Shown here: one piece after another, positions 1 to 64,000 of the stretch
Layout: every line of letters starts with the position of its first letter
How positions within the stretch are numbered: position 1 is the first letter of the stretch
From: an uncultured Methanomicrobiales archaeon
Lineage (GTDB): Archaea > Halobacteriota > Methanomicrobia > Methanomicrobiales > Methanospirillaceae
Direction: 5' to 3'
Length of the DNA stretch: 64,000 bases
Assembly: GCA_963758915.1 (NCBI GenBank)
Contig: CAVWXH010000007.1
Coordinates: 1 to 64,000 of the forward strand
The notes under the pieces: model-generated
What the model was told of the DNA's origin: nothing
Databases searched by the model: none
What the model saw: only the letters and a program-made list of their open reading frames with translations
Program-made: the position numbers and the translations under genes

Positions 1-7
1 AAATGTT

Positions 8-976
8 TCAGGGAACAGGCACGAAGCCTTCTTTTGTTACCAGTTTCTGGCCTTCAGGGCTGAGGATGTAATCAATATAGTCTTTCACAATACCTGATGG
101 CTGACCGTTGGTAATAAACAGCAGCGACCTGGAAATCGGGTATGTCTTGTCAAGAACAGTCTTGATGGATGGTTCTACGAGTGTCCCATTGACGCTGACC
201 TTTAACGCCTTCACGGTCGGGTCGATGTACCCAAGCCCTACATATCCGATTGCCCCGGGGGTCTGGGCGACGCTTTGCTGGATTGCACCGTTCGAGTTCT
301 TCTCGAACTGGGTCTTTACGTAACTGGTCTTGTTCATCACGGTATCAGTAAAGAAAGTCCGGGTCCCCGATGCACTGTCACGGCCGATTACGACGATTGC
401 CATGTCCTTACCACCGACATCTTTCCAGTTGGTGATCTTTCCACTGTAGATATCACGGATTTGGGCGATACTCAGGGAATTAACCAGGTTATTGTTGGGG
501 TTAACAACGACTGCGATTCCGTCAAGTGCCACCGGGATGACGACGAATTCCTTGTATTTTGCAATTTCATCCTTCGTAAGGTCTCGTGAAGACATCCCAA
601 TATCGACGAGCTTGTCACCTATCTGTTGGACCCCAACACCTGATCCACCACCGGATACCTGGATATTGGTTCCCGCGTTGGCTGTCATGAAGGCATCGGC
701 AGCATTCTGGGCGATTGGGAGGACCGTAGTAGAACCTGATATCTTGAGGGTCTTGCTTCCAGCAGCGGACTGTGTGGCCTGAGGTGTGCCCGCTACGGCT
801 GTAGTTGCCTGTGTTGAGACCGGTGTTGAGACCTGGGTCGTTGCAGCGGTCGGTACAGTAGTTGCCTGAGTCGGTCCCCCGGAGTTATTTACACAACCCG
901 TTGAAAAGACCATGAGCATGAGCAGGCCTGCAATGACAAGTCCTGCAATTCCAAATTTCTTACGATCTAGTACCAT
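8..976 (-). CDS. pstS: Phosphate ABC transporter substrate-binding lipoprotein PstS
   Basis: Lipobox-like FSTGC, Thr-rich linker, SGSTTVLP, GGGSGVG, GMSSR and RDSASGT motifs; pst context. Confidence 0.95.
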   Translation of the reverse strand: MVLDRKKFGIAGLVIAGLLMLMVFSTGCVNNSGGPTQATTVPTAATTQVSTPVSTQATTAVAGTPQATQSAAGSKTLKISGSTTVLPIAQNAADAFMTANAGTNIQVSGGGSGVGVQQIGDKLVDIGMSSRDLTKDEIAKYKEFVVIPVALDGIAVVVNPNNNLVNSLSIAQIRDIYSGKITNWKDVGGKDMAIVVIGRDSASGTRTFFTDTVMNKTSYVKTQFEKNSNGAIQQSVAQTPGAIGYVGLGYIDPTVKALKVSVNGTLVEPSIKTVLDKTYPISRSLLFITNGQPSGIVKDYIDYILSPEGQKLVTKEGFVPVP

Positions 977-1004
977 AATGGTCTAGTCACCATTGACTGC
1001 TGAA

Positions 1005-1055
1005 TATATACTTATTCCCGACAGAGAATATATGCATATATAGAATATATATAGA
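1005..1055 (-). promoter_or_regulatory. pstS promoter: TATA box plus three phased TATA(G/T)(A/G) boxes
   Basis: TATA at 1005-1010, about 30 bp upstream of the ATG; boxes at 1029, 1039, 1050; same layout at 5042-5092. Confidence 0.6.
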
Positions 1056-1110
1056 ATATTTATTACTAGCAAGAATACTAGATAAAAATATAAATTTGGA
1101 AAATCACGGA

Positions 1111-1539
1111 CTAACTAAACTGATGCATCAGCCAGGTCCGAATCTGGTCCCTGACCTCGCTGAATTCTTTTATAATTTCCTCTTTCGGAAGACCAATCTC
1201 GTTTGGAGCCGGGAAGTTATGATGAAGTACGAGGTCTCCTTTCGGGAGGCAGGACACACAGGCTTCTTTTCCATGGTCACACAAGGTCACCACCACGCTG
1301 AAATGTCTGCCTTTGAACTCATGCAGGGTTTTTGAACGCTGGTGGGAAATATCGATCCCGATATTGTTCATCACCGCAACAGCATACGGGCTTACTCCGC
1401 CACTCGCAACACCGGCGCTATAGACGATATATCTGTCGCCAAACAGGTGACGCATCAGACCTTCGGCCATCTGCGACCTGACTGAGTTGTAACTACAGAG
1501 AAAAATGATGCTTTTTTTATCGTGGCCCGCATGGTTCAT
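1111..1539 (-). CDS. arsC: Thioredoxin-coupled arsenate reductase (LMW-PTP family)
   Basis: P-loop CSYNSVRSQMAE (CX5R), SAG, second Cys pair LCDHGKEAC. Confidence 0.8.
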   Translation of the reverse strand: MNHAGHDKKSIIFLCSYNSVRSQMAEGLMRHLFGDRYIVYSAGVASGGVSPYAVAVMNNIGIDISHQRSKTLHEFKGRHFSVVVTLCDHGKEACVSCLPKGDLVLHHNFPAPNEIGLPKEEIIKEFSEVRDQIRTWLMHQFS

Positions 1540-1564
1540 ATCAATTCCAATTCGTCTTCAGGGG

Positions 1565-2224
1565 TTATTTTATCTCTATCCGTTCACCGGTCACCATGTA
1601 ATGGACTTTCTCTGCCATCTTGCAGGCATGGTCCCCGCTCCGTTCAAGGAAACGGGAGATCATAACGTAGTGGGTACACCGGGTAATGGTCCTCGGGTCT
1701 TCCATCATGTAGGTTAAGCATTCCCGGAATATTGAGGTACGGAGGGAGTCGACCACATCATCACGTTTCGACATATCGTTGATGGTATTGAGGTCTTCAT
1801 GTTCATAGGCAAGGGTTGCATCATCAATCATCGCGACCACGAGCTCTGACATGTGGGGGATGCTGATGAAATTCCCTGTAGATTCACTCTCGTCCAGATG
1901 CCTTGTAGCATTCGCAATGTCCTTCCCGTACCGCCCGATCCGTTCACTTCCCTGAACAATCATAAGTGAACATACCAGGGTCCGCAGGTCCCGGGCAACA
2001 GGCTGGTACAGGGCGATCATCGTGAAAATCCTGTCTTCAAGTGAGTCATGCTGCCATGAAAGCGCTGTTTTTCTGGATTTGACTTCTATCGCTTTCTCCA
2101 GGTCCTGCAATTGCAGGGCTTTCATTGAGTCGTTCAGCATATCCCTCCCGAAACGGGCCATGGTAACGACGTCCTGGCGGAGTACGGTTAGTTCATCATG
2201 GAATTTATCTGCCACCGGTATCAC
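1565..2224 (-). CDS. phoU: Phosphate signalling protein PhoU
   Basis: YQPVARDLR, ERIGRY, ERSGDHA two-repeat PhoU motifs; directly downstream of pstB. Confidence 0.93.
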   Translation of the reverse strand: MIPVADKFHDELTVLRQDVVTMARFGRDMLNDSMKALQLQDLEKAIEVKSRKTALSWQHDSLEDRIFTMIALYQPVARDLRTLVCSLMIVQGSERIGRYGKDIANATRHLDESESTGNFISIPHMSELVVAMIDDATLAYEHEDLNTINDMSKRDDVVDSLRTSIFRECLTYMMEDPRTITRCTHYVMISRFLERSGDHACKMAEKVHYMVTGERIEIK

Positions 2225-2989
2225 CTATCCAAATCTTCCTGTAATGTAATTTTCAGTAAGCGTTTCTTTGGGTTTCTCGAAAATCTGTTGCGTTGTTCCG
2301 AATTCGGCCAGGTCACCCATATACATAAATCCCGTATAATCACTTACCCGGGATGCCTGCTGCATGTTGTGGGTAACGATTACTACTGAGTATTGCGTTT
2401 TCAGCTCTTCAATCAGGCCTTCAATCTTCGCAGTCGCGATCGGGTCAAGTGCTGAACAGGGCTCATCCATCAGGATTACTTCAGGTTCCACGGCGAGTGT
2501 CCGGGCGATACAGAGCCGTTGCTGCTGCCCGCCTGATAAGCCCATCGCCGAGTTGTGGAGCCGGTCTTTTACTTCGTCCCACAACGCGGCACTTCGGAGG
2601 CTTTTTTCGACAATGGCATCCAGATGCTTTCTTTCTTTCATACCATGTACACGGGGCCCGTAGGCAACATTTTCGTAAATTGACTTCGGAAAGGGATTGG
2701 GCCTCTGAAATACCATCCCGATTTTTCGCCTTATTTCAGCCGGGTCAACATCGCTGGCATAGATATTTTTGGTATGGAAATTCACAGCACCCTGTATCCG
2801 GCAGCTGTCCACGAGGTCATTCATCCGGTTCAGACATCTGAGCAAGGTAGATTTTCCACAGCCGGAAGGACCGATCAGGGCAGTCACCTTGTGGTCAGGT
2901 ATACCGATCGTGATATCCCGGAGTGCAATTGAATCCCCATACCAGAGGTTTAACCGGTCCACCTGGATGATCGTATAGTCTTCTGTCAT
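2225..2989 (-). CDS. pstB: Phosphate ABC transporter ATPase PstB
   Basis: [39 protein letters not shown]-terminal YITGRFG. Confidence 0.97.
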
Positions 2990-2994
2990 TTTGT

Positions 2995-4944
2995 TCACCA
3001 TCGGATTTTCATATGGTAATGCCTTCGCACGATAATTGCCGCAAGATAGAACCCGATTACAAGGATAAGGAGCACCAGTGCAGTCCCGTACTGGTTGAGT
3101 GAGGCACCAGGCACGCTCGTGGAAAGGATATAGAGGTGGTAGGGAAGTGCCATCACCGGCTCGAATTCAGAGGAGGGAAGTGTCCTTGAGGAAAATACCA
3201 CGGCGGTAAAAAGGATCGGGGCTGTTTCCCCAGCGACCCTGCCAATGGAGAGGATAGTCCCGGTGATTATTCCGGGGACCGCGGGGGGGAGCACAACGCT
3301 TCGTACCGTCTGCCATTTTGTAGCACCGAGGGCCAGGCTCCCTTCCCGGACCGACTGGGGCACATTTTTCAACGATTCTTCAGCTGTCCGTATCATCGTC
3401 GGGAGCACCATCATGGCAAGTGTTACCTGCCCGGCAAGCAGTGATACACCGAATTTGAGATACAGGACAAAGAAGGCCATCCCGAACAGCCCGAAGACGA
3501 TCGAAGGGGTCCCGTTCAGCAGGTCTACACCCGCCCTAATAATCCGGGTAATCCTGCCTTCACGGGTGTATTCGTTGAGATAAATTGCAGCCCCTATTCC
3601 CAGAGGTAACGCGATAAGGATCGCACCAAGGATAAGGTAAAAGGTACCCACAATTGCGGGTGCAATTCCCCCACCCCTCCCAAGGTTCGTGGGTGCAGTA
3701 GTGAGGAATTCCCAGGTGATAGCCGGAAGGCCGTTGATGATGATATCAGCGATGATACAACCAAGGGAAACCAACACGATCCCGATTGCGAGCCATAACA
3801 GGGCAAATGCTGCTTTTTGCACCTGTCGCTGGTTCAACTTCTGCCTCAATACAAACCATAGACCCACAAGAAGTATACAGGCCAGCGCAACAACAGGTCC
3901 TGCGGCAATAAAAATGAACAGCAATGCAATTCCGGCAATTATATAGATGCCATATTGTTTTACTGATTCTGCAGTTTCGAAGGAAAGGATACGCCGCTTG
4001 CCAGATCCCACCCCGATCTGTCCTTTCCGGATCCGCCCGAGGATTGTATACGCGATGAGGTTTATCGCAAGGGTGATGACCAGCAATACCACGGCGATAC
4101 CGAAAAGGGCGCTGTAGTGGAGGCTCCCGACTGACACCTCCCCCATCTCGATCCCGAGTGTTGCCGTTAATGTCCTGACAGGAGATAGGACATTCCAGAT
4201 TGGCGACGGGATGACCGCCGCGTTTCCGGTGACCATCAGGACGGCCATTGTTTCCCCTATCGCCCGCCCTATCCCGAGAATAACCGCAGCGGTAATCCCT
4301 GAAAAGGCTGCAGGGACAACCACACGACTGATTGTCTGCCATTTTGTGGCCCCTGTCGCAAGGGAACCTTCACGGAATTCCTTTGGTACAGAACTTATTG
4401 CGTCCTCTGATACGCTTACAATGGTGGGAAGGGCCATGATGCCGAGAAGGATGGAGCCTGCAAGCCAGCATTCCCCACTCGGTGCATCAAACGACACACG
4501 GATCACATCGGTAAGGACTACCAGCCCGAAGAACCCGAAAACAACAGAGGGGATCCCGGCCAGCAGTTCAACGGCAGGTTTCACAACGGCCTTTACTTTT
4601 TTATGGGCCAGTTCGCTGATGTAGATTGCGCTCCCGATACCGAGAGGGATCGCGATCAGCATTGCGAGGACCATCACGAGCAGGGTATCGATGATGAGCG
4701 GGAATATACCGTAGAGTGGTGGATCGCCCGATGGGTTCCAGGTGTCGCCGAAAAGGAAATCAGGAAGGCCGATGGTTGAAAATGCCGGGTACCCGTTGTA
4801 CAGCAGGAATATGAGGATGAAAAAAACAACAACAACGGCAAATACAGCACAAGTAAACCAGAGCGAGGTCATCAGGCCTTCTTTGAGGTTCCTTGCAGCA
4901 GGTCTGAAACCATGTCGTGAGCTGGACAGATGATCATCTGACAT
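2995..4944 (-). CDS. pstCA: Fused phosphate permease PstC-PstA
   Basis: 649 aa with two permease halves ([10 protein letters not shown]...GRAIGETMA and [10 protein letters not shown]...GRVAGETAP). Confidence 0.92.
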
Positions 4945-5041
4945 GGCATCTCACCTGGTCCCCTATCGAATGGTCTGTAATAAAAACTCCAGAACTCCCA
5001 CCGCACAGTACCATAATCTGACACCTACAAGGAGTGGTAGA

Positions 5042-5092
5042 TTTATACCCTTTTTCGCAGTAAAATATAGATGAATATATACCACCTATAGA
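5042..5092 (-). promoter_or_regulatory. pstCA promoter/operator, shared with the divergent regulator gene
   Basis: Minus strand CGAAAAAGGGTATAAAT (BRE-TATA); TATAGA/TATATA/TATAGA at 5066, 5076, 5087. Confidence 0.6.
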
Positions 5093-5138
5093 AGAATAGA
5101 GTGAACTGAGCTAACCACACGAAGGAAGGAAATAATCT

Positions 5139-6149
5139 ATGGATATCAGGAAAGTTCAGGTAACCGGGGGTTCGTCGTTCATTATCACGCTCCCGAAGGA
5201 CTGGATCGACAAATTGCACGTCAAGAAGAATGATCCACTTGGCTTGATTTCACAGCCGGATGGGACACTGCTGGTCACAAAAAATATCACCGATGTGCAG
5301 GTGCAGTCAGGCAGGGAATTCGATGTCTCTTCAATCAATGATCCGGCCTACCTGTTCCGGCTTCTGATCGGGGCATATATTGCAGGGTTCACCACGATCA
5401 GGATTACCTCAAAGCACCGGTTCTCCCCGTTCGTCCGGCAGGTCGTCCGTGATTTCGCCCAGATGACCATCGGGCCCGAAGTCATTGAAGAGACTGATTC
5501 AATGATGCTGTTAAAGGATCTCTTAAACCCGATGGAGATGCCGTTCGATAACACCCTGAAACGGATGTACATCGTTGTAAAAAATATGCATATCGACGCG
5601 GTAACGGCAATCGAGAAAGACAATCCCGTCCTTGCTGATGATGTTATCGCCAGGGATAACGACGTAGACCGTCTTCACTGGCTGATTGCCCGCCAGATGA
5701 ACGTGATCCTTAAAAACGTGAACCTTTCAAGAAAGATGGACATTTCCACTTCGCTCGTGGTGAATACCTACCTTATTAGCAGAATTGTTGAACGGATCGG
5801 GGACCACGCTGTCAGAGTTGCCGAAAATATGAAGAGAGTTGAGGGAGAGGATATCGGCAGGGATACGAAGAAAGCAATCAGAGCCGCAAGTAATCTTTCA
5901 CTCGCAATTTTCGATAAAAGCATCGTCTCATTTTTCCAGGCCGATATTGTAGCTTCACACCGTAATATCGAGGCTATTGCTGAACTTGATGAGGCATGCG
6001 AACAGATAAATCACCTTTCCATGACGATGGGGACGCATCTTGCCATTTCACTTCACTATATCGCTGAGAGTATCAGGAGGACAGGTGAATATGCAGGGGA
6101 CATATCAGAGACGGTGATCAACTACCTCGTCGAAGACCAGGGAATATAA
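5139..6149 (+). CDS. Archaeal phosphate uptake regulator (N-terminal AbrB/SpoVT domain + PhoU repeats)
   Basis: RKVQVTGGSSFIITLPKDW N-terminus; DNDVDRL, ERIGDHA motifs; divergent from the pst operon. Confidence 0.9.
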   Translation: MDIRKVQVTGGSSFIITLPKDWIDKLHVKKNDPLGLISQPDGTLLVTKNITDVQVQSGREFDVSSINDPAYLFRLLIGAYIAGFTTIRITSKHRFSPFVRQVVRDFAQMTIGPEVIEETDSMMLLKDLLNPMEMPFDNTLKRMYIVVKNMHIDAVTAIEKDNPVLADDVIARDNDVDRLHWLIARQMNVILKNVNLSRKMDISTSLVVNTYLISRIVERIGDHAVRVAENMKRVEGEDIGRDTKKAIRAASNLSLAIFDKSIVSFFQADIVASHRNIEAIAELDEACEQINHLSMTMGTHLAISLHYIAESIRRTGEYAGDISETVINYLVEDQGI

Positions 6150-6514
6150 TGTTTCTCCTTTCTGAATTGTTGTGTAGGTAAAGAATTCCAGGCTATGTTG
6201 AAACACAGGGATGTATGTCAATACAGAATATGAGGAGAATGGAGATCAGAATCGACTGCCGGAAAAGCCAGGGGTGAGCAGGTCCCGGTTATTTTTTTTA
6301 GTACCAAAAACCACTCCTGTAACTATACCATTGAACTGGTACTATCAGACCATTTTTAATAGGAAAGGACTCAACTGAATGCTGTAGCGCCGAAGGGATG
6401 GGTACTTAGTATTCATAAACCAGTTCGCGTTACCCGGGAGCAGGTTAGATGATAATTTATCCGCCAGATATAGGTGGTTTTTAATTGTTTCCGGAGAAAA
6501 AAGGAGATAAAATT

Positions 6515-6823
6515 ATGGATATACTGAAACTACCGGGCATCCGTGTCCTGCTCATTGCCACGCTCGTGATGGGGCTTTTCCTTGCACCTGTCGCATTGGC
6601 AGCTGTGCCGGGGGCATTGTCGTATGGCATCAAAGGGCTCCCGGGAGCAGGATCAGCACAACCGGCATGGACCACGGTATCGGGGCCTTACGCATTGGGA
6701 TCGGTCTCCGCATATGGAGGAGTAAGCAGCCGGACTCCATCGTCACGCCTCGATTACTCGCAGACTGTGTCGGCCAGTGGTAAGATAACCAGCTTTGCCT
6801 TCTCATTCCATTATGAAGGATAG
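6515..6823 (+). CDS. Small secreted protein resembling the C-terminal part of the sheath-like protein at 21411
   Basis: GGAG RBS, signal peptide ending ALA; YSQTVSASGKITSF matches YSEIGSAQGTITAF of 21411..22301. Confidence 0.7.
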   Translation: MDILKLPGIRVLLIATLVMGLFLAPVALAAVPGALSYGIKGLPGAGSAQPAWTTVSGPYALGSVSAYGGVSSRTPSSRLDYSQTVSASGKITSFAFSFHYEG

Positions 6824-6863
6824 GCCAAAATCCGATTTAATTCATTCGGATACGGCATACTGT

Positions 6864-6888
6864 AAAAAAAAGGCCCCGCAAGGGGCCT
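6864..6888 (-). terminator. Hairpin + U-tract terminator downstream of thrS/ywbE
   Basis: Minus strand AGGCCCC-TTGC-GGGGCCT followed by a T run; lies between convergent genes. Confidence 0.65.
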
Positions 6889-6960
6889 CCTTACTCAAAA
6901 TTATTCCTGTTTTTCCCCTGCCATCACCAGAGGTCACAGGAGACCTCCGGATCCTTTTAG

Positions 6961-7179
6961 TCAGCTCTTTTCGACAGAAATGATACTACCGACCCTGCCC
7001 ACTTTTCCATCCGCCAGCCGGACCTTGATCCCGTGAGGGTGAAATGTGGAGTTCGTGAGGATCTCCCCTACAATACCACGGGTCTTCTTTCCAGACCTCT
7101 GGTCCTGTTTCTGGACGATGTCAACCATCAGCCCGTTGCTGACGCTTGTCCGGTACCTCCCGTCCTGTTCTGGTATCAT
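6961..7179 (-). CDS. YwbE/DUF2196 family small protein
   Basis: KQDQRSGKKTRGIV..ILTNSTFHPHGIKVRL.DGKVGRV. Confidence 0.85.
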   Translation of the reverse strand: MIPEQDGRYRTSVSNGLMVDIVQKQDQRSGKKTRGIVGEILTNSTFHPHGIKVRLADGKVGRVGSIISVEKS

Positions 7180-7219
7180 TCATGAACTCCGTATCATTAC
7201 TGGTTAAAAATAGAAAATA

Positions 7220-9049
7220 TCAGATATACCTGGCCTTTTTCGAGAGTTTACGCGGTGTATAGAGGGGGCGGAACGGCATACCGCCGATGTCCTGCCGGAT
7301 TACTGCTATAACCTCCTGTTCCGAGAGCGTGACTTTGTGAGGCTTGTCCTTGTGCGATTCTTTCCGGATGGTAACCGTGAGTTTGCCGCTCTCGACCTCG
7401 GCATCCCCGACAACAATCACATAAGGGACCCAGTCCATCCCGGATTCCCTGATCTTCTTGCCGACACTTTCATCACGGTCATCGAGGTCTGTACGAATAA
7501 AAGCCTGGTTCAGCCTCTCCGCGATCTCTTCTGCAAACGGGAGGTGACGTTCAGCCACAGGGACGACGCGGGCCTGGGAGGGGGACAGCCAGGTGGGCAG
7601 CATTGGTACTTCCATCGAGGCGGTGCTTTCAAGGATGGCACAGATCACCCGTTCCACGCTGCCGGTCGGTGAGCAGTGGAGGATAGGCGGGTGGACTTCC
7701 GTTCCATCCATCAGGTGGTACTTGATATCGAACCGTGTCGAGCTCTCGACGTCAATCTGGACCGTCGGGTTTTCAATGGGACGTCCCTGTCCATCTATTG
7801 CCGCCAGATCAATCTTTGCAATCCAGTAATGGACCCGGTCTGAAAGGATCTCTATCAGGAGCGGCATACCCGAGTCAGCCACGACCTTCTTTACCCAGCC
7901 TTCGTGCTCAGTATAAAAGTCACGGGTGCAGCGGAAGACACCCACGAGTTCGGTACCAAAGTCTTTCCCTGTTTTCCAGCCCATCGTAAGCTGTTCTTCA
8001 AAGCATCTGAGTGCCTCAGGCATGTCGGTGCAGAGCGAGTGCATATCAGGCATCGTAAATGCCCGCAGGCGCTTGAGCCCGATGACCTCACCCTTCTGTT
8101 CATGACGGAACGAGTAGGTGGAGAGCTCGTACATCTTCATCGGCAGGGTATTCGGGGAGATGTGCATGTCCCGCATGATTGAGAACATGCCGAAACATGC
8201 GGCAAACCGCAGCATCATGTCCCGGTTCCCGCTCTTGAACCGGTACTGCCGTTCCCCGAACTTGTCGGCGTGCTCGTAGATTGCACGGTCACCGAGGTCG
8301 TACATTACCGGGGTCTCGACTGGCGTCCCTCCATAGGGGAGGACCATCTGTAGCACGTAGTCGGCAAGGAGGTCCCTCATGAGCTTCCCGCGGGGCAACC
8401 AGCGGAGGTGCCCGACGTCGCTCGCCGGTTCGTAATCGACGAGTTCCTTGGACCGCATCAGTTCGACATGAACGGGTTCCCCGCCTGCGGAAGTCTGTTC
8501 TCCAAGTTCCTTCCTGACAAGACAACCGAACGGCGTTTTGTCCATGTAACCGGCGACGTCATGCTGCTTCCCGTCGGGGGTCATCACGAAGAACTCGTGT
8601 GTGACCGTTGATTTCGCCTTTACCGGTACCTCTTCACCAGGGACAATCGTCTTTGAGAGCTCCGACAGCGGGTGCCCCTTGCATGCCATGGAGAAAGACT
8701 TGTACCAGCCGAACGGTGCACGTTTGACATCGAAATCCACCTTCAGTTCACGCTCGAGGGCCTGGAGCACAGCAACAGCCACATCCGGGTTTGCAAGGTC
8801 GCTTGAAAGGTGTGCATACGGGTATAGCATGACATTTCGCACAGAGAGCTGTGCGGCGGTCTTCCTGACCTCGTTTGCGGCCTGTGCTACGACACCGTTG
8901 ACATCATCCTCATCGACCGATTCAACCGCACAAAAGACAATTAATGTCTCTTTCTGGGAGTCCTTGAGAACGGCGCCTTCCTCGGCCATCCGGGTCTTCT
9001 TTTTCGCTTCGTATTCAATAAAATCTGAGTGTATCAGAAGAAGTCGCAT
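7220..9049 (-). CDS. thrS: Threonine--tRNA ligase, archaeal type
   Basis: [33 protein letters not shown] editing domain; [10 protein letters not shown]. Confidence 0.97.
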
Positions 9050-9112
9050 AGTTCATCTCCGGAATACTGAAATCATCCGTATTAAATGTAATTTCATACG
9101 GTATATACCCAT

Positions 9113-9670
9113 TCAACCGGTCTTCGGGTTCTCGTGGTACCGTGAGAGGGTGGCTTGTCTCTGGTTCATGTATTTCGCATCCCCTTTCAGGTTGTACGGC
9201 TTTAATGCCCGCTCTGTGGTATAGAACACCAGTTGTCCGATCGGCATACCCGCATACACCTTCACCGGGCGCTGGTTGACATTGCACATCTCAAGGGTTA
9301 TCGACCCCGAGAAACCTGCATCGATCCACCCCCCGGTCTGGTGAAGTTCTACACCTAGTCTTGCGATACTGCTCTTCCCCTCAATACTTGCCACAATATT
9401 GTCGGGGAGGGAGATCACTTCAAAGGTTTCCGCGAGCATGAAATGGCCGGGATTAATGACGACAGAATCTGCTGTTAGTTCCTTTGTATCTGCCGATATG
9501 GTCTCCTTCTGGTAGGGGTCAATCACTTCGTCCCCTGCCTCGTACCAGACGAAATGGTCCCCGAGACGGATATCGAGGGAATTCGGTTGTACAAGGTTCG
9601 GGTCGAATGGGTCTATGCTGATATAGCCCCTGTTAATGCGGTCCAGGATCTGCCAGTCGACTAGGATCAT
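9113..9670 (-). CDS. dcd: dCTP deaminase
   Basis: [38 protein letters not shown]. Confidence 0.95.
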
Positions 9671-9776
9671 TCAAGACTAGTATGTAACCGGATTACACAT
9701 AACATCTTTTGATGAGGAGTTATGGGATGGACAATAGGACAATTAGGAGGAAAACCATCGCCAGTAATAATAGAAA

Positions 9777-9964
9777 AATCTTGGATATTTTTGGTTGTAC
9801 CGAATCTATTGACGCTCCCGGGGCTCCGCCCCGCCGCTGTGGCGACCCCGGTTCGGATAGGGACTACACCCCCATACTCTGAAATTAATGAGCCTTCGCC
9901 GAAACCCTGCCCGATAAGTAAATCCACCCGGAAGTGGTTCAAATTGGCAGGATGTCAACAGAGC
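9777..9964 (-). repeat. Dispersed non-coding repeat, copy C (inner module)
   Basis: Reverse complement aligns with 35117-35255; ends in TGTCAACAGAGC (9953-9964), matching the module's terminal inverted repeat. Confidence 0.8.
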
Positions 9965-10043
9965 AAAAAAATTAAAAAAATAACGGAAAATGTAAGGAAA
10001 ATTCAGGGGATCTCTATATCCTCATTCCAACCGGACTCATCCG

Positions 10044-10784
10044 TCACCTGGTTGACGGTCTATCATGCCGCTCGCGTTCCAGCTCACAAATAGTGGGGTC
10101 AATATGAAATTCAGCCCGGCGGAGCAGTCCGTGAACCGTGCTTGCTTCCCGTGCAGTCAGCTGTGTCCTCCCGAAGATCCGTCGCATCATCAGCATCGTA
10201 TTCTCCCGTTTGAACGGGGGATGGTCAATCTCATCGAGGAAACGGTCGATGTGCCGATAAAGGTACTCCATTTCAGTCCGGCTTGCAAGGAGGTACTCCC
10301 CCCGGGGTAGATGGGCAAGTTCGTAACATACCACCCCGACAGCGTGGGACAAGTTCAGGATCGGGTAGTCAGGGGATGTCGGGATCGTGCAGATCATATC
10401 ACACCTCCTGACTTCATCGTTATTCAGGCCCCAGTTCTCCCGGCCGAACAGTATCGAGATTGTCCCGTTGATATCCTTGACATGCTCACGGATCTCCCCG
10501 GGCGTGAAATATGGCATACGCATCGACCGGCAGATCGATTTACTGACCTCGCCGGTCGTGGCAATAGTCAGACAACTTTGTGAAAACACTTCTTCCAGTG
10601 TGCATGTTACTGCTCCGGAAAGGACGTCCTGTGCGTGGGCAGCCCGCAATGATGCATCTTCGCCAATACCGCAGGGATCGATTAAGACCAGCCGGGTAAA
10701 ACCGAAATTTTTCATCACGCGGGCTGTGAATCCAACATTTCCCTCGTATATAGGGGCCACCAGGACGATCTGGATATCAGGCAT
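10044..10784 (-). CDS. trmJ: tRNA (C32/U32-2'-O)-methyltransferase, TrmJ/LasT SPOUT family
   Basis: GNVGFTARVMKNFG, LFGRENWGL, YPILNLSHAV. Confidence 0.9.
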   Translation of the reverse strand: MPDIQIVLVAPIYEGNVGFTARVMKNFGFTRLVLIDPCGIGEDASLRAAHAQDVLSGAVTCTLEEVFSQSCLTIATTGEVSKSICRSMRMPYFTPGEIREHVKDINGTISILFGRENWGLNNDEVRRCDMICTIPTSPDYPILNLSHAVGVVCYELAHLPRGEYLLASRTEMEYLYRHIDRFLDEIDHPPFKRENTMLMMRRIFGRTQLTAREASTVHGLLRRAEFHIDPTICELERERHDRPSTR

Positions 10785-10807
10785 ACAGGTCAGGTATAAA
10801 AACAGGG

Positions 10808-11497
10808 TTACGTGACGGCCTTTACCGTCGCTTTCAGCACTTCCACACCTTTTTCGTAGACCGCATTACCAACGACGATGGTATCAGCATACCGGGACAT
10901 TTCCGCTGCCCGTTCGGCAGAATCAATGCCACCGCCATAATAGAGTAACGCCTGGTCAAGCGCATCCGACGCGGCTTTTACAACCGAAGGGTCCCCATAT
11001 ATGCCGCTGTATTCAATATACACGATGGGGAACCGGAGGTACCGGTCAGCGACGGAAGTAAAGGCTGCTACATCTGCAGGGGAAAGATTACAGACAGATT
11101 TCGTCACCTTCCCGACAGAAGAGTCCGGATTCAGCACGATGTAGGCTTCAGGGACGACTTTGTCCCATTCGATATTCTGGGTCTTCACCCATTCCATGTG
11201 TTTTCCCACGATCCAGCGGACATCCGTGGTATTCAGCACACTTGGCACGTAGAGGTACTCAATACCCTCAAAAATGACCGCTTCAGGACCCGCAGGTTCA
11301 ACGACGAGAGGCAGCCCGTAGGAGGCGACCTGGCGTTTCAGCGTTGTTAAGTTCTCAACTGTTACATTCAGGGTACCGGAGAGCATCAGCGCATCGGTCC
11401 CGCTGGTCGCTACCTCTTCTACTGCCTTCGCATTGAGCTGCTTGTCCGGGTCGAGTTTGGTCACATGGGCCCAGTTTTTCCAGTTTGCGTGCTTCAT
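10808..11497 (-). CDS. Geranylgeranylglyceryl phosphate synthase (PcrB-like group I)
   Basis: HVTKLDPDK, SGTDA, EAYIVLNPDS, YIEYSG, YGGGI, VVGN. Confidence 0.9.
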   Translation of the reverse strand: MKHANWKNWAHVTKLDPDKQLNAKAVEEVATSGTDALMLSGTLNVTVENLTTLKRQVASYGLPLVVEPAGPEAVIFEGIEYLYVPSVLNTTDVRWIVGKHMEWVKTQNIEWDKVVPEAYIVLNPDSSVGKVTKSVCNLSPADVAAFTSVADRYLRFPIVYIEYSGIYGDPSVVKAASDALDQALLYYGGGIDSAERAAEMSRYADTIVVGNAVYEKGVEVLKATVKAVT

Positions 11498-11529
11498 ACT
11501 AATCCGTTGATCTATTGTTATCCGTTGTT

Positions 11530-14343
11530 TCAGGCCTTTGCAACGGCCCGGTATTCTTTCTGGTACTCGAGGATCTTCTCTTTTGGTATCCCGGTTTTCT
11601 TTGAGAGCTCGTCAGGAGCGGCCTTATCCAGCCGTTCACCGTTGAAAACACCTGCACGATAGAGCTTTCCGATTGCCGCCTCACCAATGCCACGGATTGC
11701 GAGGAGCTCGGCTTTCCCTTTTTCAAGCTGGACCTTGCTGATCTTTTCGGGGGCCGGCTTGTTGAGTGCTTTTGCAACAGTTTCCACATGGCGGTAGACG
11801 GTCTCGGGATTGATCCCGGTCATTTCACTGATTGCAGCAGGGTGATTGCTGATGAAATCAAGTGGCGTGATAATACCCGCGTGGTGATATTTCTTCAGGC
11901 TCACCGCGGGAATACCGATATCCCTGAGGACACGTTCGTTGGTAATCCGTTTTGCCTCAGCCTGGAGATTTTCTGCCTCTACTTCTCCCATTCCAACACT
12001 GCGAAGTAGCTGCCGCTCTGCTCCCACAAGCCCTTCCACATCATCGATCCCGGCAGCATGGAGTTTTTTCACGATGGCTGAATGGCTCCGGCCCCGGCGT
12101 GGCGGGAGATGTTTTCTCACAAATTTCCTGCATTCCGAACGTTTCCGCAGGAGTACCAGCACTTCTTCTGCCCCGTTCACAAGTTTTTCCGCATTTTCAC
12201 CGGACAGCCCGGTTGCGGCAATAATACCTTCCTTCCCGGATTTCACGACCTCGTAGACCGTATAAATGTGCTTTTTGTGGAGGTTGTCCCTTGTCTCGTC
12301 GGTCATCGTGGGGACCAGGTCAAGGGTCTCCTTGTTTGAGGTGATATGGTGACAGAGCGGGCAGCCGATCTCCCATGGACGTGCACCTTTTTTTACCAGC
12401 GTTACATGGTGAAGGCCGTGCTTTGGGCATATGTCATCGGTGCGAACGGCGAAGCCCCACATTGCCATCGGGAGCCCGATGTTGAAGGTGCATTCAGGGT
12501 AGTTGGTGCATCCGATGAACTGTGCCTGGCTCCTTAAATGACGGATCCGGATATCTTTTCCACAGACCGGGCACGGACCGAGCGTCATTTCCTCGGCTGT
12601 CTGGTCCATGATCTCGTCCCCGATCTCCTGCCCGTGCGCCTCCAGCTGGTCAAAGACCCGGTGGAGCATCTCCCTTGATTCCCTGACCACGTCGTCCCGG
12701 TTCCTCTGCCGTTCCTTTATCAGGTTCATGTGGTCTTCAAGCATCTGGGTCATATCAGGCTTAGTGATGGTATCGGCATGGTCCTCGAGCGACCCGATCA
12801 CTGCCATCCCGACAAGACTTGGTCGCAGCGGGTTTCCTTCCACGTATTTTCTTGAAACAAGCTTTCCAATCACTTCGTGGCGGGTACTCTTCGTACCAAG
12901 ACCGAGCTCCTCCATCCGCTGGATCAGCTTTGCCTGGGTATAACGGGGTGGCGGCAGTGTTTCCTTCTCATCGAGACGTTTTTCCTTTATCGGGAGCTTC
13001 TCGCCCTCGGTAAACCTTGGGAGTACATGGTCTTTTGCCTCGCTGTAGGGGTAGACCTTCCGCCAGCCGGGCTCAACAAGGACGCCGCCTGTAGCCGTAT
13101 AGGGTTCGCCACCTGCGTCAAAATTGACTTTCAGCGTTTTCCACTGTGCATCAAGGGACAGCGTTGCGAGGAACCGTCGTACGACCAGCTCGTAGATCTT
13201 CCACCGGTCATCGCCAACTGCCTCTCTCGTGGCGACCCCGGACGGATGGATCGGTGGATGATCAGTTGTTGATTTTTTTCCTGCGGTCGGTACAGGCCGC
13301 CGGTGTGCCATGACCCACGCTACATCGGTGGAGAACACCGACTGGCCCAGGGTCTTTAATACCCCGTTCAGGTCGAGGGTTTTCGGGTATACCGTGTTAT
13401 CAGTCCTCGGGTACGAAATAAACCCGTTCATGTAGAGATCCTCTGCAATCCTCATCGAATTTGCAGCGGAAAACCCAAGACGGGCTGCCGCAACGATGAA
13501 ACCCGTGGTGTCAAAGGGTGGAGGGGCCCGGTCCGTTTTCTGGCCTTCTTTAATTTCACTGACAATCAAAGGTTCCTTTGTCCGGGCATGGGCCGCCTCT
13601 GCCGCTGCCTTGTCAGTAAACCTTGCCGTGGTGTGCCGGGCTTCAACAATTCCGGCTGCTTTTTCCGTGGTAAGCGAGAGCTGCCAGTATTTCTCTGGAA
13701 CGAACGCCTCGATCTCCTTCTCACGGTCTACGATCATCGCGAGGGTCGGACTCTGCACGCGACCGACTGACAGGATGTTGGCGCCGCCACGGCGTGCTGC
13801 AAGGCTGATGAACCTCGTCAGGGATGCCCCCCACATCAGGTCAATCACCTGCCGTGCCTCCCCGGCTGCTGCAAGGGCGAAATCAATCTCGGTTGTATGG
13901 GTAAAGGCGTGGTGGATCTCTTCAGGAGTGATTGCTGAAAACCGTGACCGGTCAACCTTCACTTTCGGGTTCACGGCCCGGATCAGTTCATAGGCCTCCT
14001 TCCCGATGAGTTCCCCCTCGGTATCAAAATCAGTGGCTATAGTGACACGTTCCGCCTTTTTCGCGAGTTTCTGGATGAGGTGAATAATCTTCTTTTCAGT
14101 CGGGACTTTTATGGTCCCGGCATCAATGAGGCTCCGCGGGGTGTGTTCCTCTGACCTCCAGTTACTATACCCGGGCTCGAAATCCACCTCAACCACGTGA
14201 CCCCGGAGACCGGTGACGACGTCGTTACCGAAGCTGTAGCTTGATATCCCGCCGTCCTTTCCCACGGTAACCTTCTCTTTCCCGGCGAGGATCTTCGCAA
14301 TCCGCTCTGCAGAGATATTCTTCTCAGTGATGATCAGGTGCAT
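11530..14343 (-). CDS. topA: DNA topoisomerase IA with Zn ribbons and C-terminal HhH-like extension
   Basis: LIITEK, ATDFDTEGE TOPRIM, SVGRVQSP, ISYPRTD catalytic Tyr; start set at MHLIITEK. Confidence 0.96.
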   Translation of the reverse strand: MHLIITEKNISAERIAKILAGKEKVTVGKDGGISSYSFGNDVVTGLRGHVVEVDFEPGYSNWRSEEHTPRSLIDAGTIKVPTEKKIIHLIQKLAKKAERVTIATDFDTEGELIGKEAYELIRAVNPKVKVDRSRFSAITPEEIHHAFTHTTEIDFALAAAGEARQVIDLMWGASLTRFISLAARRGGANILSVGRVQSPTLAMIVDREKEIEAFVPEKYWQLSLTTEKAAGIVEARHTTARFTDKAAAEAAHARTKEPLIVSEIKEGQKTDRAPPPFDTTGFIVAAARLGFSAANSMRIAEDLYMNGFISYPRTDNTVYPKTLDLNGVLKTLGQSVFSTDVAWVMAHRRPVPTAGKKSTTDHPPIHPSGVATREAVGDDRWKIYELVVRRFLATLSLDAQWKTLKVNFDAGGEPYTATGGVLVEPGWRKVYPYSEAKDHVLPRFTEGEKLPIKEKRLDEKETLPPPRYTQAKLIQRMEELGLGTKSTRHEVIGKLVSRKYVEGNPLRPSLVGMAVIGSLEDHADTITKPDMTQMLEDHMNLIKERQRNRDDVVRESREMLHRVFDQLEAHGQEIGDEIMDQTAEEMTLGPCPVCGKDIRIRHLRSQAQFIGCTNYPECTFNIGLPMAMWGFAVRTDDICPKHGLHHVTLVKKGARPWEIGCPLCHHITSNKETLDLVPTMTDETRDNLHKKHIYTVYEVVKSGKEGIIAATGLSGENAEKLVNGAEEVLVLLRKRSECRKFVRKHLPPRRGRSHSAIVKKLHAAGIDDVEGLVGAERQLLRSVGMGEVEAENLQAEAKRITNERVLRDIGIPAVSLKKYHHAGIITPLDFISNHPAAISEMTGINPETVYRHVETVAKALNKPAPEKISKVQLEKGKAELLAIRGIGEAAIGKLYRAGVFNGERLDKAAPDELSKKTGIPKEKILEYQKEYRAVAKA

Positions 14344-14374
14344 TTCGTACCTCCTGTTTCGGGGTCTCCGGTTA

Positions 14375-15940
14375 TCATTGTACCCTCCTGTCCAACGCAT
14401 TCCGGAGCATGACATTGAGTTCTGCCGGGTCAGCCTTACCCCGGGTCTTCTTCATGACCTGGCCAATCAGGAACATGAACGCTTCTTTCTTCCCGGAATC
14501 ATAATCAGCAACCGCCTGTGGCTGCTCCCTGATCACATCGGCTATTGCAGCAGGGACTATCCCGCTGTCTGTTGCGCCGAGGTCCAGCCGGGCTACCACC
14601 TGTGAAGGAGTCCCTGCCGGCTTTTTTTGGAGGACCCCGTCAAGGATTGTCCTGAGCACTTCAATAGCATTCCGATCGGTGAGTGTCTTTGATTTGACAA
14701 GGGTTACCAGCTCTATCAGATGCGACGGGGTAACTGACCCGATGCCCATGTCACGGTAATTGAGTTCCCCAATCAGCGTATCGGCCACCCACGTTGCAGA
14801 GAGTACCGGGTCTGCCTGTGCTGCGACCTTTTCGTAAAAGTCTGCAAGCTTCAGGTCCCCGGTCAGCGTACGGGCATGAATGGGAGAACAACCATACTGT
14901 CCGATGAACCGGGCACGCCTCGCATCAGGGAGTTCCGGCAGGTCGATCCGTTCGACCCATGAGCTGACCCGGAGAGGGCAGAGGTCTGGTTCCGGGAAGT
15001 ACCGGTAGTCCTGCTCCTCCTCCTTGCTCCTCGAGGCCGTTGTGATCCCCTGGGTCTCAACGAAATGCCTTGTCGCCTGTTCAATTGGTTGTCCTTTCCT
15101 GATCACGTTCCTCTGCCGGGTGATCTCGAAGGTCAGCGCTTTTTCCACCCCTTTATACGAGGAGATATTTTTTACCTCGACCCTGTTCCTTCCCTTGTAA
15201 CTTTTCTTTTCGCGGTCAAACCATCCTTCCGGCTGGAGTGATATATTGGCATCGACCCGCAGGGAGCCTTCTTTCTCGGAATCAAACACCGAAAGGTATT
15301 CCAGGGTCGCCCGGAGCTTGTTTAAGAAGCGTCTTGCCTCCTTTGGTGACCGCATGTCAGGCTCCGTTACAATCTCAATGAGGGGGATCCCTGCACGGTT
15401 GTAATCAACCAGGGAGTAACGGGCACGGTCTGCCCCGCCTTTATGGACGAGCCTGCCCGGGTCTTCCTCCATGTGTACCCGGGTAATCCTGACCCTTTTC
15501 TCTCCTTCGTCGCCTTCAATTACGAGGTACCCGCCAACTGCGAGAGGTTTGTCATACTGGGAGATCTGGAATGCCTTGTCGAGGTCAGGGTAGAAATAAT
15601 TCTTCCGCGAGAAGACCGACTCCTCAAGCACTTCGCAATTCAGTGCTTTCGCCACCCGGAGAGCAAATTCCACTGCTTTTTTGTTTATTGCAGGGAGAGC
15701 CCCGGGAAGACCGAGACATACGGGGCAGGTATGGGTGTTCGGGCCGTCACTCCGGTAATCGGTACTGCATGCACAGAAAAGTTTTGTCACGGTGTCAAGC
15801 TGGCAATGGACTTCGAGCCCGATGATTGTTTCATCTGCCTCAGTTTGCGGGGGTCTACCTGCAGCCTGTGAAAAATGTCCCTGTGACTGTTCAGACCGGG
15901 ATTCTGCCATAGTAGCTCCAGGCATGTTCTCCATGTTCAT
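14375..15940 (-). CDS. gatB: Asp/Glu-tRNA amidotransferase subunit B
   Basis: IGLEVHCQL, RKNYFYPDL, DYNRAGIPLIEIV, DYRYFPEPDL. Confidence 0.97.
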   Translation of the reverse strand: MNMENMPGATMAESRSEQSQGHFSQAAGRPPQTEADETIIGLEVHCQLDTVTKLFCACSTDYRSDGPNTHTCPVCLGLPGALPAINKKAVEFALRVAKALNCEVLEESVFSRKNYFYPDLDKAFQISQYDKPLAVGGYLVIEGDEGEKRVRITRVHMEEDPGRLVHKGGADRARYSLVDYNRAGIPLIEIVTEPDMRSPKEARRFLNKLRATLEYLSVFDSEKEGSLRVDANISLQPEGWFDREKKSYKGRNRVEVKNISSYKGVEKALTFEITRQRNVIRKGQPIEQATRHFVETQGITTASRSKEEEQDYRYFPEPDLCPLRVSSWVERIDLPELPDARRARFIGQYGCSPIHARTLTGDLKLADFYEKVAAQADPVLSATWVADTLIGELNYRDMGIGSVTPSHLIELVTLVKSKTLTDRNAIEVLRTILDGVLQKKPAGTPSQVVARLDLGATDSGIVPAAIADVIREQPQAVADYDSGKKEAFMFLIGQVMKKTRGKADPAELNVMLRNALDRRVQ

Positions 15941-17238
15941 ACCACCGCCTGTTCGTACGCATATGCGGTATCGATAACGACCTCATCTTCAAAGGGACGT
16001 CCCATGATCTGGAGGCCGACCGGCATTCCTTCAACGGTCCCGCACGGGACTGATATTGCCGGGACTCCGGCGAGGTTCGCAGGCACTGTGAGGATATCAG
16101 AGAGGTACATGGAGAGCGGGTCTGCCTTTTCGCCGAGCCGGAATGCGATGGTGGGCATTGTCGGTCCTGCAAGCACATCGACCTCCCTGAAGAGGCGGGT
16201 GAAATCATTTTTCACCTGCTGGCGTGCTGCCTGCGCTTTTGCATAGTATTTCCCGTAATATCCTGAAGAAAGGGCAAATGTGCCGAGCATGATCCTCCGC
16301 CTGACTTCCTTACCGAAACTCTTCCCCCTGCGTTCCTGGAACGCATCGTGCCATGATTTCTTTATATCGACCGCCGGACCGTACCTGACACCATCAAAAC
16401 GGGCAAGGTTTGAGCTTGCCTCGCTCGTGCAGGTCACGTAGTAGGCAGCGAGGGCATATGCCATGCCCGGCATCCGGCAGGTGACAATCTCTGCCCCTTT
16501 CTTTTCGAGCTCCTCAATCGCTTCCCAGACTTTTGCTGCAACCGCAGGGTCGACACCGGCACCAAAAAATTCCTCGGGGACTCCGATCCTCCGCCCCTGG
16601 ATGTTTTTATCAGGTGTATGCAGGTAGGGTTGATCCACGCTGGTAGAGTCCCTTGGATCGTGCCCGGCTATTACCTGCATGAGACGGGAGGTCTCATGTA
16701 CAGTCCTCGCCATCGGGCCGATCTGTTCGAGGGAGTTGGCATACGCAATCAGGCCGTACCTCGATACCCTGCCATAGGTAGGTTTCAGGCCAACAATGCC
16801 GCAAAATGCAGCGGGGCAGCGTATCGAGCCGCCGGTATCGCTTCCAAGTGCCATCCTTACCATGCCGGCAGCAACCGCAGCGGCACTGCCTCCCGAAGAA
16901 CCCCCGGGGACCCGGCCCATATCAAGCGGGTTTAAGGTAGGCCCGTAACCGGAGTTCTCGGTAGTGGTACCCATGCCAAACTCGTCCATGTTTGTCTTGC
17001 CGGCAATTGCCGCTCCTTCTGCGAGGAGGAGCGATACCACATGGGCATCATAGGGTGGGACATACCCTTCAAGGATGCGTGAACCTGCAGTGGTCCGTAT
17101 ACCTTTTGTCGAAATGTTATCTTTTATGGCAATGGCAAGCCCTTCGAGGCTTCCCGTACCATATTCAGGCCCGGGGCAGGTAGTGAGAAAGGCATTGACC
17201 CGGTCATCGGGTGAAAAGGTAAGCCGTGAGCGTGCCAA
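15937..17238 (-). CDS. gatA: Asp/Glu-tRNA amidotransferase subunit A
   Basis: KTNMDEFGMG, PGGSSGGS, GSDTGGSIRCPA amidase signature. Confidence 0.97.
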   Translation of the reverse strand: MARSRLTFSPDDRVNAFLTTCPGPEYGTGSLEGLAIAIKDNISTKGIRTTAGSRILEGYVPPYDAHVVSLLLAEGAAIAGKTNMDEFGMGTTTENSGYGPTLNPLDMGRVPGGSSGGSAAAVAAGMVRMALGSDTGGSIRCPAAFCGIVGLKPTYGRVSRYGLIAYANSLEQIGPMARTVHETSRLMQVIAGHDPRDSTSVDQPYLHTPDKNIQGRRIGVPEEFFGAGVDPAVAAKVWEAIEELEKKGAEIVTCRMPGMAYALAAYYVTCTSEASSNLARFDGVRYGPAVDIKKSWHDAFQERRGKSFGKEVRRRIMLGTFALSSGYYGKYYAKAQAARQQVKNDFTRLFREVDVLAGPTMPTIAFRLGEKADPLSMYLSDILTVPANLAGVPAISVPCGTVEGMPVGLQIMGRPFEDEVVIDTAYAYEQAVV

Positions 17239-17239
17239 G

Positions 17240-17524
17240 CTACATCACCCTCGGCGCCTTGAAAAAACCGTCTTCAGTCTCACCCGCATTTTTGAGGGCT
17301 TCTTCCTGCAGAAGCGACGGGCGGATAACATCCTCTCTCAACACGTTATACCGGTCCTGCTCGTACCCGCAGTCCCCCTCAACCGTATCGAGGATATCAA
17401 AATAATCGAGGATCCTGTTGAACTGGACCGTAAAATCGTCCAGTTCTTCTTTTATTAAGCCGATGTCAGCAAGCCCGGCAATATGTTCAACGTCCCTCTC
17501 AGATACCATGGTCACGCTCACCAA
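17240..17524 (-). CDS. gatC: Asp/Glu-tRNA amidotransferase subunit C
   Basis: NVLRED, NA.ETEDGFFKAPRVM; directly upstream of gatA. Confidence 0.93.
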   Translation of the reverse strand: MVSVTMVSERDVEHIAGLADIGLIKEELDDFTVQFNRILDYFDILDTVEGDCGYEQDRYNVLREDVIRPSLLQEEALKNAGETEDGFFKAPRVM

Positions 17525-18497
17525 ACTGGTTTATGTACCCTTGTACCGACCTTTTATAACCATTGTGACGTGCCAGCTCCCGGATCATACGCCATACCCC
17601 GCTACCGTATTGCATCGCCTTTTTATCGTACCAAGCGATTCCGGCAGGAATATGCCTTTCTGCCACGAGCCGGAGGGGTCGTTTCCTGACCCCGTCCACT
17701 ACCTTCTCATGGCCCGGGATCCGGCGGGCAGCGCGCACAACCCGGACGTCAAGGTACGGCATGGAGATATACGTACCATGAAGTCCGGCAACGGCCTGGT
17801 CCCGTTCGGCCTGCCCCGGAAGCCCGAGAAAATCATTTTCCAGGTCTGTTTCCAGGTCGGTTGCAGTGAGGTACCGGGAGTACCCGCCGAACAATTCGTC
17901 CGCACCCTGTCCCGCGAGGACCCGCCTGTACCCGTTCTCACCCGCCCACTTAGTAATACAGTGCATGGTGACCGCAATTGCGGTGTTGACGGGATCGGTG
18001 GAGGGGATAACGGGCACAACGGCTGAAATCCCCTCTGCCACATCTTTTTGTGTGATCGTTACGTATTCGCAGGACAGTCCGATCTCGTCAGCCGCTATGC
18101 GGGCGCGGTTGAGATCATGTGACCCTTCGATACCAATGGCCACGCAGGGACGTCGGGCAAGTGCAGCGACAAGTGCAGAGTCCACACCACCGGAGAGGGC
18201 AGTGACCCCTTCATCACACCTGAGACGAACGGACTCTATGATGGCAGCTTCAAGTTCCAGTTCCCCGGGTACCGGCGTGATATGCCCGACAACCTGCCCG
18301 GACTTCATGATAGTCCCGGGCATGCAGTCACCCGGGATTATGCCAAAATGATCGCGGGCGCAGTGCTCATCCCACCGGATATAAAACTCCCCGCCGAATG
18401 TACCTACAAGTTCCGGGTGGTGTACGATGATATCACTCACATCTGCCTCGGAGAGTTTACGGCCTCCGAGTTCCACCCACCCTTTTTGTTCAATCAT
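17499..18497 (-). CDS. Asparagine synthase C-terminal domain protein
   Basis: ALSGGVDS PP-loop, GQGADELFGGY, KKAMQYGSG; truncated Ntn-like N-terminus. Confidence 0.85.
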   Translation of the reverse strand: MIEQKGWVELGGRKLSEADVSDIIVHHPELVGTFGGEFYIRWDEHCARDHFGIIPGDCMPGTIMKSGQVVGHITPVPGELELEAAIIESVRLRCDEGVTALSGGVDSALVAALARRPCVAIGIEGSHDLNRARIAADEIGLSCEYVTITQKDVAEGISAVVPVIPSTDPVNTAIAVTMHCITKWAGENGYRRVLAGQGADELFGGYSRYLTATDLETDLENDFLGLPGQAERDQAVAGLHGTYISMPYLDVRVVRAARRIPGHEKVVDGVRKRPLRLVAERHIPAGIAWYDKKAMQYGSGVWRMIRELARHNGYKRSVQGYINQFGERDHGI

Positions 18498-18773
18498 CCG
18501 AATTGTATCCGGGAATAATGTACATCCATGGGGTAATGAGGATTGGGGATGAAGGGTGTTGCGGCAGATGTCTCATCCTGGTCACACCACATCGGATTCT
18601 CCTGCATTGCATCCAGGTGAATGAAGGAGGGCAGCTTTCAATCGCTCAGTAACCCTCACCATATACTATTCATACTGTTCAACCGGAATGACAGGTCATT
18701 CCAGCGTAGACCCAGCCACCCCTATACGATGTGGTAGCACAAACATGAAAAACGACAAAAAATGAATAAAAGG

Positions 18774-18968
18774 CTATTTTTTCGCTGCCGGTTTCTCATC
18801 GTGGTGGATCAGCCGGCACTTGTTGACGCACTCCCAGTTCTCGGGGAGGAACTTCCCGTCAGGTCCGGGTTTCACTGTTGTGTGGTATTTTTCCCCGCAA
18901 ACAAGGCATTCCATCAGTCCTGACTCTTCATCGACAATTTTTGTTGTATGCTCTTTCTTGTTCATCAC
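18774..18968 (-). CDS. Small zinc-ribbon protein
   Basis: CLVCG and CVNKC Cys pairs; GGTGA RBS-like sequence and upstream TTATAT. Confidence 0.6.
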   Translation of the reverse strand: MMNKKEHTTKIVDEESGLMECLVCGEKYHTTVKPGPDGKFLPENWECVNKCRLIHHDEKPAAKK

Positions 18969-19110
18969 CCGATATGTCCGCCGGGCTGGCAGATATAAGT
19001 GCGGATCGGGGACACCGGGAATAACCGGAGATCAGGGGGCGATACGAAAAGTAACTTGGTGAGGGAATAATCCGGTTTTCGATACGTATTCAAAACTCAC
19101 CCGGGTAACG

Positions 19111-19428
19111 TTACAGAAACTGGTAACTAATCTTTCCGGTTTTGGGAGCAATAATTTTTGATTGCCAGGGACGGACTGGATTGTTACCAGGCATTACTGA
19201 ACGATCAACGGGTGCCGGGATAAGCCCAAGACCATGGCAAATTTCGCCATTGTTTTGAAATTGGCCCGGGTTTATGACCCACCTGGTAAAATCGGTACAG
19301 CTTGGCTGGACAAAACTATACGTTGGGGAATAGTGAGTATCAGGACCCGATAACGGAGCCTGAACAGCGAATATGAAGAGCACGAAAAAGCCAATTGATA
19401 CGATTAGATAGCGGTTTGGGTTTTTCAT
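19111..19428 (-). CDS. Hypothetical secreted protein
   Basis: N-terminal basic + hydrophobic signal; no recognisable domain. Confidence 0.5.
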   Translation of the reverse strand: MKNPNRYLIVSIGFFVLFIFAVQAPLSGPDTHYSPTYSFVQPSCTDFTRWVINPGQFQNNGEICHGLGLIPAPVDRSVMPGNNPVRPWQSKIIAPKTGKISYQFL

Positions 19429-19690
19429 CGCTTCACAAACTGATCAGTTTTATTCCTGTGAGCTATTAAAATATCTGAAATCAGTCCGGGGTACCCGGTA
19501 TCTGGTTAACCAAAGATAATGGTGGCTGATACCTGCTGATTTTGGGCATTCATTACCGGTTGTCCGGTTTTTGTCCCCTCTTCTGCTTTGTGTGGATACT
19601 GATTATTTCGTTATTTCCAACTCCCGGAATAGTCTGCCGGCAGCTGTTTAAGGTACCATGGGTATAAGAGATATTTTCAAGGTAAACAGG

Positions 19691-21088
19691 ATGAACGGAT
19701 ACCGGATCGAAACGGACAGCCTGGGCGGGATGAAAGTCCCTGCTGATAAGCTGTGGGGGGCACAGACACAGCGGTCACTGGAACAGTTTTCCATTGGCAG
19801 GGATATCATGCCAGGCGAGATGGTTACTGCGTACGCCTATGTGAAAAAAGCGTGTGCAATTGTAAATTGTAAGTCAGGGCGCCTGGACATTGACAAAAAA
19901 GACCTGATAGTTACCGCCTGTGACGAAATCCTTGATAACAAACATGCCGAAATGTTCCCTCTGCACGTCTGGATGACCGGCAGCGGGACCCAGTTTAACA
20001 TGAATCTCAACGAGGTTATCGCTAACCGCTGTTCACAGCTCGCAGGCATGCCACTCGGGAGCAAGGAGCCCGTGCATCCCAATGACCACGTCAACATGTC
20101 ACAGTCATCGAATGACAGTTTTCCCACGGCTATGCACATTGCTGCAGCTTCAGGTACGAACCACTGGTTACTTCCTGCGATTGTGGCACTGAGGGATGGT
20201 CTTGCAGTAAAAGCGGAGCAGTGGGACGATATCGTAAAAATCGGCCGTACCCATATGCAGGATGCCACCCCGCTTACACTCGGACAGGAGATTTCAGGGT
20301 ATGCCGGTATGCTCAACGACAATAAAGCCCGTATTGAACGGGCTCTTGAGGATGTCTATCAGCTGGCCCTCGGTGGAACCGCGGTCGGCACGGGTCTTGC
20401 TACCAGGCCGGATTATGCAGGAAATGTCGCTGCCGAGATCGCCTCGCTGACCGGCCTGCCGTTTGTTACGGCACCCAACAAGTTTGCCGTGCAGGGGGCC
20501 CATGATGCGCTGGTCAACCTGTCTGCAACCATGAAAACGCTGGCTGTCTCGCTCTACAAGATTTCCAACGATATCCGCCTTCTTTCCTCGGGACCCCGGG
20601 CAGGTCTTGGGGAAATTGTCCTGCCGTCCAATGAACCGGGCTCGTCGATGATGCCCGGAAAGGTCAACCCCACCCAGTGCGAGGCACTGGCGATGGTATC
20701 CGTCCAGGTCATGGCAAACGATATGGCGGTGGCGATGGGTGGGGCCGGGGGGAACCTTGAGATGAATGTCTACAAACCACTGATTATTTACAATATCACC
20801 CATTCCATCAGGCTGCTGTCGGACAGCATGAACTCCTTCCTTCACTATTCGGTGGAGGGGATGCAGGCAGACACGGCGAAGATCGCAGGGTACGTTGAAC
20901 GGTCCCTGATGCTTGTTACGGCACTCGTTCCGGTCATCGGGTACGACAAGGCATCTGAGATCGTCAGGTACGCAGTCACCAATGACTTGTCACCGAGACA
21001 GGCGGCCGTTACACTTGGATACATTTCCGGGGAGGACTATGACCTGCTGGTTGTACCGGGGCGGATGGTCAGGCCGGATATTCTTTGA
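19691..21088 (+). CDS. fumC: Class II fumarate hydratase
   Basis: [53 protein letters not shown]. Confidence 0.95.
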
Positions 21089-21128
21089 CAGATACGAAAG
21101 AGGGTACACGCTCTTCCCGATTTAGGGG

Positions 21129-21137
21129 TTTTATAAA
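21129..21137 (+). promoter_or_regulatory. TATA box of tRNA-Leu
   Basis: TTTTATAAA about 26-34 bp upstream of the mature tRNA start. Confidence 0.7.
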
Positions 21138-21162
21138 CAAGTAAAGCAACAATATATGCTGC

Positions 21163-21247
21163 GCGAGGGTAACCAAGCCAGGCCAACGGTGCTGGACTTA
21201 AGATCCAGTCTCGAAGGAGTTCATGGGTTCGAATCCCATCCCTCGCA
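21163..21247 (+). tRNA. tRNA-Leu(TAA)
   Basis: Acceptor GCGAGGG/CCCTCGC+A, anticodon arm CTGGA-CTTAAGA-TCCAG, long variable arm, GGTTCGAATCC T-loop; no encoded CCA. Confidence 0.96.
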
Positions 21248-21410
21248 TACTGTTTTCAAAAATACAGATTATCCCGCAATATTCAATAACACACGGTACT
21301 GTCGAGTATATTGCGAATATACCGATTAGAAAGGTTAATTAATATTTTGATGATATAATCAATCTATCAGGCATGATTCTTGAAATCCTTGCCTTTACGG
21401 GAGGTTAGAT

Positions 21411-22301
21411 TTGAAAGTCAATTCTTTGGGAGTCCTTGTGCTCCTCTTATTCGGAATAATCATTGCTTTTACCGGAATAGTGTGCGCCGATCCGGGTGTC
21501 CCGGCAGTTCCTGAGACACAGACCATCTCAACGGTAACATCTGGTGACGTTATTGGACTCACCATGGAGACCGATGCAGCAACATGGACTATTTCCAGTG
21601 GTGACCAACTCTATACAAAATGGGGAAGCTGGTCAGGAAATGATGACGAACTTAACACGACCGATGACTGCCAGTATACCACCGCCTACGATGCGAACAT
21701 TGTGGCACAGGCAGGACATACGGTATTCACCAAAACCATGAACGTCGATACCCGGAATAAGGTGACCAGCCAGTCCAATATCAACGCTCAAACCGGACTT
21801 ACCTTCGCGGCAACATCTGATGGTGGAAACCTGATCGGTTCAGAAAACCTCATGCTTGACGGTGCAGGAGACTCAACACCATCAGCAGACAAGATTCTCT
21901 GTCCATTTGCCTCCCCTGATGGCTATATCTCGTACTTCTGCAATATCGTCCAGGCTGGCAGCAGGTATGACCTGACCATCGGATCGGTAACCACTAATGC
22001 AAATGAACGATTCGTCGGTACCGACGCAACTAGCCCCGTCGTCCTGAACTATGCTATTAATGTCAAACCATATGGCACATCGCAGGGGCAGATACCCGCT
22101 AACGGTTTGGCAATGGCATATTTGAAAGCACATGTCCAGGGAGGCCGCGAATGGGCTTATGATCCAGTAACGGATATCCCCATGAAAGCAGAAGACATCA
22201 CCTATTCCGAAATAGGAAGTGCTCAGGGTACTATTACTGCCTTCAACAAACAAATGGGGTATACCTCACAGGTTACTTCGGTACCAATCATTAAGGATTG
22301 A
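21411..22301 (+). CDS. Secreted beta-rich protein, probable Methanospirillum major sheath protein (MspA/SH) family homologue
   Basis: GGAGG RBS + TTG; signal peptide then ADP..PETQ; LCPFAS...FCNIV Cys pair, LNYAINVKP and terminal SAQGTITAFNK resemble the sheath family (recalled, not searched). Confidence 0.65.
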   Translation: MKVNSLGVLVLLLFGIIIAFTGIVCADPGVPAVPETQTISTVTSGDVIGLTMETDAATWTISSGDQLYTKWGSWSGNDDELNTTDDCQYTTAYDANIVAQAGHTVFTKTMNVDTRNKVTSQSNINAQTGLTFAATSDGGNLIGSENLMLDGAGDSTPSADKILCPFASPDGYISYFCNIVQAGSRYDLTIGSVTTNANERFVGTDATSPVVLNYAINVKPYGTSQGQIPANGLAMAYLKAHVQGGREWAYDPVTDIPMKAEDITYSEIGSAQGTITAFNKQMGYTSQVTSVPIIKD

Positions 22302-22947
22302 GGAGGGGCCACATAGGATTCTCCCAAAAACCTTTTTTGCGATATTTTTTTTTAAAACGGATGGAGTATATACGCATATTCTTGAGGTCCGGTATTGTTG
22401 CGATCACGGCGGGTAATATAATACTCCCGGTTTTGTTTTCCGGAATAATTAACCTGATTTATACTGTTATATCGATTTCAAAGGATAAACCGGCCTTTTA
22501 TTATTTCCAATAAATTCCCACACTTCTGTCTTTACCCTGAATTCCTTCCGGGTCATTTCATTCCTGAAAGAGATATTGTACAAGCCCAGCTGATTTTCCG
22601 GCATATCCGATCCACTATCGGCCTGCCTGCATGCTCTACTTTCCGGGCCCCCTGATAAATAGCATATTTCTCAATTGGCAGAACGTGACCTCTGTTGTGA
22701 ATTGTCATTGTAATTCGATATTGAAGATCGTTGAAAATATAGGATCACAATGTTAATCGTTACATAAAAAAACTATAATTTCAGGGGGAGAAAGGGACAC
22801 ATTTTTGTGTGACACTCCTTAACAGAAGGCCTGACTTTTGGCTTTCCTGGCTTATCCTGAATAGTGGATACGCTTTGTTTTCTCTCCTTTGGTGATGCTG
22901 AAACTTTCGGTAAGGGTTCGGTAAAAATAATTGGTTGGTGAAATGGA

Positions 22948-23116
22948 GATGAAAGAGAACAATGTTTGTATTCTAAAGACAGGATATCGAAATAATTCAA
23001 TTTTCGTATTGTGTGCGATTTTCGCCCTGCTGCTGTTTGGGTTTATTGGTTTTGTTAGTGTGACGGATGATCATTTTCATACCAGGGTTATCAGTGAGAT
23101 TGAGAATAATTTTTAG
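22948..23116 (+). CDS. Possible small membrane peptide or signal-peptide remnant
   Basis: One hydrophobic stretch; ends 12 bp before the giant gene. Confidence 0.25.
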
Positions 23117-23128
23117 GGGGAAACCTAA

Positions 23129-26100
23129 ATGAAAAGTCCAAATAGTTCTGTAAAAATTATGGAAATCGTGTGTATTGTTTTGCTTTGTCTCTCTTTTGGG
23201 ATGGCTTCTGTTTCAGCTTGGAAAATTGAAACAGTGGATTCAAATCCGCTAGGTAGTTATCAAGGAGGCACAGCCATCGCGCTCGATTCTTCTGGAGATC
23301 CAAATATCGCATTTGTCCATTGGAATAATAAATCAATCAGATATGCTACAAAATCCGGAGAAAGCTGGCTTGTGATGCCTGTTTCCAGTCCTACGTATGC
23401 CTATCCCGATCCATCACTCAAGATAGGCATAAATGGAATTCCCCAGTTGGTATATTACGACGTGGTGAATTTTGGCAATCCTGCAATAGTCTATGCAATT
23501 CTCCAGATGGGAACGTGGTCAAAACAGAAAATCGATAAAAGTTCTATGCCTTCTTCTTCGGGCGCATCCCATGCCTTGGCTCTTGATTCATATGATCGGC
23601 CGCATGTTGTCTATACGGGTTATAATGACTATTCCCTTAAATATGCCTGGTTTGATAATGCAGAAGGTAAATGGAAGAATGAAACAGTAGATCCGTATGC
23701 AAATATGGGTCCATTTTCATCAGCCGCCATCGATTCATCGAATCATCTCCATGTAGCGTATATTTCTAAGGACCAGAGAAGCTTGGAATATTACTATTAT
23801 GATGGACTCACCTGGACTAACACTACGGTATATAATGGAGGAAACTCGTATGCAGTCGGTTCTTATTGTTCAATCGATGTTGATGGATCAGGAAAACCCC
23901 ATATTGCGTTTGCCAAAAACTATAATGAACTGAATTATGCACGTTTTGATGGAACCCAGTGGATAATTGTCCGAGTTCCCGGACAATATGCAGCGGATGT
24001 TTCAATTGATGTAACCGAAGCAGGACTTCCATCCATCGCCTTTACAGACCATGGAAATGGAACGAACGCGGAATTGAAATATACCTGGTATGATGGACAA
24101 CAATGGAGAGTTCAGGTTATTGATACAGATGGGGATACAGGCCATGGGAGTAAGCTAGCAGTGGATTCAGCCGGAGCTGCCCATATCGTGTATTATGATG
24201 ATTCTCCTGTAACAGTTCATAGATTGCTGTATGCGGTAAATCATGCCCCAATTCTTAATTCGATTGGTTCAAAAGAGGTAAACCTTGGTAATACCATTAG
24301 TATATCATTAACCGCAACGGATGCCGAAGGAGATCCCCTAACCTATTCTACAAGCACCTTACCAAGCGGGGCAACATTGACTGGATCAACCTTCTCATGG
24401 ACACCAGGCGCTGGGCAAGTTGGAAACTTCCCTGTAACTATCACGGTCAGTGACGGGATCTTCATCGATAGTGAAATGATCACTATTACAGTGAATTCGG
24501 CACCAACCCCAGTACCGACCGTCACCGGCATCACACCGGCCACCGGCCCGCTTGCTGGCGGTACCTCAATTATCATCACCGGGACAGGTTTTACAGGAGC
24601 GACGGCGGTAAACTTTGGCAGCACACCGGCAACCTCGTATACAGTTAACAATGCCACCCAGATCACCGCGATTTCTCCAGCGGGGACCGGAACTGTTGAT
24701 ATCCGGGTAACTTCTTCTGGTGGTACATCTGAAACGGGATCAGTCGACCAGTTCACGTATGCACCACCGCTTCCACCAGGTCAGACTCCATGCACTTCCT
24801 GTATGGTGATTAATAATCCAGGTGTGTATGTCCTGCAGAATGATATCCTGAACAGCACTGCAACGAAGTGTATTGATATCCGATCATCCGATGTTACGTT
24901 CGATGGCAATGGACACACGATTGACGGAATTGGAACAACTTTCAGTACAGGGATATATGCAATGATGTACCCTCAAATGATTAGGGTCACGATAAAAAAT
25001 GTCACCGTAACTGACTGGTCCAGTGGTATCGACACCTCCTACGCCATAACGGAAGTGTTGAATTCAAATGCCTTACGCAATAGTGAGAGTGGCATCAGTA
25101 TTTGGAATGCACCGGATGGTACCCATCAGGGGAAACAGAGTAATCAATAGTACCTAAAAATTTTGGTTTATATCTTTCCAATGTCTCGTTTTCGATGATA
25201 TCTGATAATATTGTCGAAAGTATTCCCGGAGATGGAATAGCCCTCGGTTATAAGTCAAATAATAATACATTCATAAATAACACAGTATCCGGCAGTTTTG
25301 ATGGCATATCCCTTACAAGCTCGAGAAATAATACTTTCACAGATACCATTGCGTTTGGAAATAAGCAGTGTGGGATTAGTATCGGGACATCATCCTATAA
25401 CAACCGTTTTGTGAATACTACAACGAAGGGTAATAACTGGGGGATTAGTGTGTCTTCATCTGACAATAATATTTTTTTGAATCTTAACAGTTCAAATAAT
25501 CAATATGGCGTAGATTTATCAAATTCTAATTCTACGATAATCACCCAGAGTACGATCAGCAACAATTTAATATATGGACTCTCTCCCGCATTTTATAACG
25601 ACAATAGTTACAATATTACCATTTACAACAATTTCCTGAACAACACCCAGAATATAATGTTTTATAAATCCAATCCGAATACCTGGAACATCACAAAGAC
25701 ATCGGGAACAAACATTATCGGGGGTGCATTCCTCGGCGGTAACTATTGGGCAAATCCATCTGGCACCGGCTTTTCACAGACTTCCATGGATGCAAACGGG
25801 GATGGTATCTGCGATTCTGCATATACCATCGGAACGGGAAATATCGATTATTTGCCTCTTGGAGGTAAAAGGGACACGACACCGCCGGTAATTCTCCCGA
25901 TCTCCAACCCAACCCCGGTTCTCCCTGGAGCCAACGTAGTCATTAACGCCACAGTCACTGACAACGCCGGAGTAGCGGGGGCAAACGCAACGGTTAATTC
26001 AACAATATATACCATGACCGCCGTTGACGGTATATTTGGCGGTACCAATGAAGCGGTTAGTGTAACAATCCCGGCTTCAGTCTTACATATCGGGACCAAT

Positions 26101-29100
26101 ATCGTAACGATAACTGCAAGCGATGCAGCTGGGAACACCGTGACAGCACCACCCTTTATCGTGACCATTACCAATCCGAATCACCCTCCTATTCTCGACC
26201 CAATTGCGAGCCAGACTGTTACAAAGGGGCAGACCCTGATAATTACTGTATCAGCGAATGATTCAGATGGTGACGAACTCGTCTACACAGCTGATAACTT
26301 GCCTGCTGGAGCAACATTTGACTCAGTAACCAGAACTTTCTCCTGGACACCTGACGTTCAACAATTAGGCACCTATCATGTAGTATTTAGTGTTAAAGAT
26401 TCAATTGCCAGCGATAGCGAGACAGTAAAAATTACAATAAACGATCCAAATACCTATCCACTTGCGATTACAACAGACCAGTATGTAAATACGGTAAGTA
26501 CTGTTGATTTGTCGCATAGTCCGGCACTGATTACTATCTTGGGAAGCACTATCGGGCAACCGATGGATGTCGCAGTCAGTCCTGATTATAGTAGGGCTTT
26601 GGTGTCAGGCACCAATCAGGGAGAAGTAATAGTCTTTGACTTAACTCAGGCCCCGGCCCAGGAAATATCAAGGATAAGTGTAGGTGGAAGACCACAACAA
26701 ATTGCCATCACCCCTGATGGCAGAAAAGCGATTGTGGGCAATTCTCAAAATTATAACATAACAATACTGGATATATCTGATACGTCTCCGTCAATCCTCC
26801 AAGAAATAACCTTAAGTGGCAATCCGTATGGTGTAGGAATCACCAATGATGGGAACTACGCATTGGTATCAGTAATCACAAACCCCGGAAAACTATATGT
26901 AATTGATTTAAAAACAACTCCGGCCACTATCAAATATTCCCTTAATATTGCAAAATACAGTGAATTTATTGGAATGGATCCGAATGGAAAAACGGCAGTC
27001 GTGACTATGTTTGATATGACAGGGAACGTTACTATCGTTGATCTTACCACTGAACCGTTCACAGTAAAGGGTTATGTTTTGGTTGGGCACAACCCCGGTT
27101 CGGAACCCGCAATAACTCCAGATGGAAAATATGCCCTTGTAGGGAATTCGGATGATGATACCCTATCCGTGATTGATGTATCGTTGAGTTCGCCTGCGGT
27201 CGTGAAAACTCTATCAGTTGGGGATGATCCACGAGGTGTAGGCATTATTGATACCCAGAATGTTGCGCTTGTGGCGAACAGAGGTGTAGGAAATTCGCTA
27301 ACGAAAATTGATCTTAATACACTTACAGTCATTGGGACGATTACTGGATTAGCTTCACCAAATCATGTATCTGTGTATTATAAGGTAAAAGTGAATAATC
27401 CTCCAGCTCTAGCAATGATCGGAAATAAGACATTGAATGAAGGGGAGCAACTGAATTTCAACTTGTCAGCCATAGATGCAGATGGAGACCCCCTCACATA
27501 CAATGCAACCGGTGTTCCCAGATGGGCTACTTTCAATCCAGTTACAAAGACCTTCTCCGGAACGCCAGGATATTCCGATGCCGGTAGTTCAAGTGTTACA
27601 TTCTCAGTTACTGATGGTTCTCTCACCGACACGGAAGTCATTACGATTACCATAAACAATGTTAATCGGGCCCCGGTAGCAGCAGAACAGTCAGTAACAA
27701 CCGATGAGAATATTGCTGAAGCAATCACTCTCACTGCAACTGACGGTGATAACGACCCGATGACGTTCTCGGTTGTTACCGGTCCAGCCCACGGTACTCT
27801 GTCAGGAACCGCACCCGCTCTGACGTACACGCCAACTGCTAACTACAATGGTGCTGACTCGTTCACGTTCAAGGCTAATGACGGCACAGCAGATTCGAAT
27901 ACGGCAACGGTCAGCATTACGGTGAACCTGGTGAATGTAGCCCCGGTAGCAGCAGAACAGTCAGTAACAACCGATGAGAATATTGCTGAAGCAATCACTC
28001 TCACTGCAACTGACGGTGATAACGACCCGATGACGTTCTCGGTTGTTACCGGTCCAGCCCACGGTACTCTGTCAGGAACCGCACCCGCTCTGACGTACAC
28101 GCCAACTGCTAACTACAATGGTGCTGACTCGTTCACGTTCAAGGCTAATGACGGCACAGCAGATTCGAATACGGCAACGGTCAGCATTACGGTGAACCTG
28201 GTGAATATAGCCCCGGTAGCAGCAGAACAGTCAGTAACCACCGATGAGAATATCGCTACAGCAATCACTCTCACAGCAACTGACGCTGATAACGACCCGA
28301 TGACGTTCTCGGTTGTTACCGGTCCAGCCCACGGTACTCTCTCTGGAACCGCACCAGATCTGACCTACACGCCTACTGCTAACTACAATGGCGCTGACTC
28401 GTTCACGTTCAAGGCCAACGATAGTTTAGTAGATTCGAATACTGCAACGGTCAGCATTACGGTGAACCTGGTGAATGTAGCCCCGGTTGCAGCAGAACAG
28501 TCAGTAACCACCGATGAGAATATCGCTACAGCAATCACTCTCACTGCAACTGACGGTGATAACGACCCGATGACGTTCTCGGTTGTTACCGGTCCAGCCC
28601 ACGGTACTCTGTCAGGAACCGCACCCGCTCTGACGTACACGCCAACTGCTAACTACAATGGTGCTGACTCGTTCACGTTCAAGGCCAACGATAGTTTAGT
28701 AGATTCGAATACTGCAACGGTCAGTATTATTGTGAACCTGGTGAATGTAGCCCCGGTAGCAGCAGACCAGTCTGTAACCACCGATGAGAATATCGCTACA
28801 GCAATCACTCTCACAGCAACTGACGGTGATAACGACCCGATGACGTTCTCGGTTGTTACCGGTCCAGCTCACGGTACTCTGTCAGGAACCGCACCCGCTC
28901 TGACCTACACGCCAACTGCTAACTTCAATGGCGCTGACTCGTTCACGTTCAAGGCCAACGATGGTTTAGTAGATTCGAATACTGCAACGGTCAGTATTAT
29001 TGTGAACCTGGTGAATGTAGCCCCGGTAGCTGCAGAACAGTCTGTAACCACCGATGAGAATATCGCTACAGCAATCACTCTCACAGCAACTGACGGTGAT

Positions 29101-31393
29101 AACGACCCGATGACGTTCTCGGTTGTCACCGGTCCTGCTCACGGTACTCTGTCTGGAACCGCACCAGATCTGACCTACACGCCTACTGCTAACTACAATG
29201 GCGCTGACTCGTTCACGTTCAAGGCCAACGATAGTTTAGTAGATTCGAATATTGCAACGGTCAGTATTACGGTGAACCTGGTGAATGTAGCCCCGGTTGC
29301 TGCAGAACAGTCTGTAACCACCGATGAGAATATCGCTACACCAATCACTCTCACTGCAACTGACGGTGATAACGACCCGATGACGTTCTCGGTTGTTACC
29401 GGTCCTGCTCACGGTACTCTGTCCGGTATCGCACCAGATCTGACCTACACGCCTACTGCTAACTACAATGGCGCTGACTCGTTCACGTTCAAGGCCAACG
29501 ATAGTTTAGTAGATTCGAATATTGCAACGGTCAGCATTATTGTGAACCTGGTGAATGTAGCCCCGGTAGCAGCAGAACAGTCTGTAACCACCGATGAGAA
29601 TATCGCTACAGCAATCACTCTCACAGCAACTGACGGTGATAACGACCCGATGACGTTCTCGGTTGTTACCGGTCCAGCTCACGGTACTCTGTCCGGAACA
29701 GCACCAGATCTGACCTACACGCCTACTGCTAACTACAATGGTGCTGACTCGTTCACGTTCAAGGCCAACGATAGTTTAGTAGATTCGAATACTGCAACGG
29801 TCAGTATTATTGTGAACGTAAACCAGCCACCAAATATCGACGAGAACTCGGTCCTGTTTGATTCATCGATCACTGAAGGAGAGGCCCTGATCTTTATTGT
29901 CAGAGCGGAAGGAACAATACCGTTGGTCTATAATATCAGCCCATTAGACGGGGCTTCAATCAATCCCTCAACCGGAGAATTCATCTACACGGCCCCTGCG
30001 GGAAGTGCCGGGAGTTATGATATCACAATCACCGTGACTGATGCAAATACACTCACTGATTCTGTAACGATTCATATCACCGTTACCAGCGTCCCCATCC
30101 CGAACCAGCCACCAGTTCTATCCACAATCGGAAATAAAACCAAAAACGTTGGAGAATTGTTGACTTTCAGCATAAATGCTATAGATCCGGATGGAAACCC
30201 TCTAACCTACTCAGCATCAGGTCTACCTGCAAATGCCACATTCACTGGAACCACCTTCACTTGGACTCCTGCATTGAACCAGGTGGGGACACACACGGTT
30301 ACTTTCACTGTATCAGACGGCTCACTAAGCGATTCCGAAACAATCACCATAACTGTGACCAGTGTCATCAACCCGAACCTGCCTCCCGTCCTCGACCCAA
30401 TCGGGAACCAGACAGCAAGCCAGGGGCAACTCCTGACGTTCACAGTATCAGCCTTCAGATCCGGATAGTGCGACACTTACCTACTCGGCATCCGGGCTAC
30501 CAGCTGGCGCCACCTTCAACCCCTCAACAAAGACCTTCACCTGGACACCAGGCACCACTCAGTCAGGAAACTACCTCGTTAACTTCACAGTGTCGGATGG
30601 CTCTTTGACCGATTCAGAAGATGTGACAATAACCGTAACCAGCGTCAACAGCCCACCTGTCATTACTGCAATCGAATTCCCGGCAGACCCATACCAGAAA
30701 GGTTCAACTGTTTCGGTAACCGGATCATTCACCGATCCAGATACGACTGACACCCATACAGCCCAGTTCGCCTGGGGTGACGGGGCAACGTCAGCAGGAA
30801 TAGTTACTAAATCCGGAACAACAGGATCGGTTACCGGAAGTCATCTGTTCAATACCGTGGGTATTTACACCGTGAACCTGACCGTGACTGATTCAAAAGG
30901 GGCCGCAACAACCGCCTCATCAACAGATTTCGTGGTAATATATGATCCGGAGGGCCAGTTTGTAACCGGTGGAGGCGGCTACACCTCAGTTGCGGGATTA
31001 TACCTGCCAGATCCAACACTTACCGGAAAGGCGAGTTATGGCTTCAATGCAAAGTATAAGAAAGGGACGATGATCCCAGAGGGCAACACGGAATTCAAGA
31101 TTAAAGAGAAAAAAGGTGAAAAAGTCAAGTTCAAAGCAACCAGTTATGACTGGCTTGTGATAAGCGGAGCAAAAGCGACCTTCAGGGGATCAGGTACTAT
31201 CGATAAGGAAGGTAATTACGGATTCCTGATATCGTGTATTGACGGCACACTGGCAGGAACGGATGATAAGATCCGCGTGAGTATCTGGGACAAAGCCACA
31301 AACGCAGTCATTTATGACAACCAGCCGGGTGCCGGGATCAACGATGCCCCCACAATGAAAACAGAGGAAGGAAATATCAAAATCCATAAGTGA
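23129..31393 (+). CDS. Giant multidomain surface protein/adhesin (~2750 aa once three +1 frameshifts are corrected)
   Basis: ORFs 23129-25150, 25195-30468 and 30590-31393 join by removing one base each near 25123, 25154 and 30454. Domains: signal peptide, propeller-like repeats, He_PIG Ig, IPT/TIG, NosD beta-helix, YVTN propeller, 8 cadherin/Big_9 repeats, PKD (FAWGDG). Confidence 0.85.
27670..29829 (+). repeat. 8 tandem 270-bp (90 aa) near-identical Big_9/cadherin-like repeats
   Basis: Unit start GCCCCGGT(A/T)GC at 27670, 27940, 28210, 28480, 28750, 29020, 29290, 29560. Confidence 0.97.
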
Positions 31394-31430
31394 GAGGATC
31401 ATGAAAGAAAGGGAGGAATCTCCCTTGTAC

Positions 31431-31446
31431 CCTTTTTTATTTTTTA
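31431..31446 (+). terminator. Oligo-T archaeal terminator after the giant gene
   Basis: CCTTTTTTATTTTTT about 40 bp after the stop. Confidence 0.5.
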
Positions 31447-31554
31447 ATCCCCCCGATTGATCCATGGGTTTATTATCTCGCGCTTCAAACAACCGCAACA
31501 AGGCGGTTGAATCAGGTTATTGCCGGTAACCAGGTCTGACCCGGGCAGGTCCCC

Positions 31555-33045
31555 ATGCTGGAACAATGTGATCTGACAGAAACCACTGATGATAAAACGC
31601 TGGAAAAGGAGTTCCCACCACTCCAGGAGATGCTGGGTGTACTTCAGCGCACGGTCCAGAGCCGGAAAATCCCGGTTATAATCGTGATCGAAGGCTGGGA
31701 CGAATCAGGGATAACAGAAATTACGAGGGAGATCATCAGGTCGTTTGACCCTCGTGGCTATGACCTCTATGCAATCAAGGCCCCGACACCCGAGGAGACC
31801 GCGTACCCGTTCATGTGGAGGTTCTGGGGTAAAACACCTGAAAGCGGGCGTATAGCAATTTTTGCCAGGAGTTGGTACAGCAGGGCAATTAACGAAGAGA
31901 TGAAAAGACCTGGCTGGAAGAAATCGTTCAAAGGGAAGAGGGCCTCGATCAATAATTTTGAACGGCAATTTAGCAATGCCGGCGCGGTTATTATCAAATT
32001 TTTCCTGCACATCAGCAAGGAGGAACAGAAACGGCGCCTCGAACACCAGGAAAGAAACCCGCTGACCGCGTGGCAGGTCACCCCACGGATCTGGGCAGTC
32101 CATCACCAGTACGATGAGAACCTGCAGGTGATCGATGACCTGATCGAGAAAACGGATACCGATTATGCACCATGGCATATAATCCCGGCAACAGACCTCG
32201 GGTTGGCACTGTTGAAAGTTAATTCAGCCCTGGTGAAGGCACTGGAAGACCGGATCGATAAAAAAATTACTGACAGGAAAGGCACCACGAAGAAAGAGAA
32301 GAATTTCAACAGGGAAGTCCACCTCCCGAAGGCAAGGATGGTACAACTTGAGTCATCACCCCCTGCAGCCTGCATTAAGGAAGAATGCCAGGCGTCACTT
32401 GAACACCTCCAGTTCGAGATGATCGAGTTCCATTCTATCCTGCACAAGCGTAAGATCCCGTTGATTATTGTCTATGAGGGACGGGACGCTGCCGGAAAAG
32501 GGGGTAGTATCCTTCGGATTTCACGGTTTATGCACCCGTTCGGTTTCAATGTCGCGCCGGTTGGTGCACCTACCGATACCGAGAAAAAGCACCATTATCT
32601 CTGGAGATTTTACCAGAAGTACCCGAAAGCCGGGCATATCACCATCTTTGACCGGAGCTGGTACGGGCGTGTCCTTGTTGAACGGGTGGAGGGGTTCTGT
32701 TCAGAAAATGAATGGAAACGGTCGTACACTGAGATCAATGAAATGGAAGAGGAATTTACCGATAATGGGGGAGGTATCATTAAGTTCTGGCTTGAAATCA
32801 ATAAAGATGAGCAGCTGAAACGGTTCCAGCAGCGTGTTGCTGACCCGTTAAAGATCTGGAAAATTACAGAAGAAGACTGGCGGAACCGGGAGAAATGGGA
32901 CCTCTATACCCGGGCAATCGATGATATGCTCTCATATACCAACACCGATTATGCACCCTGGACCGTCATTCCGTCTGATGATAAATGGTATGCCAGGGTC
33001 AAGACGATGAAGACGCTCGTGGACTATGGACAATCAATTTTTTGA
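31555..33045 (+). CDS. Two-domain PPK2 family polyphosphate:AMP phosphotransferase
   Basis: Tandem PPK2 domains; C-domain EGRDAAGKGG and FDRSWYGRV intact; N-domain EGWDESGI/FARSWY degenerate. Confidence 0.9.
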   Translation: MLEQCDLTETTDDKTLEKEFPPLQEMLGVLQRTVQSRKIPVIIVIEGWDESGITEITREIIRSFDPRGYDLYAIKAPTPEETAYPFMWRFWGKTPESGRIAIFARSWYSRAINEEMKRPGWKKSFKGKRASINNFERQFSNAGAVIIKFFLHISKEEQKRRLEHQERNPLTAWQVTPRIWAVHHQYDENLQVIDDLIEKTDTDYAPWHIIPATDLGLALLKVNSALVKALEDRIDKKITDRKGTTKKEKNFNREVHLPKARMVQLESSPPAACIKEECQASLEHLQFEMIEFHSILHKRKIPLIIVYEGRDAAGKGGSILRISRFMHPFGFNVAPVGAPTDTEKKHHYLWRFYQKYPKAGHITIFDRSWYGRVLVERVEGFCSENEWKRSYTEINEMEEEFTDNGGGIIKFWLEINKDEQLKRFQQRVADPLKIWKITEEDWRNREKWDLYTRAIDDMLSYTNTDYAPWTVIPSDDKWYARVKTMKTLVDYGQSIF

Positions 33046-33282
33046 GTTTTCCCGGATATCCAGCCCTTTTTTCCGGAACTTTCAGGTCATGTTACAACAC
33101 GAAAATCTGCCGGTTGCACCAGGAAATTTCCGTTATAACATTCGAAATTTCACGGGATGACGATTCCTTCGCCATGGATACATACCAAATGAGAACCCCG
33201 CATGGTACCGGGGAATGGAAACGTCCATGTTTAAGAACAATCATTACGATAGTTCTAATGGAATTACAGGCCGGGTCTTCTC

Positions 33283-34806
33283 TTGCACCAGGAACACAGT
33301 ACAGCGTCAGGAATACGGCTGATAACCGCTGTTATTTTCATTATCCTTCTTATACTGCCAGGTGTGGCCTTCGCAGAGACTCTGGTAAATAATACCTCAG
33401 GCCACAATAGCACGACCAGTGTAGTAAAGGGGATCACCAGCCAGCTGCCAACACAGGACCCTGTGCTACCCCTGGCCCGGGAAAACACGACCGTTACCGT
33501 CAATCCACCTCCCACCCTCGTCCTCGGTACACCCAGGATTGAAAATCTCACCATTACCATGTACGGGGCAGTCGCTCCCGGCTCGGTGAACGTGACCCTG
33601 CTGTACACCCGCTGGGACTGGGGGGACAACCGCACACCGGAATACCATGGGTTCCCGTACTCGCATGTCTATGGCAGTCCCGGGACGTATACCATCTCGA
33701 TCACCGCCATGCAGTCAGACGGGCAGAATACCACCAAAACTACGACTATTTCCGTGGTGCAACCCATCATCATTTATTCGCTTCCCGTGACGCAGAATAC
33801 CTCTGCCCCGGGAGCTCCGGGGCGACCCGCCATGATAGCAGGTGTACCGGTACTGACCCTCCTTGAACCGGTGATCGACAGGATGAATGTCACACTGAAC
33901 GGGAATCTCAATCCCGGATCACCGGGTGCCGCCATCGAGTCGGTGAGTGTTGACTGGAATGACGGAAACATCACGAGATCTTCCGATCTCCCGGTAACTC
34001 ACCAGTACTCCGGTTTCGGGATTTACACTATCAGCATTACAGGAAACCAGTCCGACAACCAGTCAACCACCAGGAGACTTACACTGGACCTGAAGGAAGA
34101 GAAAAACGGCTTCCCCGACCTCAACGGACCTGCCGCATCAGGCCCTCCGCCAGTTGAACCTCCGGTGTACCTCATTATACTCGTTACAGTCGTCATCGTA
34201 GTGGCCACCATTGCCGTTGTGCAGCGGATCGCTCAGCGGAGGAAAGGATCGCTCCATGCCGGGGAGGTCCCGAAAAAATATTCACCGAGAGCAGGTCTGA
34301 TGCCGGTTAAACCGCTTTCACCGGAAGAACTAGGTACGATATGCTCCGGGACCGACGTTACACCGGGCGTGCTTGGTTCAGTCATCGGCGTCGCCATTGA
34401 AATTGCCCGGGAAGGGCGTGAGGGACAGGCGATCGGGACGTCCTTTATTGTCGGCGATAGTGGTAACGTACTGAACAATTCGAAACAGTTTGTCTTAAAC
34501 CCGTTCTATGGTTACCCTGAGGCCAAACGACAGATAACTGATGTTGAAATTCGAGGAAATATCAAGGAATTTGCCCAGCTGGACGGGGCGTTCCTCATCA
34601 CCGGCACCGGGGTCGTCGAGGCGGCAGGGAGGTGTATTACCGTAGACATGAGCCAGGTGGAACTTCCCGGGGGGATGGGGTCACGGCATTCGTCAGTCGC
34701 CGGAATAACCCAGGTCACCAAGGCAATAGGGGTCGTTGTCTCGCAGAGCGGTGGCCTGATCTCCATTTTCAGGGATGGAAAGATCGTTTACACTATCAAT
34801 TCGTGA
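33283..34806 (+). CDS. Membrane-anchored diadenylate cyclase with two extracellular PKD-like domains
   Basis: Signal peptide, WDWGD and VDWNDG PKD motifs, TM helix + RRK, DAC domain EGREG..IGTSF, EFAQLDGAF, GSRHSS, VSQSGG. Confidence 0.85.
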   Translation: MHQEHSTASGIRLITAVIFIILLILPGVAFAETLVNNTSGHNSTTSVVKGITSQLPTQDPVLPLARENTTVTVNPPPTLVLGTPRIENLTITMYGAVAPGSVNVTLLYTRWDWGDNRTPEYHGFPYSHVYGSPGTYTISITAMQSDGQNTTKTTTISVVQPIIIYSLPVTQNTSAPGAPGRPAMIAGVPVLTLLEPVIDRMNVTLNGNLNPGSPGAAIESVSVDWNDGNITRSSDLPVTHQYSGFGIYTISITGNQSDNQSTTRRLTLDLKEEKNGFPDLNGPAASGPPPVEPPVYLIILVTVVIVVATIAVVQRIAQRRKGSLHAGEVPKKYSPRAGLMPVKPLSPEELGTICSGTDVTPGVLGSVIGVAIEIAREGREGQAIGTSFIVGDSGNVLNNSKQFVLNPFYGYPEAKRQITDVEIRGNIKEFAQLDGAFLITGTGVVEAAGRCITVDMSQVELPGGMGSRHSSVAGITQVTKAIGVVVSQSGGLISIFRDGKIVYTINS

Positions 34807-34939
34807 GTCAGACAAGATTGATGGTGAACGGGAGTAGCGATTCTGCCCTTTTCGGATCAGGGGTACGCAATGTACAGGCTTTATCCCGGGGACTTTTGAG
34901 CCTGCCACGCCGTAGTACCAGGTGATCCTCTCGCTTTTC

Positions 34940-35313
34940 TGGCTGGTATGAAAAACTCCGGCAAAACAATCTGAAAGGCCACCTTTTTCATGCCCATCTA
35001 TGAGCCAAAAGGCTCATAGCACGCTCTGTAGAAACCCTGCATAATTAAAAAAAAGCAGATAGGTAAGACCAGGAGGGGGTTTCACCCCCCCTGTCCCACC
35101 CCCGATAAGATATTCATTGGCAGGTTTCAATTGGGACATTCAGGGGAATTTCAGAGATTAAAGAGATTATTCCTTATCCCAACCAGGGTCGCCAAAGCGG
35201 CGGGAGAGCCCTGGGAGGGTGACGAAATTTTGGAATTACCAAAAATCTCGTAAGATAGATTTGATAGGGTTTCAACAAAACCGGAATAACACTTTTTTGG
35301 CGGGTATCAGCCA
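34940..35313 (+). mobile_element. Composite MITE/REP-like element, copy A (outer flank + hairpin + inner TIR-bounded module)
   Basis: Outer ends TGGCTGGTA / TATCAGCCA; hairpin CTATGAGCC-AAAA-GGCTCATAG; inner inverted repeats 35023-35038 and 35266-35281 (13/16 match); homologues at 9777, 50845, 63293. Confidence 0.7.
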
Positions 35314-35386
35314 CTTTTGGGCGATTATTCCGGATATTTTTCCGTGATGAAGACCGGTTAACATTTATTGCCTACGGATGGATCCC

Positions 35387-36094
35387 TTATCCGGTTTTTC
35401 TTCCATACGGGCAGATATACAGGCACAGGCCGCAGACCCCGACACCACGCGACTTCTCCAGCTCTTTGAAATACCGGTCACAAGCTGCAGCATCGAAGCG
35501 TACCTCACGCGGCTCATCACGGACAAATAATCTGCCGGTAAAGGCGTGCTGCGGGCAGATATCCACACACGCAGTGCATTCACCGCACTGCTGTTCAACA
35601 GGCGATCCGGTCGGGCGGAGTGGCGCATCGGTAAGAATGGTCACCCACCTGGCCCGGGGGCCGTGTTCAGGGGTGATCAGCAGGCAGCTCTTCCCGATCC
35701 AGCCCAGTCCTGCAAGATGTGCTGCGAGTTTGTGAGAGAATATGCCACTGATGTGATCATCATCCGTCCGCTTTGATGCCGGAATCGGAAACGCATCGAA
35801 TCCGGCCCGCCGCAACGTGTTTGCCACCCGAAGCGCCATCTGGTCAAGGGCGATGTTGACTACATCGTAACTGCTGTGACGATACAGGATTGCAGCGGCA
35901 GATTCTTTTTCCGGCAGGAGATTGACAAGATTATCCTGCAAAACCATACCGATGGTTATCGCTCCCGGATAGCGGGCAACCCGTTTCCCTCCCTGCGCCA
36001 GAATAAAATCATGTGCAGAAGAGAGATCAGCTACACCGAAATAGTCAGCATCCAGGGAGTGGGCAAGAGTCCTGATTTGTGCATCCAGATCCAT
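35387..36094 (-). CDS. Epoxyqueuosine reductase/reductive dehalogenase-like 4Fe-4S protein
   Basis: HKLAAHLAGLGWIGKSCLLITPEHGP, CGECTACVDICP, CGLCLYICP; start set at MDLDAQ. Confidence 0.85.
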   Translation of the reverse strand: MDLDAQIRTLAHSLDADYFGVADLSSAHDFILAQGGKRVARYPGAITIGMVLQDNLVNLLPEKESAAAILYRHSSYDVVNIALDQMALRVANTLRRAGFDAFPIPASKRTDDDHISGIFSHKLAAHLAGLGWIGKSCLLITPEHGPRARWVTILTDAPLRPTGSPVEQQCGECTACVDICPQHAFTGRLFVRDEPREVRFDAAACDRYFKELEKSRGVGVCGLCLYICPYGRKTG

Positions 36095-36240
36095 AGGCAC
36101 CAGGCATATACCGATAGGATATTCGGACATTTCAGAATAGCGGTCAGACCCGGACGCTTGAGGGTGGTGCTGTGTAGTCAGGGAGATCGGACGCGACAGA
36201 CAAAAATCCTCATCTTCCAGCGCACCCAACACCTTCTTCC

Positions 36241-37620
36241 ATGTACGGGAACGGTGAGAAACGGGTCCTCCTGGTCGTGGCCTCACTTGCATCCTTTCTC
36301 GTCCCGTATACCGTCTCTTCGCTGAATGTGGCACTGCCGGCCATCAGTGCATCGTTTGGTATCGACGCCGTGATGCTGGGCTGGGTTACATCGGCATACC
36401 TGCTTACAGCCGCGATCTGCATCGTCCCGTTTGGCAGGCTTGCCGATATGTATGGGCGGAAGCGGTTTTTCATCCTGGGAAACGCCCTTTTCGCGTTGGG
36501 ATCGCTCCTTGCCGCCATCTCGTGGTCGGGCCCTGCCATTATCACGGCCCGGGTCATCCAGGCACTTGGGGGTGCGATGGTGTTCTCTACTTCGATTGCC
36601 ATCGTCACTTCTGTCTTCCCGCCCGGGGAACGGGGGCGGGCCATCGGGATTATCACGGCGACAGTGTACGCGGGACTCTCGCTTGGACCATTCATCGGCG
36701 GCGTCCTTACCTACAACATCGGGTGGCCCGCCATCTTCCTTGTCAATATCCCCCTCGCACTTCTCGTGATCGGGCTCACCGTTCTGTATATCCCCGGAGA
36801 ATGGACGGGAACGAACGAACGACGTTTCGATCTGGCCGGTGCAGCCCTGTACAGCCTGATGCTGTTCGGCTGCATCTACGGCCTTACCCAGCTGCCATCT
36901 CAATCCGGGATCTTCTGGGTGGTGTCCGGCCTGGTGATCCTCGCCCTGTTTGTCTGGTGGGAGCAACGGGTGCCGGCACCAATGGTCGAGATCTCGTTGT
37001 TCAGGAAGAGCCCTGTTTTTCTCTTCTCGAATATTGCAGCCCTGATCAACTATGCCATGGTCTTCGCCGTCGGGTTCCTCCTCAGCCTGTACCTGCAGTA
37101 TAACCGTGGTATAGACCCCCAGACCACGGGACTGATTCTCATCGCACAGCCGGTTGTCCAGATGATCGTCTCCCCGGTTGCAGGCCACCTCTCGGACAGG
37201 ATCGAGCCCCGGCTCCTGGCCACTGCCGGAATGGCGATTACCACGGCCGGCCTCGGCGTCCTGATGTTCCTCTCCCCGGGAACACCGCTCCTCGTCGTTA
37301 TCGGGGGGCAGGTTATTCTCGGCCTCGGGTATGGCCTGTTCTCATCGCCGAACACCAACGCCATCATGAGTTCCGTGAAGGTGCGGTACCTCGGTCTCGC
37401 TTCCAGCATGGTCTCCACGATGAGGGCCATCGGCCAGATGCTCAGCCTCGCCATTGCCATGCTCGTGTTTTCTGCGGTCATCGGGACGGTGCCTATCACA
37501 CCTGAGGTATATCCCGAACTTCAGCAAAGTGTCAATATCGCGTTTGCAATCTTTTTCGTCATCGGCCTGGTTGGTATAGCCGCATCGTATGCCCGGGGGA
37601 CGGGGCGTGAAGGCGTGTGA
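36241..37620 (+). CDS. MFS transporter (DHA2-like)
   Basis: GRLADMYGRKR, ERGRAIG, GPFIGG, SPNTNAIMSSV; many TM helices. Confidence 0.92.
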   Translation: MYGNGEKRVLLVVASLASFLVPYTVSSLNVALPAISASFGIDAVMLGWVTSAYLLTAAICIVPFGRLADMYGRKRFFILGNALFALGSLLAAISWSGPAIITARVIQALGGAMVFSTSIAIVTSVFPPGERGRAIGIITATVYAGLSLGPFIGGVLTYNIGWPAIFLVNIPLALLVIGLTVLYIPGEWTGTNERRFDLAGAALYSLMLFGCIYGLTQLPSQSGIFWVVSGLVILALFVWWEQRVPAPMVEISLFRKSPVFLFSNIAALINYAMVFAVGFLLSLYLQYNRGIDPQTTGLILIAQPVVQMIVSPVAGHLSDRIEPRLLATAGMAITTAGLGVLMFLSPGTPLLVVIGGQVILGLGYGLFSSPNTNAIMSSVKVRYLGLASSMVSTMRAIGQMLSLAIAMLVFSAVIGTVPITPEVYPELQQSVNIAFAIFFVIGLVGIAASYARGTGREGV

Positions 37621-37660
37621 TCCAGGTGGCAGGCCAGCCTCCAAGATCAATTTTGCATGG

Positions 37661-38740
37661 TTAATTCCTGCTGGACCATACCAGAACCCCCGATGCCATT
37701 GCAAGCAGGGGGCCCACTATAAAACCTGACCAGGACAATAAACCGAGGAGCCCGAGCAGTAGTAATTCAAGGACTGCACGTGATGGAATAGTACCTCGAT
37801 CCGACAGGCCCAACGAGATTTTAAGAAGAAAAATTCCCAGGATAACCGGGACCAGAATAACAATCAAGGTGACAAAGATCTTGGGAACATATCCGGTTAA
37901 CGATGCAGCATGAAGCAACTGTAACATGGTGACCGCCGCACCTCCGACATAAAACAGGCCGGCTGTTGCAGCCAGCCATGCCGGCACGCTCAACAGCACC
38001 CCGGTTTTTTTCTGGCGAAGGAACAGAAGCACCATCCCACCAATTACGATGGAAAAAAACGGGGCAATTATTATTACAAGCGACTGGCCTTCCCATTCAT
38101 GAATACCAATCACTGAATAGGGTATTGTGAGCCATTCGACCGTGGTAAACTGTTCATTTGACCCCGGCGCAAGGCTGTATTTTCCTCCCTCACTTCCATA
38201 GATGGCAACATAATAATCCCCGGGCTCCGTAATTTTTTCCCTGAACCGTGCAACCTCATAGACTGGCTGGGGTGTAAATGGTTCAAAGGACGGAATGCCG
38301 GGCTTTGAGCCAGGTATCACCTTCGCACCAGAACCCGGTGGAATTTCAATAAACGGCGGGACCTCACCAGAGTTTGTAATTCCCGGCCCGATAATTACTA
38401 TTGATGGGACCATGGAGTCCGGCCCTGGTACCTGGAGTGATCCCGAAAGTAACTGCCCGTTTTCCATGGTGAACTGGTAGTAACTGGCTTCATTTCCTTC
38501 ATCGAGTCCGGTATAAATTACAAATGATTTTTCAGGTTCAGAAATTTTTGTGGCATTTGAAAGTTGCCTATTTGAACCAGCATCAAGTGGTGCATGGGCG
38601 GTTACAGGTGTGATCACATAAAAAGAGAGTATGAGGACCACCAGGAGAAATGTCCGGAAATAAATCCAGTATTCATGATACACCAATAGATTACCCTGAG
38701 TTATTTGGATTTTTCGCCAGGATCCAATGGTGCGAAGCAT
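37661..38740 (-). CDS. Hypothetical membrane protein with an extracellular N-domain and several C-terminal TM helices
   Basis: Signal-like segment ending VTA-HAP, FEPFTP motif, hydrophobic C-half; start uncertain. Confidence 0.75.
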   Translation of the reverse strand: MLRTIGSWRKIQITQGNLLVYHEYWIYFRTFLLVVLILSFYVITPVTAHAPLDAGSNRQLSNATKISEPEKSFVIYTGLDEGNEASYYQFTMENGQLLSGSLQVPGPDSMVPSIVIIGPGITNSGEVPPFIEIPPGSGAKVIPGSKPGIPSFEPFTPQPVYEVARFREKITEPGDYYVAIYGSEGGKYSLAPGSNEQFTTVEWLTIPYSVIGIHEWEGQSLVIIIAPFFSIVIGGMVLLFLRQKKTGVLLSVPAWLAATAGLFYVGGAAVTMLQLLHAASLTGYVPKIFVTLIVILVPVILGIFLLKISLGLSDRGTIPSRAVLELLLLGLLGLLSWSGFIVGPLLAMASGVLVWSSRN

Positions 38741-39054
38741 CCCTGAAAAGAGGGACGAAATTATTCCATGAAATCATTTCCTGTACCCGGTAATTCCTTA
38801 CACTCGTAACAGAAGGGGGGGGCCCGGGGTATAACCAGGGGCCCATCTCCCGTGCTTGTAATTTTCCGTAACCGGAAACAACAGGTCACGCAATCGTCAT
38901 AGCCGATAGCGGCCCATTTATCACCCCTTAAGGTCTTAATTCCAATTCAGACCAGTATTTGAAGGAAATTATCACATCATGCCCGACCGGATATCCCAGC
39001 CACTACACCAGTTCCTGGTAAAAAGACCTCTTAATGGCCCCGGGTTTTAACTAT

Positions 39055-39627
39055 TTAGTAAAGCAGGTTGCTTTGCGTTATTCTCACGGGAATAGTCCTG
39101 GAAATACTCGTCGGGGCCCCTGATTCCGGTAAGAGTTCCAGGGTAAACTGTTCATTTGGCAACAGGGGATGGGGCGGGCATGCACGTATGGTAATGATCT
39201 GGTTATTGTTGATGAGGTTGACCGGGCCTGGGCCTGAATTTCCATCAATGGCTGACCATTGCCCGGCCACCGGGGTTGTCCTGTTAAAATTAAGCTTCGC
39301 CGGGGTAGCATTATTTGTGCTCCAGGTGATACTCAGCCTCGAATAGTCCACCGGTATACCCCCAACAGCAGGGCCGACACTGAACTGAATTGTTTCAATA
39401 GCAGAGATATCATTATTCGAGATACCATATACGTCCCCTTTTAACGCAATATTCCCTGATGTCTGGGCTATACCTGCCTGGATGACCTGCTGGCTCTTTT
39501 GTGTGCTAAAAAAGCCTGCCCCCAGCATCACATATGAGAATACCGCAGCCACGACAACGAATGCAATCAGGACCATTGAGGCCTCGAGACCGGTGAATGC
39601 TTCATTACCCATAAATAATTTCACCAT
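39055..39627 (-). CDS. flaB: Archaellin (archaeal flagellin)
   Basis: Class III signal EA/FTGLEASMVLIAFVVVAAVFSYVMLGAGFFSTQKSQ. Confidence 0.9.
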   Translation of the reverse strand: MVKLFMGNEAFTGLEASMVLIAFVVVAAVFSYVMLGAGFFSTQKSQQVIQAGIAQTSGNIALKGDVYGISNNDISAIETIQFSVGPAVGGIPVDYSRLSITWSTNNATPAKLNFNRTTPVAGQWSAIDGNSGPGPVNLINNNQIITIRACPPHPLLPNEQFTLELLPESGAPTSISRTIPVRITQSNLLY

Positions 39628-39697
39628 TTTTCAATTGGCTCCTGGTAACAAAGCAGAAGAGAGTGAGGGAACTAAACAAAAAAACGCCCGGACTCTT

Positions 39698-40162
39698 TCA
39701 TTTTCTACCGGAGAAACATTGTATTTCCCTGATTTTTACGCCCGGGAATGACTGTCCTGATTCCTGACCTTCATAAGGCATCGAGAAGTGTATCTGTTCA
39801 AAACGCCAGGCCCTGCCGGTATTTTTCAGGACGGCAGTCATCCTTCCAAGCATCCGGACCTGGTTGTCCCCGATAATTGCAGAAAATTCACTCCAGCAGG
39901 TGACCCAGGCCACCCGGCCCTCCCCATTGATACTCATTGCAGGAAACCCGAGGTATAAAGATTTCGCCTGATTAAAATCCCGTGCAATGCCAGCAAGAAG
40001 TTCCTTTTTGCCCTGGAACACTTCATCAGGACCACTTCCAAACCCGATAATATCCGGGGAACAGATCCTGGCAATACCCTGTTTGTCTTTTTTATGGTAC
40101 GCCTCCATATATTGCGCGAACGTCTCGATAATTTCCAGTTCCTGCTTTTCGGATAATGCCAT
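39698..40162 (-). CDS. NTF2/SnoaL-like protein
   Basis: GFGSGPDE, RMTAVL, WRFEQIHFSMP, GQSFP. Confidence 0.85.
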   Translation of the reverse strand: MALSEKQELEIIETFAQYMEAYHKKDKQGIARICSPDIIGFGSGPDEVFQGKKELLAGIARDFNQAKSLYLGFPAMSINGEGRVAWVTCWSEFSAIIGDNQVRMLGRMTAVLKNTGRAWRFEQIHFSMPYEGQESGQSFPGVKIREIQCFSGRK

Positions 40163-40407
40163 ATAATGCCCTTGTTCACCAGTTTATTTAAACTATTCAA
40201 TTTTGACTCCCAAAATATCATGCCAGATTCTGTCGCTGTTTCCACGCAGGAAGGGCAGAGTGGCGGGGGAACCTTATTCAGCACGACATCATATCAGGGG
40301 TAACCCAATGTAAACCCTTCATTTGCGTTTGAACGTCAGACCGGGGATCTGCAAGACCTGCATAAACACTGGCTATTAAAAAAAAGACTGGATGTATCTT
40401 TTTCCGA

Positions 40408-40998
40408 TCATCCAAGAGGTGCAACGGTCCTGCCATAAATATCGTTTAAGACAGGTGCAAATGCGGTGTAAATGGCCGCAAATCCGCTGATGATCCCCAC
40501 ATAGCCTCCGATCACCGTGAGAGTGCTGTTCCCGGTTGCAGCCCCTGCAGCGAGCAGGAAGAAGAGAAGGGCAAGCGTTCCAAGTACAAACTGGAGTGCT
40601 TTCGACATCTTTAAAGAACCGATAAACAGTATTGTCGTGAAAATACCCCACAATGCAAGGTATGCGGCGATTGCACCCGCACCCCCGGTAGTCTGTGCAA
40701 GACCGAGCACCGGAAGGAGGAGGAGGGCACCGAAGGAAAACCAGAACAGCCCATATGACGCATATGCCACCATCCCGTAGGTATTCCCTTTCTTCCACTC
40801 CATAAGGCCGGCAACAAATTGTGCGATCCCACCATAAAAGATGACCATGCCGAGGATCATCGATCCAACCTCGATCAACCCGGCGTTTGCAAGACCAAGG
40901 AGGACCCCGGTCATCCCGTAACCAAGGAGACCAAGTGCCCCTGCCCCCGCAGTGATATCCTTAATTTTAATAACTGACTCTCTCTCGTGTTCGCTCAT
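40408..40998 (-). CDS. GPR1/FUN34/YaaH (SatP) acetate uptake transporter
   Basis: ALGLLGYGMT, FYGGIAQ, GNTYG..AYASYGLFW; six TM helices. Confidence 0.92.
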   Translation of the reverse strand: MSEHERESVIKIKDITAGAGALGLLGYGMTGVLLGLANAGLIEVGSMILGMVIFYGGIAQFVAGLMEWKKGNTYGMVAYASYGLFWFSFGALLLLPVLGLAQTTGGAGAIAAYLALWGIFTTILFIGSLKMSKALQFVLGTLALLFFLLAAGAATGNSTLTVIGGYVGIISGFAAIYTAFAPVLNDIYGRTVAPLG

Positions 40999-41201
40999 AA
41001 GAATACTCCTCGTTGAGTAAAGTCAATGGTGGGCTGGGATTGTATATATGGAAGATCTATTTCCTTCTATCAGACCACATTTAAAATCACTGTAAAGCGG
41101 TTACTATAAGACAGGTCCTTCATCATTGGAAACCTGGTGTGGGATACATCCGGTTAATTCAATGATACTTTTATTCCCGGTGTGGTCTCAACTACTAGTT
41201 C

Positions 41202-42863
41202 ATGCAGACGAAGACCGGGGTCAGTCTGAAACGCTATAAGGAGATCGCGGAGGTCCTTTATGAATGGGGATTTGTCTCCACTGTCCTCGAGGACCTCTCA
41301 CCGGGCCTTAGAAACATGGATATCAGTACAAGGCTCCACCCGCAAATCCGTGGTATGACCGTGTATGAACGCATGCGGCACGTGCTTGAGGACCTGGGCC
41401 CGACATTTGTAAAATTCGGCCAGATCCTTTCTACCAGGCGTGAGATGATATCACCCGAGATGTATGAGGAACTGATAAAACTCCAGGACAAGGTGCCCCC
41501 GGTATCATTCGAAGAGCTCCGTGCTACCGTGGAGGAATACTGCGGTCCGATCGACGACGTATTCCTGGAGTTTGATACGAAGCCGTTTGCTGCAGCTTCC
41601 GTATCACAGGTCCATAAGGCGGTGCTCAGGGACGGGACCGTTGTTGCCGTCAAAATCCAGCGTCCCGGCATCAGGGAAGCAATCGAGACCGACCTCCCGC
41701 TCTTCGAAAACCTGGCCGAGCGGATCGAGAAACTATCACCTGATGCACGGGTATTCAACCCGAAGATCATGGTGCAGGAGTTTGCGGTCCAGATCCGGAA
41801 GGAACTGGATTTCACCCACGAAGGAAAAAATTCAGAGATTATTGCGGCCAGCATGGCAGATATCCCGGAGATTAAAATCCCGAAGATCTTCTGGCAATAT
41901 TCCGGGGAAAAAGTCCTCACCATGGAATTCGTGGAGGGGTGCCGGATCGACGATGTTGAAATCATCAGGTCGTATAATGTGGACCCGGTGCACATCGCGG
42001 ATATTGGTTTTCACGCATATATCAGGCAGATATTCAGGGACGGGTTTTTCCATGCCGACCCTCACCCGGGTAACCTCCTTGTCTCCCCCGAAGGCCGGCT
42101 GATATTTCTTGACTTCGGGATGGTCGTCCTGATCCGGCCGGAACGACGCAAGATCTTCATCAAGGTGCTGATGTCCATCGTCGGGTGCGATGTCGATACC
42201 CTCGTTGAAAGTTTCGAGAAACTCGGGCTTGAATTTCAGCCTGAAGATATCGAGCCGTTAAAAGACGAACTGTATGCCGCCCTCCGCGAGTACCAGACTT
42301 CTGAACTCGGCCAGCTGAATGTCGGGAGTGCCATGGACTCCCTGCCAAAAATTATGCAGAAATATAACGTGGCTGTGCCGGCTTCCCTGATGATGGTGCT
42401 GAAAGTCATCTGGATGATCTTTGCCGTTGCGGTTAAACTGGACCCGGGGTTCAATTTTAACCAGAGAGTAAAACCATATTTCGACGAGATTATAGAGGGT
42501 AGTTATCTCTCGCCCGATACCCTGAAAAAACTCCCGCTCTCGTTCATGGAAATGGCCGAGGGAGTTATGAACATCCCGAAGGCAATTAACCATACGCTCA
42601 ATACCATTGGAAAAGGAGATTTCAAACTGGAGGTCGAAGTAGACGACATGAAGACCCTCTCCACCAGTATCCAGCAGGCGTCAGGGAGGGTAATGGTATC
42701 GGTGATTATCGCGGCAATCGTTATAGGTTCTTCGATCGTGGTTCACGCCCTGGCATCAGGTACCGTAATCATGGGCAACCTCTTCTATGCCGTCTTCATG
42801 GTATATTTCATCGCGATCATTATCGGGATCGTAGCCTTGTATACAACACTGGCAAAAAAATAG
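41202..42863 (+). CDS. AarF/UbiB (ABC1) atypical kinase
   Basis: LGPTFVKFGQ, AAASVSQVH, VAVKIQRP, FHADPHPGN, LDFGM; C-terminal TM helices. Confidence 0.93.
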   Translation: MQTKTGVSLKRYKEIAEVLYEWGFVSTVLEDLSPGLRNMDISTRLHPQIRGMTVYERMRHVLEDLGPTFVKFGQILSTRREMISPEMYEELIKLQDKVPPVSFEELRATVEEYCGPIDDVFLEFDTKPFAAASVSQVHKAVLRDGTVVAVKIQRPGIREAIETDLPLFENLAERIEKLSPDARVFNPKIMVQEFAVQIRKELDFTHEGKNSEIIAASMADIPEIKIPKIFWQYSGEKVLTMEFVEGCRIDDVEIIRSYNVDPVHIADIGFHAYIRQIFRDGFFHADPHPGNLLVSPEGRLIFLDFGMVVLIRPERRKIFIKVLMSIVGCDVDTLVESFEKLGLEFQPEDIEPLKDELYAALREYQTSELGQLNVGSAMDSLPKIMQKYNVAVPASLMMVLKVIWMIFAVAVKLDPGFNFNQRVKPYFDEIIEGSYLSPDTLKKLPLSFMEMAEGVMNIPKAINHTLNTIGKGDFKLEVEVDDMKTLSTSIQQASGRVMVSVIIAAIVIGSSIVVHALASGTVIMGNLFYAVFMVYFIAIIIGIVALYTTLAKK

Positions 42864-42884
42864 TATGGTGTCAGGGCTCCCGGA

Positions 42885-43073
42885 TCACACACTTTTTACC
42901 AGTTTCCATCCAAAAAATAGTGCTACTACCCCAAGAAGGATACATAGGAACCCGATAATTTTCTCAAAGAAGAGCATAATTGCAGACAGGTTAAACAGGA
43001 AGGCTATCCCCAGGATGACCAGGATAATACCAACGATAAATGAGATAAGGGCAATCCAATCCATTGTTATCAT
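42885..43073 (-). CDS. Small two-TM membrane protein
   Basis: Two hydrophobic helices; AT-rich TATA-like sequence upstream. Confidence 0.6.
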   Translation of the reverse strand: MITMDWIALISFIVGIILVILGIAFLFNLSAIMLFFEKIIGFLCILLGVVALFFGWKLVKSV

Positions 43074-43418
43074 TCGGAATGTGATAATACAGGATTTATA
43101 TTTAACGAAAAGGTATTTTTTCAGGGACCCATGGGTGAATGCGCCCATGAACAGGGGTTGCCTGAATTCCGTCACCGGTAGCCGTTCAGCTGATTTTTCG
43201 CATTCTGGTACTGATGGCTGATTGTGGTCTTCGTGAACAATTCAGGAAGCCCTGCCTCGGAATGGTAATCGAGTACCTAAAACCGCTTTGATACCTGCCA
43301 TTTTATTCAAGGATAATTCTTATAATTTTTATCGGGAAACGTAAGGGTCATCCACCTGTACGAGGCCCGTTACAATGTTTAGTACTAAACTATATGGTTT
43401 GAGGGATGAGTTTTTCAT

Positions 43419-43769
43419 ATGCCATCAATGGACCACGACCTGCTCGTCCTCATCACGAACCTGCACGGCACGGACAGGTTGTCGCCCGATAAATTCAGCA
43501 GGATGAAGTTATTCCTTATTAACCCGCTTTTCCGGGCAGATGCTTCCGATGCCACGGACTGGATAACGGTTGGAAATACAGTGGTCCGGGAAGGGCATTA
43601 TTCCCTGGCACTCAAATGTTACGCAAATGCCATAGAAATCGATCCTGATAACCTTGATGCCTGGAACAATATTTCTGTCACATTTGAGATGATTGGGAGG
43701 ACGGATGAAGCAGAGCGGTGCAGGGAGAAGATTGCGGAAATTACTACACGCCGCAACAGGAAGAAGTGA
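43419..43769 (+). CDS. TPR protein
   Basis: ALKCYANAIEIDPDNLDAWNN..GRTDEA. Confidence 0.8.
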   Translation: MPSMDHDLLVLITNLHGTDRLSPDKFSRMKLFLINPLFRADASDATDWITVGNTVVREGHYSLALKCYANAIEIDPDNLDAWNNISVTFEMIGRTDEAERCREKIAEITTRRNRKK

Positions 43770-43783
43770 CAATCCACCCGGGG

Positions 43784-44347
43784 TCATGCTCCACCGGATG
43801 GAAGTACCCGGATATCCATAGCTGCGATCTGGCTGTACACTTTTGATTTTTCTGCGAGAGTCCACCGGTCAAAGACCAGGGACTGGAAGGGCTGCCAGAT
43901 TACCACCCAGCAGAATATCACGAGGACATTGAGTACAATAACTGCAAGGGGTATATGCTGAAACTTGGTTAAGAGGGCGATCCCAATAAATGAGGGTATT
44001 GCGACCCCGATTGTGAGCCAGACTTCCCGTAGCCCAACCCTGACAGTCAGGATGCTGCTTCTTTTTATTTCGGTGGAACGGTTTTTAAAATGCGACTTCG
44101 TCGCAGAAACAATCGCGGTCTGCCGCTCAGGAGTGAGATCTGATGGGGGGAACTGAAGTTCGATATGGTCACAGATTGGCGAAATTTTTTTATCGGGCAC
44201 GTCAAGGACAGAGAGGACTATCGCATTTTCTGCACGATCGGTGAGTTCACGGTCACATTCCGGGGAAGGGTCATCAGCATCATAAAAATGGGCGATCGTT
44301 CTGAACGATATTGAGGCCAGAGTACCAGGGCTGTATTGTTCGGACAT
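43784..44347 (-). CDS. Hypothetical protein with two C-terminal TM helices
   Basis: DPSP..RELTD motif, WVVIWQP; GGTGA RBS. Confidence 0.7.
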   Translation of the reverse strand: MSEQYSPGTLASISFRTIAHFYDADDPSPECDRELTDRAENAIVLSVLDVPDKKISPICDHIELQFPPSDLTPERQTAIVSATKSHFKNRSTEIKRSSILTVRVGLREVWLTIGVAIPSFIGIALLTKFQHIPLAVIVLNVLVIFCWVVIWQPFQSLVFDRWTLAEKSKVYSQIAAMDIRVLPSGGA

Positions 44348-44582
44348 CCGGGTTCACCACGTTAACTACTGGTACTCATTGAAACTACAGGGAAAATAAT
44401 TCTCCTTTACGAATCTCCTTTATGCACCTGTATCATTTTCAGCCCGGCACGTACCTTAGCGAGGTAGTACCTGGATGAGTAGTTGTCAAAAACAAAAAAA
44501 ACACAAAAAAAGTAAGACGGGGCAGACCCCGGCATCACGGGGAATTCCTGCAGGGCCCCGGAAGTGCTCCTGCTTCCAGGGG

Positions 44583-44858
44583 TTAGTCTTCCGATTCAGG
44601 TGTTGGAGGAGTTTTATAGACGAGCCATAGTACCCCTGCGGTACAGGCAATGATGATTACCACCAGGAGGACTGCGCTCCAGATGTCTTCATTGAACCTC
44701 GTGCTCATTGAAAGAGATGTCCCGAGAAGGTCGTTAATCATCCCGATCAATAGCGAAATGGCAAAAAATATAAAAAATCCTGCAAATATACCGAGGATCA
44801 CACCTGCAACAATCCTGAGTGGTGCCGGTTTTGGAAGATTATCAGTCATGGATTCCAT
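44583..44858 (-). CDS. Small two-TM membrane protein
   Basis: Two hydrophobic helices; TATATT upstream; the longer ORF-track N-terminus is judged spurious. Confidence 0.65.
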   Translation of the reverse strand: MESMTDNLPKPAPLRIVAGVILGIFAGFFIFFAISLLIGMINDLLGTSLSMSTRFNEDIWSAVLLVVIIIACTAGVLWLVYKTPPTPESED

Positions 44859-45169
44859 ATTTAACGCATTAATATATAGGGATTCGCTTTTCGAGTAAGC
44901 AAACATGATACCAATGGGACCCTGATAATAACAGGGTTGTAACACAGGAGGATAACATTCATCAGTAATTATTCCCAATATCTGGGAAAGAAAACGCCCG
45001 TTTTTTTGTTCGAACGTTTTGGTTTCATACGGTTCAATAGTTCCCGCGAATAGTACAAGGGTCCTGGCGAACAGAACCGGGACCACCGGGCAAAGATGAG
45101 ATGTCCGGGGCGTGAAACCCACGTACCAGCAAAAAAAGGTGCTGAACCATATCACAAATCCAGCAAGCA

Positions 45170-45439
45170 GTGATTCCATTGAAGACAATAAAAGTATTCT
45201 GCCTCGATTCCTGTGAACACTCCAATCACCTGAAACAGGAATTATGGGATAACAATATCTCATTTGAAGAGGTGTATCTCGGGAGCACACAGGCCATCCA
45301 TGACCTCCGCAACCGTGGACTCTCTCGTGCGAGAGCCCCGGTGTTACAGGTAAAAGAAAGATTGTATATGGGTAATGACCTGTTCCCTGGCGGTATCATA
45401 GACCGGTCTTTTATTGAGCAGTGCCTCTTTGATCCCTGA
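45170..45439 (+). CDS. Glutaredoxin/NrdH-like small protein (CxxS)
   Basis: IKVFCLDSCEHS..LK..L....I.FEEV, APVLQV cis-Pro motif. Confidence 0.65.
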   Translation: MIPLKTIKVFCLDSCEHSNHLKQELWDNNISFEEVYLGSTQAIHDLRNRGLSRARAPVLQVKERLYMGNDLFPGGIIDRSFIEQCLFDP

Positions 45440-45681
45440 CTCCCCGACGCAACGAAAAAAAAATACAGGGTACATCATATACGGGAAACCCGCGGGATAC
45501 CCCATTCTTCTTTGAGGTGCAGATATAACACTTGGTTTACCGTGGAACAGGTCGCAATCTTATTCCCGCTACCTGCAGAACAATTATACATTTATGACCT
45601 GATCCCGAAGTATTATCGTAACAATCCCGCAGAGATACTCCGGGGTCATCAAAAAAAGACCATTTCACCCTGCTTATCAGA

Positions 45682-46155
45682 ATGGTAACCAGGAGGGGCA
45701 CGTCCGTGAACTACGAGATCCAGTTGTCGCTTGATAGCTTCAATACCCTTAGTCCGCTCCGGTGTAAGGGAGTACCCGGACTGAACGCCCATAAAAAGAA
45801 CTGCATTCCCTGCGTTTATGCAATCCGGAGTGAAGATCGCATTTTTTGCACCCGTTTCAGAAGACCTGTAAGCAACGGGCAGAAATATTCGTTGAAGGAG
45901 TGGAAATCAGCACGGGATATTGTACTTGCACGAGATGGTAACGAGTGTGTAATATGTGAAAGGAGTGACGGGTTACATATCCACCATATCGACAGCGACA
46001 CGACAAATGATGCCCCGTCAAACCTCGTTACCCTCTGTAATTTCTGCCATGCCCGTGCCCATGCTGAACTCCACCGGGAGGGCGGGGCAGGGCGGGTGCA
46101 GGGGGTCATCAACCATTACCGGTTGCAACGGAAAGCGGTATCCACCGGAGACTAG
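45682..46155 (+). CDS. HNH endonuclease with Cys-rich N-terminus
   Basis: VLARDGNECVIC..LHIHHID..N..NLVTLCNFCHARAH. Confidence 0.88.
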   Translation: MVTRRGTSVNYEIQLSLDSFNTLSPLRCKGVPGLNAHKKNCIPCVYAIRSEDRIFCTRFRRPVSNGQKYSLKEWKSARDIVLARDGNECVICERSDGLHIHHIDSDTTNDAPSNLVTLCNFCHARAHAELHREGGAGRVQGVINHYRLQRKAVSTGD

Positions 46156-46161
46156 GTCCTG

Positions 46162-46893
46162 ATGACCGGATGCAATTCAATTGTGTACGAAGGCCTTACC
46201 ATACCTTATGATATTACCTTCAGCCACCGGCGGAGTAGTATTTCGATTGTCGTCCACCGCACGAAACGGGTTGAAATAAAGGCCCCGTCCGGTACCCCGG
46301 TATCATATATTCAGGGCCTTGCAGGGAAGAAAGTGGCCTGGATCGTGAAACGGCTCAGGCTCCTCGATTCAATGGCAGAACTGCTGGTAGAACGGAATTA
46401 CCACGATGGAGAGGTGTTTTTTTTCCTCGGTGCCCCGATCATGCTCTCAGTTACGGGTGACACCGCCACCGGGGGCATCAGGTGTGCGGAAGGGCATTTT
46501 TTTGTGGCTACACCCCGGTCACTATCCGGCCCTGATCAGGCACAGTACACCAGAAAACTGGTGCAGGACTGGTACCGTGAACAGGCTGCCCTGATAATCG
46601 GGGAAAAAGTTGGGGAATTCGCCATTTCCCTTGGAGTGGAACTGCCACCTTTCAGGTTGAAGAATATCAGGCGACGCTGGGGGAGTTGCAGCCACAGGAA
46701 TCACTTGAATTTTAATCTGAGGCTCATAATGGCGCCGATCGATCTCGTCGAATATGTGGTGCTGCATGAACTCTGCCATATCAGGCATAAAAACCATTCC
46801 CGGGAATTCTGGGAAGCGCTACGGGAATTGATGCCGGATTACCCCGAAAGAAGGGGACGCCTCAAACGGGAGGGGCAGCGGTACGTTCTGTAG
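46162..46893 (+). CDS. YgjP/DUF45 (M48-like) metal-dependent hydrolase
   Basis: RRWGSCS, YVVLHELCH, NHSREFW. Confidence 0.9.
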   Translation: MTGCNSIVYEGLTIPYDITFSHRRSSISIVVHRTKRVEIKAPSGTPVSYIQGLAGKKVAWIVKRLRLLDSMAELLVERNYHDGEVFFFLGAPIMLSVTGDTATGGIRCAEGHFFVATPRSLSGPDQAQYTRKLVQDWYREQAALIIGEKVGEFAISLGVELPPFRLKNIRRRWGSCSHRNHLNFNLRLIMAPIDLVEYVVLHELCHIRHKNHSREFWEALRELMPDYPERRGRLKREGQRYVL

Positions 46894-47067
46894 AACTGAC
46901 AAATGAAATTCCGGGTTGTGAGAGCCCCTCTTTCTTTTCGCGTCCCTGCCAGGCATGCCATGCCCGCCAATCCGGGTATATGCCCGGGGGTACCGTTCCC
47001 GATACGGTCTTCTCACCGGTGCGCCCCATCGAGAGATCAGCCGGGATAAGCAGGGACAAGCGGCCCG

Positions 47068-47721
47068 TTATAATTCCCTGACCATGAGTGTGATCTCCCC
47101 GGGCAGGTCCTTAAAATAACAGGTCCCGTCAACGGAAAAATCCTGAAACGGAACCATAGCAGCCTCAAAAAAACCACACGCGGAAAATAACCCGCGTGAG
47201 GCAGGGGTGGTGCACTCTGCAAGGGCATACGAAAAGCCCCTGGTACGGGCGTGGTCCACCGCAGCCGTCAGCAAGGCTTTCGCAACCCCCTTCCCCTGGA
47301 ACCGGGGAACAGTCCCCACCTGGAAGAGGTGAAGGGATTCCCCTGCACCGACCGGGTAGTGTTCCCGGTAGCACTGCTCAAGCCTGCCAAGTATACAGGT
47401 AATCTCGTTAAAAATTGAAAACATATCGGCCATCAGGGGGTCACGGGACAACCAGTCAGTGGCAAGGTCACTGCTAAACGCGAAGCCTGCGAGGCCCCCG
47501 GATATGCTATCCCTCGCGATGAAACTCAGGGAATCCCTGGCGCACAGGGTTACATACACATATGCCGGAGGGAAAAAAATTTCCGGACCTGTCCTGCAAT
47601 AGCGGGTCATCGGCTCATGGTTGAGGAAAACATCCGCGTAACACCGGGTTGCTTCCCCGGCATCATTACCGGTAAGTGGTGTAATTACAAATGGAAAAAC
47701 AGGCCCGTTAACAGGACTCAC
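47068..47721 (-). CDS. GNAT family acetyltransferase
   Basis: VGTVPRFQGKGVAKALL acetyl-CoA motif; start uncertain. Confidence 0.8.
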   Translation of the reverse strand: MSPVNGPVFPFVITPLTGNDAGEATRCYADVFLNHEPMTRYCRTGPEIFFPPAYVYVTLCARDSLSFIARDSISGGLAGFAFSSDLATDWLSRDPLMADMFSIFNEITCILGRLEQCYREHYPVGAGESLHLFQVGTVPRFQGKGVAKALLTAAVDHARTRGFSYALAECTTPASRGLFSACGFFEAAMVPFQDFSVDGTCYFKDLPGEITLMVREL

Positions 47722-47928
47722 CGCTAAATTACATGCCTGTTTACGATATTTATCTTTCCATACCCCGGGTTTGGATGGAAATGGTGACGACCTGGTATTC
47801 CCATGAAGCCGGAGCCCGCGGATAACTGAATCGTACCCTATAAGTACAACGCCGTGCAACAGGATGGATCATGGGCAGGGGTACTCACACCGGTGGGTAT
47901 GACAGGCCTGTTACAACCCGGGTGGACG

Positions 47929-48363
47929 ATGACAGGGATTTACCAGAAGATTGTAATTGCAACCGACGGATCGGAAAGAAACCTGAGTGCGGTAATTGAG
48001 GGGGTGATGATCGCCCGTGTTTCCGGGGCAAAACTCCAGGTGGTCTATGTAATTGATACAAAAGCCCTCACTACGGGTGTCATCGAGGAGTCCTATGCCG
48101 GCATGTATGACAGCCTTCACGGGGAGGGGGAACAGGCACTTGAACAGGCAAAAGAGCTGGCAGGTGACCTCGATGCGGATACGTTCCTCCTTACCGGGAA
48201 ACCAGCAACAGAGATCACCCGCTTTGTAAAGGAACAGGGGGCAGACCTGCTGGTTGTCGGAACGCAGGGGAAAAGCGGCCTTGGAAAACTCATTCTCGGG
48301 AGTGTAGCCGAAACGATCATCCGGACTGCCCCCTGCTCCGTACTGGTGGTAAGGAAGTCCTAA
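47929..48363 (+). CDS. Universal stress protein
   Basis: IVIATDGS, DLLVVGTQGKSG..LILGSVAE..PCSVLVV. Confidence 0.93.
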   Translation: MTGIYQKIVIATDGSERNLSAVIEGVMIARVSGAKLQVVYVIDTKALTTGVIEESYAGMYDSLHGEGEQALEQAKELAGDLDADTFLLTGKPATEITRFVKEQGADLLVVGTQGKSGLGKLILGSVAETIIRTAPCSVLVVRKS

Positions 48364-48383
48364 AAAAACAAGGAATACTATAG

Positions 48384-49280
48384 ATGACGGATAAAAACCC
48401 CATGCGATACAGCAGCCAGGTAAACAAACAGGAACACCCAGGTACAAGACCCTGCGCCAGGTGCCGGAAACAGGGTCAGGTTGGTGCGGCTATTCTTACA
48501 ACCATGGGAATGTTAATCCTGCTCTGCCTTGTTCTCGGGGCAGGGGCCTCGGCAGCAGGGACGAAAACTGCCTACATGGGAGATATGGTCACATTATCGG
48601 GATCTTCCCCAGGGAGCGATATAGTCTACCTCTTCATGACCGGGCCGAACCTTCCCCCGAACGGGGTGGCCCTGAACAATATCAACCGGAGGGCTGACAT
48701 GGGGGGCTTCACAACGACCGATGTCGATTCGGATGGCCACTGGGTCTACAAATGGTACACGAACCAGATCGGCGGGAAAATCGATACCGGTACCTACACG
48801 GTATGGGTGACCGACCGGCCGGTTGACAGGTCACACCTGAGCGGGAGCAACTACCATTCTATTCCCGTCCTCCTGCAACAGCCAGGGATCGTCGCAGGGT
48901 CATCAACCGCGAGCGGGGCACTTCTGGTCAGGACTACACCTGAAGGGGCGGTCCTTTTCCTGAACGGGGATAATAAAGGGGTTACACCGGTCACTATCAC
49001 TGAACTTCCAGTTGGAAACCATCTGATAGTAGTATCCTTACCGGGTTACCAGAACCTTACAACACAGGTGGTCGTGAAGGAGGGCGCACGTACCGAGGTC
49101 AGTATACCCTTGTCATCTCAAAATGGCCCCGTCCCCGTCAATACCACACCCACAGGTACGGAAACACCATCACAGTCACAGCCAGCCTCCCCACCCCCTA
49201 CCCGTGCTTCCGGAATAATCCCGGAAACAATTGTCCTTTTCATGATTGCACTGATATTGCTCGGCTGGCGGACGAAATAA
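48384..49280 (+). CDS. PEGA-domain surface protein with C-terminal membrane anchor
   Basis: YLFMTGPNLP, TTPEGAVLFLNG..GVTP PEGA domain, Pro/Thr linker, TM + RTK. Confidence 0.85.
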   Translation: MTDKNPMRYSSQVNKQEHPGTRPCARCRKQGQVGAAILTTMGMLILLCLVLGAGASAAGTKTAYMGDMVTLSGSSPGSDIVYLFMTGPNLPPNGVALNNINRRADMGGFTTTDVDSDGHWVYKWYTNQIGGKIDTGTYTVWVTDRPVDRSHLSGSNYHSIPVLLQQPGIVAGSSTASGALLVRTTPEGAVLFLNGDNKGVTPVTITELPVGNHLIVVSLPGYQNLTTQVVVKEGARTEVSIPLSSQNGPVPVNTTPTGTETPSQSQPASPPPTRASGIIPETIVLFMIALILLGWRTK

Positions 49281-49515
49281 AAGAGTAACCCGGATATATC
49301 CTGTCACAGGGAAGATCTCATCTCCTTATTTATTTTATGAGTACTCCATTACTTTTTTTCACCGGGTTTTTTACCATTTCCTTCTGCCTGAAAGAGCAGG
49401 AATTGCAATGTAACATTTCACCGGGAAGCAGCTGACAAACCATGAGAGGCAAAGTACCACAAACGGCGCCTGCAGACAGTTCTTTAAAAAAGGATAGGTC
49501 TTAAGAAAACCCTTG

Positions 49516-49854
49516 TCAGATGTACCGGTTACGCCGCAGCCAGTCCACCTGGGGAGGCATGTACCGGTATATGATATCGCATTTCTCGTCCTGGAAACTC
49601 CATGGGGTGACGATAAGGGTATCCCCTTCACGGATCCAGACTCGTTTCTTTATTTTTCCCTTGATCCGGCCCATACGGGTGACCCCGTCATAACAACGGA
49701 CCCTGATATGGTTTGCCCCCATCATCAGTTCCGCCTGCGCGAACTGCTCTTTGGCCCATTTTTTCGGTAAACGGACACGCGCTGTCGGGGTTCCGTCCGG
49801 ATTTACTGCATTCAGATCTACTTCTTCGCCATTTTTATTCTGGTTATTCCTAAT
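49516..49854 (-). CDS. eif1a: Translation initiation factor aIF-1A (start uncertain: ATT at 49854 or TTG at 49881)
   Basis: RVRLP, MGANH..VRCYDG..RMGRIKGKIKKRVWIREGD..VTPWSFQ. Confidence 0.95.
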   Translation of the reverse strand: MRNNQNKNGEEVDLNAVNPDGTPTARVRLPKKWAKEQFAQAELMMGANHIRVRCYDGVTRMGRIKGKIKKRVWIREGDTLIVTPWSFQDEKCDIIYRYMPPQVDWLRRNRYI

Positions 49855-50285
49855 TGACCCAACTCCTGATTCAGAGTACAAACGATGTCTGACGCAATTA
49901 ATCTATCCCAACATTTATAACTATTGAGCCCTGCCAAAACCAGCTTCGTTTACATCCTGGCGAATTATATAACAATCTCACCGGCCCCGGATAAGGAAAA
50001 TAACCGGACTTGGGCGATGCAGAGGTCAATGTTCATTACGAAATGCGACAGACAAGTCATGATACCAGATTGAAGTTGCCGGAGAAATCCAGTCACGACC
50101 ATGACCTGTCCGCTGCGCCTTTTACTCATGTCCGCTGCCTGTTGTAGGGGGGCATGAATTCCCGGGTCTGCAGAGTTTTCAGGGACCTGGATAAGCATAG
50201 ATGAAACGGGACCGACCAGCCCTTAATGGCCCTGTGCGATCTGGTAAGCGGAAGATCCCGTGGGTTCCCTGGCAATTGCAGTTAA

Positions 50286-50825
50286 ATGCAGGTGAGGAAG
50301 AGCATGGACCTTGGAATTTTTGAAGCGATGGATGATACGGAAAAGAAGAACTACCTGGAATTTATCCTCTGGCACTACCGCGTCGTGGACGCATTCTGGT
50401 TTATTTATGTCGGTGAGACGTACGGCCAGCCAGTGGCTGAGTCTGTGAATGAACAGGTATGGGGCCGGGTCGCCGGTATGGCCGCAAAAGATATTGTAAG
50501 ACGTTTCAATATTACAGAAACGGGTCTTCGCGGGTTCGTCAAGGCCCTCCGTCACTTTCCCTGGGCAGTTATTGTGGGTTATACCATCGATGAGCGTGAT
50601 GATGAGGTCATTATATCTGTCCCGTCCTGTCCGACACAGGAAGCGCGCTTAAACCGCGGGCTGGGGGAATATGTATGCAGGGAGATGCACCGGGCTGAGT
50701 TCACCAGTTTTGCGAGGGAAATTGACGACCGGATCTGTGTCGAATGTGTATTTGCTCCCCCGGATCCGCACCCCCCTGATATGTTCTGCAAATGGCGGTT
50801 CTACCTTAAAAATGATGAAACTTAA
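50286..50825 (+). CDS. DUF6125-like protein
   Basis: [34 protein letters not shown]. Confidence 0.75.
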
Positions 50826-50844
50826 AAGCTGGACGATCAAAGAA

Positions 50845-50922
50845 AATCTCTGAAATTTCAGGTGAACCCTGCCAACAGAATTTCTTCCAGGGAGTGGAGC
50901 AGGGAGGGGTGAAACCACCTCC
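50845..50922 (-). repeat. Dispersed non-coding repeat, copy D (partial inner module)
   Basis: Reverse complement GGAGGTGGTTTCACCCCT...TTGGCAGGGTT...AATTTCAGAGATT aligns with 35072-35159. Confidence 0.75.
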
Positions 50923-51042
50923 TTTCTACGCGTCTGGTGCTTTTTTTGCCGGCACGAAGGATGCCGACAGAAATTTTCTGCAAAAACTGATTGATATTCT
51001 GATTGATAGTTCTATCGTTTCCAAATGGGAGCTTAAGAGTAG

Positions 51043-52893
51043 TTAAGCCCCAATCGCCGCAAGATTGCCCGGACTCCTCATGTAGAGCCAGTAACTCCTG
51101 GTCGGGTACAGCAGTGTTGATTCACTTGTGTCCTCGTTGAAGATTGTCGGTTCATACTGTTGCGAAATTGAATCAAATCCCATTGAGTTCACCCAGTCGG
51201 GCTGGACTGAAAGATAGGTGTTCCGGGCTGATGCCGGGGTTAAACCCGTGAAACCTATCGTGTTCCATCCTGCCGGGAGGCTCCGGGTTGGAGGAGAATT
51301 CAGATTCGTGTCAAAATTGAGAGTGACCACGGTATCTGAAACTGAATAGACCCAGATGCCATACAGCGGTTGTACCGGTGTAGTCGCGAGGACCGTTACC
51401 CAGCGCGGCGGGTTCTGTGCACCGTCCCACATGAAGGCTGAATGTCCCCCCATATCCACATTACCAAATATCGCACCGGTATTCGACCCTGCTGCCAGAA
51501 GCTTAGGTGTTGAAACGAAGTTCCAGCCCGGTGAGAGGTGGATCTGGTCATATTGTCCCGGTGGGGGCAATGTTGGTGTACCCGATGCAGAAATGAAATA
51601 CGGGTCCATGACCGCTTGCGGGTAGAGTGAAAGCATCTTTTTCTGTTTTGTGGGGTCTGATGCTGAGTAGATCAACCCCGGGGTCTCCTTCCCGTTGTCA
51701 AGGTACAGCCCGTCGGGAATGAGGAAATTCTTGTTGACAAGTGTCTGATCATTGCCACTTCTTGCCTCTTTCTTGATGACATTGAACCAGGTAATGCCCT
51801 TGATATTCGGGTAGGCTGATGAGAGGAGACTCGCGTTATAGACCTCGCTTACGTGGGAAACTTTAAGAGATTCTTCCTGGCCGGAATCCCCCTGCCCGTC
51901 ACTGCTCGTCTCGGTGAATATGAAGGGATGGTTTCTCTCCTTTGAGTAAAAGTCGTAAAACCCTTTGATATCTGAGAGTTTTTTAGGCCCGTCCGGCCAG
52001 GAATACCAGGTCATCCCTACCCAGTCAACAGAATCGGAAGGCAGTTGTACCAGGTTGTCATTATTTCCGGGCCAGTAGACCTTCCTGTCATCTTTTGTCT
52101 GCGCAATATTTCCTGCCCAGACGACCTGGATGTTATCCCCGCCCTTCTGGTGGATAAGCGTGTATGCATCACGGAACCACTGGCGGAATGTCTTTTTCGC
52201 CGGGCTGTCAACATGGTCATTTATTTCAGGGTTTACTTCAACATGCGTGTTGAACTCGGGAGCCAGCCAGATCAGGATCGTCGCACCTTTTCCCGAAGAG
52301 TCTTTGTTCCGGTCAGATACTTCTTTTAATTTGGTGGCCAGATCGGTGAGGATTTGACTTCCCGTTTTTCCGTTGGGATAGGTATCAGACAATGAAAGGA
52401 CATGCCCGTTATAGGGTGCGAGTGCAATCATGGGTACCCCGCCATCCAGAATGACCTTTTCAGCCCATACGTCTGGCCCCGGGGACGCGGTATATGCTTT
52501 TTTCCCGTAATCGTTGTCAGGGTAGAAGTTCATCAGGTAGTACCGGGAGAATATGACCTGTCTGGCCCCGGACCCGCTCTGTACGGCATTCACAGATGCC
52601 CGGAAAGACAAAATCCCAGTATCTATCGAATCAAGGCCGCCTGATATCGTTTCACCATAGGATCCAGGCTGGTCCAGGAACTGTGTCTCATAGAGATGGC
52701 CATCTGAATTGCTGTTCTTAAAGTTATTCGGGCCTAATGTCCCTACATTTCCACCAAGGTACACGCCTGCATAACATCCCTTCTCTGAAAGAATACCTTC
52801 GCTGACCGTGGGAATGTGAATAGCAGCGAGAGGCTGGACAAGCAGACATATGCTGATAAGCATTATGGTAACAAATACGAGTGTAGCACGCAT
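51043..52893 (-). CDS. Secreted GH26-like glycoside hydrolase with Methanomicrobiales-type C-terminal domain
   Basis: WLAPEFN and FIFTETS putative catalytic Glu motifs, YWPG, VDWVG.T.Y, IKGITWFN; C-terminal LSPGWNFVSTP/LPAGWNTIG. Confidence 0.7.
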   Translation of the reverse strand: MRATLVFVTIMLISICLLVQPLAAIHIPTVSEGILSEKGCYAGVYLGGNVGTLGPNNFKNSNSDGHLYETQFLDQPGSYGETISGGLDSIDTGILSFRASVNAVQSGSGARQVIFSRYYLMNFYPDNDYGKKAYTASPGPDVWAEKVILDGGVPMIALAPYNGHVLSLSDTYPNGKTGSQILTDLATKLKEVSDRNKDSSGKGATILIWLAPEFNTHVEVNPEINDHVDSPAKKTFRQWFRDAYTLIHQKGGDNIQVVWAGNIAQTKDDRKVYWPGNNDNLVQLPSDSVDWVGMTWYSWPDGPKKLSDIKGFYDFYSKERNHPFIFTETSSDGQGDSGQEESLKVSHVSEVYNASLLSSAYPNIKGITWFNVIKKEARSGNDQTLVNKNFLIPDGLYLDNGKETPGLIYSASDPTKQKKMLSLYPQAVMDPYFISASGTPTLPPPGQYDQIHLSPGWNFVSTPKLLAAGSNTGAIFGNVDMGGHSAFMWDGAQNPPRWVTVLATTPVQPLYGIWVYSVSDTVVTLNFDTNLNSPPTRSLPAGWNTIGFTGLTPASARNTYLSVQPDWVNSMGFDSISQQYEPTIFNEDTSESTLLYPTRSYWLYMRSPGNLAAIGA

Positions 52894-53062
52894 GATGATC
52901 GTTCTCCAGCCAGATACCCGCATAAAGATCGTGCAGGCATCTGAAGAATATCCGGTCAACCGTAATATTTATTTTTTATTTTTTCGGGATTACCCAGTTT
53001 TATACTATTACTCAATTCTATACTATTATTTGGCATCTAAAAAAAGACTGCTGATTTACAGA

Positions 53063-53755
53063 CTACCCCCTCATATGTGAGCCGTCACAAAATGGTTTAT
53101 TCCCTGAATTCCCACACCTGCACAGGGTAACGCGGTTGCGGATTTCATATACGAACCCATCGGCGGAGATGACGGAAATACCCCCGCGGACCCAGAGCGG
53201 GCCGGAAATACCTTTTATAGGGCCTTCCACAAGCCCGATGGATTTTTCAAACGCGGGCTCAAGCGGCTCCCCTGTCTTTTTATCCCAGATAACAAGTCGA
53301 CCCGAATTGCAGTCAGCTGCCATTTGTATGGCGGTTTTCCCCGCATTGGGATTACCAGACTCTTCGACAAGTGCCCAGATCCCTTTTCCCCGGACACAGA
53401 AATGGGCATGTGAGCAAAAACCCGGTGCATCGCTTAACCTGATACCGGGCCCTTCTGTCCATCCTGCCCGCTTAAGATATGGTACGCGGCTGGCAGTTTC
53501 AGTCCCGTCAAAATGATTGTTCAGGTGGGTACCATCGCAGAAGGGTTTATCGCGGGAGCCTCCGCATCGACACAGGGCACAGGTCTCCTGTACCGGGTAC
53601 CGTTCACCCTCCTTCCATTCGACCGCATCCCCTCTGGAATTGCAGACAAGTGTCAGCCTTACAAGCGGGACGTTTCCTGATACGATACAAGGACCATTTT
53701 TTGTGATCCGGATTTCAGGTTCATCTTTTTTATTGGTACCTGTCAATTTTCTCAC
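53063..53755 (-). CDS. CDGSH iron-sulfur protein (two CDGSH motifs + Fer4_19-like middle)
   Basis: LCRCGGS..KPFCDGTH and LCRCGNS..KPFCDGSH. Confidence 0.92.
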   Translation of the reverse strand: MRKLTGTNKKDEPEIRITKNGPCIVSGNVPLVRLTLVCNSRGDAVEWKEGERYPVQETCALCRCGGSRDKPFCDGTHLNNHFDGTETASRVPYLKRAGWTEGPGIRLSDAPGFCSHAHFCVRGKGIWALVEESGNPNAGKTAIQMAADCNSGRLVIWDKKTGEPLEPAFEKSIGLVEGPIKGISGPLWVRGGISVISADGFVYEIRNRVTLCRCGNSGNKPFCDGSHMRG

Positions 53756-53941
53756 CCCGGAACCAGCTGGCTACCTGGTAGGTACGTATCTTCCTGCATT
53801 AAACCAACCGTTTCTCAACTCCCAAGAGATCTCGCTTCAGGCCCGGTATTTCCCTGCCATACCATACAGTGGCCGTAAAAGCATGTCAGCAGCAGGTATG
53901 AACAGGGGTCCCCTGCCCGTCCCGGCTGAACCGTTTATAAT

Positions 53942-54244
53942 TCATTCGAACTGCTTCACTGCTCCAGGCAGGCAGGTCACAACCCCCCGTATACCCGAAA
54001 CTGCCAGGGTCATCAGGATTGCATCCACAACTTCTTCTTTTGTCGCTCCGGCCTGTTTCGCCATGGGGACATGCGCCCTCACCGCCATCTCATCTCCCAC
54101 CGAGGCCTTCATAGCAATGTAGATGAGTTGTTTTGTCTTCTGGTCAAGTCCCCTGGAAGCGACGAGTGACATGATCAGGCCGTTAAATGCCGTTGCAACT
54201 TCGGGTGCTTCGTTCTGGAAAATTTCCATCGGGTTTTCGCTCAT
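53942..54244 (-). CDS. Carboxymuconolactone decarboxylase family protein
   Basis: LDQKTKQLIYIA, H..MAKQAGATKEEV. Confidence 0.88.
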   Translation of the reverse strand: MSENPMEIFQNEAPEVATAFNGLIMSLVASRGLDQKTKQLIYIAMKASVGDEMAVRAHVPMAKQAGATKEEVVDAILMTLAVSGIRGVVTCLPGAVKQFE

Positions 54245-54561
54245 TTCATCCTCTTACCCGAATATGAGATTTTTTCCGGGAATAAAGTTGTTACATGCCG
54301 CCGGGTGGCCATGGATGAAGTGCTATAAAATGCCGCAAATTGGAATGACCATCAAAAAAATATGAAGGATTTCCCATGAAAATATCAAAACGGACCCCAA
54401 TATATAGAATTTTGAACAAGTTATTTTCATAAACCGGGTGTGAACTTCCCGTTCATGAGTGTTTCAACAAACGCACTATCTGCCCTTGGCACATGGGGGA
54501 GTATGAAAAATACGGGCATTCCGATGGTTGCGAGGAATGTTACATACCAGCCAAAAATCTA

Positions 54562-55689
54562 TTATTTTCCAAACAGCCGTACTACCTCTTTGAGGCATTT
54601 GCGGATAGGGATGTGCTGGGGGCATAAACTTTCGCAGACCCCGCAGTCCTGGCAACAGGACGCGGCACCACCAAATCCGGTAAAGACCTCGTATACCTGT
54701 TTTGCATTACCGGTATCATCATAGATGAACGCATCGTTATACATCGAGAAACAGTCGGGTATCGCGATTCCCCCGGGGCATGGGAGACAATAACCGCATT
54801 TCGTACATGGGATTTTCATTTTTTCACGGTACACGCTTTTTATTTTTTCGTATACCAACAGTTCCTCCCTGGTAAGCGCTGAGGGTGTCCCGTGATTGGC
54901 ATAGCTTGCGTTATCCCTGACCTGGTTGAGTTTGCTCATCCCTGACAGGACAACGGTCACTTCCGGGTGGTCCCATACCCACCGTAACCCCCATTCCGCC
55001 GGTGCCCTTGAGGTCCCGGTTTCAGCCCAGATTTTTTTCAAAACCCCGGACTGGTTTGTCAGCGTCCCGCCACGGAGCGGCTCCATGACCACGATACCAA
55101 GGCCCCGTTCATGTGCGTAGCGGAGCCCTTCTGTCCCGGCCTGGTATTCCTCGTCCATGTAGTTATACTGGACCTGGCAGAATGTCCAGTTGTAGGAATT
55201 AACGATCTCCTTGAAAAGGCAGAGATTGTCGTGAAACGAGAACCCTGCGTACCTTATACGCCCGTCTGCAATTGCCCGGTCAAGGAATCCGGTCACGTCC
55301 AGGTCAACTACCTGGTTCCAGGTCTTTTTCATGAGCCCGTGGAGCAGATAAAAGTCAATGTGGTCGGTCTGAAGCCGCTCCAGCTGCTCATCGAGGAACC
55401 GGTCCATGTCATCAGGTTTCTCCACGGCCCAGACAGGCATTTTCGTCGCGATATTGACCTTTTCCCGGTACCCGCCGGAGAGGGCTCGCCCGAGAAAACC
55501 TTCACTTTCCCCGTTATGGTACACGTACGCGGTATCAAAATAATTAACACCCCGCGATATGGCATAGCGCACCATTTCAGTCGCTTTTTCCTCGTCAATA
55601 TGGCAGTCAGGAGTCTGGGGCAGTCTCATGCACCCAAACCCAAGTATTGAGAGTTTCTCCCCGGCCTTTTTCATTGTCCGATATAACAT
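54562..55689 (-). CDS. Aldo/keto reductase with C-terminal 4Fe-4S domain
   Basis: LGFGCMRLP, YFDTAYVY, MEPLRGG, CTKCGYCLPCP, CGVCESLCPQ. Confidence 0.93.
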   Translation of the reverse strand: MLYRTMKKAGEKLSILGFGCMRLPQTPDCHIDEEKATEMVRYAISRGVNYFDTAYVYHNGESEGFLGRALSGGYREKVNIATKMPVWAVEKPDDMDRFLDEQLERLQTDHIDFYLLHGLMKKTWNQVVDLDVTGFLDRAIADGRIRYAGFSFHDNLCLFKEIVNSYNWTFCQVQYNYMDEEYQAGTEGLRYAHERGLGIVVMEPLRGGTLTNQSGVLKKIWAETGTSRAPAEWGLRWVWDHPEVTVVLSGMSKLNQVRDNASYANHGTPSALTREELLVYEKIKSVYREKMKIPCTKCGYCLPCPGGIAIPDCFSMYNDAFIYDDTGNAKQVYEVFTGFGGAASCCQDCGVCESLCPQHIPIRKCLKEVVRLFGK

Positions 55690-55872
55690 ACGTGTTTCAC
55701 AACTCCTGAAATCCTTAATGATACCTTAACTGGTTGATCCCCCATCTCCTTCCCTGCACCCATTGCCGTTAAGCCCCTGCTCATGACCGGTTTTCCCTTC
55801 GTTCCTGGCTATAATTCCCAGCACGGGAATTCCCCAGTCCTGGTAAAGTACAGCAACGTAGAAGACATGATA

Positions 55873-56440
55873 TCACGTTTTAAGGTTCCTGCCTGCCTTC
55901 CAGGCATCACCCATGTACTCTCCCGATACCCCAGTACCGGTTGTCAGGCATGGTAAGGAGGAGCGGGTTGATCTTTTTAATATCGGGGTGACCGTCAGTC
56001 AGGTATTGTTCTTCAGTATACGATGCAACAATCTCACCTATATAGAAGTTATTTGTCGGGTTATCTACCGTATTGACAAGGCGGCATTCAAGAGAGAGCG
56101 GGCACTCACTGATCATTGGTGCAGATTTCAGGTCCCCGAAGAATATGTCAAACAGGGCTGATTTGTCAGTTGTCTTTCCCGATACCAGTCCACAGTAATC
56201 TGTTTTTTCAATCATTCCAACCGTGGGAAAATTGATGCTGAAGGTCTTGTTTTCCAGAATGCCCCTGTTGGTATGGTGGTGTTTGCCCACACCACACCCG
56301 ATCATCGGGGGGTTTGCATTCACCCTTGATACCCAGCCAAGCGCCATAAAATTCGGGACAGAATTGACATTCACCCCGAGAAGTGTGACGGGCATGGGAT
56401 ACATAAAAACGTTGGCAGAATAGCGTACCTTGTTCACCAT
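55873..56440 (-). CDS. Flavin reductase family protein (flavoredoxin-like) with a +1 frameshift near the 3' end
   Basis: YPMPV, FSINFP, DYCGLVSG, APMISECP; removing one base at 55922-55924 gives ..IGEYMGDAWKAGRNLKT*. Confidence 0.88.
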
Positions 56441-56596
56441 TGAGACTTCACCTGTGTAACAGGTGTTCGTCCCCGGTATATGGTAATGCTATCGCTACTC
56501 AACAAAAATGCCGGATATCAGTCTTCCAATGGGTTATTACCAGGATCCTGTCCCTGCCAGAGGAAAAAAGAAAAATACGGGGTATTCAGGACCTGG

Positions 56597-57295
56597 TCAT
56601 AATTTCTTTCTTGCACAGACAGCAAGTCCCAGGCCTGCAATCATCACGGCCACCGCGACAACCCCGGCGGGTAACGGGGCTTTCGTAGTCGGGAGGGCTG
56701 TGGGCAGGGGATTTAAGGTTGCATAGAGGTTTACTTTCTCACCCTGGCCGGGATATTGCGTGATTGGCGCGTTAAATGTCGTATATCCGGGCATCTGGAC
56801 GCTATAGGTCTTGAATGGAGTCCCTGTTGTGTAGACCTGGACCGTAAAGGTACCTTGTGCGATCTGCCCCTCGTTGGTCGTGTCGAAGAAGACCGTTGCA
56901 CCGTCCACGTTACAGTTCACCACGTACCACCCGATATTCCCTCCGATGGGCTGGGGGGGTGTCGTCGGAGCGATCGGGTTCAGGGTCGCATAGAGGTCAA
57001 CCTGTTCTCCCTTTGCAGGATACTGGGTGACAGGTGCATTGAAAGTTGTATAGCCCGCCATTTGAACTGAGTACGTTTTGTACGGTGTCCCGGTGGAATA
57101 GACCGGTACGGTAAGAGTACCCTGGGCAATCTGTCCTTGTAAAACCCCGTCGAAATAGACACTTGCGCCATTTACATTACAATACACAACATACCACCCC
57201 TGGTCTCCACCGATCGGGGTTGCTGCCGAAACGCCCTGACCTGCTGCCAGCAATGCAAGCAGGACAATTAGTAATGAAATCCATTTTTTATGCAT
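56597..57295 (-). CDS. Surface protein with two PEGA-like repeats and a C-terminal anchor
   Basis: Signal peptide; duplicated IGG..GWYVV.CNV.GA.V.FD...YATLNP; PTTKAP-TM-RKK. Confidence 0.85.
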   Translation of the reverse strand: MHKKWISLLIVLLALLAAGQGVSAATPIGGDQGWYVVYCNVNGASVYFDGVLQGQIAQGTLTVPVYSTGTPYKTYSVQMAGYTTFNAPVTQYPAKGEQVDLYATLNPIAPTTPPQPIGGNIGWYVVNCNVDGATVFFDTTNEGQIAQGTFTVQVYTTGTPFKTYSVQMPGYTTFNAPITQYPGQGEKVNLYATLNPLPTALPTTKAPLPAGVVAVAVMIAGLGLAVCARKKL

Positions 57296-57558
57296 TCAGA
57301 ATCATCTCCTGTAATTCTGATTGAGAGTGGCTAGTATAAAAAACCGTACCGATAAGACGGGTGATTATCAGAAGATATTGATACATAATGGCGGATTGGA
57401 TGCCATCGGCCTTTGAACTGCTGATAGCCTGATTTTAAAGGTGCATTGTAACCGTATCCCGGTTTTACAGAATCGGCACATTTTTCATCTCACCTCAAAA
57501 AGTCTATCTATCCGGAACAGTTTCGTCAGCCCACGCCGGAGCAAGGGAGACCAGACCC

Positions 57559-58743
57559 GTGACTACCATGCATACCAAAGAGAAGACTGCCACCGGACCG
57601 TCAGCTTCGCGTGCTGATGCATTCGGCGAATCCGTTATCAGGGAAATGACCCGCCTTGCCATACAACATAATGCTATCAACCTGGCACAGGGTTTTCCTG
57701 ATTTTTCCTGCCCTGAAGAACTGAAACAGGCGGCCTGCTACGCGGTGAACGCGGATATCAACCAGTATGCCATTACCTGGGGAGCGCAGGATCTCCGGGA
57801 AGCACTTGCTGCGAAAGTGAAACAGTATAATCACATGGAATTTAACCCGGCGACCGAGATCACCGTCACCTGCGGGTCAACCGAGGCGATGATGGCATCG
57901 ATGCTGGCCCTGATCTCCCCGGGAGACGAGGTAATTGTGCCGGAGCCGTTTTACGAGAATTATGGTCCGGACGCTATTATTTCAGGTGCAACCCCGAAAT
58001 TTGTCCCTATTACCGACAATGCCCCGCTGGAGGAGGAAGCCTGGAAAGAGGCTTTTTCCAAGCATAGCCGGGCAATTATTATCAATACCCCGAATAATCC
58101 TACAGGGAAGGTATTTTCTGTTGAAGAACTGCAGTTTATCGCCGATCTTTGTACAGACCATGACGTGATAGCGGTCACTGACGAGATTTATGAGCATATC
58201 CTCTATGACGGGCGGAAACACGTCTCGATAGGGTCGCTTCCCGGTATGGAGGACCGGACAATCACCATCGGCAGTTTTTCGAAGACCTACAGTGTGACCG
58301 GGTGGAGGGTAGGGTATACCCTGGCCAGTGAGGCGTTGTCGGGGAGGATACGCAAGATCCATGATTTTCTTACGGTCGGGGCCCCGGCACCCCTGCAGGC
58401 GGCCTGTACTGCAGCACTCGCCCTGCCTGATTCGTATTACCGTGGTCTTGCAAGGTTATACGAGTCCAAGCGCAGGAAACTATTTAAGGGGCTCTCTGAC
58501 GCCGGTTTTCGGTGCCGTCTCCCGGAGGGGGCCTATTACATCTTCACCGAAATCGGTGACTTCGGAATGAACGATATTGATTTCGCACGGTTCCTTGTAG
58601 AGAAAGGGGGTATCGCGGCAGTCCCGGGGAGCTCATTTTACCGGGACGGCGGCTCGGACAGGCTCCGGTTTACCTTCTCAAAAAAGGATGAGACCCTCGA
58701 TGAAGCGTGTCGAAGGCTTAAAGAACTTGATATTCCTGGTTAA
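57559..58743 (+). CDS. PLP-dependent class I/II aminotransferase (YbdL-like)
   Basis: INLAQGFPDF, NTPNNPTG, DEIYE, SFSKTYSVTGWRVG. Confidence 0.93.
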   Translation: MTTMHTKEKTATGPSASRADAFGESVIREMTRLAIQHNAINLAQGFPDFSCPEELKQAACYAVNADINQYAITWGAQDLREALAAKVKQYNHMEFNPATEITVTCGSTEAMMASMLALISPGDEVIVPEPFYENYGPDAIISGATPKFVPITDNAPLEEEAWKEAFSKHSRAIIINTPNNPTGKVFSVEELQFIADLCTDHDVIAVTDEIYEHILYDGRKHVSIGSLPGMEDRTITIGSFSKTYSVTGWRVGYTLASEALSGRIRKIHDFLTVGAPAPLQAACTAALALPDSYYRGLARLYESKRRKLFKGLSDAGFRCRLPEGAYYIFTEIGDFGMNDIDFARFLVEKGGIAAVPGSSFYRDGGSDRLRFTFSKKDETLDEACRRLKELDIPG

Positions 58744-58900
58744 TCAGTTCACAGATGAACAACCTGAATTTCAATGACTCTGTCTGGTGGAGATCCTGTG
58801 GGACCTGCACATGGCGGACGATTGGTCACCTGGAACGATACAAATAATTAAGTCCCTGTATGTAATAATTCGGAAAGGGATTTCTGGATAACCGAGGGAG

Positions 58901-59110
58901 TTGAAACAATTGGCGATTGATCCGGTTTGCGGGATGAATGTGAATGAAACGCGTGCAGAAAACGAAAGCGTCTACAAAGGGATTAAGTATTATTTTTGTT
59001 CGGCAGTATGCCGCGAGGAGTTTGACCGGGACCCGGACGCCTATATGTATGCAGACCCTGATGAGTCAGATCTCGATTATCGCGACGAATCGTTTGATTC
59101 TGATGATTAA
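58901..59110 (+). CDS. YHS domain protein with acidic tail
   Basis: DPVCGM..YYFCSAVC..F..DP..Y. Confidence 0.88.
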   Translation: MKQLAIDPVCGMNVNETRAENESVYKGIKYYFCSAVCREEFDRDPDAYMYADPDESDLDYRDESFDSDD

Positions 59111-59176
59111 ATAAAAAAAAACGGCTGGTATGAAAAAAGCATGAAATAAATAAGAAAATTGGTTTATACCAACAGT

Positions 59177-59827
59177 TCAGTCTTTTTTACCAATGCAGAG
59201 TGCCAGGGTGCCTGCCAGCAATCCACCAGTGAGAATGATCACACTTAACCCTGAAGATTTGGTCGGTGCCGGTATTGAATCGGAAGCAACAGGGGAGGCA
59301 GGGACCAGGGGGGTGGCCGGCACCGGTGTTCCGGGAACTGCAACAGGTCCTGATATGCTCTGCAACGACCCGGGGACTGCCTGCCCTGCGTTATTCTGCT
59401 GGATTACCTGAAGAAGGAGGACCCCGGACACACCAGCAGGGACACTGCCCGTGACTGATGCAGAGACCGATACATCATTACTGTTCGGGTAGGAGAGCAG
59501 GAAGCCGTTGATAAATGCCGCGTTACCTTTCGCGGGTATCACTGCAGCAGGTATACCGTTTACCATTACCTGCACATCCCACCGGGGATCGGCCAGCCCG
59601 GTAGTAAGTTGCAACTGGTTTCCTTCAATAAAGGTGGTCGCCCCCTGGGGAATAATCGCAATAATTGCAGTAACAGACTGTTGTGCTCCAGGCTGAAGGG
59701 GTGTTGCTGAAGGGTTGAGTTCAGACTGCTGGATCTGGAATGTCGCAGATACCGGCAGGACCAAGGCTAAAATGACCAGTATAACGCCACCACAGAGGAT
59801 AAAGGGATTTTTAAAGATCTGCCGCAT
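59177..59827 (-). CDS. Hypothetical surface protein with C-terminal anchor
   Basis: Signal peptide ending VSA, INGFLLSYP, Pro-rich linker, PTKS-TM-KK. Confidence 0.8.
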   Translation of the reverse strand: MRQIFKNPFILCGGVILVILALVLPVSATFQIQQSELNPSATPLQPGAQQSVTAIIAIIPQGATTFIEGNQLQLTTGLADPRWDVQVMVNGIPAAVIPAKGNAAFINGFLLSYPNSNDVSVSASVTGSVPAGVSGVLLLQVIQQNNAGQAVPGSLQSISGPVAVPGTPVPATPLVPASPVASDSIPAPTKSSGLSVIILTGGLLAGTLALCIGKKD

Positions 59828-59960
59828 GATTACGCAAAGGCGGTCTTTCTCAATGGACTATATACATTCCGGTTCAGGCATGGCATACTGCTGATGCCGG
59901 CGATCCTTCTGTAAAATGAAAGTCGAATGTCTTATATCCATGGCAGAGGACTGACTTTAT

Positions 59961-60311
59961 ATGGGGCATTTTGCCAGGGGGGATGTAATTATCGCACAGG
60001 TCCCGTGTTTTGGGAGAGCCGCCGCAAAACTCCGTCCTGCCGTGGTGATTGGGACTGACGGGAATAATGACCTCCTCGTCGTCCCCGTAAGCAGCCAGCC
60101 TTCAACAGACTCCCCGTCGCTCCCTCTTTCCCTTGATGATTTTTTGGAGGGGGGTCTCGATATGTTCAACGAGAGCTATATCCTTTTTTCCTATGTCAGC
60201 ACCATCCACCCCAGCGATGTGGCAGGAAAACGCGGTCACCTGACCAGCGAATTTACCAGCCAGGTTATTTCACGTATAACGCCGGTCAGCTTTGGTGATA
60301 AACGGCGATAA
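59961..60311 (+). CDS. PemK/MazF-family toxin-like protein (orphan)
   Basis: F.RGDV, KLRPAVVI, VPVSS, DF.EGGL..ESY. Confidence 0.8.
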   Translation: MGHFARGDVIIAQVPCFGRAAAKLRPAVVIGTDGNNDLLVVPVSSQPSTDSPSLPLSLDDFLEGGLDMFNESYILFSYVSTIHPSDVAGKRGHLTSEFTSQVISRITPVSFGDKRR

Positions 60312-60519
60312 AACCCAAATATTCGCCTGATTAACTTGTGGCTGAATAATCAGCGAGGGAATTACGGTTGTTGCAACACCAGTACGACCGGGGTACCAGC
60401 ACCAAAACAGAACCCTTAAAAAGAAACGAAGTTTGGGAATGGGCAATAACCGCTCCTGCCGGTTATATTGTCCAGGTCAGGATCTTTAAAAAAACGGTTT
60501 TTAAAACAGCATCACAGAT

Positions 60520-60708
60520 TTAATACTCCCGGAGCGGGTACCCCGCGGTCCGGGCAAGCCATTTCACACCGTAATACAGGACCGGGGTCAGAATAAGAAT
60601 CGTGACGACATTGGCCAGAACATTATGCGTGACGGAGTAGAGGTAATCACCCACAATGACCGAGATAACAACCGATATCAGCAGTACAATCAGTTCCAGC
60701 CGTTCCAT
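60520..60708 (-). CDS. Small two-TM membrane protein
   Basis: GGAGG RBS, two hydrophobic helices. Confidence 0.65.
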   Translation of the reverse strand: MERLELIVLLISVVISVIVGDYLYSVTHNVLANVVTILILTPVLYYGVKWLARTAGYPLREY

Positions 60709-61386
60709 TCTACCCTCCGGGTATCAGTTTCCATTTTCATTTCATCCATATATTCGCGTATTACACGTAATGATTGCTGGTACGGTCAGGACACCGCACC
60801 TCAAATCACGGGGATAACATTCCACGAGAATGATTACTGATATCGCGTCTCCCTGCTGCCGGTATTGTTGATTCATAACCTACGGGATAGGATCTCAAGA
60901 GCATGGAGGATTGTAGAAAACTAATACTTAAGCGTCCGGAACTCCCGATGTACATGAATGGACAAGGATAGTGACTGGAAACAAAAGACTGGTGACACGC
61001 GGCCTGTCGATGAAACCAACCCGGAGGAAACAGCCGAATCCCACTCAGAACGATACCGGAAACGGGTAGAGGCCATCCGGGACTATTTGTCTGAATGACC
61101 ATTGTGGGCTCACGTCCCATCCGTGATTACCGGTTATAGCAGGGGAGTGCCCGGTTTAAAGAAAACCCATTTTGATCCATACATGAAAATGTCATGGAAG
61201 GAACGTTTGCAGAACATTTCCTGTCTTAAAATTTTTGCTGACTGGCTGGAACGTGGGTCATCAGTGAGAAACACAAGGGGATTGGCAAAAGTTCCGGGGC
61301 CCTGAACAGGAGACCTCCCCGGAAATCTCTGGTCGGGTGGAGGGAGCTGGCAAACCAGTTAACCCGGCAGCACCAATGGATTTGTA

Positions 61387-61914
61387 ATGGATAGTATTAC
61401 CTCTGTTCTCCTAATTATGACCCTGGTCCTTGGGGCCGGTCTCGTCGTCCTCGCCTTTCGGTACGTATCACTTGCAGGAGGGACAGAGACCCGGGCAAGG
61501 CAGATGTTCGAAGAATGGAAGGGCTGTACTCTGGAACATGAGGCCACCAGCCGTGCTGATGTACTTAACCGGGAATGGGTTCTCGACAGGGAGAAGGTAT
61601 CGCGAGCGGAGGCGGTGAAGCAGAGCGGTGCTACCATCCGGGGCAATGTAACACAGCACCTGGCCCCTTATTTCCCTGATTTCCCATGGAACCCGAGAGA
61701 TACACGTTTTATTGGTACCCCGATCGACCTGGTTGTCTTTTCAGGCTTATCGGATGAGAAAGACCTCGGGGATATTATCTTTGTCGAGATAAAGAGCGGG
61801 AAAACTGGTGCCTTGTCAGAGAGCCAGAAAAAAGTAAAGCGCTATCTTGAGAACGGGGGCCGTATCACCTTTTCACAAATCCACACCGGTACCCGGACAG
61901 ATACACCCATTTAA
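61387..61914 (+). CDS. Endonuclease related to archaeal Holliday junction resolvase, N-terminal TM helix
   Basis: APYFPDFPWNPRD.RFIGTPIDLVVF.G, FVEIKSG PD-(D/E)XK motif. Confidence 0.88.
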   Translation: MDSITSVLLIMTLVLGAGLVVLAFRYVSLAGGTETRARQMFEEWKGCTLEHEATSRADVLNREWVLDREKVSRAEAVKQSGATIRGNVTQHLAPYFPDFPWNPRDTRFIGTPIDLVVFSGLSDEKDLGDIIFVEIKSGKTGALSESQKKVKRYLENGGRITFSQIHTGTRTDTPI

Positions 61915-61954
61915 TGAGGCAGGGGGACTATACACCTTTTCAGGAACGATTTCT

Positions 61955-63262
61955 ATGAGTATTGAAATCCGGCTGGCTAACGAGGACGAGGTGCCGATAG
62001 TAACCCTTACAGGAAGACTCGACGGGTTCGGAGCACAGCAACTGGAGACTGGACTGAAGGAAATTGTGAGGGATGACACAAGATCCGTGATCTTCAACCT
62101 TGCAGGGGTGGACTACCTTTCAAGTGCCGGGATCCGCGTCCTCCTCGGGCTGAAGAAGAGGCTGAAGCTGAGAGACGGGACACTCGCCCTTATCAATGTC
62201 CGGGAGTTTCCAAAAAGTGTGCTGGAAATGGCCGGGTTCCTTACAGTACTTGATATCTATCCCACGCTCCAGGAGGCCCAGGTTGCATGCCGGGTGAAAC
62301 CCAGCGAGGAGGGAGTCCTGTTCGGGGTAAGACACCCGTCTTTTATGGTTGACGGGGTCACCTATGCAATCGAACCCGGGTCACCGAAGGAAGCCTCGCT
62401 TATCGTCACCGGGAGCCTTGTAAAGGTCCTGTATTCTGCGATCACCCTGCAGGACATCCGGACACTCGGGTTTAAGGAAGCGGATTATTCGCTCGGCCTC
62501 GGTGCGCTTGGAAAAGATGCAGCCGATGCATTGGCACTGATGGGGGAGATGATCACGCTGCATGGTTCGATGGTCTACGTCCCGACGGATGGCCATTTTA
62601 CCCCGGACTTCTTCACCCCGGTAAAGGAGACAGGGGAGGTAACAATCTTCACCGGGTTCAATGTGCGGCTCTCCGGTCCTTTCCACGAGCTGTTCACCTT
62701 CGAGACCAGCCGGGAAAACGGTGTATCCCTGGCGGAGATCTATTCGGCAATAATTAACCTCGCACGGGCACGAAGGGCTGATTTCCACGGTATCCTGAGC
62801 CTCGTTATCTGGGGAGTTATAGAAGGTGTAATCAGTTCTGAGATCACCCGTTCCCCCCTGCAGGAGCGGGCCCCGGTGAACCATAAATCGATCATGGACC
62901 CGGAAAATTATGACGAATGGAATGACACCAACCGGGAACCCCGGTACCGCGGGGATACCCTCGTGAGTTTCGGGATTGGCATCGACTTGTCCGGGGACCT
63001 CTCAGGATTCTCATCCGAAGACCTCGAAACACTCCATTATGTCCACCCGGGGAATAAGGGAATGGCAACAATGTACCTGCACAACCACGGGGTCATCTTC
63101 CGGAACACACCCTATGACCCGAAATTCGAACTCTCGCGCCAGGTGAAGACTATCGCAGAGAATGGAGAATTCGTGGACATGCGCCACCTGATGGATGAGA
63201 CAAGACTGCGCAAGGCAAAAATCGGTGTCTCCTATATTTCATCAATCAAACGGCAGGAATAA
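61955..63262 (+). CDS. STAS (anti-anti-sigma-like) domain fused to an uncharacterised ~320 aa domain
   Basis: LTGRLD, VDYLSSAGIRVL, VLEMAGF; C-domain with LHNHG. Confidence 0.85.
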   Translation: MSIEIRLANEDEVPIVTLTGRLDGFGAQQLETGLKEIVRDDTRSVIFNLAGVDYLSSAGIRVLLGLKKRLKLRDGTLALINVREFPKSVLEMAGFLTVLDIYPTLQEAQVACRVKPSEEGVLFGVRHPSFMVDGVTYAIEPGSPKEASLIVTGSLVKVLYSAITLQDIRTLGFKEADYSLGLGALGKDAADALALMGEMITLHGSMVYVPTDGHFTPDFFTPVKETGEVTIFTGFNVRLSGPFHELFTFETSRENGVSLAEIYSAIINLARARRADFHGILSLVIWGVIEGVISSEITRSPLQERAPVNHKSIMDPENYDEWNDTNREPRYRGDTLVSFGIGIDLSGDLSGFSSEDLETLHYVHPGNKGMATMYLHNHGVIFRNTPYDPKFELSRQVKTIAENGEFVDMRHLMDETRLRKAKIGVSYISSIKRQE

Positions 63263-63292
63263 AACCAGTAAGCGTTCCGAAAAAAGAAATTA

Positions 63293-63454
63293 TGGCTGAT
63301 ATGAAAAACTCAGGTTAAACAATCCGGAAGCCACCTTTTTTTATGTCTATCTATGAGCCAGGGGCCCATAGCATGCTTTGTTGAAATGCTCTGAAACGAT
63401 CTTACATTTTTTTTGTATTCCGAAATGTACCAACGCTCCCGGGGCTCCGCCCCG
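63293..63454 (+). repeat. Dispersed non-coding repeat, copy B (outer flank + hairpin + inverted inner module end)
   Basis: 63293-63386 aligns with 34940-35034; 63375-63454 aligns with the reverse complement of 35200-35281. Confidence 0.85.
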
Positions 63455-63674
63455 GAAAACGTGGGAAGATCTGGGAATACCCTGATGTCCATGATAGATT
63501 ATAGAGCATATCAATAAAACAGATAGTAAGGCCATTTTTTCCTCTCCCTGCCCTTTATAGTCCTGATACGCCCTGTTTCAGATTTGGAGTTATTTCATCA
63601 GATATTCCCTCATCCAGGGACTCCTGCCTGCGGGAATTTATTTTCAATGCACAAAACGTGACCACTACCCCGGT

Positions 63675-64000
63675 TCACGCGGGGGCAGGTATTATGCCGA
63701 GCATGTAGAGAGCGATGAGGATGAGCAGGAATGCAAATATTCCCGATAGTTTTCTGGCAGGGAGGTGGTTTGCAACATGTACCCCGATAATAGTGAACGG
63801 GATTGTCACACAAACAATAATCCCCCATAATACCAGGTTCACGTACCCGATAGAGAATGGCGGGAGGCCCGGAACACCGATCCCGTTAATAATATACGCG
63901 ATCGTGCTCCCGGCAGAAGAAAACATGATACATGCTGATGATGTGGCCATTGCTTCGTGTACCGGAACCCCGAATATACAGACTAATATCGGGAGTATGA
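63675..64000 (-). CDS. TauE/SafE sulfite exporter family protein (5' end outside the window)
   Basis: GVPVHEAMATSS, PPFSIGYVN, G..VANHLP..KL..IF. Confidence 0.85.
   Translation of the reverse strand, partial: ILPILVCIFGVPVHEAMATSSACIMFSSAGSTIAYIINGIGVPGLPPFSIGYVNLVLWGIIVCVTIPFTIIGVHVANHLPARKLSGIFAFLLILIALYMLGIIPAPA

Follow-up and report, generated by a model that had tools for sequence, protein, structure and literature searches.

The main open question for c-di-AMP is how signals switch its synthesis. [quoted passage not shown] Among archaeal enzymes, activity and essentiality are described for Haloferax volcanii DacZ and Methanocaldococcus jannaschii CdaZ in the available parts of two reports (PMC6741144, PMC10249747). 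In the membrane-bound CdaA/DacA enzymes of Firmicutes, output is tied to the extracytoplasmic side by the YbbR protein CdaR, acting via the transmembrane (TM) region of CdaA, and DacA forms dimers with outward-facing sites, head-to-head catalysis needing higher oligomers, as set out in the accessible portion of PMC6368335. DACs have also been catalogued, with the Methanomicrobiales-specific classes DacV, DacW and DacX listed in 2013 by Corrigan & Gründling (as given in the available part of PMC6741144) and 22 families in 2023 by Galperin (as given in that of PMC12901056).

Here we describe PKD-DAC, a protein encoded within a 64,000-nucleotide stretch of DNA from an uncultured Methanomicrobiales archaeon (the window; positions 1 to 64,000 of contig CAVWXH010000007.1, assembly GCA_963758915.1). 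We propose, with a probability of roughly 0.6, that it is a type I single-pass membrane diadenylate cyclase with an N-glycosylated two-PKD ectodomain and a controlled output.

Architecture and membrane topology of PKD-DAC

The open reading frame (33283..34806, forward strand) encodes 507 residues from a TTG codon. This start is supported by homologues, whose ATG codons align at the same 'MH/MR' position; the upstream open frame adds only 8 codons, which would give 515 residues. A preliminary description of this DNA had proposed a signal peptide, two PKD repeats, one TM helix and a DacZ-related DAC domain, an order that Pfam, hydropathy, AlphaFold2 (AF2) modelling and Foldseek bear out. The features are as follows.

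33283..33375, forward strand: signal peptide, residues 1-31 (Ala31 at least 90% conserved in 26 homologues)
33376..33507, forward strand: low-complexity, sequon-rich mature N-terminal tail, residues 32-75 (pLDDT below 50; mean pairwise identity 0.27)
33508..33762, forward strand: PKD domain 1, residues 76-160, with WDWGD and QSDGQ motifs (beta-sandwich, pLDDT 79-92)
33763..33846, forward strand: interdomain linker, residues 161-188 (pLDDT mostly low; identity 0.35)
33847..34098, forward strand: PKD domain 2, residues 189-272, with VDWNDG and QSD motifs
34099..34167, forward strand: Pro/Gly-rich membrane-proximal stalk, residues 273-295 (pLDDT below 50 at 274-294; identity 0.39)
34168..34242, forward strand: single TM helix, residues 296-320, then the basic stop-transfer sequence QRIAQRRKG
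34243..34317, forward strand: short cytoplasmic linker, residues 321-345, placed by alignment (identity 0.30)
34318..34422, forward strand: pre-DAC helices with the conserved ICSGTDVTPEVL element, residues 346-380 (identity 0.69)
34423..34806, forward strand: DAC catalytic core, residues 381-507, and stop codon
34582..34590, forward strand: DGA motif, D434 G435 A436
34681..34692, forward strand: S467-R468-H469-S470, counterpart of T-R-H-R

Only two peaks emerged from hydropathy analysis, one at residues ~5-37 and a second, reaching 3.16, at ~288-319. The first coincides with a signal peptide comprising an n-region with R12, a hydrophobic core and a PGVAFA end followed by ET, between which cleavage would be expected from the A-x-A rule. 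The AF2 full-length model (mean pLDDT 68; pTM 0.38, too low to inform inter-domain coupling) has a helix at residues 8-29, beta-sandwiches at 78-158 and 190-270 (blocks with pLDDT 74-92), a TM helix at 295-320 and, on the cytoplasmic side, helices at 347-354 and 361-379 and an alpha/beta domain at 386-506. Two stretches match PKD_4 (PF18911; 51 bits, cut-off 27) and PKD itself scores 40.2 bits (PF00801; cut-off 23.5), and Foldseek matches these sandwiches to PKD structures (6aem, TMt 0.86; 4l9d, 0.80; 4jgu, 0.79). The DAC family PF02457 is matched at 58.4 bits (cut-off 27) by residues 375-500, covering profile positions 3-118 of 119. Matches to DacA/CdaA structures were returned by phmmer, and Foldseek retrieved the DAC fold of DisA (7y0d, 9y9y), DacA (6gyw/x/y), CdaM (8ofj) and CdaA chains, with TM-scores by target of 0.5-0.62 for DAC-domain chains and 0.32 for full-length DisA chains.

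The orientation in the membrane, extracellular PKD and cytoplasmic DAC, is as the preliminary description had it. The ectodomain (residues 32-298) holds 13 N-x-S/T sequons, four of them in the N-terminal tail (N36, N37, N42 and N68), against 1 in the 185 cytoplasmic residues. This is the density remarked on earlier, and it exceeds expectation: composition-preserving shuffles of the ectodomain gave 3.8 ± 1.7, and 13 was reached in 0 of 5000. The asymmetry holds across 26 family members (3.9 sequons per 100 ectodomain residues versus 0.28 in the cytoplasmic part), with N88, N103, N202 and N229 kept in at least 70% of them, and in the same 26 sequences the mean net charge is −1.1 before the TM helix and +1.2 after it. 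Sequon asymmetry and the positive-inside rule together strongly support a topology with PKD outside and DAC inside, and we infer from the predicted sequons that the ectodomain is N-glycosylated.

A recurrent architecture in Methanomicrobiales

Since the genome is a draft of 18 contigs and the frame is broken in 4 of 25 related loci (L011, L016, L018 and L028), a PKD surface-protein gene and a DAC gene might have been fused through an assembly error or the loss of a stop codon. This is scarcely credible, as the architecture is uninterrupted in 21 of the 25 loci and recurs in the named complete genomes of Methanoculleus palmolei DSM 4273 and Methanosphaerula subterraneus EG. A homologue search returned 529 matches at E≤1e-3 among 8000 scored candidates, and all of the best 120 homologue clusters listed carry both PF02457 and PF18911. 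Among the best 80 species-genome loci, 59 match from residue 76 or earlier through the DAC domain, all 59 in Methanomicrobiales, and the 130 members of an ESM Atlas cluster are 100% PKD plus DAC. Three runs, from different studies, yielded DNA contigs that span the junctions between PKD, TM and DAC (X1, 32877-34428; X12, 33167-34190; X2, 33574-34442). The clusters, the loci and these independent contigs rule out an artefactual fusion.

The family is large, and automatic annotation calls its members 'diadenylate cyclase' or 'PKD repeat protein'. Its distribution is patchy: of the 29 other genomes sampled from the host family, only 5 gave a full-length match, and for this reason we consider the protein dispensable. 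The preliminary description knew of no characterisation of this architecture. That stands insofar as our full-text literature search met neither a description nor an assay of a PKD-DAC, the defining texts of the 2013 and 2023 class catalogues lying outside its reach; as a claim of novelty it has to yield to the size of the family and to the catalogues themselves, at least as far as their contents are relayed in the sources cited above. The sensor-DAC fusions of Methanomicrobiales probably belong among DacV, DacW and DacX, although none of the example accessions of these classes occurs among the homologue-cluster accessions or the matches of our REC-PAS-DAC paralogue search.

Sister cyclases and the cyclase complement of the host

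In a tree of DAC domains, those of PKD-DAC form one clade (22 rows, support 96/98) within a polytomy that also holds REC-PAS-DAC, TrkH-DAC, beta-propeller-TM-DAC and other ecto-TM-DAC proteins. Given these partners, DAC looks like a modular output domain in Methanomicrobiales. All seven sensor-DAC forms of the order in our alignments share with PKD-DAC a VS[QS]SGG / RH-x-S signature; five have VSQSGG, the TrkH-DAC (L053) has DGV, and one (L058) has VSSSGG and lacks DGA. They differ from PKD-DAC in their inputs, which are cytoplasmic REC-PAS modules, polytopic TrkH, and beta-propeller or other ectodomains instead of PKD-PKD.

The host genome (94% complete) contains three DAC genes, all of the SQSGG/RH[S/A] type, and no DacZ_A-type cyclase was found in it. 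The two other genes encode cytoplasmic REC/PAS-DAC paralogues; with these alongside, and with the PKD form undetected in most sampled genomes of the family, PKD-DAC is an accessory cyclase. A DAC is kept in all 151 sampled genomes of Methanomicrobiales. The single-contig family genomes G011, G017, G081, G119 and G139 yielded one DAC match each; of these, G011 and G017 were inspected, and both have the SQSGG type. That family genomes have only this type, yet all 151 genomes keep a DAC, suggests that the sensor-DAC clade supplies the cell's c-di-AMP. The c-di-AMP receptor PstA/DarA (PF06153) gave no match in the 94% complete host genome; TrkA_C gave seven, which are non-specific.

The paralogues carry a related 'GTDV/GTRV' element ahead of their DAC domains. 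In the pre-DAC segment of the PKD-DAC family G356, T357 and P361 are invariant and C354, D358 and V359 at least 90% conserved, and we regard its two helices as a candidate signalling helix. The preceding linker falls into classes of 29-37, 95-106 and 111-118 residues, some relatives carrying a helical insert of ~65 residues at this point.

The PKD ectodomain is conserved almost as strongly as the cyclase core

Mean identity is 0.58 for PKD domain 1, 0.68 for PKD domain 2 and 0.76 for the DAC core, whereas tails, linkers and the TM helix lie at 0.27-0.41. On this sequence comparison both PKD domains are shown to be under strong purifying selection, and, since their conservation approaches that of the cyclase core, they would be expected to have a specific extracellular function. 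W113, G114 and D115 of domain 1 are invariant (26 of 26), as are P189, L191, T192, L194, P196 and V197 of domain 2.

The same domains could instead serve as an anchor or localisation device and not as a signal receiver, PKD-DAC being a membrane-tethered, essentially constitutive cyclase held under the S-layer or beside transporters and controlled by cytoplasmic factors or expression level. Archaeal surface proteins are built from PKD domains more often than from any other module, and an ectodomain query returned 8074 protein matches, mostly giant multi-PKD proteins. The invariant ectodomain residues lie mostly in WDWGD, VDWNDG and QSDG, which we take to be core motifs of the PKD fold, and form no obvious ligand pocket; neither a ligand nor a partner gene is evident at the compared loci. 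Cyclases of the CdaM/DacM type, moreover, function with a mere N-terminal TM anchor, according to the accessible text of 10.1101/2022.03.11.483894. We nevertheless consider a passive tether unlikely. A spacer would not be expected to hold 0.58-0.68 identity while tails and stalk drift to 0.27-0.39, and the one-PKD form of Methanoculleus palmolei (L025) has kept domain 2, with its invariant P-x-L-T-x-L-x-P-V strand. In sister DACs, the position of the ectodomain is occupied by bona fide sensor modules (REC-PAS).

The ectodomain was not met on another signalling output among 21 mid-length matches scanned out of the best 150, 12 of which are PKD-DACs and 9 PKD proteins without a signalling output domain. 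Of these nine, one ends in zinc ribbons and two may be truncated PKD-DACs.

The active site retains the Asp-Gly and Arg-His residues

Alignment to S. aureus DacA confirmed the earlier observation that PKD-DAC keeps DGA and has RHS in place of RHR. D434 and G435 align with DacA D176 and G177, which contact ribose as described in the available text of PMC6368335, and the DGA motif is invariant in 26 of 26 sequences. S467-R468-H469-S470 aligns with the DacA GTRHRA segment; R468 and H469 are again invariant and S467, in the place of the phosphate-contacting Thr and by this alignment a conservative replacement, is at least 90% conserved; DACs have Thr, Ser or Ala at this site beside the alpha-phosphate. 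In solved DACs the strictly conserved residues are the Asp, the Gly and the first Arg, as stated in the accessible parts of 10.1101/2022.03.11.483894 and PMC6368335.

The third Arg of RHR is S470 here, and this is not special to the 507-residue protein. The position holds Ser, Ala, Asn, Gly or Thr in the sensor-DAC clade, and the Arg is also missing from the DacZ-like proteins of Methanosarcinales, Nano- and Woesearchaeota (GTKHLA) and the Verrucomicrobia DacZ-type sequences compared, so that it is absent from most DacZ-related DACs in the comparison. As judged from these sequences, the third Arg does not define the DAC family in the DacZ-related branch. A second replacement runs throughout the PKD-DAC clade, where the Glu of the 'V-S-E' motif (VSEETG in DacA, SESGG in DacZ_A-type proteins) is Gln (Q488; VSQSGG). 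The third Arg and this Glu both sit close to the active site, at conserved positions where the whole clade departs from characterised DACs, and the changes may affect rate, metal use or product.

The two changes bear on the possibility that PKD-DAC is a low-activity or inactive nucleotide-binding pseudo-enzyme or receptor, makes another product or uses ADP. Both losses are clade-wide, whereas in the Methanomicrobiales DacZ_A-type sister families four of five printed sequences have GRHR (the other GRHM) and all have VSESGG, where PKD-DAC has SRHS and VSQSGG. DAC-fold enzymes can produce other cyclic dinucleotides, PanS making 3'3'-cUA (10.64898/2026.08.10.743927, in the part available to us), and some DACs use ADP (10.1101/2022.03.11.483894, likewise in its accessible part). 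A polyphosphate:AMP phosphotransferase gene also lies near the PKD-DAC gene in 13 of 27 loci. We consider such a departure from standard DAC chemistry quite improbable, because the Asp-Gly of DGA and the Arg-His pair are invariant, no part of the protein is more conserved than the DAC core, and the third Arg is missing elsewhere in the DacZ-related branch; the retention of a DAC by every sampled genome of the order, including family members with only the SQSGG type, also speaks against it. The retained Asp-Gly and Arg-His make it likely that PKD-DAC is catalytically active.

Predicted pairing of the cytoplasmic part

Two copies of residues 290-507 were modelled together and gave an ipSAE of 0.45, against 0.00 for the best of three controls; the mark used is one that 20 of 30 solved same-chain pairs reach, against 1 of 23 proteins whose structures are single chains. 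Runs agreed in at least 48% of contacts, with partner pLDDT of at least 81. The predicted interface comprises residues 404-411, 415, 425-426, 429-430, 432-434 and 449, and by ungapped extension of the alignment it overlaps the DacA dimerisation residues N166, T172 and P173. The model supports pairing of this segment, short of demonstrating it; solved DacA/CdaA dimers exist, and the pass may be memory. Since the predicted face is that of the solved, non-catalytic DacA dimer, catalysis would need higher-order association.

Gene neighbourhood and expression

The preliminary description placed the gene near a giant adhesin and a sheath-like gene. The adhesin is real (25195..30468; 1757 residues, with NosD/beta-helix and 12 Big_9 stretches), but the 'sheath-like' neighbour of 673 residues matches only TIG and Big_9. 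Nor is this setting conserved: it is missing from the syntenic locus L016, and the other loci have varying neighbours. In a tblastn comparison of 14 window proteins with 27 loci, the Fe-S, MFS and archaellin genes were syntenic in close relatives only and the adhesin genes had a match in 0 of 27. No conserved partner gene emerged, Pfam assigning unrelated functions to 21 flanking genes in 7 loci, and the idea of an operon or partner was dropped because neighbours vary between loci. Genes found beside PKD-DAC include those for the polyphosphate:AMP phosphotransferase and an Fe-S protein. An adjacent 267-residue PKD protein has only generic PKD likeness to PKD-DAC, and around the gene there is no tRNA and no Rfam family at the gathering threshold.

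Two contigs in a single metatranscriptome library match 33808-33925 and 34613-34797 exactly. DNA carry-over being possible, they are a weak hint that the gene is expressed; gene parts without RNA-library contigs in run X20 carry no meaning.

Discussion

Under the proposed reading, Sec export and probable signal-peptide cleavage would leave the PKD-PKD ectodomain outside the membrane, one helix would span it, and the short linker and conserved helical element would lead to a cytoplasmic DAC that condenses two ATP to c-di-AMP. Two cytoplasmic domains would pair stably via the helix/loop face just upstream of DGA. This stable pair would differ from the head-to-head catalytic pair, and synthesis would need encounters between pairs, as proposed for DacA/CdaA. 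We slightly favour the view that ectodomain and TM helix control this higher-order association or orientation, the signal being either a conserved partner outside the cell or the condition of the envelope. The output would feed potassium and osmotic homeostasis, as suggested by c-di-AMP biology in Haloferax and bacteria and by the TrkH-DAC fusions of the sister clade. A one-component transmembrane receptor, as first suggested for this gene, is thus plausible, with indirect support from the conservation of the PKD domains, the sister sensor modules and the predicted DacA-like pairing.

More tentatively, the cue might be envelope contact, with the S-layer, a sheath or a neighbouring cell. A change of contact (turgor-driven membrane-to-wall distance, envelope damage or cell-cell contact) would shift pre-formed non-catalytic dimers into higher, head-to-head oligomers and so turn on c-di-AMP synthesis, with potassium/osmolyte control as the consequence. 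If that were so, PKD-DAC would be an archaeal single-chain counterpart of CdaA-CdaR and the first DAC demonstrated to sense directly a cue from outside the cell, and, with TrkH-DAC and propeller-TM-DAC, would make DAC a general receptor output in Methanomicrobiales, like bacterial GGDEF. Were it a constitutive tethered enzyme, the finding would be ordinary. With an extracellular domain and a cyclase in one chain, the family offers a simple, genetically tractable test of oligomerisation gating, and the cultured strains with homologues, Methanoculleus palmolei DSM 4273 and Methanosphaerula subterraneus EG, make the idea testable. It also opens c-di-AMP signalling in methanogens, where Methanoregulaceae appears to have swapped standard DacZ for sensor-fused cyclases.

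Of the known cyclases, DacZ/CdaZ has the closest DAC type. NF041371 is the best NCBIfam match (1e-31 range, model positions 122-266 of 270), and the EGREG, LNPF-G and IKE-AQLDG elements are common to DacZ-type sequences and PKD-DAC; the whole-protein score of 108.7 is nonetheless far from the cut-off of 430. DacZ is soluble and has a PK_C-like N-terminal domain, DacZ_A (PF21754) or DacZ_P (PF21755), whereas PKD-DAC is membrane-anchored, carries an extracellular domain and has neither in the Pfam scan that found DacZ_A in L062, L064, L072 and L073 and DacZ_P in L032.

CdaA resembles PKD-DAC in being membrane-bound with an output tied to the extracytoplasmic side, but has three N-terminal TM helices in place of a signal peptide and one TM helix, and its sensor is YbbR in the separate CdaR, not a PKD ectodomain in cis. 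PKD-DAC scores 25.4 against the CdaA model TIGR00159 (cut-off 188.8), and neither cdaR nor glmM lies near its gene. By analogy, PKD-DAC may combine the roles of CdaA and CdaR in a single polypeptide. Mycoplasma CdaM/DacM shares the single TM helix ahead of a cytoplasmic DAC, as described in the available part of 10.1101/2022.03.11.483894. It has a bare N-terminal anchor and no ectodomain, in contrast to the about 265 extracellular residues of PKD-DAC, which scores 25.2 against the CdaM model NF038327 (cut-off 225). In overall plan, PKD-DAC also recalls the receptor guanylyl cyclases of animals, in which one TM helix joins a ligand-binding domain outside the cell to a cytoplasmic cyclase with its active site between two chains; this likeness is a functional analogy only, the folds and chemistry being unrelated.

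Architecture and membrane topology

33283..34806 (+), gene for a 507-residue PKD-PKD-TM-DAC protein, TTG start

Eight in-frame sense codons at most precede the TTG start of this candidate membrane diadenylate cyclase (open frame, 515 aa); the start is credible, since homologues carry ATG at the aligned 'MH/MR' position. A TTTAAG element ∼50 nt upstream, within the 237-bp gap before the gene, would be compatible with an archaeal promoter of its own. Pfam placed a DAC domain at the C terminus (residues 375-500; 58.4 bits, cut-off 27) and found two PKD stretches (PKD_4, 51 bits; PKD, 40.2 bits). The best NCBIfam model was DacZ (108.7 bits, far under its 430-bit cut-off), matched over its catalytic half alone (model positions 122-266 of 270); the CdaA, CdaM, CdaS and DisA models scored 11-25 bits each, and none of the curated NCBIfam models spans the whole architecture. 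In an AlphaFold2 model from a 26-sequence alignment (mean pLDDT 68, pTM 0.38), residues 8-29 form a helix at the N terminus, 78-158 and 190-270 each fold as a beta-sandwich and 295-320 form the membrane helix; two further helices (347-354 and 361-379) precede an alpha/beta domain (386-506). Using Foldseek, the sandwiches matched solved PKD domains (target TM-scores: 6aem, 0.86; 4l9d, 0.80; 4jgu, 0.79) and the C-terminal domain matched DisA, DacA, CdaA and CdaM. These analyses and hydropathy agree with the preliminary description, which had proposed two PKD repeats, one TM helix and a DacZ-like DAC domain.

Hydropathy gave exactly two hydrophobic segments. The first, ending ...LLILPGVAFA before ET, resembles a Sec signal peptide (the preliminary description likewise saw a signal peptide) and has an A-x-A site; of 26 homologues at least 90% retain Ala at −1 of the putative cleavage site, and cleavage probably follows A31. 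After the second (residues 296-318) comes QRIAQRRKG. The ectodomain (residues 32-298) carries 13 N-x-S/T sequons against one in the 185 cytoplasmic residues; composition-preserving shuffles gave 3.8±1.7 and reached 13 in 0 of 5,000. Over the 26 aligned members sequon density is 3.9 versus 0.28 per 100 residues, N88, N103, N202 and N229 being conserved in at least 70%, and mean net charge changes from −1.1 before the TM helix to +1.2 after it. Archaeal N-glycosylation takes place on the outer face of the membrane. The sequon asymmetry therefore puts the PKD domains on the outside and the DAC domain, which uses ATP, on the inside, the predicted orientation being that of the preliminary description.

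Occurrence of the fused architecture

A word-indexed search of 8,000 scored candidates yielded 529 homologues at E≤1e-3. All 120 of those listed (55-94% identity) combine PF02457 with PF18911; their source records read 'diadenylate cyclase', 'PKD repeat protein' or 'DisA...', the named sources being Methanomicrobiales, Methanoregulaceae, Methanoregula and Methanolinea mesophila. An alignment-based scan of a one-genome-per-species set gave 431 relatives. Among the best 80 loci, 59 matched in full (residue ≤76 to the C terminus), from Methanoregulaceae, Methanolinea, Methanoregula, Methanospirillaceae/Methanospirillum, Methanoculleus palmolei DSM 4273 and Methanosphaerula subterraneus EG; the remaining 21 matched over the DAC domain only and comprised REC-PAS forms and proteins of ∼230-270 aa (one ∼580 aa), most of them from 'Candidatus Methanoperedens'. 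The frame is uninterrupted, with both hydrophobic segments, DGA and G-x-RH, at 21 of 25 loci and split at four (L011, L016, L018 and L028). The PKD/TM/DAC junctions are also spanned, with 1-4 differences, by contigs of three metagenome runs that belong to different studies, and in an ESM Atlas cluster all 130 archaeal members (100%) have PKD+DAC. Together these observations exclude an artefactual fusion.

At least half of the sampled words of the stretch occur in 12 runs; runs holding it come from 14 studies overall, labelled freshwater, sediment or wastewater metagenome, and the run with the best cover may be the source sample. Two contigs of one metatranscriptome library are identical to 33808-33925 and 34613-34797 (depth 2.5-3), a weak hint of transcription, since DNA carry-over may also account for them.

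Catalytic residues and activity

D434-G435 align with D176-G177 of Staphylococcus aureus DacA and S467 with T207; in DacA the former hold ribose and the latter contacts phosphate, as described in PMC6368335. R468-H469 correspond to the leading Arg-His of RHR. The Asp, the Gly and the first Arg of RHR are given as strictly conserved among solved DACs (10.1101/2022.03.11.483894). Conservation peaks in the DAC core (mean pairwise identity 0.76), with Asp and Gly of DGA and Arg-His invariant in 26/26 members. Two positions differ throughout the clade: Ser replaces the third Arg of RHR, and Gln replaces Glu of the V-S-E segment. The DGA and the RHS variant of the preliminary description are both present, but RHS is not peculiar to this protein, the third Arg also being absent from other DacZ-type sequences. 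DacZ_A-type cyclases of sister families (DacZ_A being an N-terminal domain of DacZ-type enzymes) keep SESGG, with RHR in four of five printed and RHM in one. Across the sensor-DAC clade RHR→RH-[S/A/N/G/T] and V-S-E→V-S-Q go together; the two might compensate for each other close to the phosphate/metal site.

The domain may have an altered product or low activity: PanS, which has a DAC fold, is described as making 3'3'-cUA (10.64898/2026.08.10.743927). No other DAC type was found in genomes of the protein's own family, and a DAC-domain match occurs in 151 of 151 sampled genomes of the order. On these grounds we consider the domain catalytically active with a probability of roughly 0.8.

DAC proteins of the genome and order

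The genome (2.38 Mb, 18 contigs, 94% complete) holds three DAC genes and no DacZ_A-type cyclase:

33283..34806 (+), PKD-PKD-TM-DAC, 507 aa
L001 (G000:C3), REC-PAS-PAS-DAC, 554 aa
L002 (G000:C2), PAS-PAS-DAC, 565 aa; divergent, with a long tree branch and no REC detected by Pfam

Of the 29 other genomes in its family, 5 have a full-length match to the PKD-DAC protein; among the matches listed, none from the other five families is full-length. The survey had 50 weaker matches beyond those listed, and its query missed the divergent third form. Most genomes of the family have REC-PAS-DAC alone. Four other families have mainly ∼270-300-aa frames (the four inspected being DacZ_A-DAC), with two ∼552-aa DacZ_A forms and some REC-PAS forms, and one further family has TrkH-DAC fusions of ∼685 aa. 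The sensor-fused forms printed in the alignments share G-[TS]-R-H-x-S, with VSQSGG in all but L058 (VSSSGG), and the 'GTDV'-like pre-DAC element recurs in the genome's two REC/PAS-DAC paralogues.

The TrkH-DAC loci (L052, L053, L054, L056, L060 and L061, in genomes G055, G025, G088, G049, G103 and G001) fuse a potassium-transporter-type membrane domain (149-164 bits in two proteins scanned with Pfam) to an SQSGG-type DAC, a direct gene-fusion link between the sensor-DAC clade and cation transport. L059 (G127) has a WD40/PQQ-like beta-propeller ectodomain, TM and DAC; L057 (G007) and L058 (G065) are single-pass ecto-TM-DAC proteins whose ectodomains match no Pfam family, L058 lacking DGA; and L055 (G091) is a 660-aa PKD form of the third subgroup. 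GTRHSS/VSQSGG-type DACs in 'Candidatus Methanoperedens' and related MAGs, mostly short (∼230-270 aa) and 53-60% identical to residues ∼323/349-506, extend the subtype beyond Methanomicrobiales (L113, L114, L120, L122, L124, L126-L134, L140 and L143).

Three linker forms were distinguished. The short-linker form, that of 33283..34806, has 29-37 residues from the membrane helix to the conserved pre-DAC element; the long-linker form has 95-106, including a ∼65-residue predicted helical insert absent from 33283..34806 and matching no Pfam family; and the third (620-700 aa, including Methanosphaerula subterraneus) has 111-118 and a GSRHAS motif. The insert in L019-L030 (alignment columns ∼598-665) reads ...YYEAK.RGDL.TAAASAH.CAR.FR..AE....R..YLE.AEKWE.... 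PKD number varies, with three in P0009 and one, the PKD2 counterpart, in Methanoculleus palmolei. A maximum-likelihood tree of 55 DAC domains, its bootstrap not fully settled, separated the 22 short- and long-linker PKD-DAC rows from the rest by one branch (support 96/98), with the 11 short-linker rows (100/92) nested among long-linker rows; the short-linker form therefore looks derived, suggesting loss of the insert. Placement of the single third-form row, L055, is not settled. The tree left out fragments or broken frames (L006, L011, L016, L017, L018, L028 and L051) and near-duplicate Puniceicoccales/Opitutales rows (L035, L038-L044, L046, L047 and L050).

Ectodomain and predicted pairing

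Mean pairwise identity by region
N-terminal tail, 0.27
PKD1, 0.58
Interdomain linker, 0.35
PKD2, 0.68
Stalk, 0.39
TM helix, 0.41
Cytoplasmic linker, 0.30
Pre-DAC helices, 0.69

A mere spacer would not be expected to show such PKD conservation, and the first strand of PKD2, P-x-L-T-x-L-x-P-V, is invariant. Arguing against a sensor role, many of the invariant ectodomain residues resemble PKD core motifs, and nothing points to a ligand. In 21 hits scanned among the 150 best representatives, the module was not found on another output domain. For the PKD-TM part as an input module, the strongest comparative argument is the variety of sensor fusions: with REC-PAS, TrkH, beta-propeller and PKD partners, the DAC domain appears to be a modular output behind varied inputs.

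DAC catalysis takes place between two domains head to head. DacA is described as a stable dimer with outward-facing sites, higher oligomers being required (PMC6368335). Prediction with two copies of residues 290-507 gave an ipSAE of 0.45 (best of three controls, 0.00); the mark was reached by 20 of 30 proteins solved as same-chain pairs and 1 of 23 solved as single chains. Runs shared at least 48% of contacts, with partner pLDDT of at least 81. The confident predicted interface (residues 404-411, 415, 425-426, 429-430, 432-434 and 449) leaves out the RH and VSQSGG segments and overlaps DacA dimerization residues N166, T172 and P173 (ungapped extension of the alignment). This lends support to, but does not demonstrate, pairing of the cytoplasmic part; the score may mirror likeness to DacA/CdaA because solved dimers of these exist. 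If the pairing is right, a membrane-anchored pair with outward sites would have to meet another pair within the plane of the membrane, and the ectodomain could gate exactly this step. The output would be potassium/osmotic homeostasis, given c-di-AMP biology in Haloferax (as described in PMC6741144 and PMC10249747) and the TrkH-DAC fusions.

Genomic neighbourhood

Upstream: fumarase-class lyase
Upstream: unassigned 296-aa protein
Upstream, surface-protein island 23129-30468: 673-aa TIG/Big_9 protein
Upstream, same island: 1757-aa NosD-beta-helix + 12x Big_9/cadherin-like adhesin
Upstream: 267-aa PKD protein
Upstream, 31555-33045: two-domain PPK2, equivalog TIGR03708 polyphosphate:AMP phosphotransferase (571 bits versus 547.65 cut-off)
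Downstream: Fe-S protein, MFS transporter, archaellin gene

The preliminary description remarked on a giant adhesin and a sheath-like gene close by. The adhesin block has a G+C of 0.41-0.45 against ∼0.50 around it and, being missing from the otherwise syntenic locus L016, is a variable, possibly acquired island and not a partner of the cyclase. The sole recurrent neighbour of PKD-DAC genes is the phosphotransferase, at 13 of 27 loci (L004, L009, L010, L015-L017, L019, L021 and L026-L030), several of the 27 being too short to show it; it lies directly upstream on the same strand at six and 2-6 kb off on the other strand at seven. This recurrence may be inherited synteny or could reflect a link to adenylate recycling.

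Just downstream of the gene, intergenic 34935-35210 is a dispersed repeat (48 matches in the genome, 69-97% identity) of two modules (∼1-100 and ∼90-270 of the 276-nt query). Its summed depth in metagenome DNA runs is ∼65-210x, the gene itself having ∼11x, and loose ends are numerous. Folded as RNA, it outscores 200/200 shuffles (z=−3.8), and it matches no tRNA or Rfam family. A MITE-like element is one possible identity, a family of small structured RNAs another.

Comparison with known cyclases

A full-text literature search found no paper describing or testing the PKD-TM-DAC architecture, in keeping with the preliminary description, and the family is certainly uncharacterized. A PKD-containing archaeal class is reportedly drawn in the 2013 review by Corrigan and Gründling, and the architecture is probably already catalogued. 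Braun 2019, citing that review, names the archaeal classes DacV, DacW and DacX, with examples in Methanosphaerula, Methanospirillum and Methanoregula (PMC6741144), and a later census counts 22 DAC families (PMC12901056). By their membership tests the protein falls outside DacZ, CdaA and CdaM. It resembles a CdaA-CdaR pair joined in a single chain, or a CdaM equipped with a genuine ectodomain, and its catalytic domain is related to DacZ.

Follow-up and report, generated by a model that had tools for sequence, protein, structure and literature searches.

Small hairpin modules that lie in mosaic arrays, mostly downstream of genes and with no target duplication of their own, are known from the REP/BIME elements with their RAYT enzymes and from the PATEs of the IS200/IS605 family. 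Repeats can also serve as targets, as with IS1397 and ISKpn1, which insert into REP loops, and with the group II intron RmInt1, which inserts into ISRm2011-2. Archaeal MITEs have, to our knowledge, been little studied. For Halobacterium salinarum, one account describes the MITEHsal elements and ISH1, with an 8-bp target duplication (AGCCGCCA) at one copy (PMC7002104). For IS30 and IS911, integration next to an inverted repeat is described as orientation-specific and reversible and as generating new junctions of abutted ends (PMC9333248). Our literature search returned no description of a Methanoregula MITE, of the present family or of a small element specific for transposon tips.

The locus analysed here lies in a window of 64,000 nucleotides (contig C7, positions 1–64000) of a draft methanogen genome (G000; 2,376,164 bases in 18 contigs, ∼50% G+C, 94% complete). 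It carries members of what is probably a layered non-coding mobile family, in which an inner module (I) is a MITE and an outer module (O) is a separate, later-arriving double-hairpin element at the tips of the repeats. Iterated nhmmer searches of all contigs (E ≤ 1e-3) returned 196 matches to I (∼260 bp; 111 near full length) and 57 to O, more than expected by chance; a third module, X (∼100 nt), has 74 matches and a fourth, Y, ∼21 from one round of searching. The matches to O, I and X fall into 220 clusters, which occupy 53,322 bases and account for 2.24% of the genome.

In copy A the O profile matches positions 34940–35033 (plus strand), and the O body (34942–35022) is an 81-nt double hairpin set between a G at 34941 and the GCT of the left repeat of a MITE, the body of which occupies 35023–35282 on the same strand (I profile match 35018–35294). 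The left repeat, GCTCTGTAGAAACCC, has its first G at 34941, and the right repeat, GGGTTTCAACAAAACC, lies at 35267–35282, in agreement with an earlier note on the window, which had described a 16-mer that opens a module closed by its inverted copy. The flanks of copy A, GCTTTTCT and GGAATAAC, differ, with no matching target duplication. As also claimed in that note, copy A shares its outer module with a copy B; the two are 80% identical without gaps over 71 nt (80.8% over 99 nt by blastn) and both match the O profile. In copy B the O is diverged (63294–63374, plus strand; profile match 63294–63385, score 78.3) and its fold is weak (z −0.5). The sequence behind it had been read as the whole inner module flipped. 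The opposite end of I does stand reversed behind the 16-mer; the segment (63375–63528, plus strand) is nevertheless a foldback derivative rather than a whole flipped module, with the right end of I reversed (match 63368–63454, minus strand, profile positions 187–274) and then forward (63440–63528, plus strand, profile positions 187–275). Foldbacks of two inverted I right ends (∼160 nt) occur in three places, at 63294–63528 of the window and at 47673–47950 and 403646–403888 of contig C16, and may have arisen as by-products when ends were joined aberrantly.

The third O of the window (54462–54553, minus strand; profile score 52.7) had been noted as a possible end fragment at 54461; it is a full O, with an X directly behind it, within the terminal repeat (54367–54467, minus strand; score 85.2; architecture X< O<). 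The lone inner pieces that had been recognised at 9777 and 50845 are partial I copies, both on the minus strand, at 9777–9920 (profile positions 97–243) and 50844–50971 (profile positions 9–146). For a supposed end fragment at 59123, a direct reading shows 15 nt in common with the outer end of O (GGCTGGTATGAAAAA; 59123–59137, plus strand), a stretch that has no profile match and is too short to call, and another at 19521 has no profile match and is just GGCTGATA, a chance occurrence. The gene order around the orthologous site of copy A is altered in 12 congeners and no clean empty site was readable there; in that region a sister species (G006) is without the neighbouring gene and another congener (G011) has a ferritin-like gene instead. 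Elsewhere in the window, a 270-nt unit is repeated eight times in tandem (27646–29835; copies 83–96% alike to the first, with a related 33-mer at 37151) and is probably a repeated domain of a large gene. A tRNA match at 21163–21247, the only match of the window to Rfam at gathering score, spans 85 nt against the 71 positions of the model (53.3 bits), and an intron or a long variable arm may account for the excess.

Module I is a MITE of an IS5-family insertion sequence with identical ends. It has terminal inverted repeats of 16–20 bp (GGCTYTGTWGAAA), the consensus ends of which, GGCTTTGTTGAAACCC and GGxTTTCAACAGAGCC, are seen in individual copies too. Among the 55 copies with both repeats detectable, a target duplication with a fixed length of 8 bp is perfect in 13 and has one mismatch in five, compared with 0 of 55 at ≤1 mismatch in a shifted control, and clean empty sites are found in sister species. 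The ends of I are those of an autonomous insertion sequence on contig C6 (46099–47110; 1,012 bp), which contains an open frame of 300 amino acids. This frame (C6, 46211–47110) is the single intact transposase gene found in a whole-genome search with Pfam DDE_Tnp_1, matches to which were confined to contigs C6 and C3, in line with the earlier statement that the window holds no transposase. It matches PF01609 (DDE_Tnp_1; E 7e-20) and the NCBIfam model NF033579, ‘IS5 family transposase’ (204.7 bits; cut-off 140). The earlier recognition of IS903-like (IS5 family) ends was therefore right as to the family and wrong as to the group, since the IS903 group needs a 9-bp duplication and here the duplication is 8 bp, the ninth base being different. 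Membership of the ISL3 family, an idea from the 8-bp duplication and the GGCTCT ends, was rejected with no match to PF01610. The ISH1 group of the IS5 family comprises, in the ISfinder table, elements of ∼0.9–1.15 kb with an 8-bp duplication. With its DDE_Tnp_1 transposase, its 1,012 bp (∼1,007 bp in its relatives) and its 8-bp duplication, the C6 element fits the ISH1 type, an assignment made by size and duplication length.

The closest relatives of the C6 element are in Methanoregula or Methanoregulaceae records. Eighty related loci in public genomes measure ∼1,007 bp with ends GGCTCTGTAGAAA, and exact 8-bp duplications flank at least 14 of the 25 that were read. One full-length relative, in a public Methanoregulaceae record (L043, 1268–2379; 1,112 bp), has an X within its left terminal repeat, which indicates that X rides in autonomous copies as well. 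Broken relatives of the IS5 transposase (34–49% identity) lie on contig C3 at 83488–84360, with halves on opposite strands and adjoining an I copy at 83216, and at 326867–327329. A 55-nt piece of IS interior on contig C10 (117513–117566; 91% identity to positions 571–625 of the O+IS query) is separated by ∼40 nt from an I copy (117303–117471) and is a possible vestige connecting the insertion sequence and the MITE. Pairs of repeat motifs 0.7–3 kb apart were considered as further insertion sequences, and the C6 copy alone proved real; at two mismatches the motif is too common by chance to be informative (421 sites, compared with ∼211 in shuffled sequence).

These features resemble those of ISH1-type IS5 members and archaeal MITEs: a DDE_Tnp_1/IS5 transposase in an element of ∼1 kb with short ends starting in GGC, an 8-bp duplication, and non-coding derivatives that share only the ends (PMC7002104). 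Unlike ISH1 and MITEHsal, the present family resides in a methanogen, its draft genome holds ∼200 MITE matches against one intact insertion sequence in 2.4 Mb, and its ends are associated with O, X and Y.

The O body, measured between the G and GCT, is 78–83 nt long in 41 of 42 copies, and that of copy A, as single-stranded DNA, forms two hairpins that leave only the terminal 3 nt on either side uncovered (−16 kcal/mol, z −4.9). The outer end of O, GGCTGGTATGAAAAAC, is similar to the terminal repeat, and hairpin 2, CTATGAGCC-loop-GGCTCATAG, is built like a pair of abutted ends. O is confined to the extreme tip of such a repeat (G^GCT, 3 nt ambiguous), with hairpin 2 facing the repeat: the motif GCTYTGTWGAA directly follows 45 of the 53 copies that extend far enough, and I is on the hairpin-2 side in all 39 O copies that have I within 220 nt. 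Either end of an I copy or of a complete insertion sequence can bear O, which on C6 stands in front of the insertion sequence. The earlier note had proposed a MITE that targets a hairpin. It was right about the inner module, a MITE with inverted ends, and about the nesting, but the targeting is reversed, O landing on the tip of the MITE or insertion sequence. Outer and inner modules are not always colinear, and I directly joined to O has the same orientation in 13 cases and the opposite one in 12, both being found behind O because the ends of I are equivalent. The other contexts are O-X-I (9), O-X (4), O-gap-I (1) and lone O matches (18), several of which are followed by a short remnant ending in the right repeat. 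One O-X-I composite with an identical left flank is present on both contig C12 (22537–22977) and contig C13 (3731–4300), reflecting either a segmental duplication or assembly redundancy. Beyond G000, all nine loci read in a congener and in members of a further genus and a further family of the order have O beside the same repeat; the ends and second hairpin of O are conserved at these loci and the loop of the first hairpin is divergent. In using another repeated element as a specific landing site, O is like IS1397, ISKpn1 and RmInt1, but those encode their own enzyme whereas O is 81 nt and non-coding.

Two hairpins over nearly the whole length and an exact, site- and orientation-specific insertion without an 8-bp duplication of its own would also be expected if O, X and Y were REP/BIME-like or IS200/IS605-PATE-like hairpins, transposed in single-stranded form by a Y1 (HUH) enzyme acting in trans. 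The behaviour of Y points the same way: its site within O or X is a fixed motif, TTTTCATGG, which the 3′ end of Y restores; a 170-nt pair of Y stands in one O of G000, at CATTT^TCATGG, and the corresponding O of G006 is intact. We nevertheless regard this explanation as improbable. A search for PF01797 in the 94%-complete genome gave no Y1 match at E ≤ 0.1, and the REP/BIME-like system suggested in the earlier note was abandoned for want of such a REP/RAYT-type enzyme. A TnpB partner was likewise rejected, the sole match of the Cas12f/TnpB-type zinc ribbon (PF07282, 26.4 bits) being a transcription factor B-like protein. Moreover, in three families of the order the specificity of O is towards the adjoining IS5-type repeat and, in contrast to REP/BIME elements and PATEs, O is anchored at a DDE-type transposon end and not scattered alone.

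The view of O as a separate, later arrival comes from comparison of orthologous sites. The species tree, ((G000,G006),G010), has support of 1.0 from a 7-kb syntenic block. At C9:96398, G000 has O+I, the same 8-bp duplications (CATATCTT and CATATCCT) enclose I without O in G010, and G006 has a remnant of the repeat, also without O, against the same flank; the orthologous I copies are only 84% alike, no closer than paralogs (86–91%). At a second locus (L140, on contig C4 of G006), O is present in G006 only, where its gain was accompanied by the loss of 21 nt of flank, whereas I without O occupies the site in G000 and the site in G010 is empty. These two gains, one in each of the two species, are the only ones polarised by an outgroup, and both took place at resident copies of I, so that O arrived later than I. 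For copy A, one contig from metagenome run X1, with no mismatch over 543 nt of the left flank, joins position 34941 to 35023; it omits exactly the 81-nt O and restores GGCTCTGTAGAAA (a single contig, which extends 30 nt past the joint and is aligned there at 90% likeness), and a contig of run X2 has the O; the raw DNA reads of run X22 do not reach this locus. O can be present or absent as an exact unit. The unit of copy A is bounded by a 3-nt repeat, GCT, and loss by slippage could give the X1 allele, while a gain would need another explanation.

The identity of O bodies is also hardly related to that of the adjacent I copies (Spearman 0.11 for 253 non-independent pairs from 23 composites), with O bodies 97.5–100% alike on I copies only 60–89% alike, in either orientation and with or without X. 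In the same test the identity of X tracks that of I (Spearman 0.38, p 1.6e-23), as expected if X is copied along with I. Some duplicated copies of I measure 346–371 bp with the duplication outside X, which places X inside the element, and one orthologous I has X in G000 and none in G006. From these sequence comparisons, O appears to move on its own.

It is slightly less probable still than the involvement of Y1 that O is a longer alternative left end of the insertion sequence and MITE, the composite always being one moving piece and O never moving alone. The likeness of the outer end of O to the repeat would suit such an end, as would the 8-bp duplications around O+I, O+X+I and O+IS units (exact in 7 of 52, one mismatch in 6 of 53). 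Whole composites are, in addition, missing at clean empty sites of sister species, including O+IS (1,093 bp), which is one gain compared with a clean empty site in G006, where a single TAAATGAC stands. Since O arrives after the host element, these duplications would be the host element's own; they fit O being carried along equally well. Against an alternative end stand the gains of O on I copies that were already resident, the exact 81-nt presence or absence at copy A, the near-identical O bodies on very different I copies in both orientations, and the observation that O adjoins none of the 80 related insertion sequence loci in other genomes. Copies capped by O seem not to be amplifying further as units.

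The distribution of the family relative to genes, with gaps defined by crude ORF calls, is strongly skewed. Of the 220 clusters, 206 lie between two predicted genes, and 107 of these 206 are in convergent gaps, which make up 371 of the 1,651 intergenic regions overall (chi-square p 4e-23); the family occupies 107 of the 371 convergent gaps. The earlier note had remarked that most copies lie between convergent genes. The genome-wide excess there fits selection against insertion near promoters. I is mobilised in trans by its partner insertion sequence, enters in either orientation and persists chiefly downstream of genes. The same placement, together with a consensus fold of I at −92 kcal/mol, could be taken to mean that the elements are retained for a role as RNA or, between convergent genes, in terminating transcription, which we consider very unlikely. 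No orientation bias relative to neighbouring genes was detected (I 38:28, O 8:6, X 13:16), RNAalifold on the 111 I copies gave no consensus structure, and double changes at pairs of the consensus fold are not in excess (202, compared with 177–249 in slid controls). Rfam 15, to which the earlier note had looked for an RNA family, has no match on the element at gathering or permissive thresholds (best 17 bits, cut-off 50), and presence or absence differs among close relatives. Contigs of RNA run X20 have 5–6 mismatches on O and none reaches past ∼35160 on I, and they are uninformative on expression.

The orientation of I differs between species at two orthologous sites. At C6:52688, I is forward in G000 and G010 and reversed in G006, where X and Y lie at the opposite end, and G011 is empty; at the second site, which has O in G006, I is forward in G006 and reversed in G000 (truncated) and G010, its right-end subtype being identical in all three. 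These opposite orientations would reflect either a target used twice or an in-place flip of the body over evolutionary time. On contig C16, ∼730 nt in G000 (310170–310984; L108, 5171–5985) are replaced by ∼83 nt in G006; the insert has an apparent small response-regulator-like ORF on the reverse strand and no O, I or X module. An invertible cassette under a site-specific recombinase, as the earlier note had entertained, or a MITE homing to the O hairpin would accommodate the two flipped sites and the 13:12 orientations behind O, but either is highly doubtful given that the latter follow from equivalent ends, that 101 I clusters have no O, that I is there before O at the polarised sites, that I has no gene or recognisable switchable feature and that its 8-bp duplications are typical of transposition.

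Returning to O as a separate element at the repeat tips, its movement would ride on the cleavage that the IS transposase itself performs there. The IS5 transposase is the only enzyme known to act at the exact landing spot of O, and among the mechanisms considered we give this route roughly even chances. The outer end of O would mimic the repeat and hairpin 2 would resemble two abutted ends, and the same cleave-and-rejoin chemistry would permit flipped re-ligation of I. Relatives of the transposase are found in 4 of the 12 other species of the genus and none was found in G006 (83% complete), which also gained O; O+I DNA is found in all 12 of these species and in 5 of 28 genomes outside the genus. 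The nearest known process to the proposed movement of O is the integration of IS30 next to an inverted repeat. IS30 and IS911 share with O the insertion at the tip of a resident repeat and the strict orientation, and hairpin 2 recalls their form of two abutted ends; there, however, the incomer is the IS30 element itself, by way of a circle or dimer junction whose spacer is 2 bp (PMC9333248), whereas here it is an 81-nt non-coding hairpin and the family is IS5. Also unlike IS30, no circle or junction intermediate was seen for O, and its junction with the repeat (O ... CAC/GCT ...) is no simple abutted pair.

More tentatively, and on present evidence less likely to be right than wrong, O could be an ultra-small non-coding hyperparasite that homes solely to IS5-type repeat tips. 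Its exact 81-nt units would move in and out through the cuts of the host transposase (cut-and-ligate with a 3-nt GCT overlap), O would cap and immobilise its host by pushing the true repeat inward, and flipped re-ligation of the MITE would explain the differences in orientation between orthologous sites.

A single family thus fills 2.2% of a 2.4-Mb methanogen genome. Its O, I, X and Y modules break assemblies and can mislead the annotation of repeats and small RNAs in the Methanomicrobiales. If O does use and then block the ends of its host transposon, it would act as a natural check on the spread of transposons and, if this is true, a compact, sequence-addressed insertion system.
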